A DNA stretch of 64,000 nucleotides, from NCBI GenBank assembly GCA_963845755.1, contig CAWJTV010000001.1, forward strand, positions 192,001-256,000, read 5' to 3'. How positions within the stretch are numbered: the first letter of the stretch is position 1; the number at the start of each line of letters is the position of its first letter. Below the pieces are notes generated by a model that was not told the DNA's origin, did no database searches, and saw only the letters and a list, made by a program, of their open reading frames with translations. This document shows, piece after piece, positions 1 through 64,000 of the stretch. Origin of the DNA: an uncultured Planctomycetota bacterium. GTDB taxonomy: Bacteria; Planctomycetota; Planctomycetia; Isosphaerales; Isosphaeraceae. Both the position numbers and the translations under genes were made by a program.

Positions 1-1979
1 GAGAGATTGGCAAGTGAATCGGGACACGGACGAGGGCCGCGTACTTCCGGCAATGCCTTCGAGGGCGACCGGCTTGAGAGTCGCGGAGGTTCTCCGCCAT
101 TCGAAGCCACATGCGAGCCTGCGAGGTCGGCGGGCTCCGCCTCCGTACTTTCGCCATCCGGCCGACGGTCGCGACTCTTCGGTCGAGAGGCCCATCCCAA
201 TCGACCCGTACAGAAGTGTTATCGACGAAGGTCCGCCGACACAGACACTTCCACCTGCTCGCCTTATTAAAACAGCAGATACGACGGGCCATTCTGGTAC
301 GAGAGCCATCATCCAGCGTCCCATGTGTATGCAATCATGTTGATCGAAAGTCCGGTCTGTTGATTTGGTGCAACATTCCCGAAATCAGTATAGAACATCA
401 GAGGTCGCTCTACGGAAACATCGTCGCGAATCACGACACGTCGTTCACGCCCGGCTGGTCCAGGAAATCACGGCCCGGCCGGCAATTTGGCCTCCATCGG
501 GTTGACCTCATCGCGGAAGGGCGACACGCCAGGGTGAGAACATGGATCTTCTCCGCCAGAGTCGGGGAATGCCATCGGGCACGTCAACAGGGGGAGCCCG
601 CGAATCGATGCGCGGGGAATCTGCATACGGGCGGGCAATCCCCCCGTTCATCAGACATTCATCGATCGCTTGGTTCAGGTTTCGCAGTTCTGAGGAAGCT
701 TAGGAGCTATCTCAAAAATAGGTCCCAGACTCATGAAGTCCTGGAAAACCAGCCCGACAGGGCATTTTTGAAACAGCTCCTTAGCGGGTAGCCAATGGGC
801 GCGGCCCAACCGAACCGCTGCGAACAGAGGCCCAGGAATTCTCCGTCCGGAGAGTTCCCTCGTCGTCAAACTGTTCCGGCGTTATCGGCTGTTTGTTCGA
901 GGAAAGCCACAGGCTGGACGCCGAGGCTCTTGGGTGTCAATCTCGTCAACCACGACTCGCTCCACTCATGGAAACGTTGTCGCTTCCTCGCAATCGTGCG
1001 GACTTCTTGGTGGAGTTGTGTTGAGCCGTGGATCTGAGAGCGACCTCGTCAATATAGATATAGATCGACTCGCGAGTTGTCAAGCGGAATTAAGCTTATT
1101 TCTCCTAATGAGCATGCTCATTTCTCTTTGGTCGATCTATTCGATCATTCATGGAAGTTTCCTTCCATGCACCATGGTCTGCAACGACCCGGGTGAGTCG
1201 TGGGTCCGGCCGGACTGCCAGATCGACGTGTGAGAGTCGGCGGCCGGCGTGGTCGTACCCGTGATACGGAACCGGCGTGTGCGCGGGCGCGTTGCATGAA
1301 GATAGTTTAGCAGCGCTCATCTCGTTTACGTTGATCAGGCATGGGCCCCTGACCTCGATACCGGTTCGAGCCGGCGAGCCCCGAGGAGTCCCGCCGGGCA
1401 CGGTCAGTCCCCGCGGGTCGGAGGGCTCCGCGGCACCTCTGGCTTGAGCGGGCCACCCGGCCGTTGGCGCACAACCCGGGCTCGAAAAGGGCGGCCCGGC
1501 AATCTTGCGATCTCACCGCGACGTTTTCATCATATCAGTGTATCGGAGAAAAACGATGCGACGAGAGGATAGGTTGCGGATGGTGGGAGGCGCGGTGGAG
1601 CTTCGCCGCGATTTGCTGTGAGAGATAGCGAATCGATCAGCGATCCCTTCTCTGATTCAGCTCATGTGCGGAATCGCGTGGGCAGCGCGACGAGGAGACC
1701 TTCGGTCTGGCATTCGAGCGAGGTCGGGAGACCCGCGCGGAGGTTGGTGCACTTCCGATTTCCCCGCGCCGGCCAATTCATCGATCTTGTCCGGAACCTG
1801 GGGCGCATCGGCATTTGCGTGTGGGACATGAGGCATGCCAGCCCAGCCCCGATCGGGGTGCAAGGCCGCGACAGTGTCGGGAGCCGTGCGCCGACGGCGG
1901 AGACGAGGCCGGGACCGTGGCCTCCGCCACGGTCCCCGGACCGACCCAGTCCTCTCGTCGAGGCGGCCTGCGGCGGAGA

Positions 1980-3353
1980 CTACGATTTCCAACCCCACAA
2001 GGAGGCACCGGGGGCGGTGAAGTAGAGCGACGGGCTATTCGTCACGAAGTCGGTCGGGATGTTGTTCGAGCCGGTCTTGAGGTTGGTGTCCATCACCGTC
2101 CCGGACGACGTCCCGTTGCTCTGCCACACCTGGAAACCGCTCTTCGCCGTGTAGGCGGTGAAGTACAGCATCCCATTCATGGCGATCAGGTTGGTCACGT
2201 CGGCGGTCAACGTGCCGTTGATGTCGGTCACCATCGCTGTCCCACTGGCCGTCCCGTTGCTCGACCACAACTGCTCGCCGTCCACACCGTTATTGGCCGC
2301 GAAGAACACCGTGTTGCCCACGGCCGTCAGATCCTCGGGACTCAGGCCCCCACGGCTAGCGTTGCCGCTGCTCAACATCACCGTGCCCGCCCCGGTCCCA
2401 TTGCTCTTCCAGACCTGCGTGCCGTGGACCCCATCATTGGCCGCGAAGAACAGCGTGCTCCCCACCGCCGTCAGGTCGGTGGGATTCAGGCCCAATCCGG
2501 CCGCGCCGCTGCTGGTGAGCCGGTTTGTCCCGCCGGACGTCCCGTTGCTCGACCACAACTGGAACCCGTGAGTCGGGTCGAAACCGCTGAAATACAGGGT
2601 CCCCCCCACCGCGGTCAGGTATTGCGGGATTGTGCCGCCCCCCTTGGCGTTGCCGCTGCTGACCATCGTCGTCCCGCTGGACGTCCCGTTGGTCTTCCAC
2701 AACTGCGAGCCGGCAGTCGCATTGTCGGCCTGGAAGTAGAGGACGCCGCCGGCGACGGTCAGCTCGCTGGGATAGGAGCCGGGCTCATTGTTGGCCCCGG
2801 GGATGTCGGCCACCATCGTGGTGCCCGCAGCAGTCCCGTTGCTCTTGAAAAGCTGGGTGCCGTCGTTGAGGTCCAGGCCGGTGAAGTAGAGGGTGCCGTT
2901 GCCGTTGGTCAACTGGGACGGATAGAGGCCGAAGTTGGGGACGCCGTCGTTACTGTCGGTGACGTAGGTGGTGCCGCCGACGGTGCCGTTGCTCTTCCAG
3001 ATCTGGTCGCCGTGGGTGAGGTCGTCGGCGGCGAAGTAGAGGGTCTTGCCGACGGCGGTGAGGTCCTTGGGGTTGATGCCGCCGTTCTTGTCGTTGGAGT
3101 TGGTGAGCTGTATCGTGCCGCTGCTGGTGCCGTTCGTCTCCCAGAGTTGGGTGCCGTGGGTGGCGTCGTGGCCGACGAAGAAGAGCTCGCCGTTGATCGC
3201 CACCGGCGCCGACATGACCGTGGGGGCGAAATTGATGGGGGTCGCGGTCAGGAGCTGGCGGCCCTCGAGATTCTCGACATTGAGACCGAACTTAATTCTC
3301 CGCCTGGACGTGGCCTTCGCGGAGGGACAACGCTTCGTCGGGAGAGAAAACAT
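1980..3353 (-). CDS. ELWxxDGT-like repeat (predicted beta-propeller) extracellular protein with planctomycete N-terminal motif
   Basis: 457-aa ORF. About 8 repeats of ~48 aa of form LYFxAxDxxxGxQLWK(S/T)NGT. N-terminus RRRIKFGLNVENLEGRQLLT resembles the planctomycete extracellular motif. Confidence 0.85.
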   Translation of the reverse strand: MFSLPTKRCPSAKATSRRRIKFGLNVENLEGRQLLTATPINFAPTVMSAPVAINGELFFVGHDATHGTQLWETNGTSSGTIQLTNSNDKNGGINPKDLTAVGKTLYFAADDLTHGDQIWKSNGTVGGTTYVTDSNDGVPNFGLYPSQLTNGNGTLYFTGLDLNDGTQLFKSNGTAAGTTMVADIPGANNEPGSYPSELTVAGGVLYFQADNATAGSQLWKTNGTSSGTTMVSSGNAKGGGTIPQYLTAVGGTLYFSGFDPTHGFQLWSSNGTSGGTNRLTSSGAAGLGLNPTDLTAVGSTLFFAANDGVHGTQVWKSNGTGAGTVMLSSGNASRGGLSPEDLTAVGNTVFFAANNGVDGEQLWSSNGTASGTAMVTDINGTLTADVTNLIAMNGMLYFTAYTAKSGFQVWQSNGTSSGTVMDTNLKTGSNNIPTDFVTNSPSLYFTAPGASLWGWKS

Positions 3354-4570
3354 GGGCTGTCTCCGTCAGGTCGGGGGGGAGGCCAAGTCAACGTGGCTTT
3401 GTCGGGGCGTTCCGCGCCGAGTGCGCGGGGAATCTTCGCCCCAGGTGTCTCCCCCGGATCATCAAAACATCCATCATTCCTGTGGCAGAGTAGGCCAATA
3501 TGGCACGGCCCGATCGGGACGCCCCCGCACCCTCGGCGCAGGAACGCTTTGTCCCGGGGCACTCCCCGGCCCTTCAATCATTCACCGATCGTGCTAGAGG
3601 GAAGGTGACCCGCCGCACATGCAGAGTCACGGCTGAGAGCCAACTGAACGCGCACGCCTCTCCATCTCGGAGAGTCTACGCTCGTCGAGGTTCCCTCATT
3701 CACTGCTTTGTTGATTGGATGCCGCTGACGCGATGCCAGGGCTGTTGATTAGGGGTTGCTCTGGGTGACCCGCCGTGCCTGCCGCCTGCGATTCTTGCGG
3801 ATTCCTTCTGAGTCCTCGAATCGTTGCGGCCCTCTCCCGAGGGATTCGTCGCAGGGTGGGTCTTTGAGAAAAGGGTGCTGTATCGTAGGCAGGCTCATTG
3901 GGGTTGTCAAGAGCTAATGCGCTCATTTTTCAGCATGCTCATTTCCATGTTTCCTCAATCGAATTGATCGCTCACCAATGGCATCCGCCTTACATGCATG
4001 TCTTCGAGTGATCCGGCGTGGCGGGTGCCATCGACGTCCCGCATCTCGGTGCCGCGTGCCTTGATAGGGGGCCGACCGAGGCCGATCTAGGCATTGAAGC
4101 GAACGGCGTGATGATGCGGGGTCTTCATCGCCATGGTGAGGAGTCGTCGCGACCTGGCGCGTTAAGTTGGGCCAACTGTAGTCGTGATGGCATCTATAGG
4201 CAGTCTACTTGTCCTACTAGTTATGCCGGGATCGCGGTGCGTCAGACGTTCTCTTATACCACAGTCGTGGAGCCCACAAGACATCTCGATCGTCCTGGCA
4301 ACTTTCTTATCGATCACACAATGTCGAGAGGATGAAAGCGTGCTGCCTTGCGAATATGGGGGCCGCGGGACTCTGATCGTCCGCCATTCGAGCATCTAAC
4401 GCCGATGTGGCCGACGGTCGGGGAAGAGGACGCCTTCCACCATTCCCAACGTCCGGCCAGCCCGAGGTCATTTTGTCGAAGCCGGCTCCATCCGGCGATC
4501 GTCATTTCACTGATAAGCGCTCTAGAGCGCATAACAGATGGGTTGCGCACACCCTTTCAGCCGAGGTTCT

Positions 4571-4760
4571 GCGGCCTGAAGGGCTGCGGGAACCCAGCCC
4601 AGGGTGAAACCCTGGGATTCGTGCACTTCGCGCCTTCCTCGTGCACCCTGAAGGGGTGCCGGACGTCTCCTGCGGCCCTTCAGGCCGCCGGAGCTGGGGG
4701 CTGGCTTGCCGCGGACCCCGGGTTTCACCCGGGGCCTGGCTCCTGCGGCCCTTGGACCGC
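4571..4760. repeat. Composite REP-like palindromic element
   Basis: Hairpins CCCAGGGTGAAACCCTGGG and CCCCGGGTTTCACCCGGGG lie in inverted orientation. GCGGCCTGAAGGGC and GCCCTTCAGGCCGC form a second inverted pair. Confidence 0.65.
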
Positions 4761-4829
4761 TGACGAAACAACTTCCCGAAAACCCGCTGGTAAGTACGAG
4801 TCTGTCCTGGAAGCCTCAATGGCCGTCTC

Positions 4830-4895
4830 GTAGGGTGCTCTGTGAGCACCGAATTCGGCAAAGTACACCGGATCGGTGCTCACAGAGCACCCTAC
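4830..4895. repeat. GTAG-type REP doublet (REPIN-like)
   Basis: Perfect 23-bp inverted repeat GTAGGGTGCTCTGTGAGCACCGA / TCGGTGCTCACAGAGCACCCTAC with a 20-bp spacer. Each arm is GTAG plus the internal palindrome GGTGCTC-TGT-GAGCACC. Confidence 0.8.
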
Positions 4896-5312
4896 AAAGA
4901 CCTTCCGAGATAGTCACTAAGTACCTCCGGAATCCGGGAAGTTATTTCGTCGGCATTCCTAGGGCCGCCGCCGGACGTCGCCCCCCCCGGGCTGCGGCGA
5001 GTTCGATCGCTCGCGCGGGCGCATGCGCAATGCAATCGTTACGCGCTCTAAATCAATCCACGCAAAGGGAAAAGCGGGGATCGGCGGACGGAGCTACAAA
5101 ATGCTCGGCGGATTCGTGTCGTTGTAAAAGCCGGCTTCGTCCGGCGACTCTTCGATGGGCTTTCCTCATGGCGTGGACCTCTTAGCCGCCACCGGCGTCC
5201 TCATCCCTGGCGGACGTGTCGATGAGTCAAATCCCCCCGCCCCGCGAGGGGCAGGGGGGCGTGCGGATCGAACGAAGAGCCGGGAAAACCCGTCGCATCC
5301 CGTTTGCTTGCC

Positions 5313-7234
5313 TCAGGGCGTGATACTCACCGCTTTCGGAGAGATAGTGAACACGGTATTTCCTCCCAGCAGCGCGCCGAAAGCGCTACTGACCCCGCCC
5401 GCAGTAATCGTGACCCGGCCTCCCTTTGCAAATGTCTTCTGGGTGGCGTTCGTCGCCAGTGTGACGATCGTATTCGTCGGGTCGTTGGTCGCCGACACGA
5501 CGGCGATTGGATGCAATATCGTCTGAGGGGGCTTCTTCCTGACCTTCTTCGTGGACGTCCAATCCACCTGATAGTTGTTCACGTTGTCGGCAGTCCCCGA
5601 ATTCATCGCCGTACTATACTGGAATACGATCTCGACAACCGGTTTGCCGATCGGCTTGCCCTTCTTGTTGTGCCTAAGATGGACCATCTCGATCCGCTCC
5701 GAGATGATCGTTGGCGTCGGCGGCGGCGTGGGTGTTGGCGTCGGTGTCGGTGTCGGTGTGGGTGTTGGCGTCGGTGTCGGTGTGGGTGTTGGCGTCGGCG
5801 TCGGTGTGGGTGTTGGCGTCGGCGTCGGTGTCGGTGTGGGTGTCGGTGTCGGTGTGGCCTGCCATTGCCACATTCCCGTCGTGTCCGTGGCGGAGTAGTC
5901 GGTGAACGAGAGCGAAGAACCCACGGGTACAAAGTTCGCGAAGTTGTTGATCTGGCCGGTATTGAACTCGCTCGCGTTCGTGTCCATCACAGTCCCGGCA
6001 GCGGTCCCGTTGCTCTGCCATAGCTGGAACCCGCTGGCGCCCGTGTAGGCGGTGAAGTACAGCGTCCCATTCGCGTTGACCAGGTTGCCCACGTCGGCGG
6101 TCAACGCACCGTTGATGTCGGCCACCATCGCCGTCCCGGCGGCGGTCCCGTTGCTCGACCACAACTGGTCGCCGTGCACACCGTCATTCCCCTCGAAGAA
6201 CAGCGTGCTGCCCACGACTGTCAGGTTGGTGGGGTTCAGCCCACCACCACCCGCGTTCGCGCTGGTCAGCATCGTCGCGGCGCCGGAGTGGTCCCCGTGA
6301 ACGACCACAACTGCTCCCCATGCGTCCCGTCGTTGGCGATGAAAGAAAGCGTGCTGCCGATGGCCGTCAGGTCTTGCGGGTTCAGGCCCACTCCGGTTTG
6401 GCCGCCGCTGGTCAGCCGTATGGTCCCACCGGCCGTCCCATCGCTCGACCACAACTGGAAGTTGTTGGTTGCGTCGAAGCCGTTGAAATAGAGCGTATTC
6501 CCCACCGCCGTCAGGAACTGCGGGGCCGTGCCGCCGCTGGCTGCATTGCCACTGGTGAGCATCGTCGTCCCGCCGGCAGTCCCGTTGGTCACCCACAATT
6601 GCCCGCCGGAACCGGCACTACTCGCCTCGAAGAAAAGCAGGCCGTTGGCGACGGTGAGGTCGTTGGGACTCGCCCCGGTGGAGCCGTTGATGTCGGCGAC
6701 TATCGAGGTGCCGGCGGCGGTGCCGTCGCTCTTCCAGACCTGGGCCCCGTGGGCGCTATCGGTGGCGACGAAGAAGAGGGTGTTTCCCTCGACGGTGAGG
6801 TCGCCGGGATTCGCCCCGGCGGTGCCGTTGATGTCGGCGACCATCGAGGTGCCGGCGGCGGTGCCGTCGCTCTTCCAGACCTGGGCCCCGTGGGCGCTAT
6901 CGGTGGCGACGAAGAAGAGGGTGTTTCCGTCGACGGTGAGGTCGCCGGGACTCGCCCCGGCGGTGCCGTTGATGTCAGCGACCATCGTGGTGCCGGCGGT
7001 GGTGCCATTGCTCTTCCAGAGCTGGGTGCCGTCGGCGCTATCGGTGGCCGCGAAGTACATGACGCCGTTCATCGTAACCGGCTGAGACGGCTTAGGTAAC
7101 GTGGCGTTGAAGGGGATGGATACCAGAGAAGATAAGAGCATCCGGCCCTCGATATCCTCGACCAACGGCCGGACACGATGCTTCCTCCGGGATGCGGACT
7201 TCGAAGAAAGACGACGTTTCCGCCGCGAGGACAT
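5313..7234 (-). CDS. Second ELWxxDGT-like repeat protein with Pro-Thr linker and C-terminal beta domain; one frameshift near 6290
   Basis: ORFs 6266..7432 and 5313..6596 join at LWSFTGT|SGAATMLTS (one base missing). Likely start MSSRRKRR...VRPLVEDIEGRMLLS at 7234. QVWKSDGT repeats and a (TP)n linker are present. Confidence 0.8.
5711..5856 (-). repeat. Hexamer tandem repeat encoding a (Thr-Pro)n linker
   Basis: About 24 ACN-CCN units translate to TPTPTP...PPTPT. Confidence 0.9.
6683..6985 (-). repeat. Near-identical 141-bp intragenic tandem duplication (one 47-aa repeat unit)
   Basis: GCCGTTGATGTC(G/A)GCGAC recurs at 6683, 6824 and 6965. The first two units differ at only a few positions. 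Confidence 0.85.
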
Positions 7235-8169
7235 GGAGTGCGGTTCCGGCCCGGCCGGAATGGCGGGGGACTCGAGTTCGGCATGATGGCCATCAGCCGA
7301 CAGCGGCGAGGATTCGGTGCCAGCGAACCCATGGCGCGACTCCGAGACCGGCCGACGACGGCTCCGGTTTCTCGCCTCCATGCCCGACCGCAAGTCTGCC
7401 AGGTTGCTGGGAACGTGTTGAGGATGCTCCATGTCTGCTCTCTCTGTTCCGAAAGGTCAAAAAACCTCGCCGCCCTGATCGAATCATGACGACTCGGGAG
7501 TTCCGATTCCGACAGTAGTGACCACATGCCCCCCCTGGCCTTTTCCCAGAACGGGCAAAACGTCTTGCTACGAATCCGTTGTCGAGGGCATGGGGGGAAA
7601 GTGGTAGCGAACGATAGCCTCTGATTGGTAGAGACTAGCACATCAGGTTCACCCCTGTCATGGATCAATCTCCCGAACCCCGACGATACTGATGCTTTTT
7701 GTCAACATGGGTCATCCTCAGCAACCCTCACAGAAAAGATGGATTGAGCAGTTATAGCGATTTATCTGTATAGACCGTCTCCAAACGTGAGTGGACTTCA
7801 TCGAAACCGCCAATTCCTACCATCGCTCCGCGCAAACATGGTACCCTCAATGAGGGTTGCTCTTGGACTTGGAGAACGTCCCGGTGAGACCATTTCCAAG
7901 TCAAAATAGAATGAGCCTAAAGGGTTGCTGAGAAAGGAGTAATACTCCGCTCCATCTCTTGAATTCGTCATACTGAGTCGAGGCTTTCACAACTTAGCAA
8001 CCGTTCACGCCTCGTTACAACCCTCTCAAGGGGTGACATTCCTGTATATCTCACTACCCTCTAATCCCGCAGAACCTTTCTCGATGCCTCGATGATCGGC
8101 TCTCGAAGGCCCATTATAAGAGGATGGTTGATTGCAATCAATAGAGTAGTACAAGAATTCGTGACCGAA

Positions 8170-8350
8170 GGGACTGCCCTGTCATCCCCCTCGAGCGGGT
8201 CGTTCAGGGAGTCCCGCCCCGAGACCTCGAACCTGAGGTAGTCGTCTTTGTCAAAGTGATCCTGACAACACCCGAAGACATTCCCACGCATGTCGTGGAG
8301 CCCCAATAGGTTGGGCCGTTTCACGCCGACGGGATCCGTGACGACTGGCC
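8170..8350 (-). pseudogene. Fragment of a formylglycine-generating-enzyme (SUMF1/FGE) domain gene
   Basis: TDPVGVKRPNLLGLHDMRGNVFGCCQD resembles the FGE motif PVGxxxPNxxGLxDMxGNVxEW. The EW is lost and the rest of the domain is absent. Confidence 0.65.
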
Positions 8351-8466
8351 TCTTGACCGGCCGCGGGTGCCACCTTAGCATCGAACCGCCTCGAATCGAT
8401 GGCCGTCGGGCGGGCCTCTGTGGCTACCGAACCTTCGGGTGAGTCGTGCCTCGGGAGACGCGAGGG

Positions 8467-8832
8467 ATGCCAGAGCTGATCCCACAACCGAGTCGAGTTG
8501 AGGCCGCGGGCAACAAGCCCAAGCGGATCGACGAGTTTTTCGGCCGGGTGAACTCGGGGCATACGGAGCTGAGCATCGCGCGGATGCGAAGTCCCGGCGG
8601 CTGGGTCGAGCCGGGTCAGACTCCCGATTTCGACGAGTACACCGTGGTGCTCGCGGGCCTGCTCCGGGTCGAACATTGTGGTGGGCTGATCGACGTCCGG
8701 GCCGGGCAAGCGGTCGTCGTCCGCCGTGGGGAATGGGTGCGCTACAGCACGCCCGAGCCGGACGGCGCCGAGTACATCGCCGTCTGTCTCCCCGCGTTCT
8801 CCTTAGATGGAGCACGACGCGATTCCGACTAG
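8467..8832 (+). CDS. Cupin domain protein
   Basis: MPELIPQPSRVEAAGNKPKRIDEFFGRVNSG...WVEPGQTPDFDEYTVVL...GEWVRYSTP...YIAVCLPAFS, typical of small cupins. Confidence 0.8.
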   Translation: MPELIPQPSRVEAAGNKPKRIDEFFGRVNSGHTELSIARMRSPGGWVEPGQTPDFDEYTVVLAGLLRVEHCGGLIDVRAGQAVVVRRGEWVRYSTPEPDGAEYIAVCLPAFSLDGARRDSD

Positions 8833-8865
8833 CGGGCCCGGCAATAAGCGCTCTGAGAGCGCGGG

Positions 8866-9777
8866 ATGGCGATCGTGGAACAAGACGACTCTATGAAGGG
8901 GAAGGTCTGTCTGGTGACCGGTGCCACATCGGGCATCGGCGAGATCACGGCGCGCGAGCTGGCCCGGCGCGGGGCCGAGGTTCTCATCGTCGGACGATCC
9001 TCCGAGCGTTGTGCCGCGACGCGCGAGCGGATCCGCACCGAGACCGGTACGGCGGCCGTCGATTCGCTGATCGCCGACCTATCGATCCAGGCCGACGTCC
9101 GGCGGCTGGCCGGCCAGGTCCGGGAGCGTTGCCCACGATTGGATGTGCTGGTTAATAATGCCGGCGGCATGTACTTGACACGCCGCGAGAGCATCGATGA
9201 TATCGAAATGACTTTCGCACTCAATCATCTTTCCTATTTTCTTCTGACAAACTTGTTGCTCCCACTGATCAAGCAAAGTGCGCCTGCTCGAATCGTCAAT
9301 GTGGCCTCCGACGCACATCAGGGGGGCCTGATCGACTTCGACGATCTTCAGCGACGGAAAAGCTACAGCGGCTGGGGGGCCTACAAGCAATCCAAACTGG
9401 CGAACATCCTGTTCACCTACGAGCTGTCGCGACAACTCGAGGGCTCCGGCGTAACCGCGAACACGCTCCACCCCGGCTTCGTGCGGACGAACTTCTTCCA
9501 GGATTGGGGGGGATGGGTCGGATTCATCACCAAGGTCGGGGCCTCGATGATCGCCCTCACACCCGAGCAAGGGGCACGGACCTCGATCTACCTGGCATCG
9601 TCGCCCGAAGTTAGGGACGTCACGGGGCAATACTTCGTCAAGGAAAAACCGGCGCGGTCGTCGAAGCGATCGCACGACCGGACCGTGGCGCAGCGGCTCT
9701 GGCAGATCAGCGAGGAGCTGACCGGGATTTCGGCGGACGGACGGGCCGAGTCCGGCGCGGCCGGCCCTTCAATCTGA
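8866..9777 (+). CDS. SDR family oxidoreductase (retinol dehydrogenase/WWOX-like)
   Basis: TGATSGIG, NNAG and YKQSK (YxxxK) motifs. Confidence 0.92.
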   Translation: MAIVEQDDSMKGKVCLVTGATSGIGEITARELARRGAEVLIVGRSSERCAATRERIRTETGTAAVDSLIADLSIQADVRRLAGQVRERCPRLDVLVNNAGGMYLTRRESIDDIEMTFALNHLSYFLLTNLLLPLIKQSAPARIVNVASDAHQGGLIDFDDLQRRKSYSGWGAYKQSKLANILFTYELSRQLEGSGVTANTLHPGFVRTNFFQDWGGWVGFITKVGASMIALTPEQGARTSIYLASSPEVRDVTGQYFVKEKPARSSKRSHDRTVAQRLWQISEELTGISADGRAESGAAGPSI

Positions 9778-9780
9778 GCG

Positions 9781-10284
9781 TCACACCGATTGGCCATGCA
9801 ACCGTTTGAGGAGCTGGATCTGCCCCGCGTGGTAGACGTCGTGCAGGGCGATGCCGTAGAGCAGGCTGGCGAACGGGACCTTGCCGCCCAGAGGGACGTC
9901 GTGGAGTCGCTCGACCGGGAACGCGGCGATCTCGGCCCGAAGTAGCCGATGTTCCGTCTCGAGCAGCGCCAGGAACTCTTGCCAGCGCGACTGGCCCAGT
10001 GGCGAGTGGATGGCGAACCAGTTGCTCCCTTTAAGGGCGAAGGATCCACGTTTGTCGCCGCGGAGCCGCCGTCGAATCGCGTATTTCCAGTAAGCACAAT
10101 GGACGACGTGCTCGGCGATCGAGTGCCGGCTCGGATGTGGCCGCCATTGTGCTTCCTCGGCTGAAAGCCGACGGATCGCCCCCTTGAGGTTGGGACCGTG
10201 CCAGGCTTTCCTGTCGTAGCTCTCGTCGAGGATCCCCACCAAGAGTGCGACCGTGCCCGACCTCGGAGTTTCCTGCGCTTTCAT
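9781..10284 (-). CDS. DinB family protein
   Basis: AWHGP...HSIAEHVVH...HDVYHAGQI histidine pattern. Start taken at MKAQETP; 10302 is an alternative. Confidence 0.85.
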   Translation of the reverse strand: MKAQETPRSGTVALLVGILDESYDRKAWHGPNLKGAIRRLSAEEAQWRPHPSRHSIAEHVVHCAYWKYAIRRRLRGDKRGSFALKGSNWFAIHSPLGQSRWQEFLALLETEHRLLRAEIAAFPVERLHDVPLGGKVPFASLLYGIALHDVYHAGQIQLLKRLHGQSV

Positions 10285-10808
10285 CTTCGGCGTTCCCTTC
10301 ATTAACTTGCCGCTTGGAACCGTATGCTGGAGACGGCCGTCCCCGCGCTGCCCCTCGTCCGCTGCATTTTCGGCTCGGAGGGATTGCAAGGAGAATACGA
10401 GAACGAATTGTTCCTCAAGAATGAGGAGGAACGCTTGCATTGACGGATCGGATGAGATTCTCCGCATCGAAGTTGATTCGAGAAACTCTCCCGCACAATC
10501 CGGGCGTTCGTTGTAAACCTTTCCGCCATACCCGGCCGATAAACCTTCCATGATGACGACGCGGCGGGCTCCCCCTTGATCCCCTCGGTTCGAAGGAGGC
10601 TGCCGGAGAAGTCAAGGCCCGTCCTCGGCCCTGCGATCGCGATCAATTCGACGATCGCAATCAAGAGCGGCCATTTTTCCCCAAGGGGGCGCTCTTTCGA
10701 TCGGCCGCGGACTTGCTGAGTCCCCTGTCTTATCGCTCGCTTGCTGGCTCCTGGACACCGCACGACGGGCGTAATCGCCGGCGAAGAGCGGCGCAAGAGA
10801 GTGAAGGG

Positions 10809-10877
10809 GGGGATGCTGTTTCCTGCATTGTCGCTCAACTGAGAATCCTCGCGCCAACCGCGCATTTCGGATCATCC
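10809..10877 (+). promoter_or_regulatory. Conserved upstream element of TolC gene 1
   Basis: Blocks GGGGATG, TCCTGCATTGTC, GAGAATCCT, GCATTT and GATCATCC recur without gaps at 15183-15251, upstream of TolC gene 2. Confidence 0.6.
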
Positions 10878-10980
10878 AGTTCACCCTGATTAGCCGATCA
10901 ATCGCTAGGATCCGGCTCTGCGGGAGCGGTCGATACCGTGATCGCGCCACGGAACCCGTACAGGAAGGGGAGTGTGTAGG

Positions 10981-12687
10981 ATGAAACGATCCGCCGCGCC
11001 AGTGATGCTCATCATGGCGTTGCTGTTCTCCGGTGCCGAGCCTGCCCGGTGCGGGGCTCAGCAGCCGTCATCGGCCATGCCATCGTCGAACCAGCCGCCC
11101 ATGACCGTACCGTCGCAAGCCCAGCCGGGCCGATCGACCGCGCCGAGTACGGCCCTTCCTGGCTCTGTGCCCTCGGTGGCGCCCCTTCAACCGCCGGGCG
11201 AAGGGGCCATGCCGTCGGCCACGGCCCTGGCGCCCGGGGCTGGGGACCTGTCCTTGAAGCTCAAGCCCGCGCCGCTGGACTCGACCGATTTCCGTTTTCC
11301 GATCAATCTCGCCACGGCCTTACGACTCTCCGACGCGCGTCCCCTGATCGTGGCGGCCGCGCAGGCCAGCGTGTGGGTGGCCGAGGCGAAACTGACACGG
11401 GCCAAGGTCCTCTGGGTCCCTCAGCTCAATCTCGGTGCCGATTATATCCGGCACGACGGTGGCGGCCCCGACTTTAACAAGGGCATCATGACCGCGCCGA
11501 GCGTGAACTTCTTCTACGGCGGTGGTGGCATGTGGCAGAACGTCGCCATGACGGATGCCATCTTCCAGCCCCTGGTCGCGCGGCAAGTGCTGAGGTCCCG
11601 TCAGTTCGACATCCAGACCGCGAAGAACGACTCCTTGTTCATGACCGCTAAAGCCTACTTCAGCGTGCACGAGTCTCGGGGGATGTTCGCCGGCGACCTC
11701 TACTGCGTCGAGCGAGGGCACGACCTGATCGAGCGGATCGCCCAATTGAGCCACGAACTGGTCCCCGCGGTCGAAGTGGATCGGGCCAGGAACCTGGTGG
11801 CCGACATCGAGCAGAAGGCCACCATGTCGCGCCAGCGGTGGCGCGAGCACAGCGCCGACCTCACCCAGGTTCTGCGACTGGATCCCCGCGCCGTGGTCGT
11901 CCCGCTGGAGTCCGATCATCTCCAGCTCACCTTGATCGACCCGGCCAGGACGCTCGACGACCTGATCCCCGTCGCTCTCACCAATCGCCCCGAGCTCGCC
12001 GCTCACCAGGCGATGGTCCAGGCGGTGGCGTCGGCGATCCGCCGCGAACGAGGGCGACTCCTGCTCCCCAGCGTCCTGATCAACGGCTTCCAGACCCCCT
12101 ATGAAATGATCCAGGCCGGGATCTTCGGCCTGGGCCCCAACAACCTCATGAACCAGTGGACCGGCCGTATGGACCTGAGCTATCAGGCACTCTGGGAACT
12201 GGAAGCCTTCGGGATCGGCAATCTGGCCCGGATCAAGGAGCAACGTGGTGAACAATCGAAAACCATCATCGAGCTCTTCCAGACCCAGGACCACGTGGCC
12301 GCGGACGTCACCCGCTCCATGGCGCGTCTCCAGTCGGCGACCGCGCGAGTCAGCCAGGCCGATCGCGCCTTGCGCACCGCCATCATCACCTTCAACGGCA
12401 ACTTCGAGGGCCTGAGACACACCACGCGATTTGGCGACGTGCTGGTCCTGGTCAACCGGCCTCAGGAAGTGGTCTTCGCCCTCCAGTTGATGCAGATCGC
12501 CTTCTACGAATACTTCTCCACGGTCGCCGACTATAACCGGGCCCAGTTCGAGGTGTTCCACGCGCTGGGCTACCCTGCCCAGGAAATCACCTATCTCCGG
12601 CCCCCCGGCGACATCCAGCCGGTAGACCTCGCGCGGCCGACCTACCTGCCGGTAGTGGGGAATGGGCCGCCTCCGGCAACTCGTTAG
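10981..12687 (+). CDS. TolC-family outer membrane efflux protein (copy 1)
   Basis: Signal peptide, then PINLATALRL, ALTNRPEL and ADYNRAQF motifs of outer membrane efflux proteins, with a two-repeat organisation. Confidence 0.85.
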   Translation: MKRSAAPVMLIMALLFSGAEPARCGAQQPSSAMPSSNQPPMTVPSQAQPGRSTAPSTALPGSVPSVAPLQPPGEGAMPSATALAPGAGDLSLKLKPAPLDSTDFRFPINLATALRLSDARPLIVAAAQASVWVAEAKLTRAKVLWVPQLNLGADYIRHDGGGPDFNKGIMTAPSVNFFYGGGGMWQNVAMTDAIFQPLVARQVLRSRQFDIQTAKNDSLFMTAKAYFSVHESRGMFAGDLYCVERGHDLIERIAQLSHELVPAVEVDRARNLVADIEQKATMSRQRWREHSADLTQVLRLDPRAVVVPLESDHLQLTLIDPARTLDDLIPVALTNRPELAAHQAMVQAVASAIRRERGRLLLPSVLINGFQTPYEMIQAGIFGLGPNNLMNQWTGRMDLSYQALWELEAFGIGNLARIKEQRGEQSKTIIELFQTQDHVAADVTRSMARLQSATARVSQADRALRTAIITFNGNFEGLRHTTRFGDVLVLVNRPQEVVFALQLMQIAFYEYFSTVADYNRAQFEVFHALGYPAQEITYLRPPGDIQPVDLARPTYLPVVGNGPPPATR

Positions 12688-12995
12688 CGCATCCGCCGCT
12701 TCGACTCGGGTGAAGAAGTCCGAATGCGCCTTTCGCACGCAACCCATGCAAGGGGGATCCCGAATCCCCCAATTCTCCCTCTCGACCCGATCGCCACTGC
12801 CCCCGCAGATGAGATAAGCGATTCATGCCGAACGTCATCTGACCACTCGATCGCGCGCAGCTTGCGAATCGTCGGTTAGACTTAGTGGGGCCGGTCCACG
12901 GCCCGAGATGACGGTCGAGCGGAACCCTGAGCGGACAGCACGCCAGGGTCCATGTGATCGCAACTCTTTAAGGGGGCACACGGATGTTTTCGCGG

Positions 12996-14045
12996 ATGCG
13001 GCACAGTGGCGGAGTCCCATTGACGGCGCTGGTCTTGGGTGTGAGTTCCTGGATCTTCACCAGTTCATCGGCGATAGCCCAAGTAGGAGTTTCCCAAGGT
13101 GATGGCGTTCCCGCCACCGCGTTGGCGGTGACGGGGATCCCGACCGCGCTGCGGGACGATTGGTCCGGCGGCCCAGTCCGATGGAACCCATACGACCCTC
13201 CCGCCACCGGCTACGCGGGGATGGGTGACAGTGTGATCCACTCGTGGCTCTGGGAGCAAGGCGTCGCGTTCGACTACGCGCGGCACCATGCCGTGGGCCC
13301 CGGCTCCCTCGGCTATGCCACCTCGGGCAACGGCGAGTTCGGCGTCTACCCGGGCTTCCATGGCTTTGGCATGTCGTTCAGTCGGGGTTACGGATACGGC
13401 GGCGATGGCCTGGGCGTCGGCGCCAATGGCGGCTATCCGTATTACGGCGGCCCTGGCTATCCTCGTGGCGGCTACTGCTACCCTGGCCCGATGTTTGCCA
13501 GCGAGGGCCCCTTCGGGCCATTCACCGGCCCTCCGCCTTATCCGGAAGCGTACTTCGCCCCCTACACCGCCGCCGCCGCGACGACCGGTTCGGCCAGTGG
13601 CACCGCGCCGTTCGATCCGTTCAGCACGCCTTCCATCGAGGGCGCGCTCCCTCCGTCGGCCTCCTTGGCGCCGGGGCCGAACCCGATTTCCACGGTCCCC
13701 GCGCACTACCGCCTGGGGATCCAGGACGAGTCGGTCGTCAACCCCGACGGGACCCGCGGCTTGAAAATCACCAGCGTGGTCCCCACATCTCCGGCGGACA
13801 AGGCCGGCCTCCAGGCGGGCGACGTCATCCTTTCGATCAATGGCTTTCACACCGATGTACCCGGGAACCTGGTCTGGATCATCGCCAACGAGGCGCCCAA
13901 TAATCTCCTCACGATGACCGTTCGCAAGGTGGGTGATGGCAAGGAGCATCCCGTCATCGTCCAGCTCCCGCCGGTCCCCGTGGACACGTCCCGGCCGTCC
14001 TACCTTCCCCCGGCCGGCAATGGGCCGCCCCCGCCATCCCGCTGA
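12996..14045 (+). CDS. Secreted Gly/Tyr/Pro-rich protein with a C-terminal PDZ domain
   Basis: Signal peptide ends SAIA-Q. LGI...GLKITSVVPTSPADKAGLQAGDVILSING is a PDZ signature. No protease domain is visible. Confidence 0.8.
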   Translation: MRHSGGVPLTALVLGVSSWIFTSSSAIAQVGVSQGDGVPATALAVTGIPTALRDDWSGGPVRWNPYDPPATGYAGMGDSVIHSWLWEQGVAFDYARHHAVGPGSLGYATSGNGEFGVYPGFHGFGMSFSRGYGYGGDGLGVGANGGYPYYGGPGYPRGGYCYPGPMFASEGPFGPFTGPPPYPEAYFAPYTAAAATTGSASGTAPFDPFSTPSIEGALPPSASLAPGPNPISTVPAHYRLGIQDESVVNPDGTRGLKITSVVPTSPADKAGLQAGDVILSINGFHTDVPGNLVWIIANEAPNNLLTMTVRKVGDGKEHPVIVQLPPVPVDTSRPSYLPPAGNGPPPPSR

Positions 14046-14223
14046 GTATCACCAGCGTCTTCTCATGCTGGTATCAGTGAAGAGGATTCTCTTCAATCCG
14101 TTGCGGCAAGATGGGCACGGTTTGCCGATGGTCGCCCCCATTCAAGGGCGTTCGGCAAGCCGTGCCCATCCGGCGTCAGGTCCCGGCTCGACAAGGACGG
14201 AGTTTTCGGCGAGAAGTATTGAT

Positions 14224-14249
14224 TGAACCCCCCCGAATTTCCGACGTAA
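14224..14249 (+). promoter_or_regulatory. ECF sigma-type promoter candidate
   Basis: TGAACC-N15-CGTAA, fitting the AAC/CGT ECF pattern, 44 nt upstream of the 14293 start. Conserved at 17256-17281. Confidence 0.55.
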
Positions 14250-14292
14250 AGAAAACGAGGGGTTTGTATCTACTCGAGCCAAGGGGCCATCC

Positions 14293-15069
14293 ATGCGCCA
14301 ACGTCCGGTCATGAGATTCCTGCCGGATCTCGAGCGATTTGAGGCGAAGCCATTGCTCAGCGCCGGTCCGATGACATCTCACGTCGCGAGTCTCGCGGCC
14401 GGGTCGAAGGGCTCGGCCCTGGATTCGGCGGAGACTTCGGTCGCCCACCGGGCCGCCGTCAAATCGGCCCATGACGCCGGTACGAGGCGACACGGAACCG
14501 CGGGCATCGGGTACCTCGCGTACCGCATCACAAACCCGACCGGTCGGCCCGTTCACCTGATACCCCCCTTCCAGCAGGTCCTGGTCCAAAATGTCCAACC
14601 GGTTCCCGGCAGGACTTACAACGTGCTCTATATCGCCGTGAGGAACGGGACGGCGAAGACCTTCACGGCCAGTGACGGGTTCACCGTACGAATCCCCGGC
14701 AATAGCGGCGGCCACGCCGTGAAGCAAGAGGGATTTCCGGTCCTGACGGGCAATGAGGTGTGGAAGCCGAATACATGGATGGTCTTCTATGTTCTGAGCA
14801 AGAAGTACTACCCGCTGTCGCCGCAGGTTGGAGCGAGTTTCCAGCTCCAGGCGGACGGCCGGTCATCCACGTTGGTGGCGGGTCCATCGGGAATCTTCCT
14901 CCGGCTCAAATATAATCCGGCCACCTTCGCCAGCACTCTCAACTGGATCGTAGCCTTTAGCCAGGGCGCGCAGTTGGGCAACGGTTCGAGAGTGGGCATG
15001 CCGGACACGGCCATCAATGTGCTCGTCTCGGCAGGGACCAACCGGATCGATTTTGGTGGCCACTTCTGA
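14293..15069 (+). CDS. Hypothetical secreted protein with planctomycete N-terminal motif (paralog A)
   Basis: Starts MRQRPVMRFLPDLERFEAKPLLS and is clearly paralogous to 17324..18058. Both end RIDFGGHF. Confidence 0.8.
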   Translation: MRQRPVMRFLPDLERFEAKPLLSAGPMTSHVASLAAGSKGSALDSAETSVAHRAAVKSAHDAGTRRHGTAGIGYLAYRITNPTGRPVHLIPPFQQVLVQNVQPVPGRTYNVLYIAVRNGTAKTFTASDGFTVRIPGNSGGHAVKQEGFPVLTGNEVWKPNTWMVFYVLSKKYYPLSPQVGASFQLQADGRSSTLVAGPSGIFLRLKYNPATFASTLNWIVAFSQGAQLGNGSRVGMPDTAINVLVSAGTNRIDFGGHF

Positions 15070-15100
15070 TCGGCCCCTCACGCGGCCAATGAATAATCCA

Positions 15101-15148
15101 ACGGCCCGGCCCAGGGCCATCCCCCTGGGACGGGCCGTCATCGTTTTC
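15101..15148 (+). terminator. Probable intrinsic terminator hairpin
   Basis: Stem ACGGCCCG.CCCAGGG...CCCTGGG.CGGGCCGT followed by CATCGTTTTC, just after the 15069 stop. Confidence 0.5.
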
Positions 15149-15182
15149 GCGCGAACGCGAGGCGTGGCAAGGGAGTAAACCA

Positions 15183-15251
15183 GGGGATGGCGAGTCCTGC
15201 ATTGTCTTCCAATCGAGAATCCTGGGTCGAGTCCGGCATTTCCGATCATCC
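15183..15251 (+). promoter_or_regulatory. Conserved upstream element of TolC gene 2
   Basis: Gap-free block conservation with 10809-10877 (offset 4374). Confidence 0.6.
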
Positions 15252-15351
15252 CGCCCACGACGGTTTGTCGATGAATCCCCAAGAACGCGCTCAACCGGAG
15301 TGGCCGATATGATCGTCGCCGAAGAACCCGTGTTGGAGAGAGGTTTGTACG

Positions 15352-17179
15352 ATGGAACGATCCGCCTGGCCATTGATCGTCCTCGTGGTCTTGGTGTTCA
15401 TCTGGGTCGGACCTCTACCATGTGTGGCACAGACGCAGACCCTGCCCGTGCCCAGGTCGTCACCACCGACTCAATCGGCCTCGCCGACATCCAGCGCCGC
15501 CGAGGTCTCGATCCCGCCGCCTCGCGACTTTTCCCGAACGGGCGGATCGTCCTCTGCAGCGGCGCCGGCATCTCGGGTCGCCGTGCCGGCGCCGCGCCGC
15601 GTCCTCCTGGCTACGAACGGATCGTCCTCGGCGACGGCGACGTCGGCCGGCAGCACCCAGCCGGCGCCGGACGCGGTTCAAGGAACAGGAGAAGCGATCG
15701 TGCCGTCCACTTCGGCCCTCGCTCCCGTTCAGGGCGAGCTGGCCTTGAAGTTAAAGCCGGCGCCGCTGGAGCCGACCGACCTCCACTTTCCCATCAACCT
15801 CGCCACGGCGTTGCGTCTCTCCGATGCCCGGCCGCTGATCGTGGCCGCCGCGCAGGCCAGTGTGTGGGTGGCCGAAGCACAGCTCACACGGGCCAAGGTC
15901 CTCTGGGTTCCTACCCTCATGGTGGGTGCCGATTATATCCGGCACGACGGCGGTGGTCCGGATTTTAACAAGGGCATCATGACTGCGCCGAGCGTGAACT
16001 TCTTGTACGCCGGTGCGGGTGCGGACCAGTACGTCGCCGTGACCGATGCCATCTTCCAGCCGTTGGTCGCGCGGCAGGTCCTCAAGGCAAGGCAATGGGA
16101 CATCCAGTCGGCCAAGAACGATGCCCTGCTCCAGACCGCCGAGTCCTACTTCAACGTGCATCAGCATCGGGGCAAGTTTGCCGGCGCACTCTACTGCGTC
16201 GAGCGGGGGCACGACCTGGTCGAGCGGATCGCGCAATTGAGCCGGGAACTGGTCCCGACGGTCGAGGTGGATCGGGCCCGGAACATGGTGGCCGACCTCG
16301 AGCAGCAGGCCACATCCGCCCGGGAGGCCTGGCGCGTCAACAGCGCCAACCTCACCCAGGTCCTGCGGCTGGATCCCCGCGCCGTGGTGATGCCGCTGGA
16401 GCACGATCACCTCCAGCTCACCTTGATCGACCCGGCAATGGCGCTCCACGACCTTCAGCAGATGGCCTTGACCAACCGCCCCGAGCTCGCCTCGCTCCGG
16501 GCGATGGTTGAGGCGGCCGATGTGAAGATTCGCCGGGAGAAGTTGCGGCCGTTCCTGCCCATCGTCATGATCAATGGCTTCCAGAGCGCCGGCATGTATC
16601 TCCAGGCCGGAATCTTCGGCCTCGGGCCCGAACAGCGCCATGAACCAATACACCGGTCGCGTCGACACCAGCTTTCAGCTCATCTGGCAATTCGACGCCT
16701 TCGGAATCGGAAACCTCGCGCGGGTCAAGGAGCAGCGCGGTGGTCAGTCGGAGGCCATCATCCAGCTCTTCAGGAGCCAGGACATGGTCTCGGCCGAAGT
16801 GATGCGGTCCCTGGCGAGTCTCCAGTCGGCGACGGCCCGGGTCACCCAGGCCGACCGCGCCCTGCGCACCGCCATCATCACCTTCAACGGCAACTTCGAG
16901 GGCCTACGGCATACGACCCGCTTCGGCGACATCCTGGTCCTGGTCAATCGGCCGCAGGAAGCCGTCTACGCGCTCGAGCTGATGAAGCTCGCCTTCGACG
17001 AGTACTTCACCACGGTCGCGGAATACAACAAGTCGCAGTTCCAGCTCTTCCACGCGGTGGGTTACCCCGCCCGCGAGATCGCCGATCTCCATCCCCCCGG
17101 CGATATCCTGCCGGTCGAGACGGCGCGGCCGGCCTACCTGCCCGTCGTGGGCAATGGGCCGCCCCCGACAACACGCTGA
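15352..17179 (+). CDS. TolC-family outer membrane efflux protein (copy 2); frameshift near 16626
   Basis: Highly similar to copy 1. ORFs 15352.. and 16574..17179 join at GIFGLGP|NSAMNQYTG (one extra base). Confidence 0.82.
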
Positions 17180-17255
17180 AACATCGGCCTTCTGGCGGGC
17201 TTGGCCCCCCCATCAACGAAGTAATGCCCCTCGGCTCGGAACTTCTTGGCGCGAA

Positions 17256-17281
17256 CGAACCGCCACGGATTTCCGACGTAT
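17256..17281 (+). promoter_or_regulatory. ECF sigma-type promoter candidate
   Basis: CGAACC-N15-CGTAT, sharing ATTTCCGACGTA with the site at 14224-14249. Confidence 0.55.
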
Positions 17282-17323
17282 TGAGAGGAGAGACTCTCGT
17301 TCTCTCCAGCCGAGGCTTCATCT

Positions 17324-18058
17324 ATGCGCCAGCGCCCGATGTTGAAATTCCGTCCAGGTCTCGAGCAATTGGATCACAGGCAACTCCTCAGCGCCGGCGG
17401 ATTGGCGAGCCTCGCGAACCACTCGAGGGACCCAACAGTTCACTCGGCCGATCAGTCGCGTGCTCGCGCGTCAGACGGTGACATCACCAGTAGTCGATCC
17501 GCACTCCCGACTGGGTTCCTCGCGTTCCGCATCACCAATCCGACGCATCAGATCCCCGTTGATCTGGTTCCTCCATTTCAGCAAGACCTGGTCCAATCGC
17601 GCCATCCCGTGCCCGGCGAGGTCTACAACGTGCTTTATGTCGCCGTGAAGAACGGGACTTCCCAGACCTTCAGCGCCAGCAACCGCTTTACCGTCAGGAT
17701 GACGAATCAGCCCCGCTCCGTCGCCTTCCCGATGCTGACGGGGACCCAGCAGTGGAAGCCGGGCCAGTGGATGGTGCTCTACATCCTGACCAAGAAGTAC
17801 TATCCGGTGTCGCCCGTGGCCGGCGGCTTCCAGCTCGATGCCGGCGGTCGGTCCTCGACGCTCGTGCCGGGACCGTCGGGGATTTTTCTTCGGCTGACCT
17901 ATAATCCCTCCACGTTCGCCAGGACCCTCAATTGGATCGTCGCCTATGGCCCGGGCGCGGAGTCGGGCGCGGGCCCGAAACTTGGCCTGCCTGACACGGC
18001 CATCAACGAGCTCGTCGCCGCCCGGACCCACCGCATCGATTTCGGCGGGCATTTCTGA
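17324..18058 (+). CDS. Hypothetical secreted protein with planctomycete N-terminal motif (paralog B)
   Basis: Starts MRQRPMLKFRPGLEQLDHRQLLS. Shares RITNPT, PPFQQ, YNVLY, KKYYP, GPSGIFLRL and RIDFGGHF with paralog A. Confidence 0.8.
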   Translation: MRQRPMLKFRPGLEQLDHRQLLSAGGLASLANHSRDPTVHSADQSRARASDGDITSSRSALPTGFLAFRITNPTHQIPVDLVPPFQQDLVQSRHPVPGEVYNVLYVAVKNGTSQTFSASNRFTVRMTNQPRSVAFPMLTGTQQWKPGQWMVLYILTKKYYPVSPVAGGFQLDAGGRSSTLVPGPSGIFLRLTYNPSTFARTLNWIVAYGPGAESGAGPKLGLPDTAINELVAARTHRIDFGGHF

Positions 18059-18074
18059 GGGACCGATCACGACC

Positions 18075-19208
18075 TCATACGCTGACGATCACCACATCGA
18101 TCCCATCGACAGTGCGGAGGAGCCGTTCGAGGATCGAGCCGTGCAGGAGGCGGTGATACCAGGGCTGGCGACTCTGGCCCATGAGGATCACGCGGATGCT
18201 ATATTCCCGCGCGAAGGCCAGGATCGTCCTGACCACGTCCGGCCCGCGGAACGTCATGGGCACGCCTCCGAGCTGTTGCGCGAGTTCCAGGCTCTTGCTG
18301 ATGGCTCGTTGCGTCGCGGCATCGATCCGCGTCAGGTCCTCGGCCGGCGTCTGGATATAGACGGCGTACCACGGAGCATTCAACCGATCGGCCAGCCGGG
18401 CGGCCTTGCGGAGCAGGGCCGGAGCATTCGGGCTGCGGCTCGACAGGCCGACCATCAACCGGTCGGTCACCGACACGGGCGCGCGGTCGGCCTCGGCACG
18501 ACGGCCGCGACGGTCGATCAGGTGGGCCATCTCCGTCAGTGTGATCTCTCGCAGCCGGGTCAGGTTGCCCTGGGTGAAGAAATTCGCCAGTGCCCGCTCG
18601 GCGCGCTCCGGAGGGTAGACCTTGCCCGCCCGCAGGCGTTCCAGCAGGTCCTCGGTCGAGACGTCGATATTGACGATCTGATCGGCCTCCCCCAGCACCG
18701 AGTCGGGCAGTCGCTCCTTGATCTTCACCCCCGTGGCCCGCTCGACCTCATCGTAGAGGCTCTCCAGGTGCTGGATGTTGACCGTGGAGATCACATGGAT
18801 TCCGGCCCGCATCAACTCCTCGACATCCTGATAGCGCTTGGAATGGCGGCTGCCAGGGGCATTGGTGTGCGCCAATTCGTCGACCAGGCACACCGTCGGC
18901 CGACGGGCGAGGATCGCATCCAGGTCCATCTCGCGCAGCGTCACGCCCCGATACTCGATCGAGCGGGGTGGGATGAGCTCCAGGTCTCCGATCTGCTCGG
19001 CGGTCTCGGCGCGGCCATGCGTCTCGATCAGGCCGATTGCGACGTCGAGGCCCTGCTGCTTGAGCCGGTGCCCTTCGCGGAGCATGGCATAGGTCTTGCC
19101 AACGCCCGCGGCGGAGCCCAGGTAGACCTTCAGCCGGCCGCGTTCCTGGCGGCGGATCAGGCTGAGGAACTGCTCCGGGGTCGGACGGCTGGGTTCGACG
19201 ATGGCCAT
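18075..19208 (-). CDS. kdpD: KdpD N-terminal (KdpD + USP) protein lacking transmembrane and kinase domains
   Basis: GRLKVYLGSAAGVGKTYAML, LVDELAHTN and RYQDVEEL, followed by a USP domain and a stop. Confidence 0.88.
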   Translation of the reverse strand: MAIVEPSRPTPEQFLSLIRRQERGRLKVYLGSAAGVGKTYAMLREGHRLKQQGLDVAIGLIETHGRAETAEQIGDLELIPPRSIEYRGVTLREMDLDAILARRPTVCLVDELAHTNAPGSRHSKRYQDVEELMRAGIHVISTVNIQHLESLYDEVERATGVKIKERLPDSVLGEADQIVNIDVSTEDLLERLRAGKVYPPERAERALANFFTQGNLTRLREITLTEMAHLIDRRGRRAEADRAPVSVTDRLMVGLSSRSPNAPALLRKAARLADRLNAPWYAVYIQTPAEDLTRIDAATQRAISKSLELAQQLGGVPMTFRGPDVVRTILAFAREYSIRVILMGQSRQPWYHRLLHGSILERLLRTVDGIDVVIVSV

Positions 19209-19225
19209 GACCGGACCTCCGAGGA

Positions 19226-19792
19226 TCACTTCGGGGGCGTCGCATCGTCCAGGGCCAGATTGAGCCGCAACACGTTCACCCGTGGCGGGGCACCGACTAT
19301 CGCCCCGGATCGCTCGATGTGGGCCGCCATTTGCGCGCGCAGTCGATCCTCCGTCAACCCTCGGGCCGCGGCCACGCGCCCGAGCTGATACTCGGCCGCC
19401 TCGAGGCTGATGTGCGGATCCAGGCCCGAGCCGGAGGCCATCACCAGGTCCACCGGAGCCGGCTTCTCCCTGCTGGCCTTCACGGCCTCGGCCCGCTCGG
19501 CAATCTTCTTGCGCAAGTCCGGGTTCTTGGGACCGAGGTTCGATCCTCCCGTCGCGTCCGCCTTGTAATCGACGGCGGACGGCCGAGGATGAAAGTAACG
19601 ATCGGAGGCGAACGGCTGGGCCACAAGGTCCGAACCGATCACGATCCCCTCACGATCCGAGATGGGACTTCCTTCGGCCTGATGCGGGAAGGCCAGGTGG
19701 GCCAGTCCCCAGACCGCAACCGGATAAGCGGCGGCACACAGCACGAAAGTCACTGAGCAGGCGAGCAACGCCGTCTTGATTTCGCGAATCAT
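19226..19792 (-). CDS. kdpC: K+-transporting ATPase subunit C
   Basis: YFHPRPSA, GGSNLGP, DLVMASGSGLDPHIS and VNVLRLNLALD motifs. Confidence 0.93.
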   Translation of the reverse strand: MIREIKTALLACSVTFVLCAAAYPVAVWGLAHLAFPHQAEGSPISDREGIVIGSDLVAQPFASDRYFHPRPSAVDYKADATGGSNLGPKNPDLRKKIAERAEAVKASREKPAPVDLVMASGSGLDPHISLEAAEYQLGRVAAARGLTEDRLRAQMAAHIERSGAIVGAPPRVNVLRLNLALDDATPPK

Positions 19793-19966
19793 CACGCAGA
19801 GTCTCCGATCGGGCCGCTGGAATTGCCGGAGGGGGCCGAAGAGCCGCGCTCCTGAGAACAGGTGGAGGAACAGGTGGAGCAACCGTACACTAGTTTCATC
19901 GGCGTCAATACAATAAATAAAATATTTTAATGATTACATTTATCAACATGAAGCTTTTGAACCGCA

Positions 19967-22106
<2,140 letters not shown>

Positions 22107-22189
22107 CGAAACATCTCCTCCATTCTTCCGAGTTCAGTCTTTTGTTCACAATTTACTTGCATCGGGCACGCCGGAGCGAAGCGCCTGAG

Positions 22190-23943
22190 CTACGGTTGAA
22201 CGGTCGTCAGGTGGTCGGCGATGGGGCCGAGCACGAGCGCCGGCATGAACGACAAGGCGCCGACGAGAATCACCGTCCCCAGCAGCATGCCGGCGAACGT
22301 CAGGTTGTCCGTCTTCAGCGTGCCGACCGTCTGGGGGACGCGTTTCTTCTGGGAGAGGAAGCCGGCGATCGCCAGGGGGAAGATCAGGGCCGGGAATCGT
22401 CCCAGCAGCAGGACGATGCCCGTGGCGATGTTCCACGGCGGGTTGTTGTCCCCGAGGCCCTCGAACCCCGAGCCGTTATTGGCCGCCGCCGAGGTGAACT
22501 CGTAGAGGATCTCGCTGAAGCCGTGCGGGCCGGGGTTGGCGCAGAATGCCTTCCATGAGGTCGCCGCGAAGATCGCCGTACCCACGCAGATCAAGAGCGG
22601 ATGGAACAGGACGGCCATCATCGCCAACTTGACCTCCTTGGCCTCGACCTTCTTGCCGAGGTATTCGGGCGTCCGCCCGACCATCAGACCGGCGATGAAC
22701 ACGGCGACGATGATGTACGACAGCATGTTGAGGAACCCGGCGCCGATGCCGCTGAAGACGACATTCAGCATCATGTTCGTCATCGGCACCATGCCGGCGA
22801 TCGGGTTGAGGCTGTCGTGCATGCTGTTGACCGAGCCGTTGGAAGTGGCCGTGGTGATCGCTGCCCAGGTCGCCGACGCCACCGGCCCGTTGCGGACCTC
22901 CTTGCCCTCCATGTTCGGCCCCTGGGCCACCGGCAGCCCCTCGATGGCCGCGCTGGGCTGAGCTTCGGCGGTAACGGCCACGATCATGCCGACCAGGAGG
23001 AAGGCCAGCATCACGCCATAGACCACCATGGCGTGGGCGCGGTCTTTGAGCATCCGACCGAACATGACCAGCGAAGACATCGGCAGGACGAGGATGGAGA
23101 ACACCTCGAGCAGGTTGCTCCAGGGTGAGGGGTTCTCGTAGGGGTGGGCCGAGTTCGGATCCGAAGAAGCCGCCGCCGTCGGTGCCGAGCTGCTTGATCG
23201 CCACCAGCGCGGCCACCGGGCCGCGGGCAATCGTCTGGGTGGTCATCTTCGTGGCCTCGCCATCGAGCGTCTTCGCCTGCAACGCTCCCTCGAAGGTCAT
23301 CGGCATCCCGGTGGCGACCAGCAGCAGCGCGACGATCAGGGCCAGGGGCACGAAGACGAGGACCAGGCTCCGCATCAGGTCGAGGTAGAAATCGCCGAGA
23401 TGCTTATCGCTGCGCAGGCCGCGGACGGCGGCCAGCATCACGCACAGCCCGGCCGCGGGCGTGACGAACTGGAGCCAGACGATCCCGCCGAGCTGGCTGA
23501 AATACGACAGGTGCTGCTCGCCGGAGTAGTGCTGGAGGTTGGTGTTGGTCACGAACGAGCAGACGGTGTTGAAGATCACGCCGGTGTCGGCGCCGGGGTG
23601 GTCGACTCCGGCGGCGTCCTTGTATCCCGTGGCCCCCAGTGACCCCTTTCCGTCGGGGTTCAACGGCAGATACTGCTGAACGTAGAGCAGGCCGAAGGCC
23701 AGGACGAAGAGGGCGGCGTTGAACGCCAGCAGGGCCACGGCATACCGCTTCCAATCCATCGAGGCCGGCTCGCGGCGGCCGAGCAGTGCGCCAGAGGGCC
23801 ATCGGCAGCACATCCAGTCCCCGGCCGACGCGGTCGGCCGGTGGATCGAGGACGCGGGCCATCCATAGCCCGATCGGCACCGAGGCCGCAATCGGGAGGG
23901 CGAGCGCCCAGAACGGGTGGATCCACGAGAAGATCAATTCCAC
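22190..23943 (-). CDS. kdpA: K+-transporting ATPase subunit A; frameshifts near 23787 and 23160
   Basis: SFVTNTNLQHYSGE, KQLGTxGGGFF, SNGSVNSMHDS, GRTPEYLGKK and NNGSGFEGL motifs spread across three frames. Confidence 0.92.
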
Positions 23944-23968
23944 GGACAGATCTCCGGTCAGGTGTGGT

Positions 23969-24049
23969 TCAGAAGCGTTCGGGCCGGATCATCACGTACC
24001 CGAGATAGATCAGCGCGAGCACAGTCAGCACGGCGGTCAGGTAGAGCAC
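23969..24049 (-). CDS. kdpF: KdpF small subunit (not in the ORF track)
   Basis: Manual translation from GTG gives MLYLTAVLTVLALIYLGYVMIRPERF*, a single TM helix ending in PERF. A GAGAGGGG RBS lies upstream, and an in-frame ATG at 24067 is an alternative start. Confidence 0.88.
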   Translation of the reverse strand: MLYLTAVLTVLALIYLGYVMIRPERF

Positions 24050-24079
24050 GGCAGCAGCCCCTCTCATGTCATAGCGCGG

Positions 24080-24160
24080 TCAGAGCCGGTCGCAGGCCGC
24101 GACCAGGCCGAAGAACAGGGCGAACAGGATTATCCCGATAGCAAGTGTACCAAGGGCCAT
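24080..24160 (-). CDS. Second 26-aa hydrophobic peptide upstream of kdpF
   Basis: Manual translation gives MALGTLAIGIILFALFFGLVAACDRL*, preceded by a strong GGAGGAGG RBS. Confidence 0.75.
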   Translation of the reverse strand: MALGTLAIGIILFALFFGLVAACDRL

Positions 24161-24243
24161 GGTTGTCCTCCTCCATCGGTAGTCGGCGGCGAGATCGGAC
24201 CGATCCGATCTCGCAAGCGTTGCCATTTCGCGGACGTCCGCGA

Positions 24244-25054
24244 TCATTCCGCAGCCGGGTTGATCGCCGCATTCTGGTAATCGAGGCCGAACCGCTCGCA
24301 GTAGCGCTTCAGGCCGTCCAGGGCCAGGGCATGGTGACGGTCGCGGCTCAAGGCCCTCCGGTAGGATTGGTAGGCGGCATGGTACTCACGCAAGCTCTCC
24401 TGGAGAGCGCCACGCAGTGCGTTCGCCGCGGCGGAGTTCGGATCGAGGTCGAGTGCCTGCTGAAGCAGATACTCGGTCAGGTTGACCTGGCCTCGCTCCC
24501 ACGCCGCGCCGGGCCACCGCGAGCGTTTCGGTAAACCGATGGGCCAGGGCGCCGAGCGAATTGGCCGTGGGCCGGTAAGATTCCGTCTCGACATGGGGGC
24601 GCCTCCGGAGCACGTCCAGGACCGTTTGGCGTAAGACGGTGGGTTGAACCGGCTTGGACAGGAAGTTGACGGCACCCAGCTCCCTGGCGCGGATGGCACT
24701 CGGGACGCTGCCGTGGGCGGTGATGACCACAATGGGAACGTCGATCCTCTCGTCGCGGAGTCGTCGGAGTACTTCCATCCCATCAAGTCCGGGCATCCGG
24801 AGATCGAGGAGTGCGACGGAAACCGCGTCGCTCCGGATGGCGCCGAGGGCTTGCTCACCGTCCTCCGCTTCGCTCACCGCGTATCCGGCGGCCTCGAGGG
24901 CCACGCGGAATCCCAGACGGCTGCTGGCCTCGTCGTCCGCGACCAGGATTGGGGAAGACCCGCCGCAGGGGGTGGTCTGGTTCGCGCCGCCGAACCACTG
25001 GGGTTCGAACCGCTTTTCACTGTTAGTGTTGATATATTTAATTATATTCGCCAT
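24244..25054 (-). CDS. Response regulator (receiver domain plus TPR-like C-terminus); frameshift near 24505
   Basis: ILVADDE, LLDLRMPGLDG, ITAHG and FLSKP receiver motifs. The TPR-like segment ALDLDPNSAAANALRGAL is in the next frame. Confidence 0.8.
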
Positions 25055-25529
25055 CTGAAGCTCGGTCCGTTTGCTGTCAACCCGAAGACATTCCGATCCT
25101 TCCGAGATTTCGTGAGAGCAAGAATCCGAAAGTCGAAGCCATGCGTGTTCTTCCGATACGGATTGGCGAAGGGACGTGATGTCGGTCGTATTGTTGCAAG
25201 ATGGACGCATCCCACCGAATCGGAGGCACGGTGGGCCATGCCCACCTGACGGACGAGGGGGTTGTTAGCATCGGCCGTGCCGGATCCGAGGACCCGAATC
25301 CCAAATCAAGGTACGGTGACGAGTTGTGATCTTAGCATTGTGAGCCGCGAGCGATAGAACCCCGGAGTTCGCCCTGCAAAGAGCACGATTCCGGCCCCCG
25401 AGGATTGCAGAATGCGCGACGCGAAGCCGCGATCCTTCGCGATTCATCCTCCACGTTTCCTGCTTGACATTCCCTCCACTTCCACGAAGTGCGGCACGAG
25501 ATGGCTTACCACACACGCCCTCACCCACC

Positions 25530-25554
25530 CGAACCTTCGAAAAGTTCGACGTAA
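25530..25554 (+). promoter_or_regulatory. ECF sigma-type promoter candidate upstream of the porin
   Basis: CGAACC-N14-CGTAA, with the CGACGTA core shared with the 14224 and 17256 sites. Confidence 0.4.
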
Positions 25555-25656
25555 TCGTCCGATTCGCTCAATTCGCGACAATCGGAGAACCGATCAACGA
25601 CGACACGGGCGATCGTTCTGGAACGCTCGGCTCGACGGGGCAGAAGGAATCGCTCG

Positions 25657-27265
25657 ATGCGTTGGCTGTCCTCGATCGCCCTGACCGGTCTGTTGCTCGC
25701 ACTAGGCCCTGCGCACACCGGCGGCTCGCCCAGCTCGCGCCGACGGAGGATCGTCAGTCTCTGCGAGCCGAGACGGGAGGCGAGGCTGGGAAGCCAGCCA
25801 TCTCGGCGGTTAAGAGTCGCGAGCGAAGCCTGCCTGCGCCCACCGTGGCCCCGCGCCCGAACCCGCCGCCGCGGGGAAGCCGGTTGTCGGGGCTTCGCGA
25901 TTTCTTCGTGAGGAGGTCGCGATGGTTCCAGGGGCAACCGTCATCAACCCGGGCGGGGAGCGCTACGTCGGCCCGCGCGGCAGGGGCCCCAACCTCGATC
26001 ACGCAGTCGGGCACGCCCGTGGCGCGGAAATCTTGGCCGCCCTCCCCACACCCGGCGGGGCGGCGGGGCCGTCGCCGACCGTCCCGCCCGCCCCGACCCC
26101 GCTCCTGCTCAACAAAGCGCTGGGCTTTGGGGACAAGCCGTATCGCGTCTATGGCTGGATCCAGAACAGCTTCACCGGCAACGCCAACGGCATGCCCAGC
26201 AACCGTGAGAACTTCGGCGTCTATCCCAATCACCTGGCCGACCAGTGGATGGGCAACCAGTACTATCTGACGATCGAGAATCCGCTCGATGCGATCGACA
26301 CGGTGAACTTCGGCTTCCGTTTCGACATGCTCTTCGGCAACGACTGGTTGTTCACCAAAGATTATGGGCTGTTCGACCACGCCTGGCACAACAATTCCTT
26401 TCCTGGCCTGGACCTGCCGCAGATCTATGGCGAGGTCCATTTGCCGATCCTGACCCCCCTGGGCCTGGATATCCGGGCCGGGCGATTCTTCTCGCTCACG
26501 GGATTCGAGAGCCCGCAGGCGATCGCGCGTCCGCTCCTGTCGGTGCCGTATCTCATGAACTTCACGCCATTCACCTTCTTCGGCGGATATGCCAACCTCC
26601 ACGTCCACCCACGTCTCAATATCTGGAGCGGCACCATCGACGGGTTCGATCGCTGGCCCAACGAGCCTTACAAATGGGGGTATATCGGCGGGTTGACCTG
26701 GAAGTCGCGCGACGAGAAGCTCAACCTGGTCATCGGCGGAGTGTCCGCCTACGACCAGCTCCCGATCTTCCCGCCGGCCAACGCCGTGGACCTGCCCGTC
26801 GGCGTCCCCGGCCCGGGGTTCCTGCCCGGCCGGCCCAACCCATTCTATAACAAGAGCCGGCGAGCCTACCTCGTTGCTGTCGCGACCTACAAGTGGACCG
26901 CCAAGCTGACGCAGGCCATGGAGACGGGGAACGTCTACGTCCCGCTGACCCTGGGCTACGGACACAACCGGTTTATCCCGGTTTCGGCGTCCTATTACGG
27001 CCTGGCCAACTGGTTTCTTTACGAGATCACGCCGAAGGTGACCGGGGTCTGGAGGAGTGAAATCTTCTGGGATCCCTATGGATTGGCGACCGGGAACGCG
27101 GATGTCTACCACGAGATCACCCTGGGACTCGTCTACAAGCCCAAGGAACACATCTGGATCCGGCCCGAGGTCCGGTACGATTGGTCCCAGTACACTCACC
27201 CTTACAACGATGGGACCCGCAACAGCCAGTTGACGATGGGCTTCGACATCATCTTCCTCTTCTGA
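25657..27265 (+). CDS. Outer membrane beta-barrel porin (BBP2/OmpL-like); N-terminal region frameshifted
   Basis: Signal peptide MRWLSSIALTGLLLALGPA at 25657. Barrel region in ORF 25922..27265 (YGWIQNSF, DLPQIYGE, GRFFSLTGFES, IRPEVRYDW) ends in Phe. Confidence 0.75.
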
Positions 27266-27323
27266 CGAGGTGGAGGAATCGGGAATCCCTTCTGGGTTGC
27301 GGTCCCGGGTCGCGTCGAGAAAC

Positions 27324-28822
27324 TCAAGGGCCCGGGGGCGGACTGGCTCGCCGTGCGACTTTCTCGTCAACGGTCGTCGGCGCAACCTCCACGGGAGCGT
27401 CGTCGGTGAGGAGCGATAGTTCGCTGACGATCACGCGTTCCGAGCCATCGATCGGCCGCCAGGGCTCCGAGCCGGTCGCTTCGGCCTCGGAGGGCGGGAT
27501 GCGTTGACTGACGACCTCGATCCACTGGCCGTCGCTGACGCCCGTCTGGATTTCCGTCCGCACGGCATGGCCCTGCTCGTACATCCAACAGAACGTCTGG
27601 TCGCCGCTATACGTTAGTGCGTTCAACGGCAGAGTTCGCACTCCGGGCCGATCGATGAACACCTTGACGTAGGCGTACATCCTGGGCAAGAGCTGACTCT
27701 TGGGGTTGACCAGGTTGACCTCGGCGCGGAGGGTCCGGCTCTTGGCGTTTAGGGCCCAGGCCGTCCGGGTGACGGTGGCCGGGATCGGTTCGTCGCGGTA
27801 CGCCTTGGCCAGGACGGTGGCCTTGGTCCCGATGCGGACGAAGTTGGCGTCCGCCTCGGGAATATCGACGAAGACGCGGACGATATCGGTGCGGTTGACC
27901 ACGTAGATCGGCGCGGCGGCGGCGCCGGGCGAGAGGTCGCGCGCCGGGGATCCTGGCGGTGGGCCGTGGGGTCGCCGGCACCGGGCAGGAGGAAGTCGAA
28001 CGTATTGGCGTTGCGGACGGTGATCACGCCGTCGAACGGCGCCGTGAGCGTGAGGTAGCTCACCCAGGCCTGCAGCCGACGCTCCTCGCTCTCGGCCACC
28101 TTCAGGTCCGCCTCGGCGACCTGGACGTCGACCTCGGCCTTGGCCAGCACGGCGCGCCGGGAGCGAAGCTCCGCCCCCGCCCGCTTGACCATCGCCTTCG
28201 CCTGGTCCCGCGCCGCCGAACTCGACGCGAGCTGGTCCGTCGACTCGCGGAGGACACGGGGGGCGATCACGTCGTTGGAGATCTCACTCTGCATCCGCTT
28301 GACCTCCGTGCTCCAGCGGTTGACTTCGGCCTGGTACTTGTTGAGGATTTCCTCGGCCTCCTTGACGCCCGCCTCGGCCGCCGTGACGTCGGCCCTGGCC
28401 ACACTCACCACCTCCTTGGCCAGGTCGATCCGCTCCCGATCCAGCACGACCCTCGCCTTCCTGGTACCGTGGTCCTCTTCCAGCTCGGGCACGAAGAGCG
28501 TGGCCAGCACATCGCCCTTCTTCACCTTGTCGCCGATGTCCACGAGCCACTTCTTGATGTAGGCGGTCGGCTTGGAATAGATCGAGGTCCGCTCATACGC
28601 TTCGATGAAACTGGGCTGACCGACGACCCGGACGATATCCCGGATCGGCGGTTCGAGAATCCGCACGGTCGGCGGCTTCGCGTCGCCCGTAAAGTCGAGT
28701 CCAGGGTCATGGCGGCAGCCCGGTGTCGCAAGGGCCGCCAGGAGCCACAACGCCAACCAGCGGCAGCCGGCGAAGCGATCCGATATCAGGGGCCGAAGAA
28801 CCAGGCGCATCGGGAACCTCAT
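27324..28822 (-). CDS. RND efflux periplasmic adaptor MFP1 (predicted lipoprotein); frameshift near 27943
   Basis: Lipobox-like ATPGC, VDIGDKVKKGDVLA, a coiled hairpin, LTAPFDGVIT and RTLRAE. Confidence 0.85.
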
Positions 28823-29369
28823 GAGATGGAAGACTTCTTCACCAGCGCCGTCGGTCTCGAGATCGGCGCATCGCCGCAGTCCGGGGATTGGCCTTCTCCA
28901 TCGGACTGCGCCGGAGATGGGGCCGACGGGCGCCCCGCCGAACCGACCTCTCGGCTCGAATTCGCTCGCGAACGACCTCCAACGGGCCGTCGTGCGCATG
29001 AGGACTCGTTCCGGCAAATCGACGACGAACGGACCAGACTCCGGACGACTACGAAGGGGTAGAACGAAATCGCCACGACCGAGGGAGACTCCTCCCGAAT
29101 CGTCGGGGCGACACGATTTCCGAATAAGTCAATTGAGCTGAGACGGTTGGGGGTTTGATACGGGCCGCCTCACCCTCGACGATCGTGGTATCCTCAAACC
29201 ACGCCCATCGATGAGGCTATCACCTGGGTTAGAGCCCGTCAACCTACCCGATTAGCGGCGATCCTGGCCCCGGGCCGCAATCGCCACTACCCGGGCCGAC
29301 CCCGAAGTCCCCACAGGAGCCAGCGACGGCCGGTGGGACGATCCTGAAGCTCCGTCGCCGAATCCCGGA

Positions 29370-32300
29370 TCAAGAGGGCGGTCCCTCAGGGGCCTCGGGA
29401 CTACGGTCGCCAGATGAAGAATACTCGGCTGTGATCGGGATCGGAGGAGACACGTCCACAGCGACCGGGATCAAAGGAGACACGTCGGCCGCGTCCCCCG
29501 ACGCGTCGTTGGCTTCCGGGGCGATGCCGTTCCCAGCGAGGTGCGGTGCGGACGGCAGGGACGGCTGCAAGAACTCCATCGGCTGGTTCGAGGCGATGCC
29601 GTTCCCAGCGAGGTGCGGTGCGGCCAGCAGGAGGGATGGTGCCGCCGCGTGCGCGACCACGTGGCCGGAATGGCCCTCGCGGGCATGGTCGCTGGGGTCG
29701 TAATACGCACTTTCGGGGTCGTTCGGGTAGATCGACGGCGACACCGCCACCTTGTTGCCGATCACCACCGCGAAGATCGACGGCACCACCAGCAAGGTGG
29801 CGAAGGTTGACATCACCAGCCCGCCGATCACCGCCAGGCCCAGCGGTGCTTGCATCTGGCTCCCCCGCTCCAATGCCAACGCCATCGGCACCATGCCCAC
29901 CGTCATCGCGCAGGCCGTCATCAGGATCGGACGCAACCGCTCGCTGGCACCCTTGATGGCCGCCTCCACCGAGGGCACGCCCTTCTTCCAGTGCTCGTCG
30001 ATGAATGACACCAGCATGACCGAGTTCGACACCGAGACGCCCAGGGACATGATCGAGCCCATGAACGACTCGATGTTGAGCGAGGTCTTGGTGAAGTAGA
30101 GGACCGTCGCGATGCCCGCGAGCACGCCCGGCACGGAGCCGATCGCGATCAGCGACAGCCGCGGCGATTGGAAATAGGCGGTCAGGAGCACGAAGATCAC
30201 GAACACGGCGACCGCCAGCCCGATCCCGAGCGACAGGAACATCTCGCGCATCGGCGGGAGCTGGCCCAGGGGCTCCACCCGGACGCCGCGGGGCGGTTCC
30301 CCGGCGGCGGCGATCGCCCCTGCGACCTGTCGGGAGGCCCGCCCCATGTCTTCACCCTCCACGTTCGCGGTCAGGGTCAGGTAGCGCTGCGACATGTCGC
30401 GATCGAGCTCGCCGGGCCGCACGCCCTTGCGAACGGTCGCCACGTCGCGGATCATCAGGTTGACCAGGGGATTCACCGACTGGAGCGGCAGGGTCTCGAG
30501 GTCTTCCGGCTTCTCCATCCGCAGGGGCGGGATCTGGATCTGCACCAGGTAGTCGAAGCCGGTCTTCACGTCGATCCAGTAATTGAGGTTGGTGAATCGG
30601 GTCGACGAGGTCGCCATCACCAACGCATGGGCCACATCCGCGACCGTGGCAGAGCTCAAACCCGCCTTCTCGCGGTCGATGTTGACCTCGACGCTGGGGT
30701 AATCGAGCGTCTGCACGAACTGGATGTCCCGAAGGTAAGGGATGGATTTCATCATCCTGGCGATCTTCGACGCGTGCTGCCGGACCATCTTCAGGTCGGT
30801 GCCGACGATGCGGACCGCGATCGGCGTCGGCGAGCCGAAACTCATGACCGAGGTCACGATGTCGCCCGGCTCGAGACCGAATGTCGACATCTTGGCTTGC
30901 CGTAGCGCTTCCGCCTTGGACAATCCACCCTGTTCCATCCGCTCGGCCAGCCAGGGGATCACCCGATCGGGGAGAACCTTGCGGAGCCGCTCACGGAACT
31001 CGTCGATTCGGATCCCGCTGCTTTCCTTCAGCGCGATGCGCAACTGGCCGTCGTCGGGCCCGCGCATGAACAGCACCATGTTGTCGATGCCGAAGTTCGG
31101 GGCGACTTGCCCCACGTAACCCATCGTGATCTGGACGTTCTCCGGCTTGGCCTCGCGCTCGATCTCTTCGAGGCACTTGACCGCCATCCGCCGGACCAGC
31201 TCGAAATTGGCCCCCGGCGGCGGCCGGAACCGCAGGACGAATTGCCCGGAATCGATCTGGGGGAACAGCTCGGTACCGACCTGCATCCCCAGTCCCCCCA
31301 GGATCAGGATACACCCTGCGACATAGGCGGGCACCACCCACCATCGCAAGCGAACGAACCAACCCACCACCTTGCCGTAGGCTTTGAGCGTCCTGCCGAA
31401 CAGTCCGCCCTCCCCCTCGTCCCCGCCATGTCCCCCGTGGGGCCTGAGCAGGGCCACGCACAGGATCGGCACGAAGGTGCTGGAGAGCAGGTACGCCGAG
31501 ATCATGGCGAACCCGACCGCGAGGGTCAGCGGCATGAACAGTGCCCGCAGCGGGTCGCCCATGATGAACGCTGGGACGAAGACCGACAGGATGCACAACA
31601 ATGCCAGCAGGATCGGCACCGCCGTGGCGTAATTCCCGCGCAGCACCGCCGTGGCGATCATGGGCGTGCTCCGCATCTGCACGTGGATGTTCTCGATGGT
31701 CACCGTCGCCATATCGACGAGGATGCCAATCGCCAGCGCCATGCCGCCCAGCGACATGATGTTGATCGTGTTACCCGTCAGCCACAGGCCCACCAACGAT
31801 CCCAGCAGCGCCAGCGGGATGTTGGACACGACGACGATCACGCTCCTCAGGTCGCCGAGGAACAGCAGGATCATCAGACCGGTCAAGCCCGCACCGATCA
31901 ATCCCTCGATCGCCACGCTCTCGACCGCCGCCACCACCGTCGGCGACTCGTCGAACTCGAAGTTGATCGACACGTCCTTGGGGACCGCGTCCCGGAACAT
32001 CTGCATCGACTTGTGCACGTCGGACACGACCGTCAGGGTCGATCCCGTATCCTTCTTGATGATCGGCAGATACACCGACTTCTTGCCGTTGACCAGCGCG
32101 TAACCATACGTAATGTCGGTATCGTCCATGATGGTCGCCACGTCGCGGAGGTAGACGTTCAGCCCTGTCTTGACCGGGATGGCCCCCATGTGCTGGATGT
32201 TGACCACCGTGGCGTTGTTCGCGACCACCGGCATCGAATCCTTGATGTAGATGTTCCCCGCCGGAATGATGGTATTCCCCCGGGCCAGCGCGTCGATCAC

Positions 32301-32910
32301 GTCCTGGGGATTCAGGTGGTAGTCGAGCAGCTTGTTGGGATCGACGCTGACCACGATCGACCGCATGTTCGGCCCGAACGGCGAGATCGCCACCGTGCCG
32401 GGGACGTACTTCTGCACCAGCGGCCGGATGATGTTCTTGCGCCAGGTCGCCCATGGCCCCCAGCGACGTGATCTCGCTCTCGAACACCAGATAGCCGACC
32501 GGGACGCTGCCGGCGTCCATCCGCATGATCATCGGCGGCAACGTCCCCTTGGGCATCCACGACATCGCCCGGTCCGACATCGCCACCACCTGGGCCATCG
32601 CCTGGCCCATGTCGGTGCCCGGGAAGAACGCCAACTCGGTCAGGGCGACCTGCTGGATATTCCGCGTGTTGATATCTTGAATGCCGTCCACGTACTGGAA
32701 ATACAGCTCGAGCTGATTGACGATGAAGCCTTCCATCTGGTCGGGGCTCATGCCGATATAATCGAGGAAGACGTAGATCTTCGGCACGTTCAGCGCGGGG
32801 AAGATGTCCACCCGCATCCGGCTGTAGGACAGCGCGCCACCGCTGATCAGGGCCACGACCAACATCAGGACCGAGATCGGATGTCGCATCGCGAAGCTGG
32901 TCGGATTCAT
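29370..32910 (-). CDS. RND efflux permease RND1 (AcrB/CzcA superfamily); frameshift near 32437
   Basis: MRVDIFP, NIMSLGGMALAIGILVD, TELFPQID, RLRPILMT and PLGLAVIGGL motifs. Confidence 0.9.
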
Positions 32911-33974
32911 GATCTTCTCCCCCAGCCGTCTCAAGAGTTCCACGCACAACGGAAAGCCGAAAGGGTGGCGGACGGGGCCACCCGCTACGACCCGAAGTCG
33001 AGTCCCCCAATGCCGTACGCAAGGAAAAGCCGAGGGCGCGCCGGGCCAAGCCGGCTCCTCCGATCAGGCGACGCATCAGCCCTCTGGTAAGAAGCGGCCC
33101 TGCTCGCCGATTCACCCGTCTCGCTGATTTTTTCTTTGCATGGATCTATCGAGGTAGGACACCCTCTTACGATGCTGAGAGGGCGTCCCTTGGTATCGAA
33201 AAACCACATCTCTTAATGAATTAGAGATCCTTCGCCGACCCGAAAAACCGAGGAATGGATTTGACTGCTGATTAGACGCGATCCGATCGGTCCTTTGCAA
33301 GAGCGTTGTCAGAAAATAAATTCTCTATTCATTAACTACCCACACATCCCCAGATTGTTTGCGAGTTGACCCTGGTAGCCCTTTTTGCGACTTTCGCCGC
33401 TTTCCTTGGGCCCCGCGCCGTCACATTCGGACTTGCACCGAGAGAGAAAAAATGTCTGTTATTTTAACTTCCGATTATATTTATGAGGCCATTGGACCCG
33501 ATCTTTGCTGAACCTCAATACCCTTGAGTCCGTCGCAACTGATTGTTGCAGAAGAGGTTTCGATTTCGTCCCTGTCTCCCCGTGAAAGACAGGACAAGAA
33601 GGAACTCCTTTGGTGTGATTCAGGTAATTTGCATTCTCATTTCATCAGTTCAGGAGTCCCTGATGATCGCTACGTTCGATCAATTGGCCGATACCTTGTA
33701 AGCCCTCTCGACTACCGGCGTCGATCAGTCCGCTCAGGATTCCGGAAAGATCCGGCCCCTGCGGAAGATTATCGGCGCCGGACGTGGGGGCGTCGCCGCC
33801 GAATCGTCCGGGCCTGAGCGACCAGGGCTTCTTCGTTCTGGAGGGGCAGGCTGAGGATCAAGAGCCGTCGATCCACCTGGTCAGCCGTATTCCAGCGTTT
33901 GAGAAGATGCAAGCCGGCAAGCAGAATGCGATGATGTGACTGCTTGCCGGAACTGGAGGGCAGGAGCGATCGAG

Positions 33975-34150
33975 GGATCACACCGTCGCCGAAGGCGACG
34001 GCTTCTCGGGGCACGCTTGACCTGGTGGCCTACGTTGAGCCCCGCAAGCCCGATCCGGGCCTGGAGTCCGCGAGCCAGGATGTTCCTGGCCGCATTCTCG
34101 TCTCGGTGGAGGGAGATGCCGCAATGCGGACAGTCATGGAATCGCCTCGT
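33975..34150 (-). mobile_element. IS200/IS605-family TnpB 3' remnant with right-end hairpin
   Basis: HDCPHCGISLHRDENAARNIL matches the TnpB Zn-ribbon/RuvC-III end. It is followed by AGAAG-CCGTCGCC-TTC-GGCGACGG, a right-end-like hairpin. Confidence 0.75.
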
Positions 34151-34271
34151 CTGCACCCATCGACGAGGCCATCCCCGCTGTGGAAGCCCATCAACCACTC
34201 GAGCGCTAAGGCGACCGGCGGATCAAAGTCCAACAAAGAATCGATCGGTTCCCGACCGAGACGATCCGCCC

Positions 34272-34495
34272 AGTCCCAACGGGACGGGATCGTAAAGCGC
34301 GGGGTCTCAACCCCGGGACCGCTCGCCACGCCCGGCTCGGCTCCCTCCCTTCCGGCGAGCCCCGACGGTGCGGCATCACTCCACGCCGCGCCGGCGGTGA
34401 TGTCGCCCCGTCGGGGCTCGTGGAACGCCAGAGGATGGGGCTGGCGTTCTCGGGGCTCACGCCCCGAGCTGTACGATCTCGCCCCATTCGGGACT
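34272..34495. repeat. Composite REP-like inverted-repeat element
   Basis: Outer imperfect ~47-bp inverted arms at 34272-34318 and 34448-34495, each with an internal hairpin. Inner inverted pair GAGCCCCGACGG..GCATCAC / GTGATGT..CCGTCGGGGCTC. Confidence 0.7.
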
Positions 34496-34602
34496 CAATC
34501 CGGCACCCCCGATTGCCCTTCGACAGGGGCCGACGACATCCAGACCCGGGGTCACTGAATTCCTGCCGACCGCCTAATGCGGCGTTCGGCCGCAACCCAA
34601 TC

Positions 34603-34683
34603 GGGATTCCCGATTCGAGATTCCCGATTCCCGAGGGGAATGATCCGGGAATCCGGAATCTCGAATCCGGAATTCGGAATCCC
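34603..34683. repeat. Heptamer tandem repeats arranged as an inverted pair
   Basis: (GATTCCC)-like x4 faces (GGAATCY)-like x5; the arms match at 27/31 positions. Confidence 0.75.
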
Positions 34684-34825
34684 CAGAGGCGCGCACGGCG
34701 CAGGGATCCTACCGAGGAAGACTCTACGTTTTTTCGGGACTGCGCCGGAACAAATGGCCCCTGCGGGGCAGTTGAATAAAAGTCAACCATCGACAACAAA
34801 TTATCGATGCGCGGCCCATCAGGGC

Positions 34826-36550
34826 CTAATGAGTGGTGTCGAGAGGACTGCTACCTGACACAACGCTCTTTGTGGTTTTGGCTTGCGACGACGAATCCGG
34901 CGCCTTGTGAACCTCCGTGGGTCCGGAGTTCGTCGGGCGATGCTCCGCGGATCCGCTCGCAACTTTCGGCTCGTTTTTGGCGGAAGCCAGCTCTACCGGG
35001 CCACCGTTGACCAGCAGCGTCAGGTCGCTCAGCAGGAGCACTTTCTCGGTGCCGTCGAAAGGCACCCAGCCCTCCTTGCCCTTAGCCGAGGGCGGGAGAA
35101 GGCGATTGGTAACCTCCATCCACTTGCCGTCACTGAGGCCCGTCTGGACCTCCACCCGCCGGGCGCGGCCGTCCTCGTAGAGCCAGCAAAAGGTCTTCTC
35201 GCCGACGTACATCAACGCCGAAATCCGAGCGTGATCGCGTTTACATCCTTGTATCTCACAAAACGTATTGTCGTCCAGGTGGATGGGCGCCGCCACCGGC
35301 AGCGCACGCACGCCCGGCCGCTCGATGATCACCTTGCCATAAGCGTACATCCCGGGCAGGAGCTGGATTCCGGTCTTGGACTTGTCGAAGGTCTCGATCT
35401 GGTGAGACCCGGTGTCTTTGTAGGGCTTGGGGACGTCGGAGTTGTACAGGTCGATCTCGGCACGGAGTGTCCGGGTCTTGTCATTCAAGGCCCAGGAGGT
35501 GCGGGTGACGGCGGCCGGGATCGGCTCGTCGCGAAACGCCTTGACCTGCACGCTGGCCTTGGTGCCGACCTGGACGTAGTCGGCATGCTGTTCCGGGACC
35601 TCGACGAAGATCCGGACGACATCGGTGCGGTCAACCACGTAGATCGGCGCGGCGGCGCCGCTGGGGGAGAGGAAGGGGGCATTCGGGTCGGCCGTGGGGT
35701 CGCCGGTCGTGGGCAGGACGAAGTCGAACGTGTTGGCATTGCGGGCCACGATCACCCCATCGAACGGGGCGGGAAGCGTGAGGTAGTCCACCCACGCCTG
35801 CAACCGTTTCTCCTCGCTTTTCGCCACTTCCAGATCGGCCTGGGCGACCCGGACGTCCACCTTGGCCTGGGAGAGCGCGGCCTGCCGGGAGAGCAGCTCG
35901 GCTTCCGCTTTCTTGACGGTCGCCTTCGCCGCGTCCCGCGACGCGAGGCTCGCCTTCCAGCGATTCTGGGCCTGGAGGAGGTCCTGGGGAGAGAGCACTC
36001 CGCGCTTGACCTCGTCTTCGAGCCGTTTGACCTCGGAATCCCAGCGGTTAACTTCCCGACGATAGCTGACGAGCTCAGCCTGAGCCTCCTCCAGGCGCGC
36101 CATGGCCGCCTCGACATCGGCCTGGGCCACCAACACCACCTTCTTGGCCAGTTCGACGCGTTCCTCGTCGAGTTTCACGGTGGCCTTCTTCGTGCCGTGT
36201 TCCTCGACCAGCTCGGGTACGAAGAGGTAGGCGAGCGGTTGGTCCTTCTTGACCGTGTCGCCGATGTCCACCTTCCACTGCTTGATGTAGGCGTTCATCT
36301 TCGGGTACACCGAGGAGCGCTCGTAAGCTTCGACGAAGCTCGGCTGCCCGACGATCCGAACGACCTTCCGGGGTTTCGCCTCGATCAACTGCACGATCGG
36401 GGGACTCGACACGCTCTTGTAGCGGCTCTCCTCCTCGTGGTGGCACCCCGGCGCCACCAGGGCGGCCAGGAGACCGAACCCCAACCAGGACGCCGGATGG
36501 CCGAGCTTCGCCGGACGATCCGGCGTGGTAGCTGAATCGAGACCACGCAT
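34826..36550 (-). CDS. RND efflux periplasmic adaptor MFP2 (predicted lipoprotein)
   Basis: Lipobox-like LVAPGC, VGQPSFVEAYER, LPAPFDGVIV and TRTLRAEIDL. Confidence 0.88.
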   Translation of the reverse strand: MRGLDSATTPDRPAKLGHPASWLGFGLLAALVAPGCHHEEESRYKSVSSPPIVQLIEAKPRKVVRIVGQPSFVEAYERSSVYPKMNAYIKQWKVDIGDTVKKDQPLAYLFVPELVEEHGTKKATVKLDEERVELAKKVVLVAQADVEAAMARLEEAQAELVSYRREVNRWDSEVKRLEDEVKRGVLSPQDLLQAQNRWKASLASRDAAKATVKKAEAELLSRQAALSQAKVDVRVAQADLEVAKSEEKRLQAWVDYLTLPAPFDGVIVARNANTFDFVLPTTGDPTADPNAPFLSPSGAAAPIYVVDRTDVVRIFVEVPEQHADYVQVGTKASVQVKAFRDEPIPAAVTRTSWALNDKTRTLRAEIDLYNSDVPKPYKDTGSHQIETFDKSKTGIQLLPGMYAYGKVIIERPGVRALPVAAPIHLDDNTFCEIQGCKRDHARISALMYVGEKTFCWLYEDGRARRVEVQTGLSDGKWMEVTNRLLPPSAKGKEGWVPFDGTEKVLLLSDLTLLVNGGPVELASAKNEPKVASGSAEHRPTNSGPTEVHKAPDSSSQAKTTKSVVSGSSPLDTTH

Positions 36551-36667
36551 GACAGCTCTTCCCTCAAGGTAGGCGCCGTGCCGGGCGCGGAATACGGAGA
36601 AGCCGGGAACCGCCCGACCACGTCGCGTGTTTGGCTGCATGTCGCCACCCTCCGGGGAGCGTCGATT

Positions 36668-37223
36668 CTATTCGGGAAGGTGCCACGACGATGCCGGCTC
36701 GAAGACCTCCACGTGATCGGACGCCTGGCGAGCGAGCAAGTTCCGGGCGCGATCGATGACCTCCGCGACGCCCCGAACCACGACGATGAACTTGCCGCCC
36801 TCGATCTGCGTCTCGTACTTGAGGGCGCGGTCCTTCGGGATGCCCCAGCCGACCAGCGCGCACCGCCAGGCTACCCAGTGCCGTCCCGGCGATCGCGCCT
36901 TCCATCCCCGCCAGCAGGGCCGCCGCCAGTGGGCCGGCGACGATCACCGGCCCCACTCCGGGTATGAGCATGACCCCCGCGCCAACCAGCAAGCCGAATA
37001 GGCCCCCGAACAACGCGCCGGTCGCCGCTCCGGCCTTGGCGTAGTCGGCGAGACTGACGAAGCCGACCGGCTCTTCTTTGACCTGAAAGTCACGGCCGAT
37101 GATCGAGAGATCGCCCTTGGCGAACCCCGCCTCGTGAAGCTGCTGGATCGCCTTCTCGGCCGCGGCGTGATCGGGATAGACCGCCACGATGCTCGAGCCG
37201 ACCGGAGCATCTATGTGACTCAT
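36668..37223 (-). CDS. General stress protein (DUF1269/YflT-like, glycine zipper); frameshift near 36860
   Basis: VAVYPDHAAAEKAI...LSIIGRD...GALFGGLFGLL...IPGVGPVIVAGPL|ALVGWGIPKDRALKYE. Confidence 0.8.
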
Positions 37224-37410
37224 GCTGCCTGCCTCCGGTGAGGATATCACGGTGACCTGGGACGCCCCTATTCCATCATTCATCAGGGATACCGGAAAGT
37301 CCAGCCAATCGTGCGACCGACCCCGACGCCACACTCCCGGCGCCGCCCTCGTGCCGAGCGGATCGGTGACACGGTGCGCCTTCGCCGGAGCACGACGGCC
37401 TGCCGGACCA

Positions 37411-38958
37411 TTACAGCTTGCTCTTGTCCCTGCCGATCGGCTGGTTCGACGCCTCCACGGGCCCGCCCCCGCCTTCGGTGTTCGCCGCCCGCGGCTTGGT
37501 GACGGCCGTCTCGCTCACCAGTCGCGTCCCCTCCAGGGCCGGGCCGACTGTCACGGAGGCGCCCTCGGCGAGGAGCGACAGGTCGCCCAGGATCACCTGC
37601 TCCTTGCCGTCGATCGGTACCCACGGCTCCGCCTCGCTTTCCGGCGATGGAAGCTGGCGACTGGTGACCTCGACCCACTCGCCATCGCTGGGCCCCGTCT
37701 GCAACTCTGTCCGAATCGCATGCCCGTTCTCGTGCGTCCAGCAATACGTCTTATCCTCGCTATAGGTTAGCGCGGACACCGGCAACGCGTGCACGTTCGG
37801 TCGCTCGATGATGACCTTGGCGTAGGCGTACATCCTGGGTAAGAGTTGGCTCCCGGGGTTCGGAATGTCGATCTCCGCACGCAGCGTGCGGCTCTTGGAG
37901 TTCAGCGCCCAGGATGTCCGGGTGACCTCCGCCGGGATCGGCTCGTCCCGGTATGCCTTGACCAGCACCGTCGCCTTGGTCCCGATGTGGACGTAGTTGG
38001 CGTCCTGCTCGGGAATGTCCACGAAGATCCGCACCACGTCGGTGCGATCGACGACGTAGATCGGCGCGGCGGCCCCACTGGGCGAGAGGTCGCGTGCACG
38101 GGGATCCTGGTGGTGGGCCGTGGGGTCGCCGTTACCGGGCAGGAGGAAGTCGAACGTATTGGCGTTGCGCACGGTGATCACGCCGTCGAATGGCGCCGTG
38201 AGCGTGAGATAGCCCACCCAGGCCTTCAGCCGACGCTCCTCGCTCTCGGCCACCTTCAGGTCGGCCTCGGCGACCTTGACGGCGACCTCGGCCTTGGCCA
38301 TCACGGCCTGCTTGGAGCGGAGTTCCGCGTCCGCCCGCTTGATCGTCGCCCTGGCCTTGTCCCGCGCCGCGATGCTCGACTCGAGCTGATTGGACGACTC
38401 GATCAGGACGTGGGAATGGACCACGTTGGTCTGCTGTTTGAGCCGCCTGACCTCCGAGTCCCAGCGGTCGACCTCGGCCTGGTACTTATTCAGGATTTCT
38501 TGGGCCTCCTTGAGGCGCGCCTCGGCCGCCGTGACATCCGCCGTGGCCACCCTGACCACCTCCTCGGCCAGGTCGATTCGCTCCTGGTCGAGCACGACGG
38601 ACGCCTTCTTCGTATCGTGGTCCTCTTCCAGCTCGGGCACGAAGAGATAAGCGAGGTGCTGGTCCTTCTTCACCTTGTCGCCGATGTCTACGAGCCACTT
38701 CTTGATGTAGGCGGTCGGCTTGGCATAGATCGAGGTCCGCTCATACGCTTCGATGAAACTCGGCTGGCCGACGACCCGGACGATCTTCCGGGTCTGCGGC
38801 CGGATCAAGTGCACGCTCGGAGGCTTCGTGTCGTTCGCGAATACGATCGGGGCCTCGTGGCCGCAGCCCGGCGCCATCAGGGCAGCCAGGAACCCGAACA
38901 CGAGCCAGCGACGGCCCGTGGAACGATCCATTAGCGAGGGCCGGGTAAGGCGGGGCAT
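37411..38958 (-). CDS. RND efflux periplasmic adaptor MFP3 (predicted lipoprotein)
   Basis: Lipobox-like LMAPGC. Close paralog of MFP1 with an intact frame. Confidence 0.88.
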   Translation of the reverse strand: MPRLTRPSLMDRSTGRRWLVFGFLAALMAPGCGHEAPIVFANDTKPPSVHLIRPQTRKIVRVVGQPSFIEAYERTSIYAKPTAYIKKWLVDIGDKVKKDQHLAYLFVPELEEDHDTKKASVVLDQERIDLAEEVVRVATADVTAAEARLKEAQEILNKYQAEVDRWDSEVRRLKQQTNVVHSHVLIESSNQLESSIAARDKARATIKRADAELRSKQAVMAKAEVAVKVAEADLKVAESEERRLKAWVGYLTLTAPFDGVITVRNANTFDFLLPGNGDPTAHHQDPRARDLSPSGAAAPIYVVDRTDVVRIFVDIPEQDANYVHIGTKATVLVKAYRDEPIPAEVTRTSWALNSKSRTLRAEIDIPNPGSQLLPRMYAYAKVIIERPNVHALPVSALTYSEDKTYCWTHENGHAIRTELQTGPSDGEWVEVTSRQLPSPESEAEPWVPIDGKEQVILGDLSLLAEGASVTVGPALEGTRLVSETAVTKPRAANTEGGGGPVEASNQPIGRDKSKL

Positions 38959-39121
38959 CAAGGATCTCCAGGTAAGGGGGCGAGGCCGACCGGCGACCGC
39001 CCCTGAGGTCTTTCCGAGTTCAAGGTCCAAGACGGATCTCCACACAAAGGGACGGTGCATAAGGAACTCCGCATGCATGAAGTACGGGTGCAGCGTCACG
39101 AAAGTTCGGCGGTTTTCCGGA

Positions 39122-42100
39122 TCAGGCCGACTCGCCGGGCATGGAGCCGGCATCCGCGTCGGGGCCGATCCCTTCGGCCTCCAGGCCGGGCACTCCGTGT
39201 GGAGGCACCTCGTGCGCGACGGCGTGGCCGGAATCGCCGTGGGTGGCGAAGACGTTCGGGTCGTAGTGTGCGCTCTCGGGGTCGTCCGGGTAGATCGACG
39301 GCGACCGGGCCACCTTCTTGCCGATCACCACCGCGAAGATCGACGGGACGACCAGCAGCGTGGCGAACGTGGACATCACCAGCCCGCCGATCACCGCCAG
39401 GCCCAGCGGGGCCTGCATCTGGCTCCCCCGCTCCAATGCCAGCGCCATCGGCACCATGCCCACCGTCATCGCACAGGCCGTCATCAAGATCGGCCGCAGC
39501 CGCTCGCTCGCCCCGATGATCGCCGCCTCGACCGACGGCACTCCTCGCTTCCAGTGCTCGTCGATGAACGTCACCAGCATGACCGAGTTCGACACCGAGA
39601 CGCCCAGGCACATGATCGAGCCCATGAACGACTCGATGTTGAGCGAGGTGCTGGTCGAGTAGAGGATCGCGGCGATGCCCGCCAGCACGCCCGGCACGGC
39701 GCCGACGGAGATCAGCGCCAGTCGAGGCGACTGGAAATAGGCGGTCAGGAGCACGAAGATCACGAACACGGCGACCGCCAGCCCGATCCCCAGCGACAGG
39801 AACATCTCGCGCATCGGCGGGAGCTGGCCCATGGTCTCCACGCGCACACCGCGGGGGGGCTCCCCGGCGGCCTCGATCGCCTTTGCGACCTGGCCGGAGG
39901 CCCGCCCCATGTCCTCTCCCTCAACGTTGGCCGTCAAGGTCAGATACGCGCTGCGACATATCGCGGTCGATCTCGCCGGGCCGCAGGCCCTTGCGAACCG
40001 TCGCCACGTCGCGGACCATCAGGTTGACCAGCGGGTTGACCGACTGGAGCGGCAGGATCTCCAGGTCTTCCGCCTTCTCCATCCGGAGCGGCGGGATCTG
40101 AATCTGCACCAGGTAATCGAATCCGGTCTTCACGTTGACCCAGTAGTTCAGGTTGAGGAAACGGGTCGACGAGGTCGCCATCACCAGCGGCATGCTTGAC
40201 GTTTTCGACCGTGGCATCGCTCAAACCCGCCTTCTCGCGATCGATGTTGACCTCGAGGGTGGGATAGTCGAGCGACTGTACGAAGGAGATGTCGCGAAGA
40301 TACTTGATGTTCCTCATCGCGGCCGCGATCTTCTCCGCATGCTGCCGGACCATCTTCAGGTCGGTGCCGACGATGCGGACCGCGATCGGCGTCGACGAGC
40401 CGAAGCTCATGACCGAGGTCACGATATCGCCCGGCTCGAACCCGAAGATCGACAGCTTGGCCTGCTCCTCCGCCTCGGACTTGGACAACCCTCCCTGCTC
40501 CAACCGCTGGGCCAGCCAGGGAATCACCCGCTCGCGGAAGACGCCCCGGAGCCGTTCGCGGAACTCGGCGAGCTTGATCCCGCTGCTTTCCTTCAGCGCA
40601 ACGCGCAACTGGCCGTCGTCGGGCCCGCGCATGAACAGCACCATGTTGTCGATGCCGAAGTTCGGGGCGACCTGCCCCACGTAGCCCATCGTGATCGCGA
40701 TGTTCTCGGTCTTGGCCTCGCGCTCGATCTCCTCGAGGCACTTGACTGCCAGTTGCCGCGTCAACTCGAAGTTGGCCCCCGGCGGCGGCCGGAACCGCAA
40801 GACGAACTGCCCGGAATCGATCTGGGGGAACAACTCGGTACCGACCTCCATCCCCAGGATTCCGAGGACGAGGCCGCACGCCCCGAGATAGATCGGCACG
40901 GTCAGCCAGCGCAGCCGGACGAACCAGTTCACCAGCTTGCCGTAAACCTTGAGCATCTTGCCGAACAGTCCCTTCTCCTCCTCCCCGCCATGCCCCCCGT
41001 GGTGCTTGAGCAGGGCCACGCACAGGATCGGCACCCAGGTGCTGGAGAGCAGGTACGACGCGATCATGGCGAACCCGACGCCCAGGGTCAGTGGCATGAA
41101 GAGCGACCGCAACGGATCGCCCATGATGAATGCCGGGATGAACACCGACAGGATGCAGACCAACGCCAGCAGTCGCGGCACCGCCGTGGCGTTGCTGGCG
41201 TGGAGCACCGCCGTGGCGACGTTCGACGTGTGCCCCATCTGCACGTGCACGTTCTCGATGGTCACCGTCGCCTCGTCCACCAGGATGCCAATGGCCAGCG
41301 CCATGCCGCCCAGCGACATGATGTTGATCGTGTTGCCGGTCATCCACAGCCCCACCAACGACCCCAGCAAGGCCAGCGGGATGTTGGATACCACCACGAT
41401 CACGCTCCTCAGGTCGCCCAGGAACAGCAAGATCATCAGACCGGTCAAGCCCGCACCGATCATCCCCTCGGTCGCCACGCTCTCGACCGCCGCCACCACT
41501 GTCGGCGACTCGTCGAACTCGAAGTTGATCGACACGTCCTTGGGGACCGCGTCCCGGAACATCTGCATCGACTTGTGCACGTCCGCCACCACGGTCAGGG
41601 TCGATCCCGTGTCTTTCTTGATGATCGGCAGATACACTGACTTCTTGCCGTTGACCAGTGCGTAGCCATACGTGATGTTGACGTCATCCAGGATGGTCGC
41701 CACGTCGCGGAGGTAGACGTTCATGCCCGTCTTGATCGGGATTTCCCCCATGTGCTGGATGTTGACGACCGTGGCGTTGTTCGCGACCACCGGCATCATG
41801 TCCTTGAGGTAGACGTTCCCCGCCGGAATGATCGTGTTCCCTTGCGCCAGCGCCTTGATGACGTCCTCGGGATCCAGGTGGTAGTCGACGAGCTTGTGCG
41901 GGTCGACGTTGATCACGATCGACCGCATGTTCGGCCCGAACGGCGAGATCGCCACCGTGCCGGGGACGTACTTCTGCACCAGCGGCCGGATGATGTTCTT
42001 GCGCCAGGTCGCCCATGGCCCCCAGCGACGTGATCTCGCTCTCGAACACCAGGTAGCCGACCGGGACGCTGCCGGTGTCCATCCGCATGATCATCGGCGG

Positions 42101-42472
42101 CAAGGTCCCCTTGGGCATCCACGACATCGCCCGGTCGGACATCGCCACCACCTGGGCCATCGCCTGGCCCATGTCGGTCCCCGGGAAGAACGACAGCTCG
42201 GTCAAGGCCACCTGCTGGATATTCCGCGTGTTGATATCTTGAATGCCGTCCACGTACTGGAAATACAGCTCGAGCTGATTGACGATGAACCCCTCCATCT
42301 GGTCGGGGCTCATGCCGATGTAATCGAGGAAGACGTAGATCTTCGGCACGTTCAGCGGCGGGAAGATGTCCACCCGCATCCGGGTGTAGGCCAGCGCGCC
42401 GCCGCTGATCAGGGCCACGACCAACATCAGGGTCGTGATCGGGCGCCGCATGGCGATGACGGTCGGATTCAT
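39122..42472 (-). CDS. RND efflux permease RND2; frameshifts near 41999, 40189 and 39947
   Basis: Four ORF pieces are collinear with RND1. Contains GILVDEATVTIEN and RLRPILMT. Confidence 0.9.
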
Positions 42473-42988
42473 GGATGGGACTCCCTACCGATGCGTGACA
42501 AGTCGGGCATCGAGACCTCGAGTGTAAGATCCGTTATCATCACAAGTGGTTCCGCATGTGACGAGTCTTTACGTTATCTCGGAATTCCATTGATAGGAAG
42601 TGTGGGGGTAAAATCGGTCATCGTGTGCGAGGTCTGTTCCGGCGACGTGCAGGTCTTTCCGGCTCGGGGTGGCCGATCGTGCCGTCGGCTATTGGGTGGA
42701 GAGAAGGAGAGCGTGGGACCCGTCGTTTTCGGACGAATCGATCGATCCATTCCTCGTCGCGAACCTCCTGGGCCCGCATCGGCCCGGCGAGAATCCTGCG
42801 AGAACGACCGCCGTTTGTGCCCGTAACAGCGACTCTCATCGCGGGGCATCCGAGCCCTTGCCCGTGGCAGCCGGGGTTCGTCCGTCGTGGCGACCGAGCC
42901 CTCGCTCGCGACATCAAGGCACGGCGACAGTTCGATCCGACACGCCATTCACACGGATCGCAATCCGCGCGCCACGGCGGAGGCCGAC

Positions 42989-43351
42989 TCAACAACGGAG
43001 CGGGTGGAACACCTGATCGAGGGTGGGGGTGGCAAGGATCCACGCCGGCCGGAAGGCGACGTCGGAGGGAGGGTCGAAATCGCACCAGCCGGGTCGGGTC
43101 GTCCCCTCCTGGTCCTCTTCGCCCTCGACGAGAAGGGCCTTGACCAGAATCGGTTGTGAAGCGGCCAGTGTCGCCGAGATGCCCGGCGAAGTCGTCCTGG
43201 GAATGGGATGGTTGTCGCGGTGGAACCCGAGGTAGGTCATGAGTCGAGCCGGCCTTGGCGGCCGGATTGGCGAGTTCATCACTCCCGCCAGCAGCGCCAG
43301 CACGGACGCGATCCGAATACCGTGGGTCAGGACGCTTCGGTTGGCCATCAC
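42989..43351 (-). CDS. Small PLRC-terminal putative leader protein 1
   Basis: 120 aa with a hydrophobic N-terminus, SPIR, and the ending FHPLRC*. Lies upstream of RND2. Confidence 0.65.
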   Translation of the reverse strand: MMANRSVLTHGIRIASVLALLAGVMNSPIRPPRPARLMTYLGFHRDNHPIPRTTSPGISATLAASQPILVKALLVEGEEDQEGTTRPGWCDFDPPSDVAFRPAWILATPTLDQVFHPLRC

Positions 43352-43384
43352 CCTATGAATCCGTGCCTATGTTAAGAAACCAAA

Positions 43385-43969
43385 TTAATTAGTAGTTTGG
43401 AGGAGAATCGTTGTCAAGCCCTGCCGCCGAAGCTTCTCGAACGAGCTGGGCCGGTATCTCCTCATGGGGACCAGCAAATTCGCCTCGCGGAGGTAGCGGC
43501 GGACCTGGGACGCTGAGATCGAAGGAACGATCCCTCGTTTGACGACTTCGGCGGCCAGACCATGGGCCGACCAGAGAGTGGTCTTCACGCCGGAATCCTC
43601 CGCGGATTCGCGTGCCACGGCCAGGATTCCCGCGATCTGTTCGCGTGTAAACTTGGGGCGAGCACCGCTGCGCGGCTTGTCAGTCAGGATCCGCTCGATA
43701 CTCTGCCTCAGATTGGCCTTCGCCTCGCTGCACTCGATGCCAACGAGGCGGTCCCACCCCCTGGCCCAGCGGCGGCGCCATCGCCCCACGAAGCGTTGCC
43801 CCAGGCCAACCTTCACCGCGATCTCGGTGTTCCGCCACCCATCGAACGCCAGGAGGATGATCGTGGCCCGTTGTCGCAAATGGTGAGACCCGCTGGCGGC
43901 GTCCCGGATCGCGAGGAGGACCTCGCATTGACGTTCGGTGAGGGTCACCTTAGCCGCCTTACCCGGCAT
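43385..43969 (-). mobile_element. IS630-family transposase N-terminal HTH gene without a DDE domain
   Basis: MPGKAAKVTLTERQ...RATIILLAFDG...DKPRSGARPKFT...WSAHGLAAE...SISASQVRRYL. No catalytic ORF follows. Confidence 0.8.
43389..43417 (-). promoter_or_regulatory. Sigma70-type promoter candidate for PLRC ORF 1
   Basis: TTGACA-N17-TACTAA on the minus strand; the -10 box is weak. Confidence 0.5.
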
Positions 43970-44535
43970 GGAAAAAAGCCTCCTGATGATTGGGGAGGGA
44001 GTGGAAGATCGTCAAGTCGAGCACGCTTTTCCGCCCCATGAGCCGTCAATTACGGTTTTTCGAACTCACACATCAGTGCATCGTCCGCATCCTGTTGCAA
44101 GAGTCAAATTAAACACGAATAATTAATTTTTAATCATGTGAGGCGTCACCGACGATGACTGCCGCGCACGATCTCGGCGTCGATCCTCAGTTCCAATCGA
44201 CGCCGGACCAATCGCGATCGACGATCGTCGGGCCGGAATCGATCTCGGGGGAATACCGATGCCGGAGGGACAGACCTTCACCCTCGGGCGAAGCTCCAGC
44301 CCGGAGCCCTTCTCGCCTCCCTAGGATTCGGCACCAAGGACAATGCCGTGATGGCCGGTTCCGCGGTCATTCTCCACCGGGGTACTGAAGGGGCGTTTTC
44401 TACGCCGTCCCAGCCCGACGGGCGGAAAGACCTGGCTCGGCGTGACGCACCTCGAAGAGGTGTCGGCCACAGGGTTTCGAGCCGCTGCGAAGCCGTGGCA
44501 TATTGCGAGCAAGGCGGAGAGGTCGCGCGGATCTC

Positions 44536-44886
44536 TCAACAACGCAGGGGCAGGTGTCTCGGCGATTCCTCTTGAAAGTTCGGATTCGCCGGGCGAGGGA
44601 GTTCGCGTCGAGAAGAAAAAGCGGGCCCTTTCGATCGGGGACGACGCGTCTCACGCCGAGGATTCCCGGTCGCCAGACGGATCATCAACTGATGGCGGGC
44701 CATCAGATCGCATTGGGTAATGGCCCGGACCCGCGAGACGGGGCAGGTGGCGAAATTCCTGCGGAGATAATTCGGGTGCGAGGTTCCCGTGACGGGTGAT
44801 CGGATGGGAGAAGTGAGGACCGACACCCAGAGGACCAGGGCCAAGGCGACGCGAGACCACAAGTCGATCTTCACGCTCGATCGCAT
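44536..44886 (-). CDS. Small PLRC-terminal putative leader protein 2
   Basis: 116 aa with VALALVLWVSVL-TSPIR near the N-terminus, ending HLPLRC*. Confidence 0.65.
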   Translation of the reverse strand: MRSSVKIDLWSRVALALVLWVSVLTSPIRSPVTGTSHPNYLRRNFATCPVSRVRAITQCDLMARHQLMIRLATGNPRRETRRPRSKGPAFSSRRELPRPANPNFQEESPRHLPLRC

Positions 44887-44931
44887 CGATAACCCCGGAT
44901 TTCAAAACGCAAAACCCCATTACTCCTCGTC

Positions 44932-44960
44932 AGAATACAGGAATCCGTCCGGATTGTCAA
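44932..44960 (-). promoter_or_regulatory. Sigma70-type promoter for PLRC ORF 2
   Basis: TTGACA-N17-TATTCT on the minus strand. Confidence 0.7.
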
Positions 44961-45204
44961 ATCCCTATCCATCTCGGGCGAATGGGGGAATGGGGGAGAG
45001 GATGCCTACCGGGTGAAGACGCATGCGGGCAGGGGATGTCCCCCCGACTCCCGAATTCCCGCCTCGCCGCGTTGGAGGTGGCGATGCTTGACCGCCTTCC
45101 GCAGACGGGCCTAAGATGATCGGACGTTGAGCGAGTCGGGCCCGAGTTTTGCGAAGATTATGGTCGGGGTTGAGAGTGGATCGCGAGTTTGACGGGGCAT
45201 CTTC

Positions 45205-46658
45205 ATGCGCGTCGTGGTCGATTACCAGGATGATAGCCTGGAGTTCGAACTCTCCGGTGAGCAATGCGTCGCCTCCTGGAACGGCCCGAGCGGCCTGGAT
45301 TCATGCGAGGACGTTGCGGCCCTTTGCGCGGCGCTGGAGGACCCTCGGGATTATCCGCCGTTGCGTCAGATTCTGGTGCCGGGCGATCGGATCGTCGTGG
45401 CCATCGATCCCACGATTCCGCGGCCGGCGATGATTCTTGATGCCCTCGGTCAGGTCTTCGATCGGGCAGGGGTCGGGCCGGAGAGCCTGACGGTGCTCGC
45501 CCCTGCGGACGCCGCGGCGATCCGGGAAAACGCGTCGGTCGGGAACCACCGGCTCCAGGTCCATGACCCGGACGACCGGGCTCAACTGGCTTACCTGGCC
45601 AGCACGAAGCAGGGGCGGCGGGTCTACCTGGACCGACTCCTGACCGATGCCGACGTGGTCGTGCCGGTCGGCCGACTCGGGTTCGACGGGGATCTGGAGT
45701 ATCGCGGGCCCTGGAGCGTCGTATTCCCGGGGCTGAGCGCTCGGGAGACCATCCGAGCGTTCCGCCAGGATCGGCCCGACCCGGCCGGGGACCCGCCGCG
45801 CGGGGCCGATCAGCCGGGATTGAATGAATCCCTCGAGGTGAGCTGGCTGCTGGGGACGCAGTTCCATATCGGGTTGCTGCCCGGCGCCGACGGTCTGCTC
45901 GAGGTCGTCGCCGGGCGGGACACGACGGTCCGCGACCGGGGGATCGAGGCGCTGGAACGCCACTGGACCTTCCGGCGCCGTCGCGGGCCGAGCTGGTCGT
46001 TGCCGGCGTCGGCCGCCCGGGGATCCCCGCCACGCTGGAGGACCTGGCCGGCGGAGTGACGACCGCGGCCCGACTGGTCCAGCATGGAGGTAAGATCATC
46101 CTCCTGTCCCGAGCCTCGGGACCGATCGGGCCCGCGCTCCGCAGGCTGATGGACGTCGACGACCCCAAGTCGGCCGTGGCGGCCCTCCGCGGGCAAGAAG
46201 CGGCCGAGGACTACCCGATCGCCCGCCAACTGGCTCGAGCGATGGCCTGGGCCGATCTTTTCGTCCATAGCGCCCTCGATCCTCAGATCGTCGAAGACCT
46301 CTCCATGGTCGCCCTGGAGCGTCCCGAGCAAGCCCGGCGACTGGTCGCCGGGAGCCGCTCCGCCTCCTTCGTGGGTCGTGCTGAACTGACACGCGCCGAG
46401 GTTGAACTCGGGACCGAATTACTGATCAATTGCGGGTGTAATCGCACGCCTGCAAAGTTGACGAAGATGCCTGATCGAGGCATAATAATTCAAGGATTTA
46501 TGCCCGCCATAACGATTGCAAGCTCAGGGGCCTCTTGCAACACGCAAGTGGACCATGATCTGCAATCGTGCATGCCTCGGAAAAGCGTCCCGTGCCGGAT
46601 TCTCCCTCGTGCCCGTCGGGACACGATCGTCCTGCGCGGATCGCCCCGATCCGGCTAG
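45205..46658 (+). CDS. LarA-like lactate racemase domain (DUF2088) protein; frameshift near 45975; 3' end uncertain
   Basis: ALEDPRDYPPL...PGDRIVVAID...VHDPDD...YLASTKQGRRVYL...DADVVVPVG...VQHGGKIILL. Confidence 0.7.
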
Positions 46659-46724
46659 GGCATGCTCCGGCGATCCGATCGGCCAAACTTGATACCCGAC
46701 ATCGAGCAGCGCGGGAGGAAAAGC

Positions 46725-48174
46725 ATGATCGTCACAGCCAGGTACCACGTAGTGGAGCGATTCGTGGCGTTGGCCCTGGCCCTGGGCCTGCCGGCACAAC
46801 AGGCCGTCATGAGTCCTCACGAGGAGGCAGGGGTCGGTGCGGCCGGGACGATCGGGCGGGGCACGATCCCCGAAGAGCGGCCCGGCCGCTCTGATCTCCG
46901 TGCGGTCCTCCCCCGCATCGGTGACTTATGACCGCGCGGCGCAGGTTGTGGCGCCGCCGGTCAACGTCACCGTGGCCCCATCCCGACCCGTCGCCCCGGT
47001 CGCTCCTGACGATCGCCCTCAAGTCCGGGCCGTGGGAGTCATCGCGAACGAACCGGCACTCGTGCGGAACGATCCCTACCGGCGGTATCATCGGGGTTGG
47101 CTGCATGGCTACTGGAACGCCCATCGTTCCAGCCCCCTCGCGGGGCGCCCTGCCGGCGATGGATCGGGATTCGCGCCCCGAGGAGAAGTCGTCCCGCGCC
47201 TGGTGTCGCGCCCGGGGATGGGACGGGGCTGGGGACTGGCCGCCTGGCTCATTGGTCCGATGGTCTACGACTGGGGATACTTCGACTTCACCAATCCCTT
47301 CAATGACGTTGCGGCTCCGGTCGATCCTGGCAGGCGGGATCCCTTTGATTATTCCCACCCGGTGAATGTCGTGGCCGAACCACCGGGCGAGGCGCTGTTC
47401 CACCAGGCTCTCGAACGCTTCCACGAGGCGCGCACGGCGTTTCGGCGGGAGGACTTTATCCAGGCCCTGAAACTCACCGACGCGACCTTGCGAATGGTGC
47501 CGAACGATCCGGCGTTGCACGAGTTTCGAGCCTTGAACCTGCTGGCGCTCCATCGCTACCGCGAGGCGGCCTCGGTCCTCCATGCTGTGATCGCCGTCGT
47601 ACCCGGCTGGGACTGGACGACCTTGACTAATCTCTACGATCACCCGGAAACCTACACGCGACAACTCCGGATCCTCGAGACCTTCGCCGAGGAGAATCCC
47701 CGTTCGGCTGCCGCGCGGTTCCTGCTCGCCTGCCAGTATTTCACCACCGGATACGACGATGCCGCGATCAGCCAACTGACGATCGTCCATGCCCTCCAGC
47801 CCAACAACCAACTGGTCGCTCGCTTGATCCAGGAATTCCGCCCTTCGAGACCGAACAATCCCCTGTACGCGGTTGCCGTGGCCGGGACGACAGGAGTGCT
47901 CGACGGAACCTGGACCTCCCATCCCCGAAACGACACGACCATCACCCTCACCTTCCAACCCCGCGGACGCCTGGTCTGCGAAGTCAACCGGCGGGGCCAG
48001 ATCCGCAAGTATGAAGGGGATTGCGTCTCCGACGAGGGTACCTTGACGCTCAGTCGGGAGCAGGGTGAATCCATGGTGGGCGACATCATCTGGAGCGGCG
48101 ATCACCAGTTCACCTTCAAGATCCTGGAAGGCCAGCCGGCCGACCCGGGACTTTCGTTCGCGAAATCCTCGTGA
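46725..48174 (+). CDS. Secreted TPR-containing protein; probable N-terminal frameshift
   Basis: GGAGG RBS and a signal-like start at 46725. ORF 46837..48174 has a W/G/Y-rich region followed by TPR-like PNDPALHEFRALNLLAL...PGWDW. Confidence 0.7.
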
Positions 48175-48332
48175 ACAGATGGTTGAGACCACAATCTCCG
48201 GCTAAACTGGGATGACGTTTCATTGCCTGCGATGCAGGCTGTCACGCAGACCCCGCAAGAACGGGGATTGGCCCCGTCGAGACACCGAACCCTCCCTGTC
48301 ATCGGGAGGTTTTTATTATTTGAAGCGAAATT

Positions 48333-49340
48333 ATGTTCGATTTCGTCCATGAAGATGCGAATCCTGTCGCTATCAGCCTGACCGACCGCTCGGACCGTTG
48401 CCGGATCGAGGTAACGGGGCCGGACCGGGCCAAGTTCCTGCACAACCTGACCACGAATGACGTCAAGCGGCTGGCGGGGGGACGAGGCTGCGAGGCGTTC
48501 GTCACCAGTCCGCAGGGCAAGACCATTGGCTACGTGATCATCCTGGCCTCCGAAGACCGGATCATCGTGCGTTCCGACCCCGGTGGCATGGTGCTGGCTT
48601 TGCCCCATTTTCACAAGTACGGGCTCTTCGACGATGTCGCGATCGTCAACCGGACGAGTGAGACGTTCGAGCTCCTCCTCGTCGGCGCCGGGGCGGACCT
48701 GCTGGTCCGTCGCGCCGGCGGTCCAGTGCCCGAACTCACGGAATATGCGCATGTCCCGGCCGAAGTGGGTGGGTGCGCCGTTCGGGTGATTCGCGAATCG
48801 CCGGCCGGATTTCCGGGCCTGACGTTGATCGGCGATCGTCCGGACGGCGCCAGAGTCGTCGAGGCCCTCGGGGCCGTCGGTCAACCTGGAGAATTGACCG
48901 AACTCGACCCCTCGGCATTCGAGTCGCTGAGGATCAAGGCTGGAACTCCGGTCTTCGGCAAGGACATCACCGAGAAGAACCTCCCGCAGGAGATCGGCCG
49001 GGACGCGCGGGCGATCAGTTTCGTCAAGGGATGCTACCTGGGCCAGGAGACCGTCGCGCGGATCGATGCGCTGGGGCACGTCAATCAGGTCCTCAAGGGG
49101 CTCGCGTTCGAGCCGGGAGCGACCTGTCCGGTTCCCGGTTCCGCCCTGGAATCCGAGGGGAAGTGCGTGGGCGCGATCACCTCGGCCGCGCCTTCGCCGG
49201 GCCGAGGACACCCGGTGGCCCTGGGCCTGATCCGGACCAGCCATGCGCGGGCCGGGACTCCCCTGCGGGTCGAGATCGCCCCGGACCTCGAACCGGTCGT
49301 CGCGACTGTCAGCGATCTCCCCTTCCCGAGTCTCGATTGA
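48333..49340 (+). CDS. ygfZ: YgfZ/GcvT-family folate-binding protein
   Basis: Signature KGCYLGQE, plus GPDRAKFLHNLTTND. Confidence 0.88.
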   Translation: MFDFVHEDANPVAISLTDRSDRCRIEVTGPDRAKFLHNLTTNDVKRLAGGRGCEAFVTSPQGKTIGYVIILASEDRIIVRSDPGGMVLALPHFHKYGLFDDVAIVNRTSETFELLLVGAGADLLVRRAGGPVPELTEYAHVPAEVGGCAVRVIRESPAGFPGLTLIGDRPDGARVVEALGAVGQPGELTELDPSAFESLRIKAGTPVFGKDITEKNLPQEIGRDARAISFVKGCYLGQETVARIDALGHVNQVLKGLAFEPGATCPVPGSALESEGKCVGAITSAAPSPGRGHPVALGLIRTSHARAGTPLRVEIAPDLEPVVATVSDLPFPSLD

Positions 49341-49421
49341 TACGACGCCTGTTCCGGTTATCCCGGCCGGATCACCAATCTTTTGCCGCGGTCCGCGGTG
49401 CACCGAGGTATCATCCCAGGC

Positions 49422-51871
49422 ATGCGCCATCCCCGCTACGTCTGCATCCACGGTCACTTCTATCAGCCTCCGCGCGAGAATCCCTGGCTGAACGTGGTGG
49501 AGGTCGAGGACTCGGCCGCACCATTCCACGATTGGAATGAGCGGATCACGCGCGAATGTTACGCCCCGAATACCCGATCGCGGCTCCTCGACGGCCAGGG
49601 CCGGATCACCCATCTGTTGAACAACTACGCCTGGATCAGCTTCAATTTCGGCCCGACGCTCCTCCAGTGGATGGCCGAGGCGGCCCCAGAGGCTTATCAG
49701 GGGATCATCGAGGCCGACCGACTGAGCCGGGAACGGCGGAGTGGTCACGGCAATGCCCTGGCACAAAATTTCAATCATACGATCATGCCGTTGGCCAGCC
49801 GTCACGACAAGGAGACGCAGGTGGTCTGGGGGATCGCCGACTTCCGCCGGCGATTCGAGCGCAATCCCGAAGGGATGTGGCTGGCGGAGACGGCCGTGGA
49901 CGTCGAAACCCTCGAGGTACTGGCCGAGGCGGGGATCCGGTTCACGATCCTGGCACCTCGGCAGGCCAAGCGGTGGCGGAAGTTGGGCACGAAGACCTGG
50001 GAGGCGATCCCCGACGGGATCGACCCGTCGCGCGCCTATCTCTGCCGCCTCACCTCCGGGCGATCGATCGTGCTGTTCTTCTACGACGCCATTGTTTCGC
50101 GCTACGTCGCGTTCGAGCGGCTGCTGGACAGCGGCGAGCGGTTCCTCGATCGGCTGTTCCAGGGATTCGACGACGACCGCGAGCACGCCCAGTTGATGCA
50201 CATCGCGACCGATGGCGAATCGTACGGGCATCATCATCCGCATGGGGACATGGCCCTGGCTTACGCGCTGGATCGCCTGGCCCGGCACCCCGACGTTCGC
50301 CTGACCAACTACGGCGAATTCCTGGAGCTGCATCCCCCGGAGTGGGAGGTGGAGATCCACGAGAACAGCTCCTGGAGCTGCGCCATGGCGTCGAGCGCTG
50401 GCGTTCCGACTGCGGATGCCGGTTCCGCGGCGACTGGCGGCAGGCCTGGCGGGAGCCGCTCCGCCGCGCGCTCGACGGCCTCAAGACGCAGCTCGATCAC
50501 CTCTTCGGAACCCGCGGCCGCGAGTGTTTTCCCAACCCCTGGGTCGTGCGCAATGCCTACATCCAGGTCATCCTCGACTTCGACCGCGACCGCGACGCGA
50601 CGATCTCCGCATTCCTCTCGGAGCATGGCCATCCCGACCTGGACGCCGTCCAGGTTACCGACGCCTTGCGCCTGCTCGAGATGCAGCAGGACGCGATGCT
50701 GATGTTCACGTCGTGTGGCTGGTTCCACGACGAGCTCAGCGGGATCGAGACGGTCCAGTGCCTGCAATATGCCGCCAGGGCGATCCATCTGGCCAAGCGG
50801 TTCCACCGCGACTTCGAGCCCGAGTTCGTCGCGGCGCTCCAGGAGGCGCCGAGCAACGTGGCGAAGTATCGGGATGGGCGTGGAGTCTGGGAACAGCTCG
50901 TCCGGCCGAGCGTCGTCGATCTCGACCGCGTGCTGGCGCACCATGCCATCAGCCTCGTCTACGGACTTCACGGCGAGGAGCGGAGGCAGCGCGTGTATTC
51001 CTTCGACCTCGAGACGATCGAGCACGAGGTCCGCAGGCGCGGCCCGGGTCACCTGGCCATCGGCCGCCTGCGCGTCCGATCCCGACGGACCTGGAACCAG
51101 GCCGAAGCCCGGTTCGTGGTCCTCCACTTCGGCGGCCTGGATTTCCATGCCCTGCTCAGCCAGGGGACCGAGGCCGACGCCTCCGACGCCTTCGAGGCGT
51201 TCCAGGTGGAATTGCTCGAGACCTACCGGTCCGGCTCGATGGCCGACGTCACCACCCTGGTGAGCCGGCAATTCCCCGGCCGCGCACACCGCCTCGACGA
51301 CCTCTTTCGCGACGAGCAGCGCCGGATCATCGGCATCATCCTGGAAGATCGGTTTGCGGACTATCAACGGTCGTTCGAACGGCTCGCCAACCAGGACGAG
51401 GAGATGCTCAATCGGCTCGGGCAGTTGAGTTACCCGTTCCCCAAGCCCCTCCACGCCACGGCCTCGGCCCATCTCGACGCGTGTCTTCACGAGGAGATCG
51501 CCCGACTGGTCCGGGGCGAGGTCGTCTCTCTCGATGCCATCGAACGGCTCTGCGAGCGCGGGCGAGCCTGGGGATATCAGCCCGAACGCGAGCTCCTCGA
51601 GAAGACGCTGTCCGAGTCGCTGCTCCGGACCCTCGAGGAGCTTCACCCCAGCGCCGATCTCGCCGGCATCACCAGCCGCGCCGAACAGCTCCTCGGCGCC
51701 GCCGGCCTCCTGGGACTCGAGCCAGACTTCTGGCAAATCCAGAACCGGCTCCTCAATGCGTTCGCCCGACTCACGGAATCCCGGGTGATGGATGCGCCGC
51801 TCCAGGCAGCCTTCTCCAAGCTCGCCGACGGCCTGAAAGTCAACCAGGACCTCCTGGGCTGGCGGCCGTGA
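49422..51871 (+). CDS. Glycoside hydrolase family 57 / DUF3536 protein; frameshift near 50383
   Basis: CIHGHFYQPPRENPW, EGMWLAET, ATDGESYGHH, SSWSC|HGVERW and MFTSCGWF. Confidence 0.88.
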
Positions 51872-52004
51872 ATCGCAGGGGCCCGTGGTCATAACAGACC
51901 GAGACCAGCCCGCGCGATCTCGCGAAATGCCCGCTGACGGCTGCCTGCCATGAAGTTGACCGTGTTCCCCGGATGGGGTACGATCAGCCACGAGGGGGTA
52001 TCTG

Positions 52005-52268
52005 ATGACCAAGACCAAAATGATTCGAGCCCGGGTGGACGCCAAGCTCAAGAACGATGCCGAATCCGTGCTGGAGAAGCTCGGCCTTACGGCGAGCGAT
52101 GCCATCCGCTTGTTCTATCGGCAAATCGCGTTGAGGAAAGGCCTTCCGTTCGATGTCAAGCTCCCGAACGCAGAAACGCGACGGGCGATGAAGGAACTCG
52201 ACGAAGGCAAGGACGTAACCCGATACGATCATTTCGACGACTTCCGCGAGGCGATGATGGGAGGCTGA
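52005..52268 (+). CDS. dinJ: Type II antitoxin, RelB/DinJ family
   Basis: IRARVDAKLK..AESVLEKLGLTASDAIRLF...GLPFDV..PNAET. Confidence 0.88.
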   Translation: MTKTKMIRARVDAKLKNDAESVLEKLGLTASDAIRLFYRQIALRKGLPFDVKLPNAETRRAMKELDEGKDVTRYDHFDDFREAMMGG

Positions 52269-52271
52269 CCC

Positions 52272-52565
52272 GTGGCCACGGGAGAAGGACCCCGCCATCG
52301 CGCCGTCGTCACTTCCAGTCAGTATGAGAAGGATGCCAGGCGAGTACGCTCGCAGGGCAAGGACATGGCCCGACTGGTGTCGATCGTCGATGCCTTGCGG
52401 AGCAACGTCCGTCTCAATCCTCGGCACCGCGACCATCCCCTCAAGGGGGATTGGGAAGAGTATCGAGAATGTCACATCAAGTCCGACTGGCTGCTGATCT
52501 ACCGGCTCGACGACCAGACGGTCTATCTCGCCAGGACAGGAACCCATTCCGACCTGTTTGGCTAG
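52272..52565 (+). CDS. yafQ: Type II toxin, YafQ family mRNA interferase
   Basis: RDHPLKGDW..YRECHIKSDWLLIY...RTGTHSDLF. Confidence 0.9.
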   Translation: MATGEGPRHRAVVTSSQYEKDARRVRSQGKDMARLVSIVDALRSNVRLNPRHRDHPLKGDWEEYRECHIKSDWLLIYRLDDQTVYLARTGTHSDLFG

Positions 52566-52596
52566 AACAGAAGGTATCACGGCCAGGAAGGCCCGA

Positions 52597-52848
52597 CTAC
52601 TCGACTCCCGAGAGCCCATCCTCGGGAATGCTGGCGATCTGGACGAATGAAGCGGGGCCTCGCGTCAGCCCCGGCTGTTCGAGGACGAGGACCCCATAGG
52701 GCGATTTGGGGTTGCGGCGCCCGGCCGTACCCCCGGCGACACGGCCCCGAACCACATAGGCACCCACGACGACCTGAACGAGCGGCTGATCGGTCCCTTG
52801 ACGGCGCCGGATCTCATCGATGATCGCTTGAAACTGGTCGTATGTCAT
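52597..52848 (-). CDS. Small hypothetical protein
   Basis: 83 aa with globular-looking composition (MTYDQFQAIIDEIRRRQG...) and a GAAGGG RBS-like sequence upstream. Confidence 0.55.
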   Translation of the reverse strand: MTYDQFQAIIDEIRRRQGTDQPLVQVVVGAYVVRGRVAGGTAGRRNPKSPYGVLVLEQPGLTRGPASFVQIASIPEDGLSGVE

Positions 52849-53269
52849 CACAAACCCTTCCTGGGTTATGGATTGCATCATTCCTCGGCCGATCCTTCGG
52901 CCTTCGGGAAGCTCGGCGCAACGTCAATCCTCGTGACCGTTCAGTCCCTCGAGCCATCGCCCGCGACACCCATCCCATCCGGTCGACCAGGCGGATTCTC
53001 AGTCATTCTCGGCGCGGGAGCCTGAGGGTCAAGACCGACTGTGACGCCAAGGGATGATCGGCGTTGACCCCTCGCCGGATTTATGCCAAAACTCGCGAGC
53101 CGCCGCGGCCGATCTGAGGAATGAGCGTTGCCAGGTCGGGTCGGCCCCGCCCGGCGGGACGGTCACGGTGGTTTTCGCGAACGCGATCCCCGGCTCGTAC
53201 AACCGCGCGAGGCGCTCGCAAAGATGCACCGCGCGGCGTCAGAAGCTCTTGCGATACGAGGAGTCGGTC

Positions 53270-54844
53270 ATGGGCGAGGTGCGGCCTCAGTCGGAGACGA
53301 TGCGCGCCGGGCTGATTCCTCATCGGTGGACCCGGGTGGATGACCCGGACTCGATCGCGGTCGTCAACGCGTATGAGGATATCATCGGGGGTGGAGGGCC
53401 GGCCGGACTGACCGCCGCCTACGAGCTGAGCAAGCACGGCCGGGCCTGCATCGTCCTCGAGGCCGACCCGCGGATGGTCGGCGGCATCAGCCGGACCGAT
53501 CAGTACAAGGGCTACCGGTTCGACATCGGCGGCCACCGATTCTTCTCCAAGAGTGACGAGGTCAACCGGCTCTGGCAGGAGATCCTGGGCGAGGAGTTCC
53601 TGACACGCGACCGCCTGAGCCGCATCTACTACAACCGCAAGTTCTTCCACTATCCCCTCAAGCCCCTCGACGCGCTCTGGAAGCTGGGATTCCTGCGGTC
53701 GTGCCGCATCGTGGCGAGCTACGCCAAGGCGCGGCTGGCCCCGATCCGGCCCGAGCGCAGCGTCGAGGATTGGGTCGTCAATCGCTTCGGACGCGAACTC
53801 TTCGAGATCTTCTTCAAGTCGTACACCGAGAAAGTCTGGGGGATGCCCACCCACACGATCCGGGCGGACTGGGCCGCGCAGCGGATCAAGGACTTGAGCC
53901 TCGTCCGTGCCGTGACATCGGCCCTCTTCCGTCGCTGGTCATCGAGACGGGGCGAGGTGATCAAGACCCTGATCGATCGGTTCCAGTATCCCCGGCTCGG
54001 GCCGGGGCAGATGTGGGAAGTGGCCCGCGACCGGATCCGCGACCAGGGTGGTACGGTCCAGCTCGATCGCCGCGTGGTGCGAGTCGAACACAACGGGTCG
54101 TCGGTGACCGCATTCCTGACCCGTGACGCCGCCGGCCGCCTCACGCGCTACCTCGGCCGCCACTTCTTGTCGAGCCTTCCCATTCGCGAGCTGATCCGGG
54201 CCATGGACCCGCCGGCGCCGACCGAGGTGATCCAGGCCGCCGAGTCGCTCAAGTACCGAGACTTCCTCACGGTCGTCCTGATCGTCGACCGCGCCGAGAC
54301 CTTCCCGGACAACTGGATCTATATCCACGAGCCGGGGGTGAAGTTGGGACGGGTCCAGAACTTCAAGAACTGGTCACCCGACCTCGTTCCCGACCCCAGC
54401 AAGACCAGCCTGGGCCTGGAATACTTCTGCTTCGAAGGCGATGACGTGTGGACCATGCCCGACGCCGACCTCGTCGCCTTGGGCCGCCGGGAGATCGCAG
54501 AGATCGGCCTGGCCTCGGCTTCCGAAGTCATCGACGGCTGCGTGGTGCGCATGCCCAAGGCTTACCCCGTCTACGACGACCAGTACCAGGACCACCTGGC
54601 GGTCATCCGCGGCTGGCTCCGGTCGCTCTCCAACCTCGAGCTGGCCGGCCGCAACGGCATGCATAAATATAACAACCAGGATCACTCGATGATGACCGCA
54701 CTCCTGGCCGCCCGGAACATCCTGGGGTTCGGGAAGTTCGACACCTGGAACGTCAACACCGACGCCGAGTATCACGAAGGAGCCGTCGAGGACGAGACCG
54801 CGAAACGGGCGGGACGAGCCGTGCCGGAACGGATCCAGGCGTAG
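53270..54844 (+). CDS. NAD(P)/FAD-dependent oxidoreductase (protoporphyrinogen oxidase/UDP-galactopyranose mutase-like fold)
   Basis: GGGPAGLTAAY, VGGISRT, FDIGGHRFFSK and GRNGMHKYNNQDHSM. Start uncertain. Confidence 0.85.
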   Translation: MGEVRPQSETMRAGLIPHRWTRVDDPDSIAVVNAYEDIIGGGGPAGLTAAYELSKHGRACIVLEADPRMVGGISRTDQYKGYRFDIGGHRFFSKSDEVNRLWQEILGEEFLTRDRLSRIYYNRKFFHYPLKPLDALWKLGFLRSCRIVASYAKARLAPIRPERSVEDWVVNRFGRELFEIFFKSYTEKVWGMPTHTIRADWAAQRIKDLSLVRAVTSALFRRWSSRRGEVIKTLIDRFQYPRLGPGQMWEVARDRIRDQGGTVQLDRRVVRVEHNGSSVTAFLTRDAAGRLTRYLGRHFLSSLPIRELIRAMDPPAPTEVIQAAESLKYRDFLTVVLIVDRAETFPDNWIYIHEPGVKLGRVQNFKNWSPDLVPDPSKTSLGLEYFCFEGDDVWTMPDADLVALGRREIAEIGLASASEVIDGCVVRMPKAYPVYDDQYQDHLAVIRGWLRSLSNLELAGRNGMHKYNNQDHSMMTALLAARNILGFGKFDTWNVNTDAEYHEGAVEDETAKRAGRAVPERIQA

Positions 54845-54937
54845 CCCGAACTCTGCGGACCTTCCCAACGGCCCCCTCTCAGGCGCGGGCGTGCGGGACT
54901 GAACATCGTCGAGAGAGGATACCCGAAGACCGGCCGA

Positions 54938-57175
54938 TCAGAAGAAGACCTGGAATCGCAGCCAGTAGAGGTCGGCGGTCGAGGAAAACTTGCCGGGGGC
55001 CATCGAGACGGGATTGCCGAATTCGGAATGCTGCCAGTCGAGGTAGACTCGCAGATAGAAGTTGAGGTACCAGTTCAGGCCGACGTCGGTCGCCCAGACG
55101 TGGTTGGTCCAGAGGTTGGGGTCCGCGAACCCGGACGTGAAGATGTTGCGGCCGATGTTCAGGTTGCTGTAACGGGCATAGACCTCGACGGCTCCGGGGC
55201 TGAACGCGCCCTTCCCCGTCAAGAAATCGAAGTTGAAATCGCGGAGCGGCTTGACCATGTTGACCCGGCGCGTGACCTGCTCGCCCGTGAGAAAATACGA
55301 TGCCGTGAATTCGGTGCCGCTCATGTTGACCGGGGTCGACGTATTCCCATTCGCGATGCCGTATCCCGACCGAAGGCCTCCGTATTCGGCCATGAGGAAT
55401 AAGCTCTTGTAATACCAGACGAGGTGACCACCCCACTGCACGCGCTCGCCGAGTTCGATCACGTTGTTGTTCAGGTGGAGGAAGGTGGGAGAAAGGCTGG
55501 TGGCGTTGTTCGGGGTCTGGTCGTTGGCGGTCTCGAAGTAAACCGGCTGGGGAGGACTGTTGTTCTGGTAGCCCACATCCCACGACCCGCCGATGTTGAA
55601 ATAGTTGAGGGCCTTGAACCGCTCCGAATTCAGGAAGGGCCGAATCGTGACATTGCCGATGATGTCCTTCGCGCTGTTCAAATCCTGGAATGAGCGGCGC
55701 GGCCCATTATAAAGGCCCGTCGCATAACTGACCCGCGAGTCGAAGAGCTCTCCGAGAAACATGAACCCCATCTGACGATTGAGGGCGAGGTTTCCCGCGA
55801 ATAGCGATCGTTCGGGCGCGATCAAGTCACCCTCAGCGATTGAGAAATATTCATATAAATACGGTGTCTTCATGCGACCGACTCGGAGCCGGAGCTTGTC
55901 GCTGAACCGGAGGGTGATGAAGGCATCGAGCAGGTCGAGGGAGCCGTAACCCCGGTTGATGACCGTGTAGAATCCCACGTTCTTGGTCAGGTTGCCCACG
56001 AAGTACCAGCGTTGACGTGGGATGAAGAACTGATCGTTGAGGACGCCGAGGTCTCGGTTGTCGAAGCCTCGGAACTCGGCCTGGGTCAGGTTGTGGAACT
56101 GGAGCAGGAATTCCTTGTCGTCGGATTCGAACTCGAGACCCTCGCCGAAGGCAAAATGGCCCTTGTGTTTCACGGGGCCCTGATTCACCCGAGACTTCTC
56201 CTCGGCCTCGCCTTCCTTGCCCTCGGCGCCGGCGGTCGCCTCGCTGACGGCAGCCGGCTGTTGCCTCGGGGAAGTTCGCCCGCCGGTGCCCTCCGCACCA
56301 GCTCCGATCCGGTCCATGCGGGACATGGTCGAGCGGCTCTCTTCGGCGGGCTGGGTCCGCGGCATGGTCGGTGTGGGACCGGTACCGCGGCCGATTTCGC
56401 CCTCTGCGCCTGCCGGGGGGGTGGCCGGCTGTTGACGTGGGTTGGTGCGCCCGCCGGTCCCCTCCGCTCCCGCGGGGGGTTGGGCGAAACTGGGATCGGC
56501 GGGCGGCACGGCAACCGCCTCTGCGCCCCCGTTCATCTCCGCACCGAGCGGTTCAGGTAAGTCGGAGATGGGATCGGCCACGACTTGGTTGCCCCCGGGC
56601 GTGTTCGCGATGCTCCCGTTCGCCGTGGTGCGACTGACCCGTTGCGCCCGGTTTCGCGCGACCACTCCCCGGGCTCCTTGGGTCGTCGTCATCTTCCGCG
56701 ACAGATCGTCGTATTTGCGGAGGAGCGCCTTGTATTGGCCCTGGATCTCGCGATGATTCTCTTCCAATCTCAGAAAGGCCTCTTCCATCCGACGGAACCG
56801 GTCTTCGAGGTTCGCATCGGCCGGCACGACGGGTTTCGAGCCCGTTGTCGCCGGTTGCGACATCGCACCGCTCACCGGTGAAGGAATCCGTCGATCGCGC
56901 GGGGTGTCGCTAACTTTCGGAGCAGTCGCCGTCGCTTGAGGCTTGGTGCCCTTGGTGGTTCCAGGCGACCCTCCCGTTTTCGGACGAGCCGTTTCCTCGC
57001 GAGGTTTGGAAGCAGTTGCGGGTTCCTGGACTTTGGGGGGCGGAGAGTTAAAAGGCGAAGGATCAGTTGGCGGCGGACTTTGGGCATATACGACTGCGGT
57101 CCAGCCCAGGACGAGACCAGTCAGAAGACCAATGCTCTTCCCGCGAATAAGGGGACAACACCGCATCCAATTCAT
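54938..57175 (-). CDS. OprO/OprP-like porin with a long N-terminal extension
   Basis: Signal peptide (VVYA-Q), a coiled coil and a low-complexity region, then a barrel with ASYFLTGE and VGLNWYLN, ending in Phe. Confidence 0.8.
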   Translation of the reverse strand: MNWMRCCPLIRGKSIGLLTGLVLGWTAVVYAQSPPPTDPSPFNSPPPKVQEPATASKPREETARPKTGGSPGTTKGTKPQATATAPKVSDTPRDRRIPSPVSGAMSQPATTGSKPVVPADANLEDRFRRMEEAFLRLEENHREIQGQYKALLRKYDDLSRKMTTTQGARGVVARNRAQRVSRTTANGSIANTPGGNQVVADPISDLPEPLGAEMNGGAEAVAVPPADPSFAQPPAGAEGTGGRTNPRQQPATPPAGAEGEIGRGTGPTPTMPRTQPAEESRSTMSRMDRIGAGAEGTGGRTSPRQQPAAVSEATAGAEGKEGEAEEKSRVNQGPVKHKGHFAFGEGLEFESDDKEFLLQFHNLTQAEFRGFDNRDLGVLNDQFFIPRQRWYFVGNLTKNVGFYTVINRGYGSLDLLDAFITLRFSDKLRLRVGRMKTPYLYEYFSIAEGDLIAPERSLFAGNLALNRQMGFMFLGELFDSRVSYATGLYNGPRRSFQDLNSAKDIIGNVTIRPFLNSERFKALNYFNIGGSWDVGYQNNSPPQPVYFETANDQTPNNATSLSPTFLHLNNNVIELGERVQWGGHLVWYYKSLFLMAEYGGLRSGYGIANGNTSTPVNMSGTEFTASYFLTGEQVTRRVNMVKPLRDFNFDFLTGKGAFSPGAVEVYARYSNLNIGRNIFTSGFADPNLWTNHVWATDVGLNWYLNFYLRVYLDWQHSEFGNPVSMAPGKFSSTADLYWLRFQVFF

Positions 57176-57267
57176 CCGCTCAGCCTTTCGCAAGGTTGAT
57201 GGGTCCCGAAGCCTAAAGGTGGGAAAAACCGTGGCTCTTCGTCCCAAATTGGTGAAGGACCTCGCGT

Positions 57268-57326
57268 GTGGGCTGGGTACAACCCACCATAACCCCAAGT
57301 CGGACTGTGGGTTGTACCCAGCCTAC
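57268..57326. repeat. GTRG-type REP doublet
   Basis: GTGGGCTGGGTACAACCCAC / GTGGGTTGTACCCAGCCTAC, a 19/20 inverted match. Confidence 0.7.
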
Positions 57327-57560
57327 AAACCCGCTGGCGGGGGCCATTACCAACCTCGGCTCATGAGCCCAAATCGCTTGATATACATGCACGATATCAC
57401 TCGACGGAGAAATGAATCTGCTTTCCTCCCCCTTCGATCGGCATCGTCATCGAACCGACTTGATAGAATTTTCCGATTCCGTGGATTCTTCGGACTGGAC
57501 AATCCCTCGAGAAGCCCGGATTGCGGCCTGACCGTTCGGAGGAACCGTTGCCTTCGAGAT

Positions 57561-57677
57561 ATACCGCACGCGGTCAGAAATGAGACATTCCATACCAACC
57601 CGAAGTGTAAACGAGGCAACGGTTTGACGCCCTCGCTCACGCATCGGGTTAGTGTCCCCAGAGGCCACGTGCAGTAT
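57561..57677. repeat. Short MITE/REP-like cassette
   Basis: Ends ATACCGCACGCGG / CCACGTGCAGTAT (11/13 inverted match). Inner inverted pair AACCCGAAGTGTAAACGAGG / CCTCGCTCACGCATCGGGTT. Confidence 0.55.
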
Positions 57678-58162
57678 GATCCCCGATTCTGACAACGACA
57701 CCCCTTCATCCGGGACACAGGCTTGTCACTCGTACGCGGTCCGGACGAACCGAGAACGGTGTCCATGACGTATGATCTCCGCAGCAACGTTAGTGGTGAG
57801 CCGTCTCGTAGTGGGTCGGTTGGTGTGGGTCCGGGCGATCGGGATTGGTCTTCGATGGATTCCGGATCTTCTTCGGCGACGGGACCTTGGATTGTCCCTG
57901 TCCCTATCGACGGGAATCGAGCCATGGGTCTCACGCCAAGAATCGCGACGGTCGGGGGGTTTGCGACTGGAAGACGCATCGGCCCATTCCACGCCTCCTC
58001 AACTGCGAGAAACCCCATTGCGGTCTTCCCAAAGGTAGGGGAGTGTGGTTATAATTACCGGATTTGATGTCTCGTATTGCCTTCGGGACCAGTCTGGCTC
58101 GTTTGAGCTGAGTCAGGGATGGGGTTAGACGACGTCCCGTTGTGAAACAGGAGAATCAGGCG

Positions 58163-59557
58163 ATGCATCGGGTTGAGGAAAGACCGGCGCTCTCCGCGAC
58201 AGAGTCTTGCTCGATCGAGAACGCGGTCAACACAGGCAGCCAGAGTTGCCTATCGGTTCGACTGGCGGTTTTCCTCCTGCTGGTCTGTTTAAGGCTTATG
58301 ATTCCCAAAGCATTGGTGGCACAGCAAATACCGCCCAGGACTTGGGTCGGCCGACGAGTCGTCCAACGGTTCAATAACCTGACGCTCCGCATCGAAGACC
58401 GGGTTATCGACCGCAAACGGCTCATCCATTTCTACGTGGTCGAGCAGACCAACGGCCCCTGGCTGTGGATCCGGGCCGAAAACAATGGATTCGGCGGCTG
58501 GGCCAAGATCGATGACATGGTACCTGTCGAGGAAGGGATCGATTTCTTCTCCAGTCGGATCCGCGCCAATCCCAGCGACGTGTTCTCCTACATGATGCGA
58601 GGCACTCTCTGGCAGGACCGGCAAGATCATCAGAAGGCGCTCAGCGACTTTGGAGAAGCCATCCGTTTAAGTCCCAATGATGCTTGGGTTTACAATGACC
58701 GATCCATCTTGTGGTTCGAAACCGGCGATTATGACCGGGCCATCGCGGATTGCACCGAGGCCATCCGACTCGAGCCTCAAGTAGCCAGTTCGTACAACAA
58801 CCGGGGGACGATCTGGAGGAAGAAGAAAGTCTACGACTCGGCGATCGCCGACTTCAACGAGGCTGTCCGATTGAATCCCGAGTATGTTTATGCCTATTAT
58901 AACCGTGGTCTCGCCCATTTTGACAAGGGAGATTACGATGCGGCGATCGCCGACTTCGGCACGGTTGTGCGACTGGATACATCGGATGCGTTGGGCTATT
59001 ACAACCGTGGCCTCGCCTGGGCTTACAAGAATGAACACGCCGAGGCAATTGCGGATTTCGACAAGGCCATTGCGCTGAATCCGCGGTCGGCATTGGCCCA
59101 TTTCCATCGGGGCGTGTCCAAGGCGGCGAAGAAGGCTTATGAGGCTGCCATAGCGGATTACGATCAGGCGATCCGGCTCTCGCCGAAGGATGCGAAGGCG
59201 TATTACGAGCGGGGCCTTGCCCGAGTCGAGCGGAAGGACTATCCCCGGGCCGTCGCCGATTTCAATGAAGCGATCCGACTGGACCCGAATTACGACGAGG
59301 GCTATCTCGGCCGCGCATGGCTGCTGGCGACCTGTCCCGATACGAAGTATCGCGACCCGAAGAAAGCGGTCGAGTCGGCGACCCGAGCGTGCGAGTTAAC
59401 CAACTGGCACGCATCGCACGATCTGAGCGGTTTGGCCGCGGTGTATGCCGAGATCGGGAATGTTGCCGAAGCCGTGAAGTGGCAGTCTCGGGCCATCGAG
59501 CTGTTGGCCGACGAGGACTTGAAACGGATCGAGGCGCTGCGGTTGGGTCACCATTGA
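58163..59557 (+). CDS. Tetratricopeptide repeat protein
   Basis: About 8 TPR units of form (A/S)YxNRGxxxxxKxxYDxAIADFxxAIRLxP, plus AWLLATCPD. Start uncertain. Confidence 0.88.
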   Translation: MHRVEERPALSATESCSIENAVNTGSQSCLSVRLAVFLLLVCLRLMIPKALVAQQIPPRTWVGRRVVQRFNNLTLRIEDRVIDRKRLIHFYVVEQTNGPWLWIRAENNGFGGWAKIDDMVPVEEGIDFFSSRIRANPSDVFSYMMRGTLWQDRQDHQKALSDFGEAIRLSPNDAWVYNDRSILWFETGDYDRAIADCTEAIRLEPQVASSYNNRGTIWRKKKVYDSAIADFNEAVRLNPEYVYAYYNRGLAHFDKGDYDAAIADFGTVVRLDTSDALGYYNRGLAWAYKNEHAEAIADFDKAIALNPRSALAHFHRGVSKAAKKAYEAAIADYDQAIRLSPKDAKAYYERGLARVERKDYPRAVADFNEAIRLDPNYDEGYLGRAWLLATCPDTKYRDPKKAVESATRACELTNWHASHDLSGLAAVYAEIGNVAEAVKWQSRAIELLADEDLKRIEALRLGHH

Positions 59558-59704
59558 GATCGGCGTCCGCGGGTCGTCGGCAAAGGCCCGAAGACCGGAC
59601 CGGACTCGACTCGGACTGGTCGGAAGTGGGGGTCGCCTTGCGAGCCATCGCTGGCCTTCGTCGCGAGGCGGCTCTCCGACAGAGCCGCTTCGCGAGTCCG
59701 CCCC

Positions 59705-60067
59705 TCAAAACTTCTTCAGGGCCGTGATTTCATCCGGGTGGATTTCAAAGATCTTGTCAAAATGGCTGACTTTGAACGCATCCATGATCACGGGACGAAG
59801 GCCGCAGAGCTTGATACGCCCCTTGGCGTCCTGGATCTTGCGATGGAGTTTCACCAGGTGCGCCAGCATCGCGCTGGAGATGAAGTGCGCATTGCCGAGA
59901 TTCAGGAGGACCTTCGGTTCCTTCCGCGACTCGACCAGGTCGACCAGCTCCATGCCGACGGCCTGAACCTTCTCCCCCTCGAACATCGCCATGGTTTCAC
60001 GGAAGTTCACGACGGCGACGCCGTCGACGTACTTCACCGTGATATATTGGTACTCGGAAAGGGCCAT
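59705..60067 (-). CDS. STAS domain anti-sigma factor antagonist
   Basis: KVLLNLGNAHFISSAMLAHLV...GRIKLCGL. Confidence 0.88.
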   Translation of the reverse strand: MALSEYQYITVKYVDGVAVVNFRETMAMFEGEKVQAVGMELVDLVESRKEPKVLLNLGNAHFISSAMLAHLVKLHRKIQDAKGRIKLCGLRPVIMDAFKVSHFDKIFEIHPDEITALKKF

Positions 60068-60336
60068 GGAAGCGGCTCCTGATGCCCGCCCTCGCTCGGG
60101 GTCCTTCGGGGATCAGCGTCGTCCCCTCGACGGCCGGCGCGGGCTTGGCCGGCACGGAGTCCCCAACTCGAATCGCGATTCCCGAGGTGGGTAACTTGAT
60201 CATATCGGAAGAGGGATCCCTTTCCCATCCCCATCTCCTCTTTCCCGCGGGATGCGAGATTGCGGCAACGACTGCGGGCCCGAAGCCCGCACCTCGGGTC
60301 GCGTGCGCCCCTTGCTCCGATCCGCGATTCCAGCGA

Positions 60337-60365
60337 TTGACGAGTTGGGCGCCGCCCTCTAACAT
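60337..60365 (+). promoter_or_regulatory. Sigma70-type promoter for PLRC ORF 3
   Basis: TTGACG-N17-TAACAT. Confidence 0.65.
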
Positions 60366-60409
60366 GGGTGAAACTCGATCGTCCTTGAGACAACTGATAG
60401 CCGATCTCA

Positions 60410-60766
60410 GTGGTGACGCGAATTCATGCCTATCTCTGGTATTTGCCCGGGATCATCTTGATCTCCCAGTGGGCCTTGCCGTCGGTCAGAAGCGCCCCGC
60501 GGGGCACCCTGGCTCCGATCAATGTTCGAGGTCCAGCCGGTCATCCGGGCTCACGACCGCCCCGGATGATCGCCACCCGATCCTCTCTGTCGGCTTGCGA
60601 TTGCCCTGAACAGGTTACGAACGACGCCGACGTAGACCCCCGAACCGGCCCGCGCGACGATGGGTCACGTTTGCTTTCCTCAAATGATGCACGCATGCGA
60701 CCGACGGTCCGTTCCGTGGCTTCATTCCGCGGCAAGCGAGGCCCAACCCATCCCTTGCGCTGTTGA
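60410..60766 (+). CDS. Small PLRC-terminal putative leader protein 3
   Basis: 118 aa with AYLWYLPGIILISQWAL-PSVR near the N-terminus, ending THPLRC*. Lies 180 nt upstream of MFP4. Confidence 0.6.
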   Translation: MVTRIHAYLWYLPGIILISQWALPSVRSAPRGTLAPINVRGPAGHPGSRPPRMIATRSSLSACDCPEQVTNDADVDPRTGPRDDGSRLLSSNDARMRPTVRSVASFRGKRGPTHPLRC

Positions 60767-60946
60767 CGCACGCCCCGCATGCTTCAACGCTCGCATCGAG
60801 AGTCGCGTGACGATGAGTTTCTTCCGTCTCATCTTCCGATCCCGGCCCGGGATCGGCCGTGATTGCCGGAGAACAGGGCAAAGGGGAATGGGTCCATCGG
60901 GAACCGTCCGAATCCTCGGGTCGAATTCGAAATGAGGGGTGGTCGC

Positions 60947-62459
60947 ATGTTAGCAGATCAGGTCGCGGTCGCGGCGAAACCCGTTGGCGTGGAGCGATCG
61001 GACAAAGGTCCTCCACGACCTGCTCCGGAGCGTCCGCGATGGGGGTTGCGTTTGCTGTTCCTTTTGATCGTCGCCGGCGGAATCGGCGGTGTCTACGTGG
61101 CGACCTCCGGCAAGGCCCACCCGGGCGAATCGGGAGAGAAGGTGGACGTCGCCGGTATCGGGAAAGGCGAAGCGGGCAGTTCCGAGCCGAAGGTTCAGGC
61201 CGTCAAGCCGCGTCGGGGGGGATGGAGCGGATCACGAGCCAGCCGGGAACCATTAGCGCGTTCGAGTTCGCCAGACTGTATGCGAAGGTCTCCGGCTACC
61301 TAAAGACGTTGAAGGTAGACCGCGGCAGCCGCGTCGAGAAAGGGCAGCTCCTGGCGCAGCTCGACGTGCCCGAGCTGGAAGCCGCCGTCGAGCAAGCCGA
61401 GGCGGCGGTGATCCGGGCGAATGCGGCCGTCAAGCAGGCGATGGCACATGTGACCAGCGCCAGGAGATGATCAAGGCCAAGTTGGCATTCCAGGAAGAGT
61501 CCGTCGCCAATCAGGAGGCGGCCGTCGCCGATCGCCAATACCGGGACAAACAGTTCCACCGGATCGACGACCTGGTGAGGCGGCATGCCGTCGAGGAACG
61601 GCTCCGGGATGAGGAGTACGACCACTATCACGTTGCCTTGTCCAAGGAGCACGCGGCCGTGGCCGCAGTGGCCACCGCCAAGGCGCAGGTGGCCGAGGCA
61701 GAGGCCTTGCTCGCGCAGGCCCAGGCGGACGAGGAAGGGGCCAAGGCGGATGTGAAGGTCAGCGAGGCGAACCTGAAAAAGGAAAAGGCTCTCTACGAAT
61801 ACACGTATCTCCGCTCACCCTACAAGGGCGTCGTCATCGCCCGCGGCGAGGCCGTGCATCCCGGTTCGTTCGTCCAATCTCCGGACAAAGGCGGCGAAGA
61901 ACCCTTGCTCATCGTGGCCCGCGATGACGTCATGCGGACAATCATCCCAATCCCCGACCGAGATGTCCCCTATTGCGAGCCCGGCGATCCCGCGATCATT
62001 CGGATCGATGCCATGGGTAACCGAGAGTTCAAGGGCAAGGTTAGCCGGGTGGCGGAATCCGAGGACATCAAGGATCGAACGATGCGCATCGAGGTCAACC
62101 TCCCCAATCCCGAGCACATCCTCCGCGACGGCATGTTCGGCCGAGGCGAGATCGTCCTCGAGAAGGACACTCCGAACTTCACAGTCCCTTCGTCCTGCGT
62201 CCTGGAGCGGAATAGCCAGGGCGAAGGCGCCATCCAGGTCGTCAAGGATGGGAAGACGTACAAGCAGACCGTGCAGATCGGCCGCGATGACGGGGTCCGT
62301 GCCGAGATCCTCAGCGGCCTGAGTGCCGATGCCCTGGTGATCCTCCAGCCCGACGCGTCGGTCGCCGATGGTACGAAGGTTCAGGTTCTATCCGACACGA
62401 CCCCATCGCCGGCCCCGGCCTCGAAACCCGCCCAGGCCCCCAAGGAATCCCACGAGTAA
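60947..62459 (+). CDS. RND efflux periplasmic adaptor MFP4 (TM-anchored); frameshifts near 61215 and 61460
   Basis: TM segment LLFLLIVAGGIGGV, then LYAKVSGYLKTLKVDRGSRVEKGQLLA, LRSPYKGVV and RTMRIEV. Confidence 0.82.
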
Positions 62460-62599
62460 TCGCCCCTGACTCCGCGCAGACCGCGCCAGGCACCACGGAG
62501 CGAATGCAGTTCGGGGCGGGCTCCTGCCGAATACTAGGGTATATCGGCCAGGCGTCCGCCCCGGTCCGCTCGCTCGACTGTGTTCAGGGAGGGTCACTG

Positions 62600-63589
62600 A
62601 TGTCGCGAATCCCTCGGCGCCCGAACCGGCCGGACTTCGAGAGGCTCGAATCGCGGCTTCCCCTGAGCCTCGCCCCATCCACGAACACCTTCGGCCTGAC
62701 GCCACCGGCCAACGCCCTCGGCATCAGCCTGGGCGACATCTCGGGGCCACGTGCCACCGGTTCCACGACCGTCACGATCGCACCTCAGAATATCACACCC
62801 GGCAAGGCCTCGACCGAGTTCGCCGTGTTCGTCCAGCCATACTCGGGCAGCGGGGTGCACCCGCGGATCGCCGGCGTGGAGCAGAACGGGAAAATGCTGC
62901 CGGTCCAGTTCGGTCGCCCCTATACCTCGCGCAGTGCCGGGAAGCCCACGAACCGGGCCGTCGCATTCTTCCAGACCGGTCAGTCCGGTCCGGTAACCAT
63001 CCTCGTCGCCGGCCAGAAGAACACCACCGGTTCCTACACTGTCGAAACGACCTTGCCCGGCGACGTCAACGGTGACGGTCAAGTCAATGTGGCCGACCTC
63101 GCGCCGTTCGCGAAATCCTTCGGGACGAAGCCGGGCTGGACGGGTTACTTGCCCTCCGCCGACTTCAACCAGAATGGTATCATCAACTTGTACGACGCCA
63201 AGGCGGTGGAGCGCAACATGCCGCCCCTGACTCCGGATAGTCCCCTCAACGCCGACATCAACCTGGTGCCATCGGACCAGGCGCAGTACGCCGCCCCCAA
63301 GAACTCGGGCGGTTCCACCATGAAGCGAGACGTCCAGATCGATGGCTACACCATGCCCGCCAGCATCGTCCTCGAGATCCAGCTATCCAACCTCACGCCG
63401 CCCGACAAGGCCATCGCGACCAATGCCCGGGGGTTCTTCACCCTCAGCACGAAGAATTCCCAGGGGGTGAACACGACGAATTTCCTGATCCTCGATCCCT
63501 ATGGCCGCCAGCTCGTCCGCGCGTACCCGATCTTCTGGATTCCATTCGCCGCTCCCCACTCGAAGTATCAACCGAAGAGCACGAGTTGA
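62600..63589 (+). CDS. Secreted protein with planctomycete N-terminal motif and a dockerin-like (double Ca-binding loop) domain
   Basis: Starts MSRIPRRPNRPDFERLESRLPLS. Contains GDVNGDGQVNVADL and ADFNQNGIINLYDA. Confidence 0.78.
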   Translation: MSRIPRRPNRPDFERLESRLPLSLAPSTNTFGLTPPANALGISLGDISGPRATGSTTVTIAPQNITPGKASTEFAVFVQPYSGSGVHPRIAGVEQNGKMLPVQFGRPYTSRSAGKPTNRAVAFFQTGQSGPVTILVAGQKNTTGSYTVETTLPGDVNGDGQVNVADLAPFAKSFGTKPGWTGYLPSADFNQNGIINLYDAKAVERNMPPLTPDSPLNADINLVPSDQAQYAAPKNSGGSTMKRDVQIDGYTMPASIVLEIQLSNLTPPDKAIATNARGFFTLSTKNSQGVNTTNFLILDPYGRQLVRAYPIFWIPFAAPHSKYQPKSTS

Positions 63590-63645
63590 TGATGTAGCCC
63601 GGACGGCGGTGGCCGGGACGAGAAATCGATCGGCGCGTGCGGCGG

Positions 63646-64000
63646 TCAATGCGACCCGTCGACGAGCGGCCGGCACCCCACCAGGTTGATCCCGTGCCCC
63701 TGACCTTCGTGGTACAGGACCTGGTCCCGACTCAGGTCCACCACGTGGATCAGTCCGGCGTCGGCGAACCAGCCCGCCACTTCGTCGGCGGTATGGCGGG
63801 TCAAATACTTCGGCGCGTACCAGTCGAGCGTGTCGCATACCCGAACCTCCGAGTCCGGATGCATCGAGACGCCGATCGTCGCCAGGTGGACGGCCACGCC
63901 CAGCCGTTGGATCAGCCACCGGCGGCTCGACATCAAGTAACGCTTCAGCGCACCGATCGGGGCGGAGATCCGGCACAGCGGCTCCAGCACGCCCAGCGGC
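63646..64000 (-). CDS. 3' end of a probable SAM-dependent methyltransferase (runs off the window)
   Basis: The C-terminal pattern DTLDWYAPKYLTRHT..EV..WF..AGL is seen in class I methyltransferases. The SAM-binding motif is not in the window. Confidence 0.55.
   Translation of the reverse strand, partial: PLGVLEPLCRISAPIGALKRYLMSSRRWLIQRLGVAVHLATIGVSMHPDSEVRVCDTLDWYAPKYLTRHTADEVAGWFADAGLIHVVDLSRDQVLYHEGQGHGINLVGCRPLVDGSH

Follow-up and report, generated by a model that had tools for sequence, protein, structure and literature searches.

A conserved C-terminal tail of a planctomycete TolC subfamily, copied to a neighbouring PDZ protein, suggests an unstudied docking signal

The same 22-residue proline-rich tail ends three proteins encoded in the window (the whole analysed stretch of 64,000 nucleotides from an uncultured Planctomycetota bacterium): two TolC-like outer-membrane factors, TolC1 and TolC2, and a GY-rich PDZ protein encoded between them. 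The best explanation of the tail is a C-terminal extension that is specific to this lineage and belongs to a single subfamily of TolC (outer-membrane factor) proteins in one planctomycete family. It is strictly conserved and, in some lineages, was copied to the neighbouring PDZ protein, a pattern which on sequence grounds suggests an unstudied docking signal.

Tail carriers and their neighbours in the window

The features considered here are the following.

10972..12687, + strand: TolC1, ORF of 571 aa; TolC-like outer-membrane factor with signal peptide and tail
12619..12684, + strand: TolC1 tail, PVDLARPTYLPVVGNGPPPATR; profile match E 1.2e-13
12984..14045, + strand: GY-rich PDZ protein, ORF of 353 aa; signal peptide, Gly/Tyr/Pro-rich region, one PDZ domain, tail
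13707..13946, + strand: PDZ domain, residues about 242-321; HtrA/DegP/DegS-like
13977..14042, + strand: PDZ protein tail, PVDTSRPSYLPPAGNGPPPPSR; profile match E = 8.4e-10 per genome
14293..15069, + strand: X1, 258 aa, family not recognised
15352..16641, + strand: TolC2 N-terminal part, ORF in first frame; Pfam OEP E 2.8e-10
16622..17179, + strand: TolC2 C-terminal part, second frame; profile positions 339-499 plus tail
17111-17176, + strand: TolC2 tail, PVETARPAYLPVVGNGPPPTTR, ending frame 16574-17179
17324..18058, + strand: X2, 244 aa, X1 paralog; same leader, same C-terminus

Translation of the window ORFs gave PV[DN]TxRPx[YF]LPxVGNGPPPATR as the consensus of the three tails. It thereby confirmed the first-pass annotation, which had reported one tail on two TolC proteins and a PDZ protein, in carriers and positions alike; as it had also held, the carriers are non-homologous beyond the tail (Pfam OEP versus PDZ). 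The match of the PDZ tail exceeds chance, as the score given above shows, obtained with a tail profile of 24 positions. At the DNA level many third positions differ among the three tails, which are thus not a repeated DNA segment.

Pfam OEP (PF02321) was matched by 16 of 16 aligned members of the TolC subfamily (best E 8.9e-17). TolC1 alone scored 19.8 bits, just under the cut-off of 22, and the N-terminal part of TolC2 scored 40.7 bits against the same cut-off of 22, with positions 22-345 of the subfamily profile at window 15679-16641. The annotated end of TolC2 at 17179, with the tail, stands, but in this assembly a frameshift breaks the gene into two frames, with the switch near 16622-16641 between GLGP and NSAMNQ. 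Membership of the TolC carriers in the type I secretion subfamily TIGR01844 was rejected (20.8 bits, cut-off 225.15), and the Protein Data Bank, searched by sequence and by profile with the TolC subfamily, yielded nothing at E <= 0.1. In TolC, both ends lie on the periplasmic side of the trimeric alpha-barrel/beta-barrel, C-termini included; by analogy with this topology the tail would be periplasmic.

The PDZ domain scored above the Pfam cut-offs for PDZ_6 (41.9 bits), PDZ_2 (37.5 bits) and PDZ (37.3 bits), and its core was modelled by AlphaFold2 with a pLDDT of about 81-93. A Foldseek search with this model gave 123 matches at E <= 1e-3 with HtrA-family PDZ domains first, the top matches being HhoA, DegP, CtpB and DegS (E 5.5e-6 to 1e-4). 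Assignment of the whole protein as an HtrA/DegP/DegS protease was rejected: the NCBIfam protease models cover only the PDZ part (residues about 250-344) and reach 15-37 bits against cut-offs of 147-800, and the N-terminal part is the Gly/Tyr/Pro-rich region, not a protease domain.

X1 and X2 are 57% identical in the alignment (60% by search). Alignment and structure model give X1 an N-terminal RPxLExFExKxLLSAG leader, a disordered linker and a beta-sandwich core, and the C-terminus of X is invariant (...R.DF.GHF). X had no match in Pfam or NCBIfam, its 709 homologs are all unnamed or 'hypothetical', Foldseek with the X model found nothing at E <= 1e-3, the best VIA-align Z was 3.7, to generic beta-sandwiches, and the ESM Atlas search gave no usable match. 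The leader occurs on 77 open frames of this genome, and PKD, Big, cadherin, dockerin, FG-GAP, NosD or subtilase domains were present in nine of the 14 large leader-bearing frames scanned. This pattern agrees with export of X; as X has no classical signal peptide, its export is given here as probable.

Conservation of the tail and of its gene cluster

In the 14.27 Mb genome, a six-frame scan found the full motif at only five open-frame ends, four of TolC paralogs and one of the PDZ protein. The two tailed TolC paralogs outside the window lie in tandem on another contig (C11), where they adjoin RND and membrane-fusion genes; no X or PDZ genes were found near them. The tail was present in 72 of 121 genomes of the host's family (related records give it the name Isosphaeraceae) and in 33 of its 53 genera, with 2-7 copies per tail-positive genome, and a profile search found it in none of 300 other genomes of the phylum. 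Among 1.84 billion representative proteins the profile had 38 matches; of the 20 that were read, 12 were TolC-type ends, seven were GY-rich/PDZ proteins and one was a repeat protein matched spuriously. The tail was always C-terminal, and its carriers were two protein families of this one bacterial family. A carrier survey of the kind the first-pass annotation had proposed for planctomycete proteomes thus returned, among the matches read and apart from the spurious one, TolC ends and GY-rich/PDZ proteins. Its notion of a portable tag holds insofar as the tail is a discrete element on two non-homologous exported proteins, but with two carrier families only the tail is not a general sorting tag.

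Every TolC of the subfamily bears the tail, which is among its best conserved stretches: averaged by column, identity reaches 83-84% in the 24-42 tail columns and 64% in the whole TolC alignment. Two tailed TolC paralogs, X and the GY-rich PDZ protein form a conserved four-gene cluster. X homologs were found in 68 of the 121 family genomes (33 of 53 genera); tail and X occur together in 67 genomes, X without tail in one, and tail without X in five, all 70-91% complete. In 22 mapped loci, the nearest upstream neighbour of X was a tail-ended gene for 24 of 27 X genes. Because the tail is common to the whole TolC subfamily, its co-occurrence with X does not single out the tail; it is a property of the cluster as a whole.

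A strictly C-terminal and highly conserved motif could be recognised during export by a modifying enzyme, a chaperone or a factor for outer-membrane assembly, the PDZ protein sharing the route. Signal peptides on both carriers, as read from the sequence, agree with such a role in biogenesis or modification, as does the presence of the motif on TolC paralogs away from X and PDZ genes. Set against it are the restriction to two carrier families at 2-7 copies per genome, the absence from the aligned tails of any hydrophobic segment or basic cluster as is typical of known sorting signals, and the absence of a conserved candidate enzyme gene from the 22 mapped loci, the last being a weak point as these were scanned with four profiles only. 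We regard a signal of this type as improbable. The known C-terminal sorting signals with dedicated enzymes (PEP-CTERM/exosortase, LPXTG/sortase, GlyGly-CTERM/rhombosortase) place a hydrophobic helix and basic residues behind their motif, and have many carriers per genome and a linked enzyme. The tail resembles them as a conserved extreme C-terminal motif common to unrelated exported proteins, but it has no transmembrane helix or basic end, and in this genome it has five carriers in two families and no linked sorting enzyme. Its classification as a PEP-CTERM/LPXTG-type signal was rejected on its lack of a hydrophobic stretch and its few carriers.

Spread and history of the tail copy on the PDZ protein

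PDZ orthologs were found in 62 genomes, tail-less in 51 and tailed in 11, the latter from six genera. The first-pass annotation had named orthologs without the tail, as left by a one-off recombination with the tolC 3' end, as grounds against its proposal; such orthologs are indeed the majority, but the occurrence of tailed ones in six genera speaks against a one-off event. X lies directly downstream of all 11 tailed PDZ genes, and among the mapped PDZ genes without X next downstream, none was tailed (0/8). The order TolC-PDZ-X also occurs with a tail-less PDZ protein in three genera, G035 (from the mapped locus), G029 and G090 (both from coordinates), and in G068 the PDZ tail breaks off after YLPP; hence the PDZ copy is dispensable in some lineages.

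Purifying selection on the tail was seen in both carriers and across genera, in line with what the docking-tag proposal had called for. Ten PDZ tails gave a pS of 0.55, a pN of 0.19 and a pN/pS of 0.35 (0.29 in the 17-codon core), and six TolC tails a pN/pS of 0.25 with a pN of 0.125. In this genome the PDZ tail and the TolC1 tail share 68% nucleotide identity. Within genomes, DNA identity between PDZ and TolC tails is 59-79%, beside a between-genome mean of 72%, which argues against recent gene conversion. The PDZ tail copy is old and under purifying selection, and does not stem from recent conversion. In a weakly resolved PDZ tree of 94 columns, the tailed proteins did not form one clade (6 changes; AU p = 0.017).

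It is conceivable, though doubtful, that the tail matters only on TolC and that the PDZ copy is a by-product with little function of its own, formed when the PDZ frame was fused to a TolC 3' end before X. Such an origin would account for the confinement of tailed PDZ proteins to the rearranged gene order, their patchy spread (11 of 62 ortholog-bearing genomes), the loss or truncation of the PDZ tail in four lineages and its somewhat greater variability in pN. It is at odds with a pN/pS of 0.29-0.35 at near-saturated synonymous change in six genera, which indicates selection on the peptide. In addition, no tail remnant was found in any of three frames behind the stop codon of nine tail-less orthologs (0/9), and the TolC tree lends no clear support to a simple duplication-deletion path.

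Candidate partners of the tail

PDZ domains are established readers of C-terminal peptides, and the PDZ domain is the sole recognisable peptide-binding module of the cluster. It might bind the TolC tail, its own tail filling the groove in cis or linking PDZ proteins head to tail. The pairing of PDZ and tailed TolC genes, noticed previously in the window, proved to be conserved in many genera, and orthologs with and without the tail alike keep LGI(D/E)E, the putative loop for carboxylate binding; G9 does not vary across the 33 rows. A canonical PDZ ligand, however, is a free C-terminus which adds a beta-strand and whose last residue is hydrophobic or aromatic. The tail ends in ...PPPATR, with Arg at position 0 in 18 of 20 aligned tails, whereas structurally the domain is nearest to PDZ domains of the HtrA family, several of whose entry titles name peptides ending in YQF or YRF. 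When the PDZ domain was modelled with its own tail in AlphaFold2, as the first-pass annotation had suggested, no strand was added and the tail stayed unstructured (pLDDT 57-70). Of the 72 genomes with the tail, 14 yielded no PDZ ortholog at E <= 1e-12, among them nine with a completeness of 93% or more, and no PDZ gene lies within 13-14 kb of four mapped clusters (G119, G136, G142 and G061). Moreover, a stretch of 22 conserved residues is far longer than a PDZ groove would read, and three PDZ paralogs of this genome stand alone, far from TolC genes. The tail was rejected as a canonical PDZ ligand, and binding of the TolC tail by the neighbouring PDZ domain, as originally envisaged, is unlikely; the companion idea of self-inhibition finds no favour in an own-tail model without docking and in orthologs that mostly lack the tail.

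Of the possibilities raised by the first-pass annotation, binding of both tails to a shared partner fits best. We give a probability of roughly 40% to the reading that the tail is a periplasmic docking motif for such a partner, X or TolC itself, and that the PDZ protein mimics it. The tail would then be an extended, proline-rich short linear motif which hangs from the equatorial region of TolC and is bound not in the PDZ groove but by another partner, most likely X or the TolC surface. In the cluster variant with the PDZ gene between TolC and X, the PDZ protein would have gained its own copy of the motif; with this copy, kept by selection, it may mimic the TolC tail at the docking site. Several observations count against docking: the tailed TolC pair on contig C11 lies away from X and PDZ genes, the link with X belongs to the cluster and not to the tail in particular, X has no classical signal peptide, the PDZ copy is missing in some lineages, and the tailed PDZ proteins are not one clade in the weakly resolved tree.

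HtrA-family PDZ domains (DegS, DegP, HhoA) read C-terminal peptides of outer-membrane proteins. The PDZ domain described here is closest to them by fold and by partial NCBIfam matches, and belongs to an exported protein encoded beside outer-membrane proteins; it differs in that the protein has no protease domain and that the last residue of the shared tail is an Arg behind prolines instead of an aromatic one. To judge by its sequence, the invariant ...GHF end of X may fit an HtrA-type ligand better than the tail does. It is a rather remote conjecture that all these contacts combine into a motif-coded accessory ring, in which TolC tails would dock on X or the TolC surface, the ...GHF end of X in the PDZ groove, and the PDZ tail would close the chain, in rearranged clusters only. 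Such a ring, if true, would be a family-specific outer-membrane complex to which nothing in the known tripartite pumps corresponds.

Little is understood about the envelopes of planctomycetes. For TolC-type channels, accessory subunits have only recently begun to emerge, an example being E. coli TolC-YbjP, in which an accessory lipoprotein is reported to be bound 3:3 to the outer-membrane factor (PMC13095208). The likeness would lie in a further protein dedicated to the outer-membrane factor, additional to the three classical pump parts, and the genes here offer candidates for it. YbjP is a lipoprotein, whereas these candidates are the leader-bearing beta-sandwich protein X and the GY-rich PDZ protein, and the striking feature here is a conserved C-terminal peptide on the channel itself. 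The finding defines a sharply bounded sequence signature and a conserved cluster of four genes, two of the encoded proteins having no assigned role, and it offers a natural experiment in which a motif was transplanted onto a second protein and then retained. If the tail is not a docking peptide, it still serves to mark out cleanly one TolC subfamily as well as the X family with its unannotated homologs; if it is one, it would show how outer-membrane channels recruit periplasmic partners by linear motifs.

Gene content and reading frames of the tailed cluster

Translation of the open reading frames of the window showed five genes between 10972 and 18058, all in one direction. The genes on either side have no connection with efflux: upstream lies an SDR oxidoreductase gene and downstream, on the opposite strand, the kdp operon.

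Genes of the cluster and of the adjoining kdp operon
10972-12687: TolC1, 571 aa, tailed
12984-14045: PDZ protein, 353 aa, tailed
14293-15069: X1, 258 aa, of no known family
from 15352: TolC2, split across two frames, the second ending in the tail
17324-18058: X2, 244 aa, paralog of X1
18075-19229: KdpD-like non-kinase sensor, kdp operon member
19226-19882: kdpC, kdp operon member
19905-22106 (-) and 19967-20215 (-): kdpB, profile positions 3-601 and 610-674 in different frames

TolC1 and the PDZ protein were each found to end in the tail quoted in the first-pass annotation, as was the second frame of TolC2. Both TolC proteins are assigned to the outer-membrane factors; Pfam OEP was matched in 16 of 16 aligned subfamily members, with the score of TolC1 alone slightly below the cut-off. 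Against solved structures, a single-sequence search gave nothing relevant (one unrelated match, E 0.68), and a 16-row TolC profile had no match at E ≤ 0.1.

The frame of TolC2 switches near 16622-16641, between GLGP and NSAMNQ, which may reflect an assembly error or a pseudogene. Located 3 kb downstream, kdpB is split in the same way. Two frameshifts inside 4 kb speak for assembly indel errors. As split TolC genes are also present in several related assemblies, we consider an assembly indel as likely as a pseudogene. Parts of the stretch are present in six soil-metagenome runs; in the four that were compared, coverage misses 16573-16639.

Carriers, distribution and genomic context of the tail

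In a six-frame translation of the whole source genome (14.27 Mb), five open frames end in the motif, three of them in the window and two on another contig, where they form a second tandem pair of tailed TolC genes:

contig C11, 104000-122000: tailed TolC pair, preceded by RND transporter and membrane-fusion genes and a gene for a TPR-containing protein

No X or PDZ gene was found near this pair, the second TolC of which is also split into two frames.

A 24-position tail profile matches the PDZ tail beyond chance (E = 8.4e-10 per genome). Tail-profile matches were obtained in 72 of the 121 family genomes, spread over 33 of 53 genera, with two to seven copies per genome, and in none of 300 genomes sampled elsewhere in the phylum. 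Among 1.84 billion representative proteins, a 30-position profile mixing both tail types matched only 38 at E ≤ 1e-3. Of the 20 matches examined, 12 are C-termini of the TolC type, often borne by frameshifted fragments, and seven are GY-rich/PDZ proteins, although one of the seven shows no recognisable PDZ domain. The last is an unrelated repeat protein. Public records of the relatives carry the titles Isosphaeraceae, Isosphaerales, Planctomycetaceae or Planctomycetota MAGs. The tail is thus the signature of one TolC subfamily, with a secondary carrier. The earlier proposal of a portable, general sorting tag was abandoned, given two mutually unrelated carrier families within one bacterial family and such a small number of matches. 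That the tail is instead a biogenesis or modification signal appears improbable to us. Further, an RNA or DNA element in place of a peptide was ruled out because synonymous sites vary freely (pS 0.55); the three tails of the window differ at many third codon positions, so they are no DNA repeat either.

Four local profiles, built for the TolC body, the PDZ domain, X and the tail, served to map gene order in 22 loci.

Gene orders at the 22 mapped loci
TolC(tail)-X-TolC(tail)-PDZ(no tail): 7 loci
TolC(tail)-X-TolC(tail), no PDZ gene in the 13-14 kb examined: 4 loci
TolC(tail)-PDZ(tail)-X-TolC(tail)[-X]: 7 loci including the window, one with only the PDZ(tail)-X part
TolC(tail)-PDZ(no tail)-X-TolC(tail)[-X]: 1 locus (related genome G035)
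TolC-TolC-X-PDZ(no tail): 1 locus
TolC pairs alone: 2 loci

Coordinates of profile matches added four tailed PDZ genes followed by X (related genomes G017, G083, G086 and G089) and two further genomes, G029 and G090, with a tail-less PDZ gene in the TolC-PDZ-X order. X lies directly downstream of the tailed PDZ gene in 11 of 11 cases, and the eight mapped PDZ genes without X behind them are all tail-less. The nearest upstream neighbour of X is a tail-ended gene for 24 of 27 mapped X genes (with a gap of about 1.1 kb in three of the 24), the exceptions being two tandem X copies and the G035 locus.

Presence of X (E ≤ 1e-8) and of the PDZ ortholog (E ≤ 1e-12) was scored in the same 121 genomes. 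X was found in 68, in 67 of them together with the tail and in one without it; the five genomes with tail but no X are all 70-91% complete. The PDZ ortholog was present in 62 genomes, 58 with and four without the tail, and 14 tail-positive genomes lacked it, nine of which are at least 93% complete. The tail thus persists where the PDZ protein is absent and was never seen without X in a good genome. Since X and tailed TolC genes are neighbours, this co-occurrence reflects co-inheritance of the cluster and is no proof of contact.

Origin of the tail on the PDZ protein

The PDZ protein is tailed in 11 genomes, which belong to six genera; in G068 the tail is cut after ...RPPYLPP. For ten PDZ tails, a set that leaves out G089 and the truncated G068 copy, pS was 0.55 and pN 0.19 (pN/pS 0.35; 0.29 in the 17-codon core), and pN/pS of six adjacent TolC tails was 0.25. 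That the tail on the PDZ protein is a by-product seems to us rather improbable. A recent conversion of the PDZ tail by the neighbouring tolC 3' end was rejected because DNA identity between PDZ and TolC tails of the same genome (59-79%) is no higher than between genomes (mean 72%).

A tree of 33 PDZ domains (94 columns; 5 of 30 inner branches well supported; three distant or aberrant rows dropped before alignment) required six changes of tail state, and a single tailed clade was rejected (AU p = 0.017). Tail-less PDZ proteins all terminate at one point, immediately after the last PDZ strand, and in none of nine examined was a readthrough or decayed tail found beyond the stop in three frames. 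The TolC tree, built from 39 intact genes so that frameshifted ones including TolC2 were left out, splits mainly by lineage, with within-genome pairs clustering. In it, the TolCs that precede PDZ genes in rearranged clusters group together, with an SH-aLRT support of 92 that falls short of the starred threshold. The tree speaks neither for nor against tandem duplication followed by in-frame deletion as the origin of the PDZ tail. We read the PDZ tail as one old acquisition tied to the rearrangement and followed by losses; alternatively, it may have been gained repeatedly.

Candidate partners of the tail

Besides its signal peptide, the PDZ protein has a Gly/Tyr/Pro-rich region that is conserved and a single PDZ domain; it has no protease domain. 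The Gly/Tyr/Pro-rich region (13230-13560, residues ~83-190; ...GYGYGG.GLGVGA.GGYPYYGGPGY...) is more than low complexity, as it is kept in orthologs and paralogs. In one database protein (P0033) this region and the tail are both present, but no PDZ domain can be recognised. Three GY-rich PDZ paralogs of the source genome are tail-less and isolated, no TolC or X gene lying close by and the neighbouring genes offering nothing informative:

contig C34, 192830-193102
contig C34, 623498-623770
contig C36, 248626-248895

The predicted fold of the PDZ domain is confident and closest to PDZ domains of HhoA, DegP, DegQ, DegS and CtpA/B. A carboxylate-binding-type loop is conserved in all orthologs, which suggests that the domain does bind some C-terminus. 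That this C-terminus is the tail, with the domain possibly self-inhibited by it as first proposed, is unlikely: the domain is HtrA/DegS-like; the tail has Arg as its last residue, preceded by three prolines, is far longer than a PDZ ligand, is unstructured in the self-model and is kept where the PDZ protein is missing.

X has 709 homologs, none of them annotated. In the X alignment, an N-terminal leader that is invariant (P11, E14, L21, L22) is followed by a linker that varies and is rich in Ala/Ser, and then by a well conserved core of ~190 residues. This core ends in ...R.DF[AG]G[HR]F, and all 40 of 40 rows share its last Phe. In the model the N-terminus is disordered and the core a beta-sandwich; no relative rose above noise in searches with Foldseek (PDB), VIA-align wide or the ESM Atlas.

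Leaders and X C-termini in the window
14293-14370: leader
17324-17400: leader
1983-3365 (-): leader-bearing frame
15046-15066: C-terminus of X1, adjoining a gene for an HtrA-type PDZ domain
18035-18055: C-terminus of X2

The leader (Arg-rich, then RPxLExLExRxLLS/T/A, without the hydrophobic core of the Sec type) occurs on 77 open frames of the source genome (median length 473 aa; 16 reach 1000 aa or more). Nine of 14 large ones scanned contain domains typical of extracytoplasmic proteins (PKD, Big, cadherin, dockerin, FG-GAP, NosD or subtilase). It looks like an export leader, and X is therefore probably exported; a literature search for a planctomycete N-terminal export motif found nothing relevant. 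HtrA-type PDZ domains bind ends of the ...GHF kind, and the invariant ...GHF of X would be a better-looking candidate PDZ ligand than the tail.

Our tentative reading, held at a probability of about 0.4, is that the tail is a periplasmic docking motif on TolC that would be read by a shared partner, either X or TolC itself, and that the copy on the PDZ protein would act as its mimic. Complex prediction with alignments for X (residues 66-258) and the 42-residue end of TolC1 gave an ipSAE of 0.00 in two runs, which argues neither for nor against binding.

HtrA-family PDZ domains, which read C-termini of outer-membrane proteins, offer the nearest known recognition logic but do not cover a conserved 22-residue channel tail duplicated onto a neighbour. 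Nor does the nearest known accessory protein on an outer-membrane factor, YbjP on E. coli TolC (PMC13095208). Literature searches found no published description of the tail and nothing joining Isosphaeraceae with TolC and the outer membrane; among the papers listed on TolC, accessory, periplasmic and outer membrane factor, 'PDZ domain' did not occur. The tail itself is real, conserved and testable.
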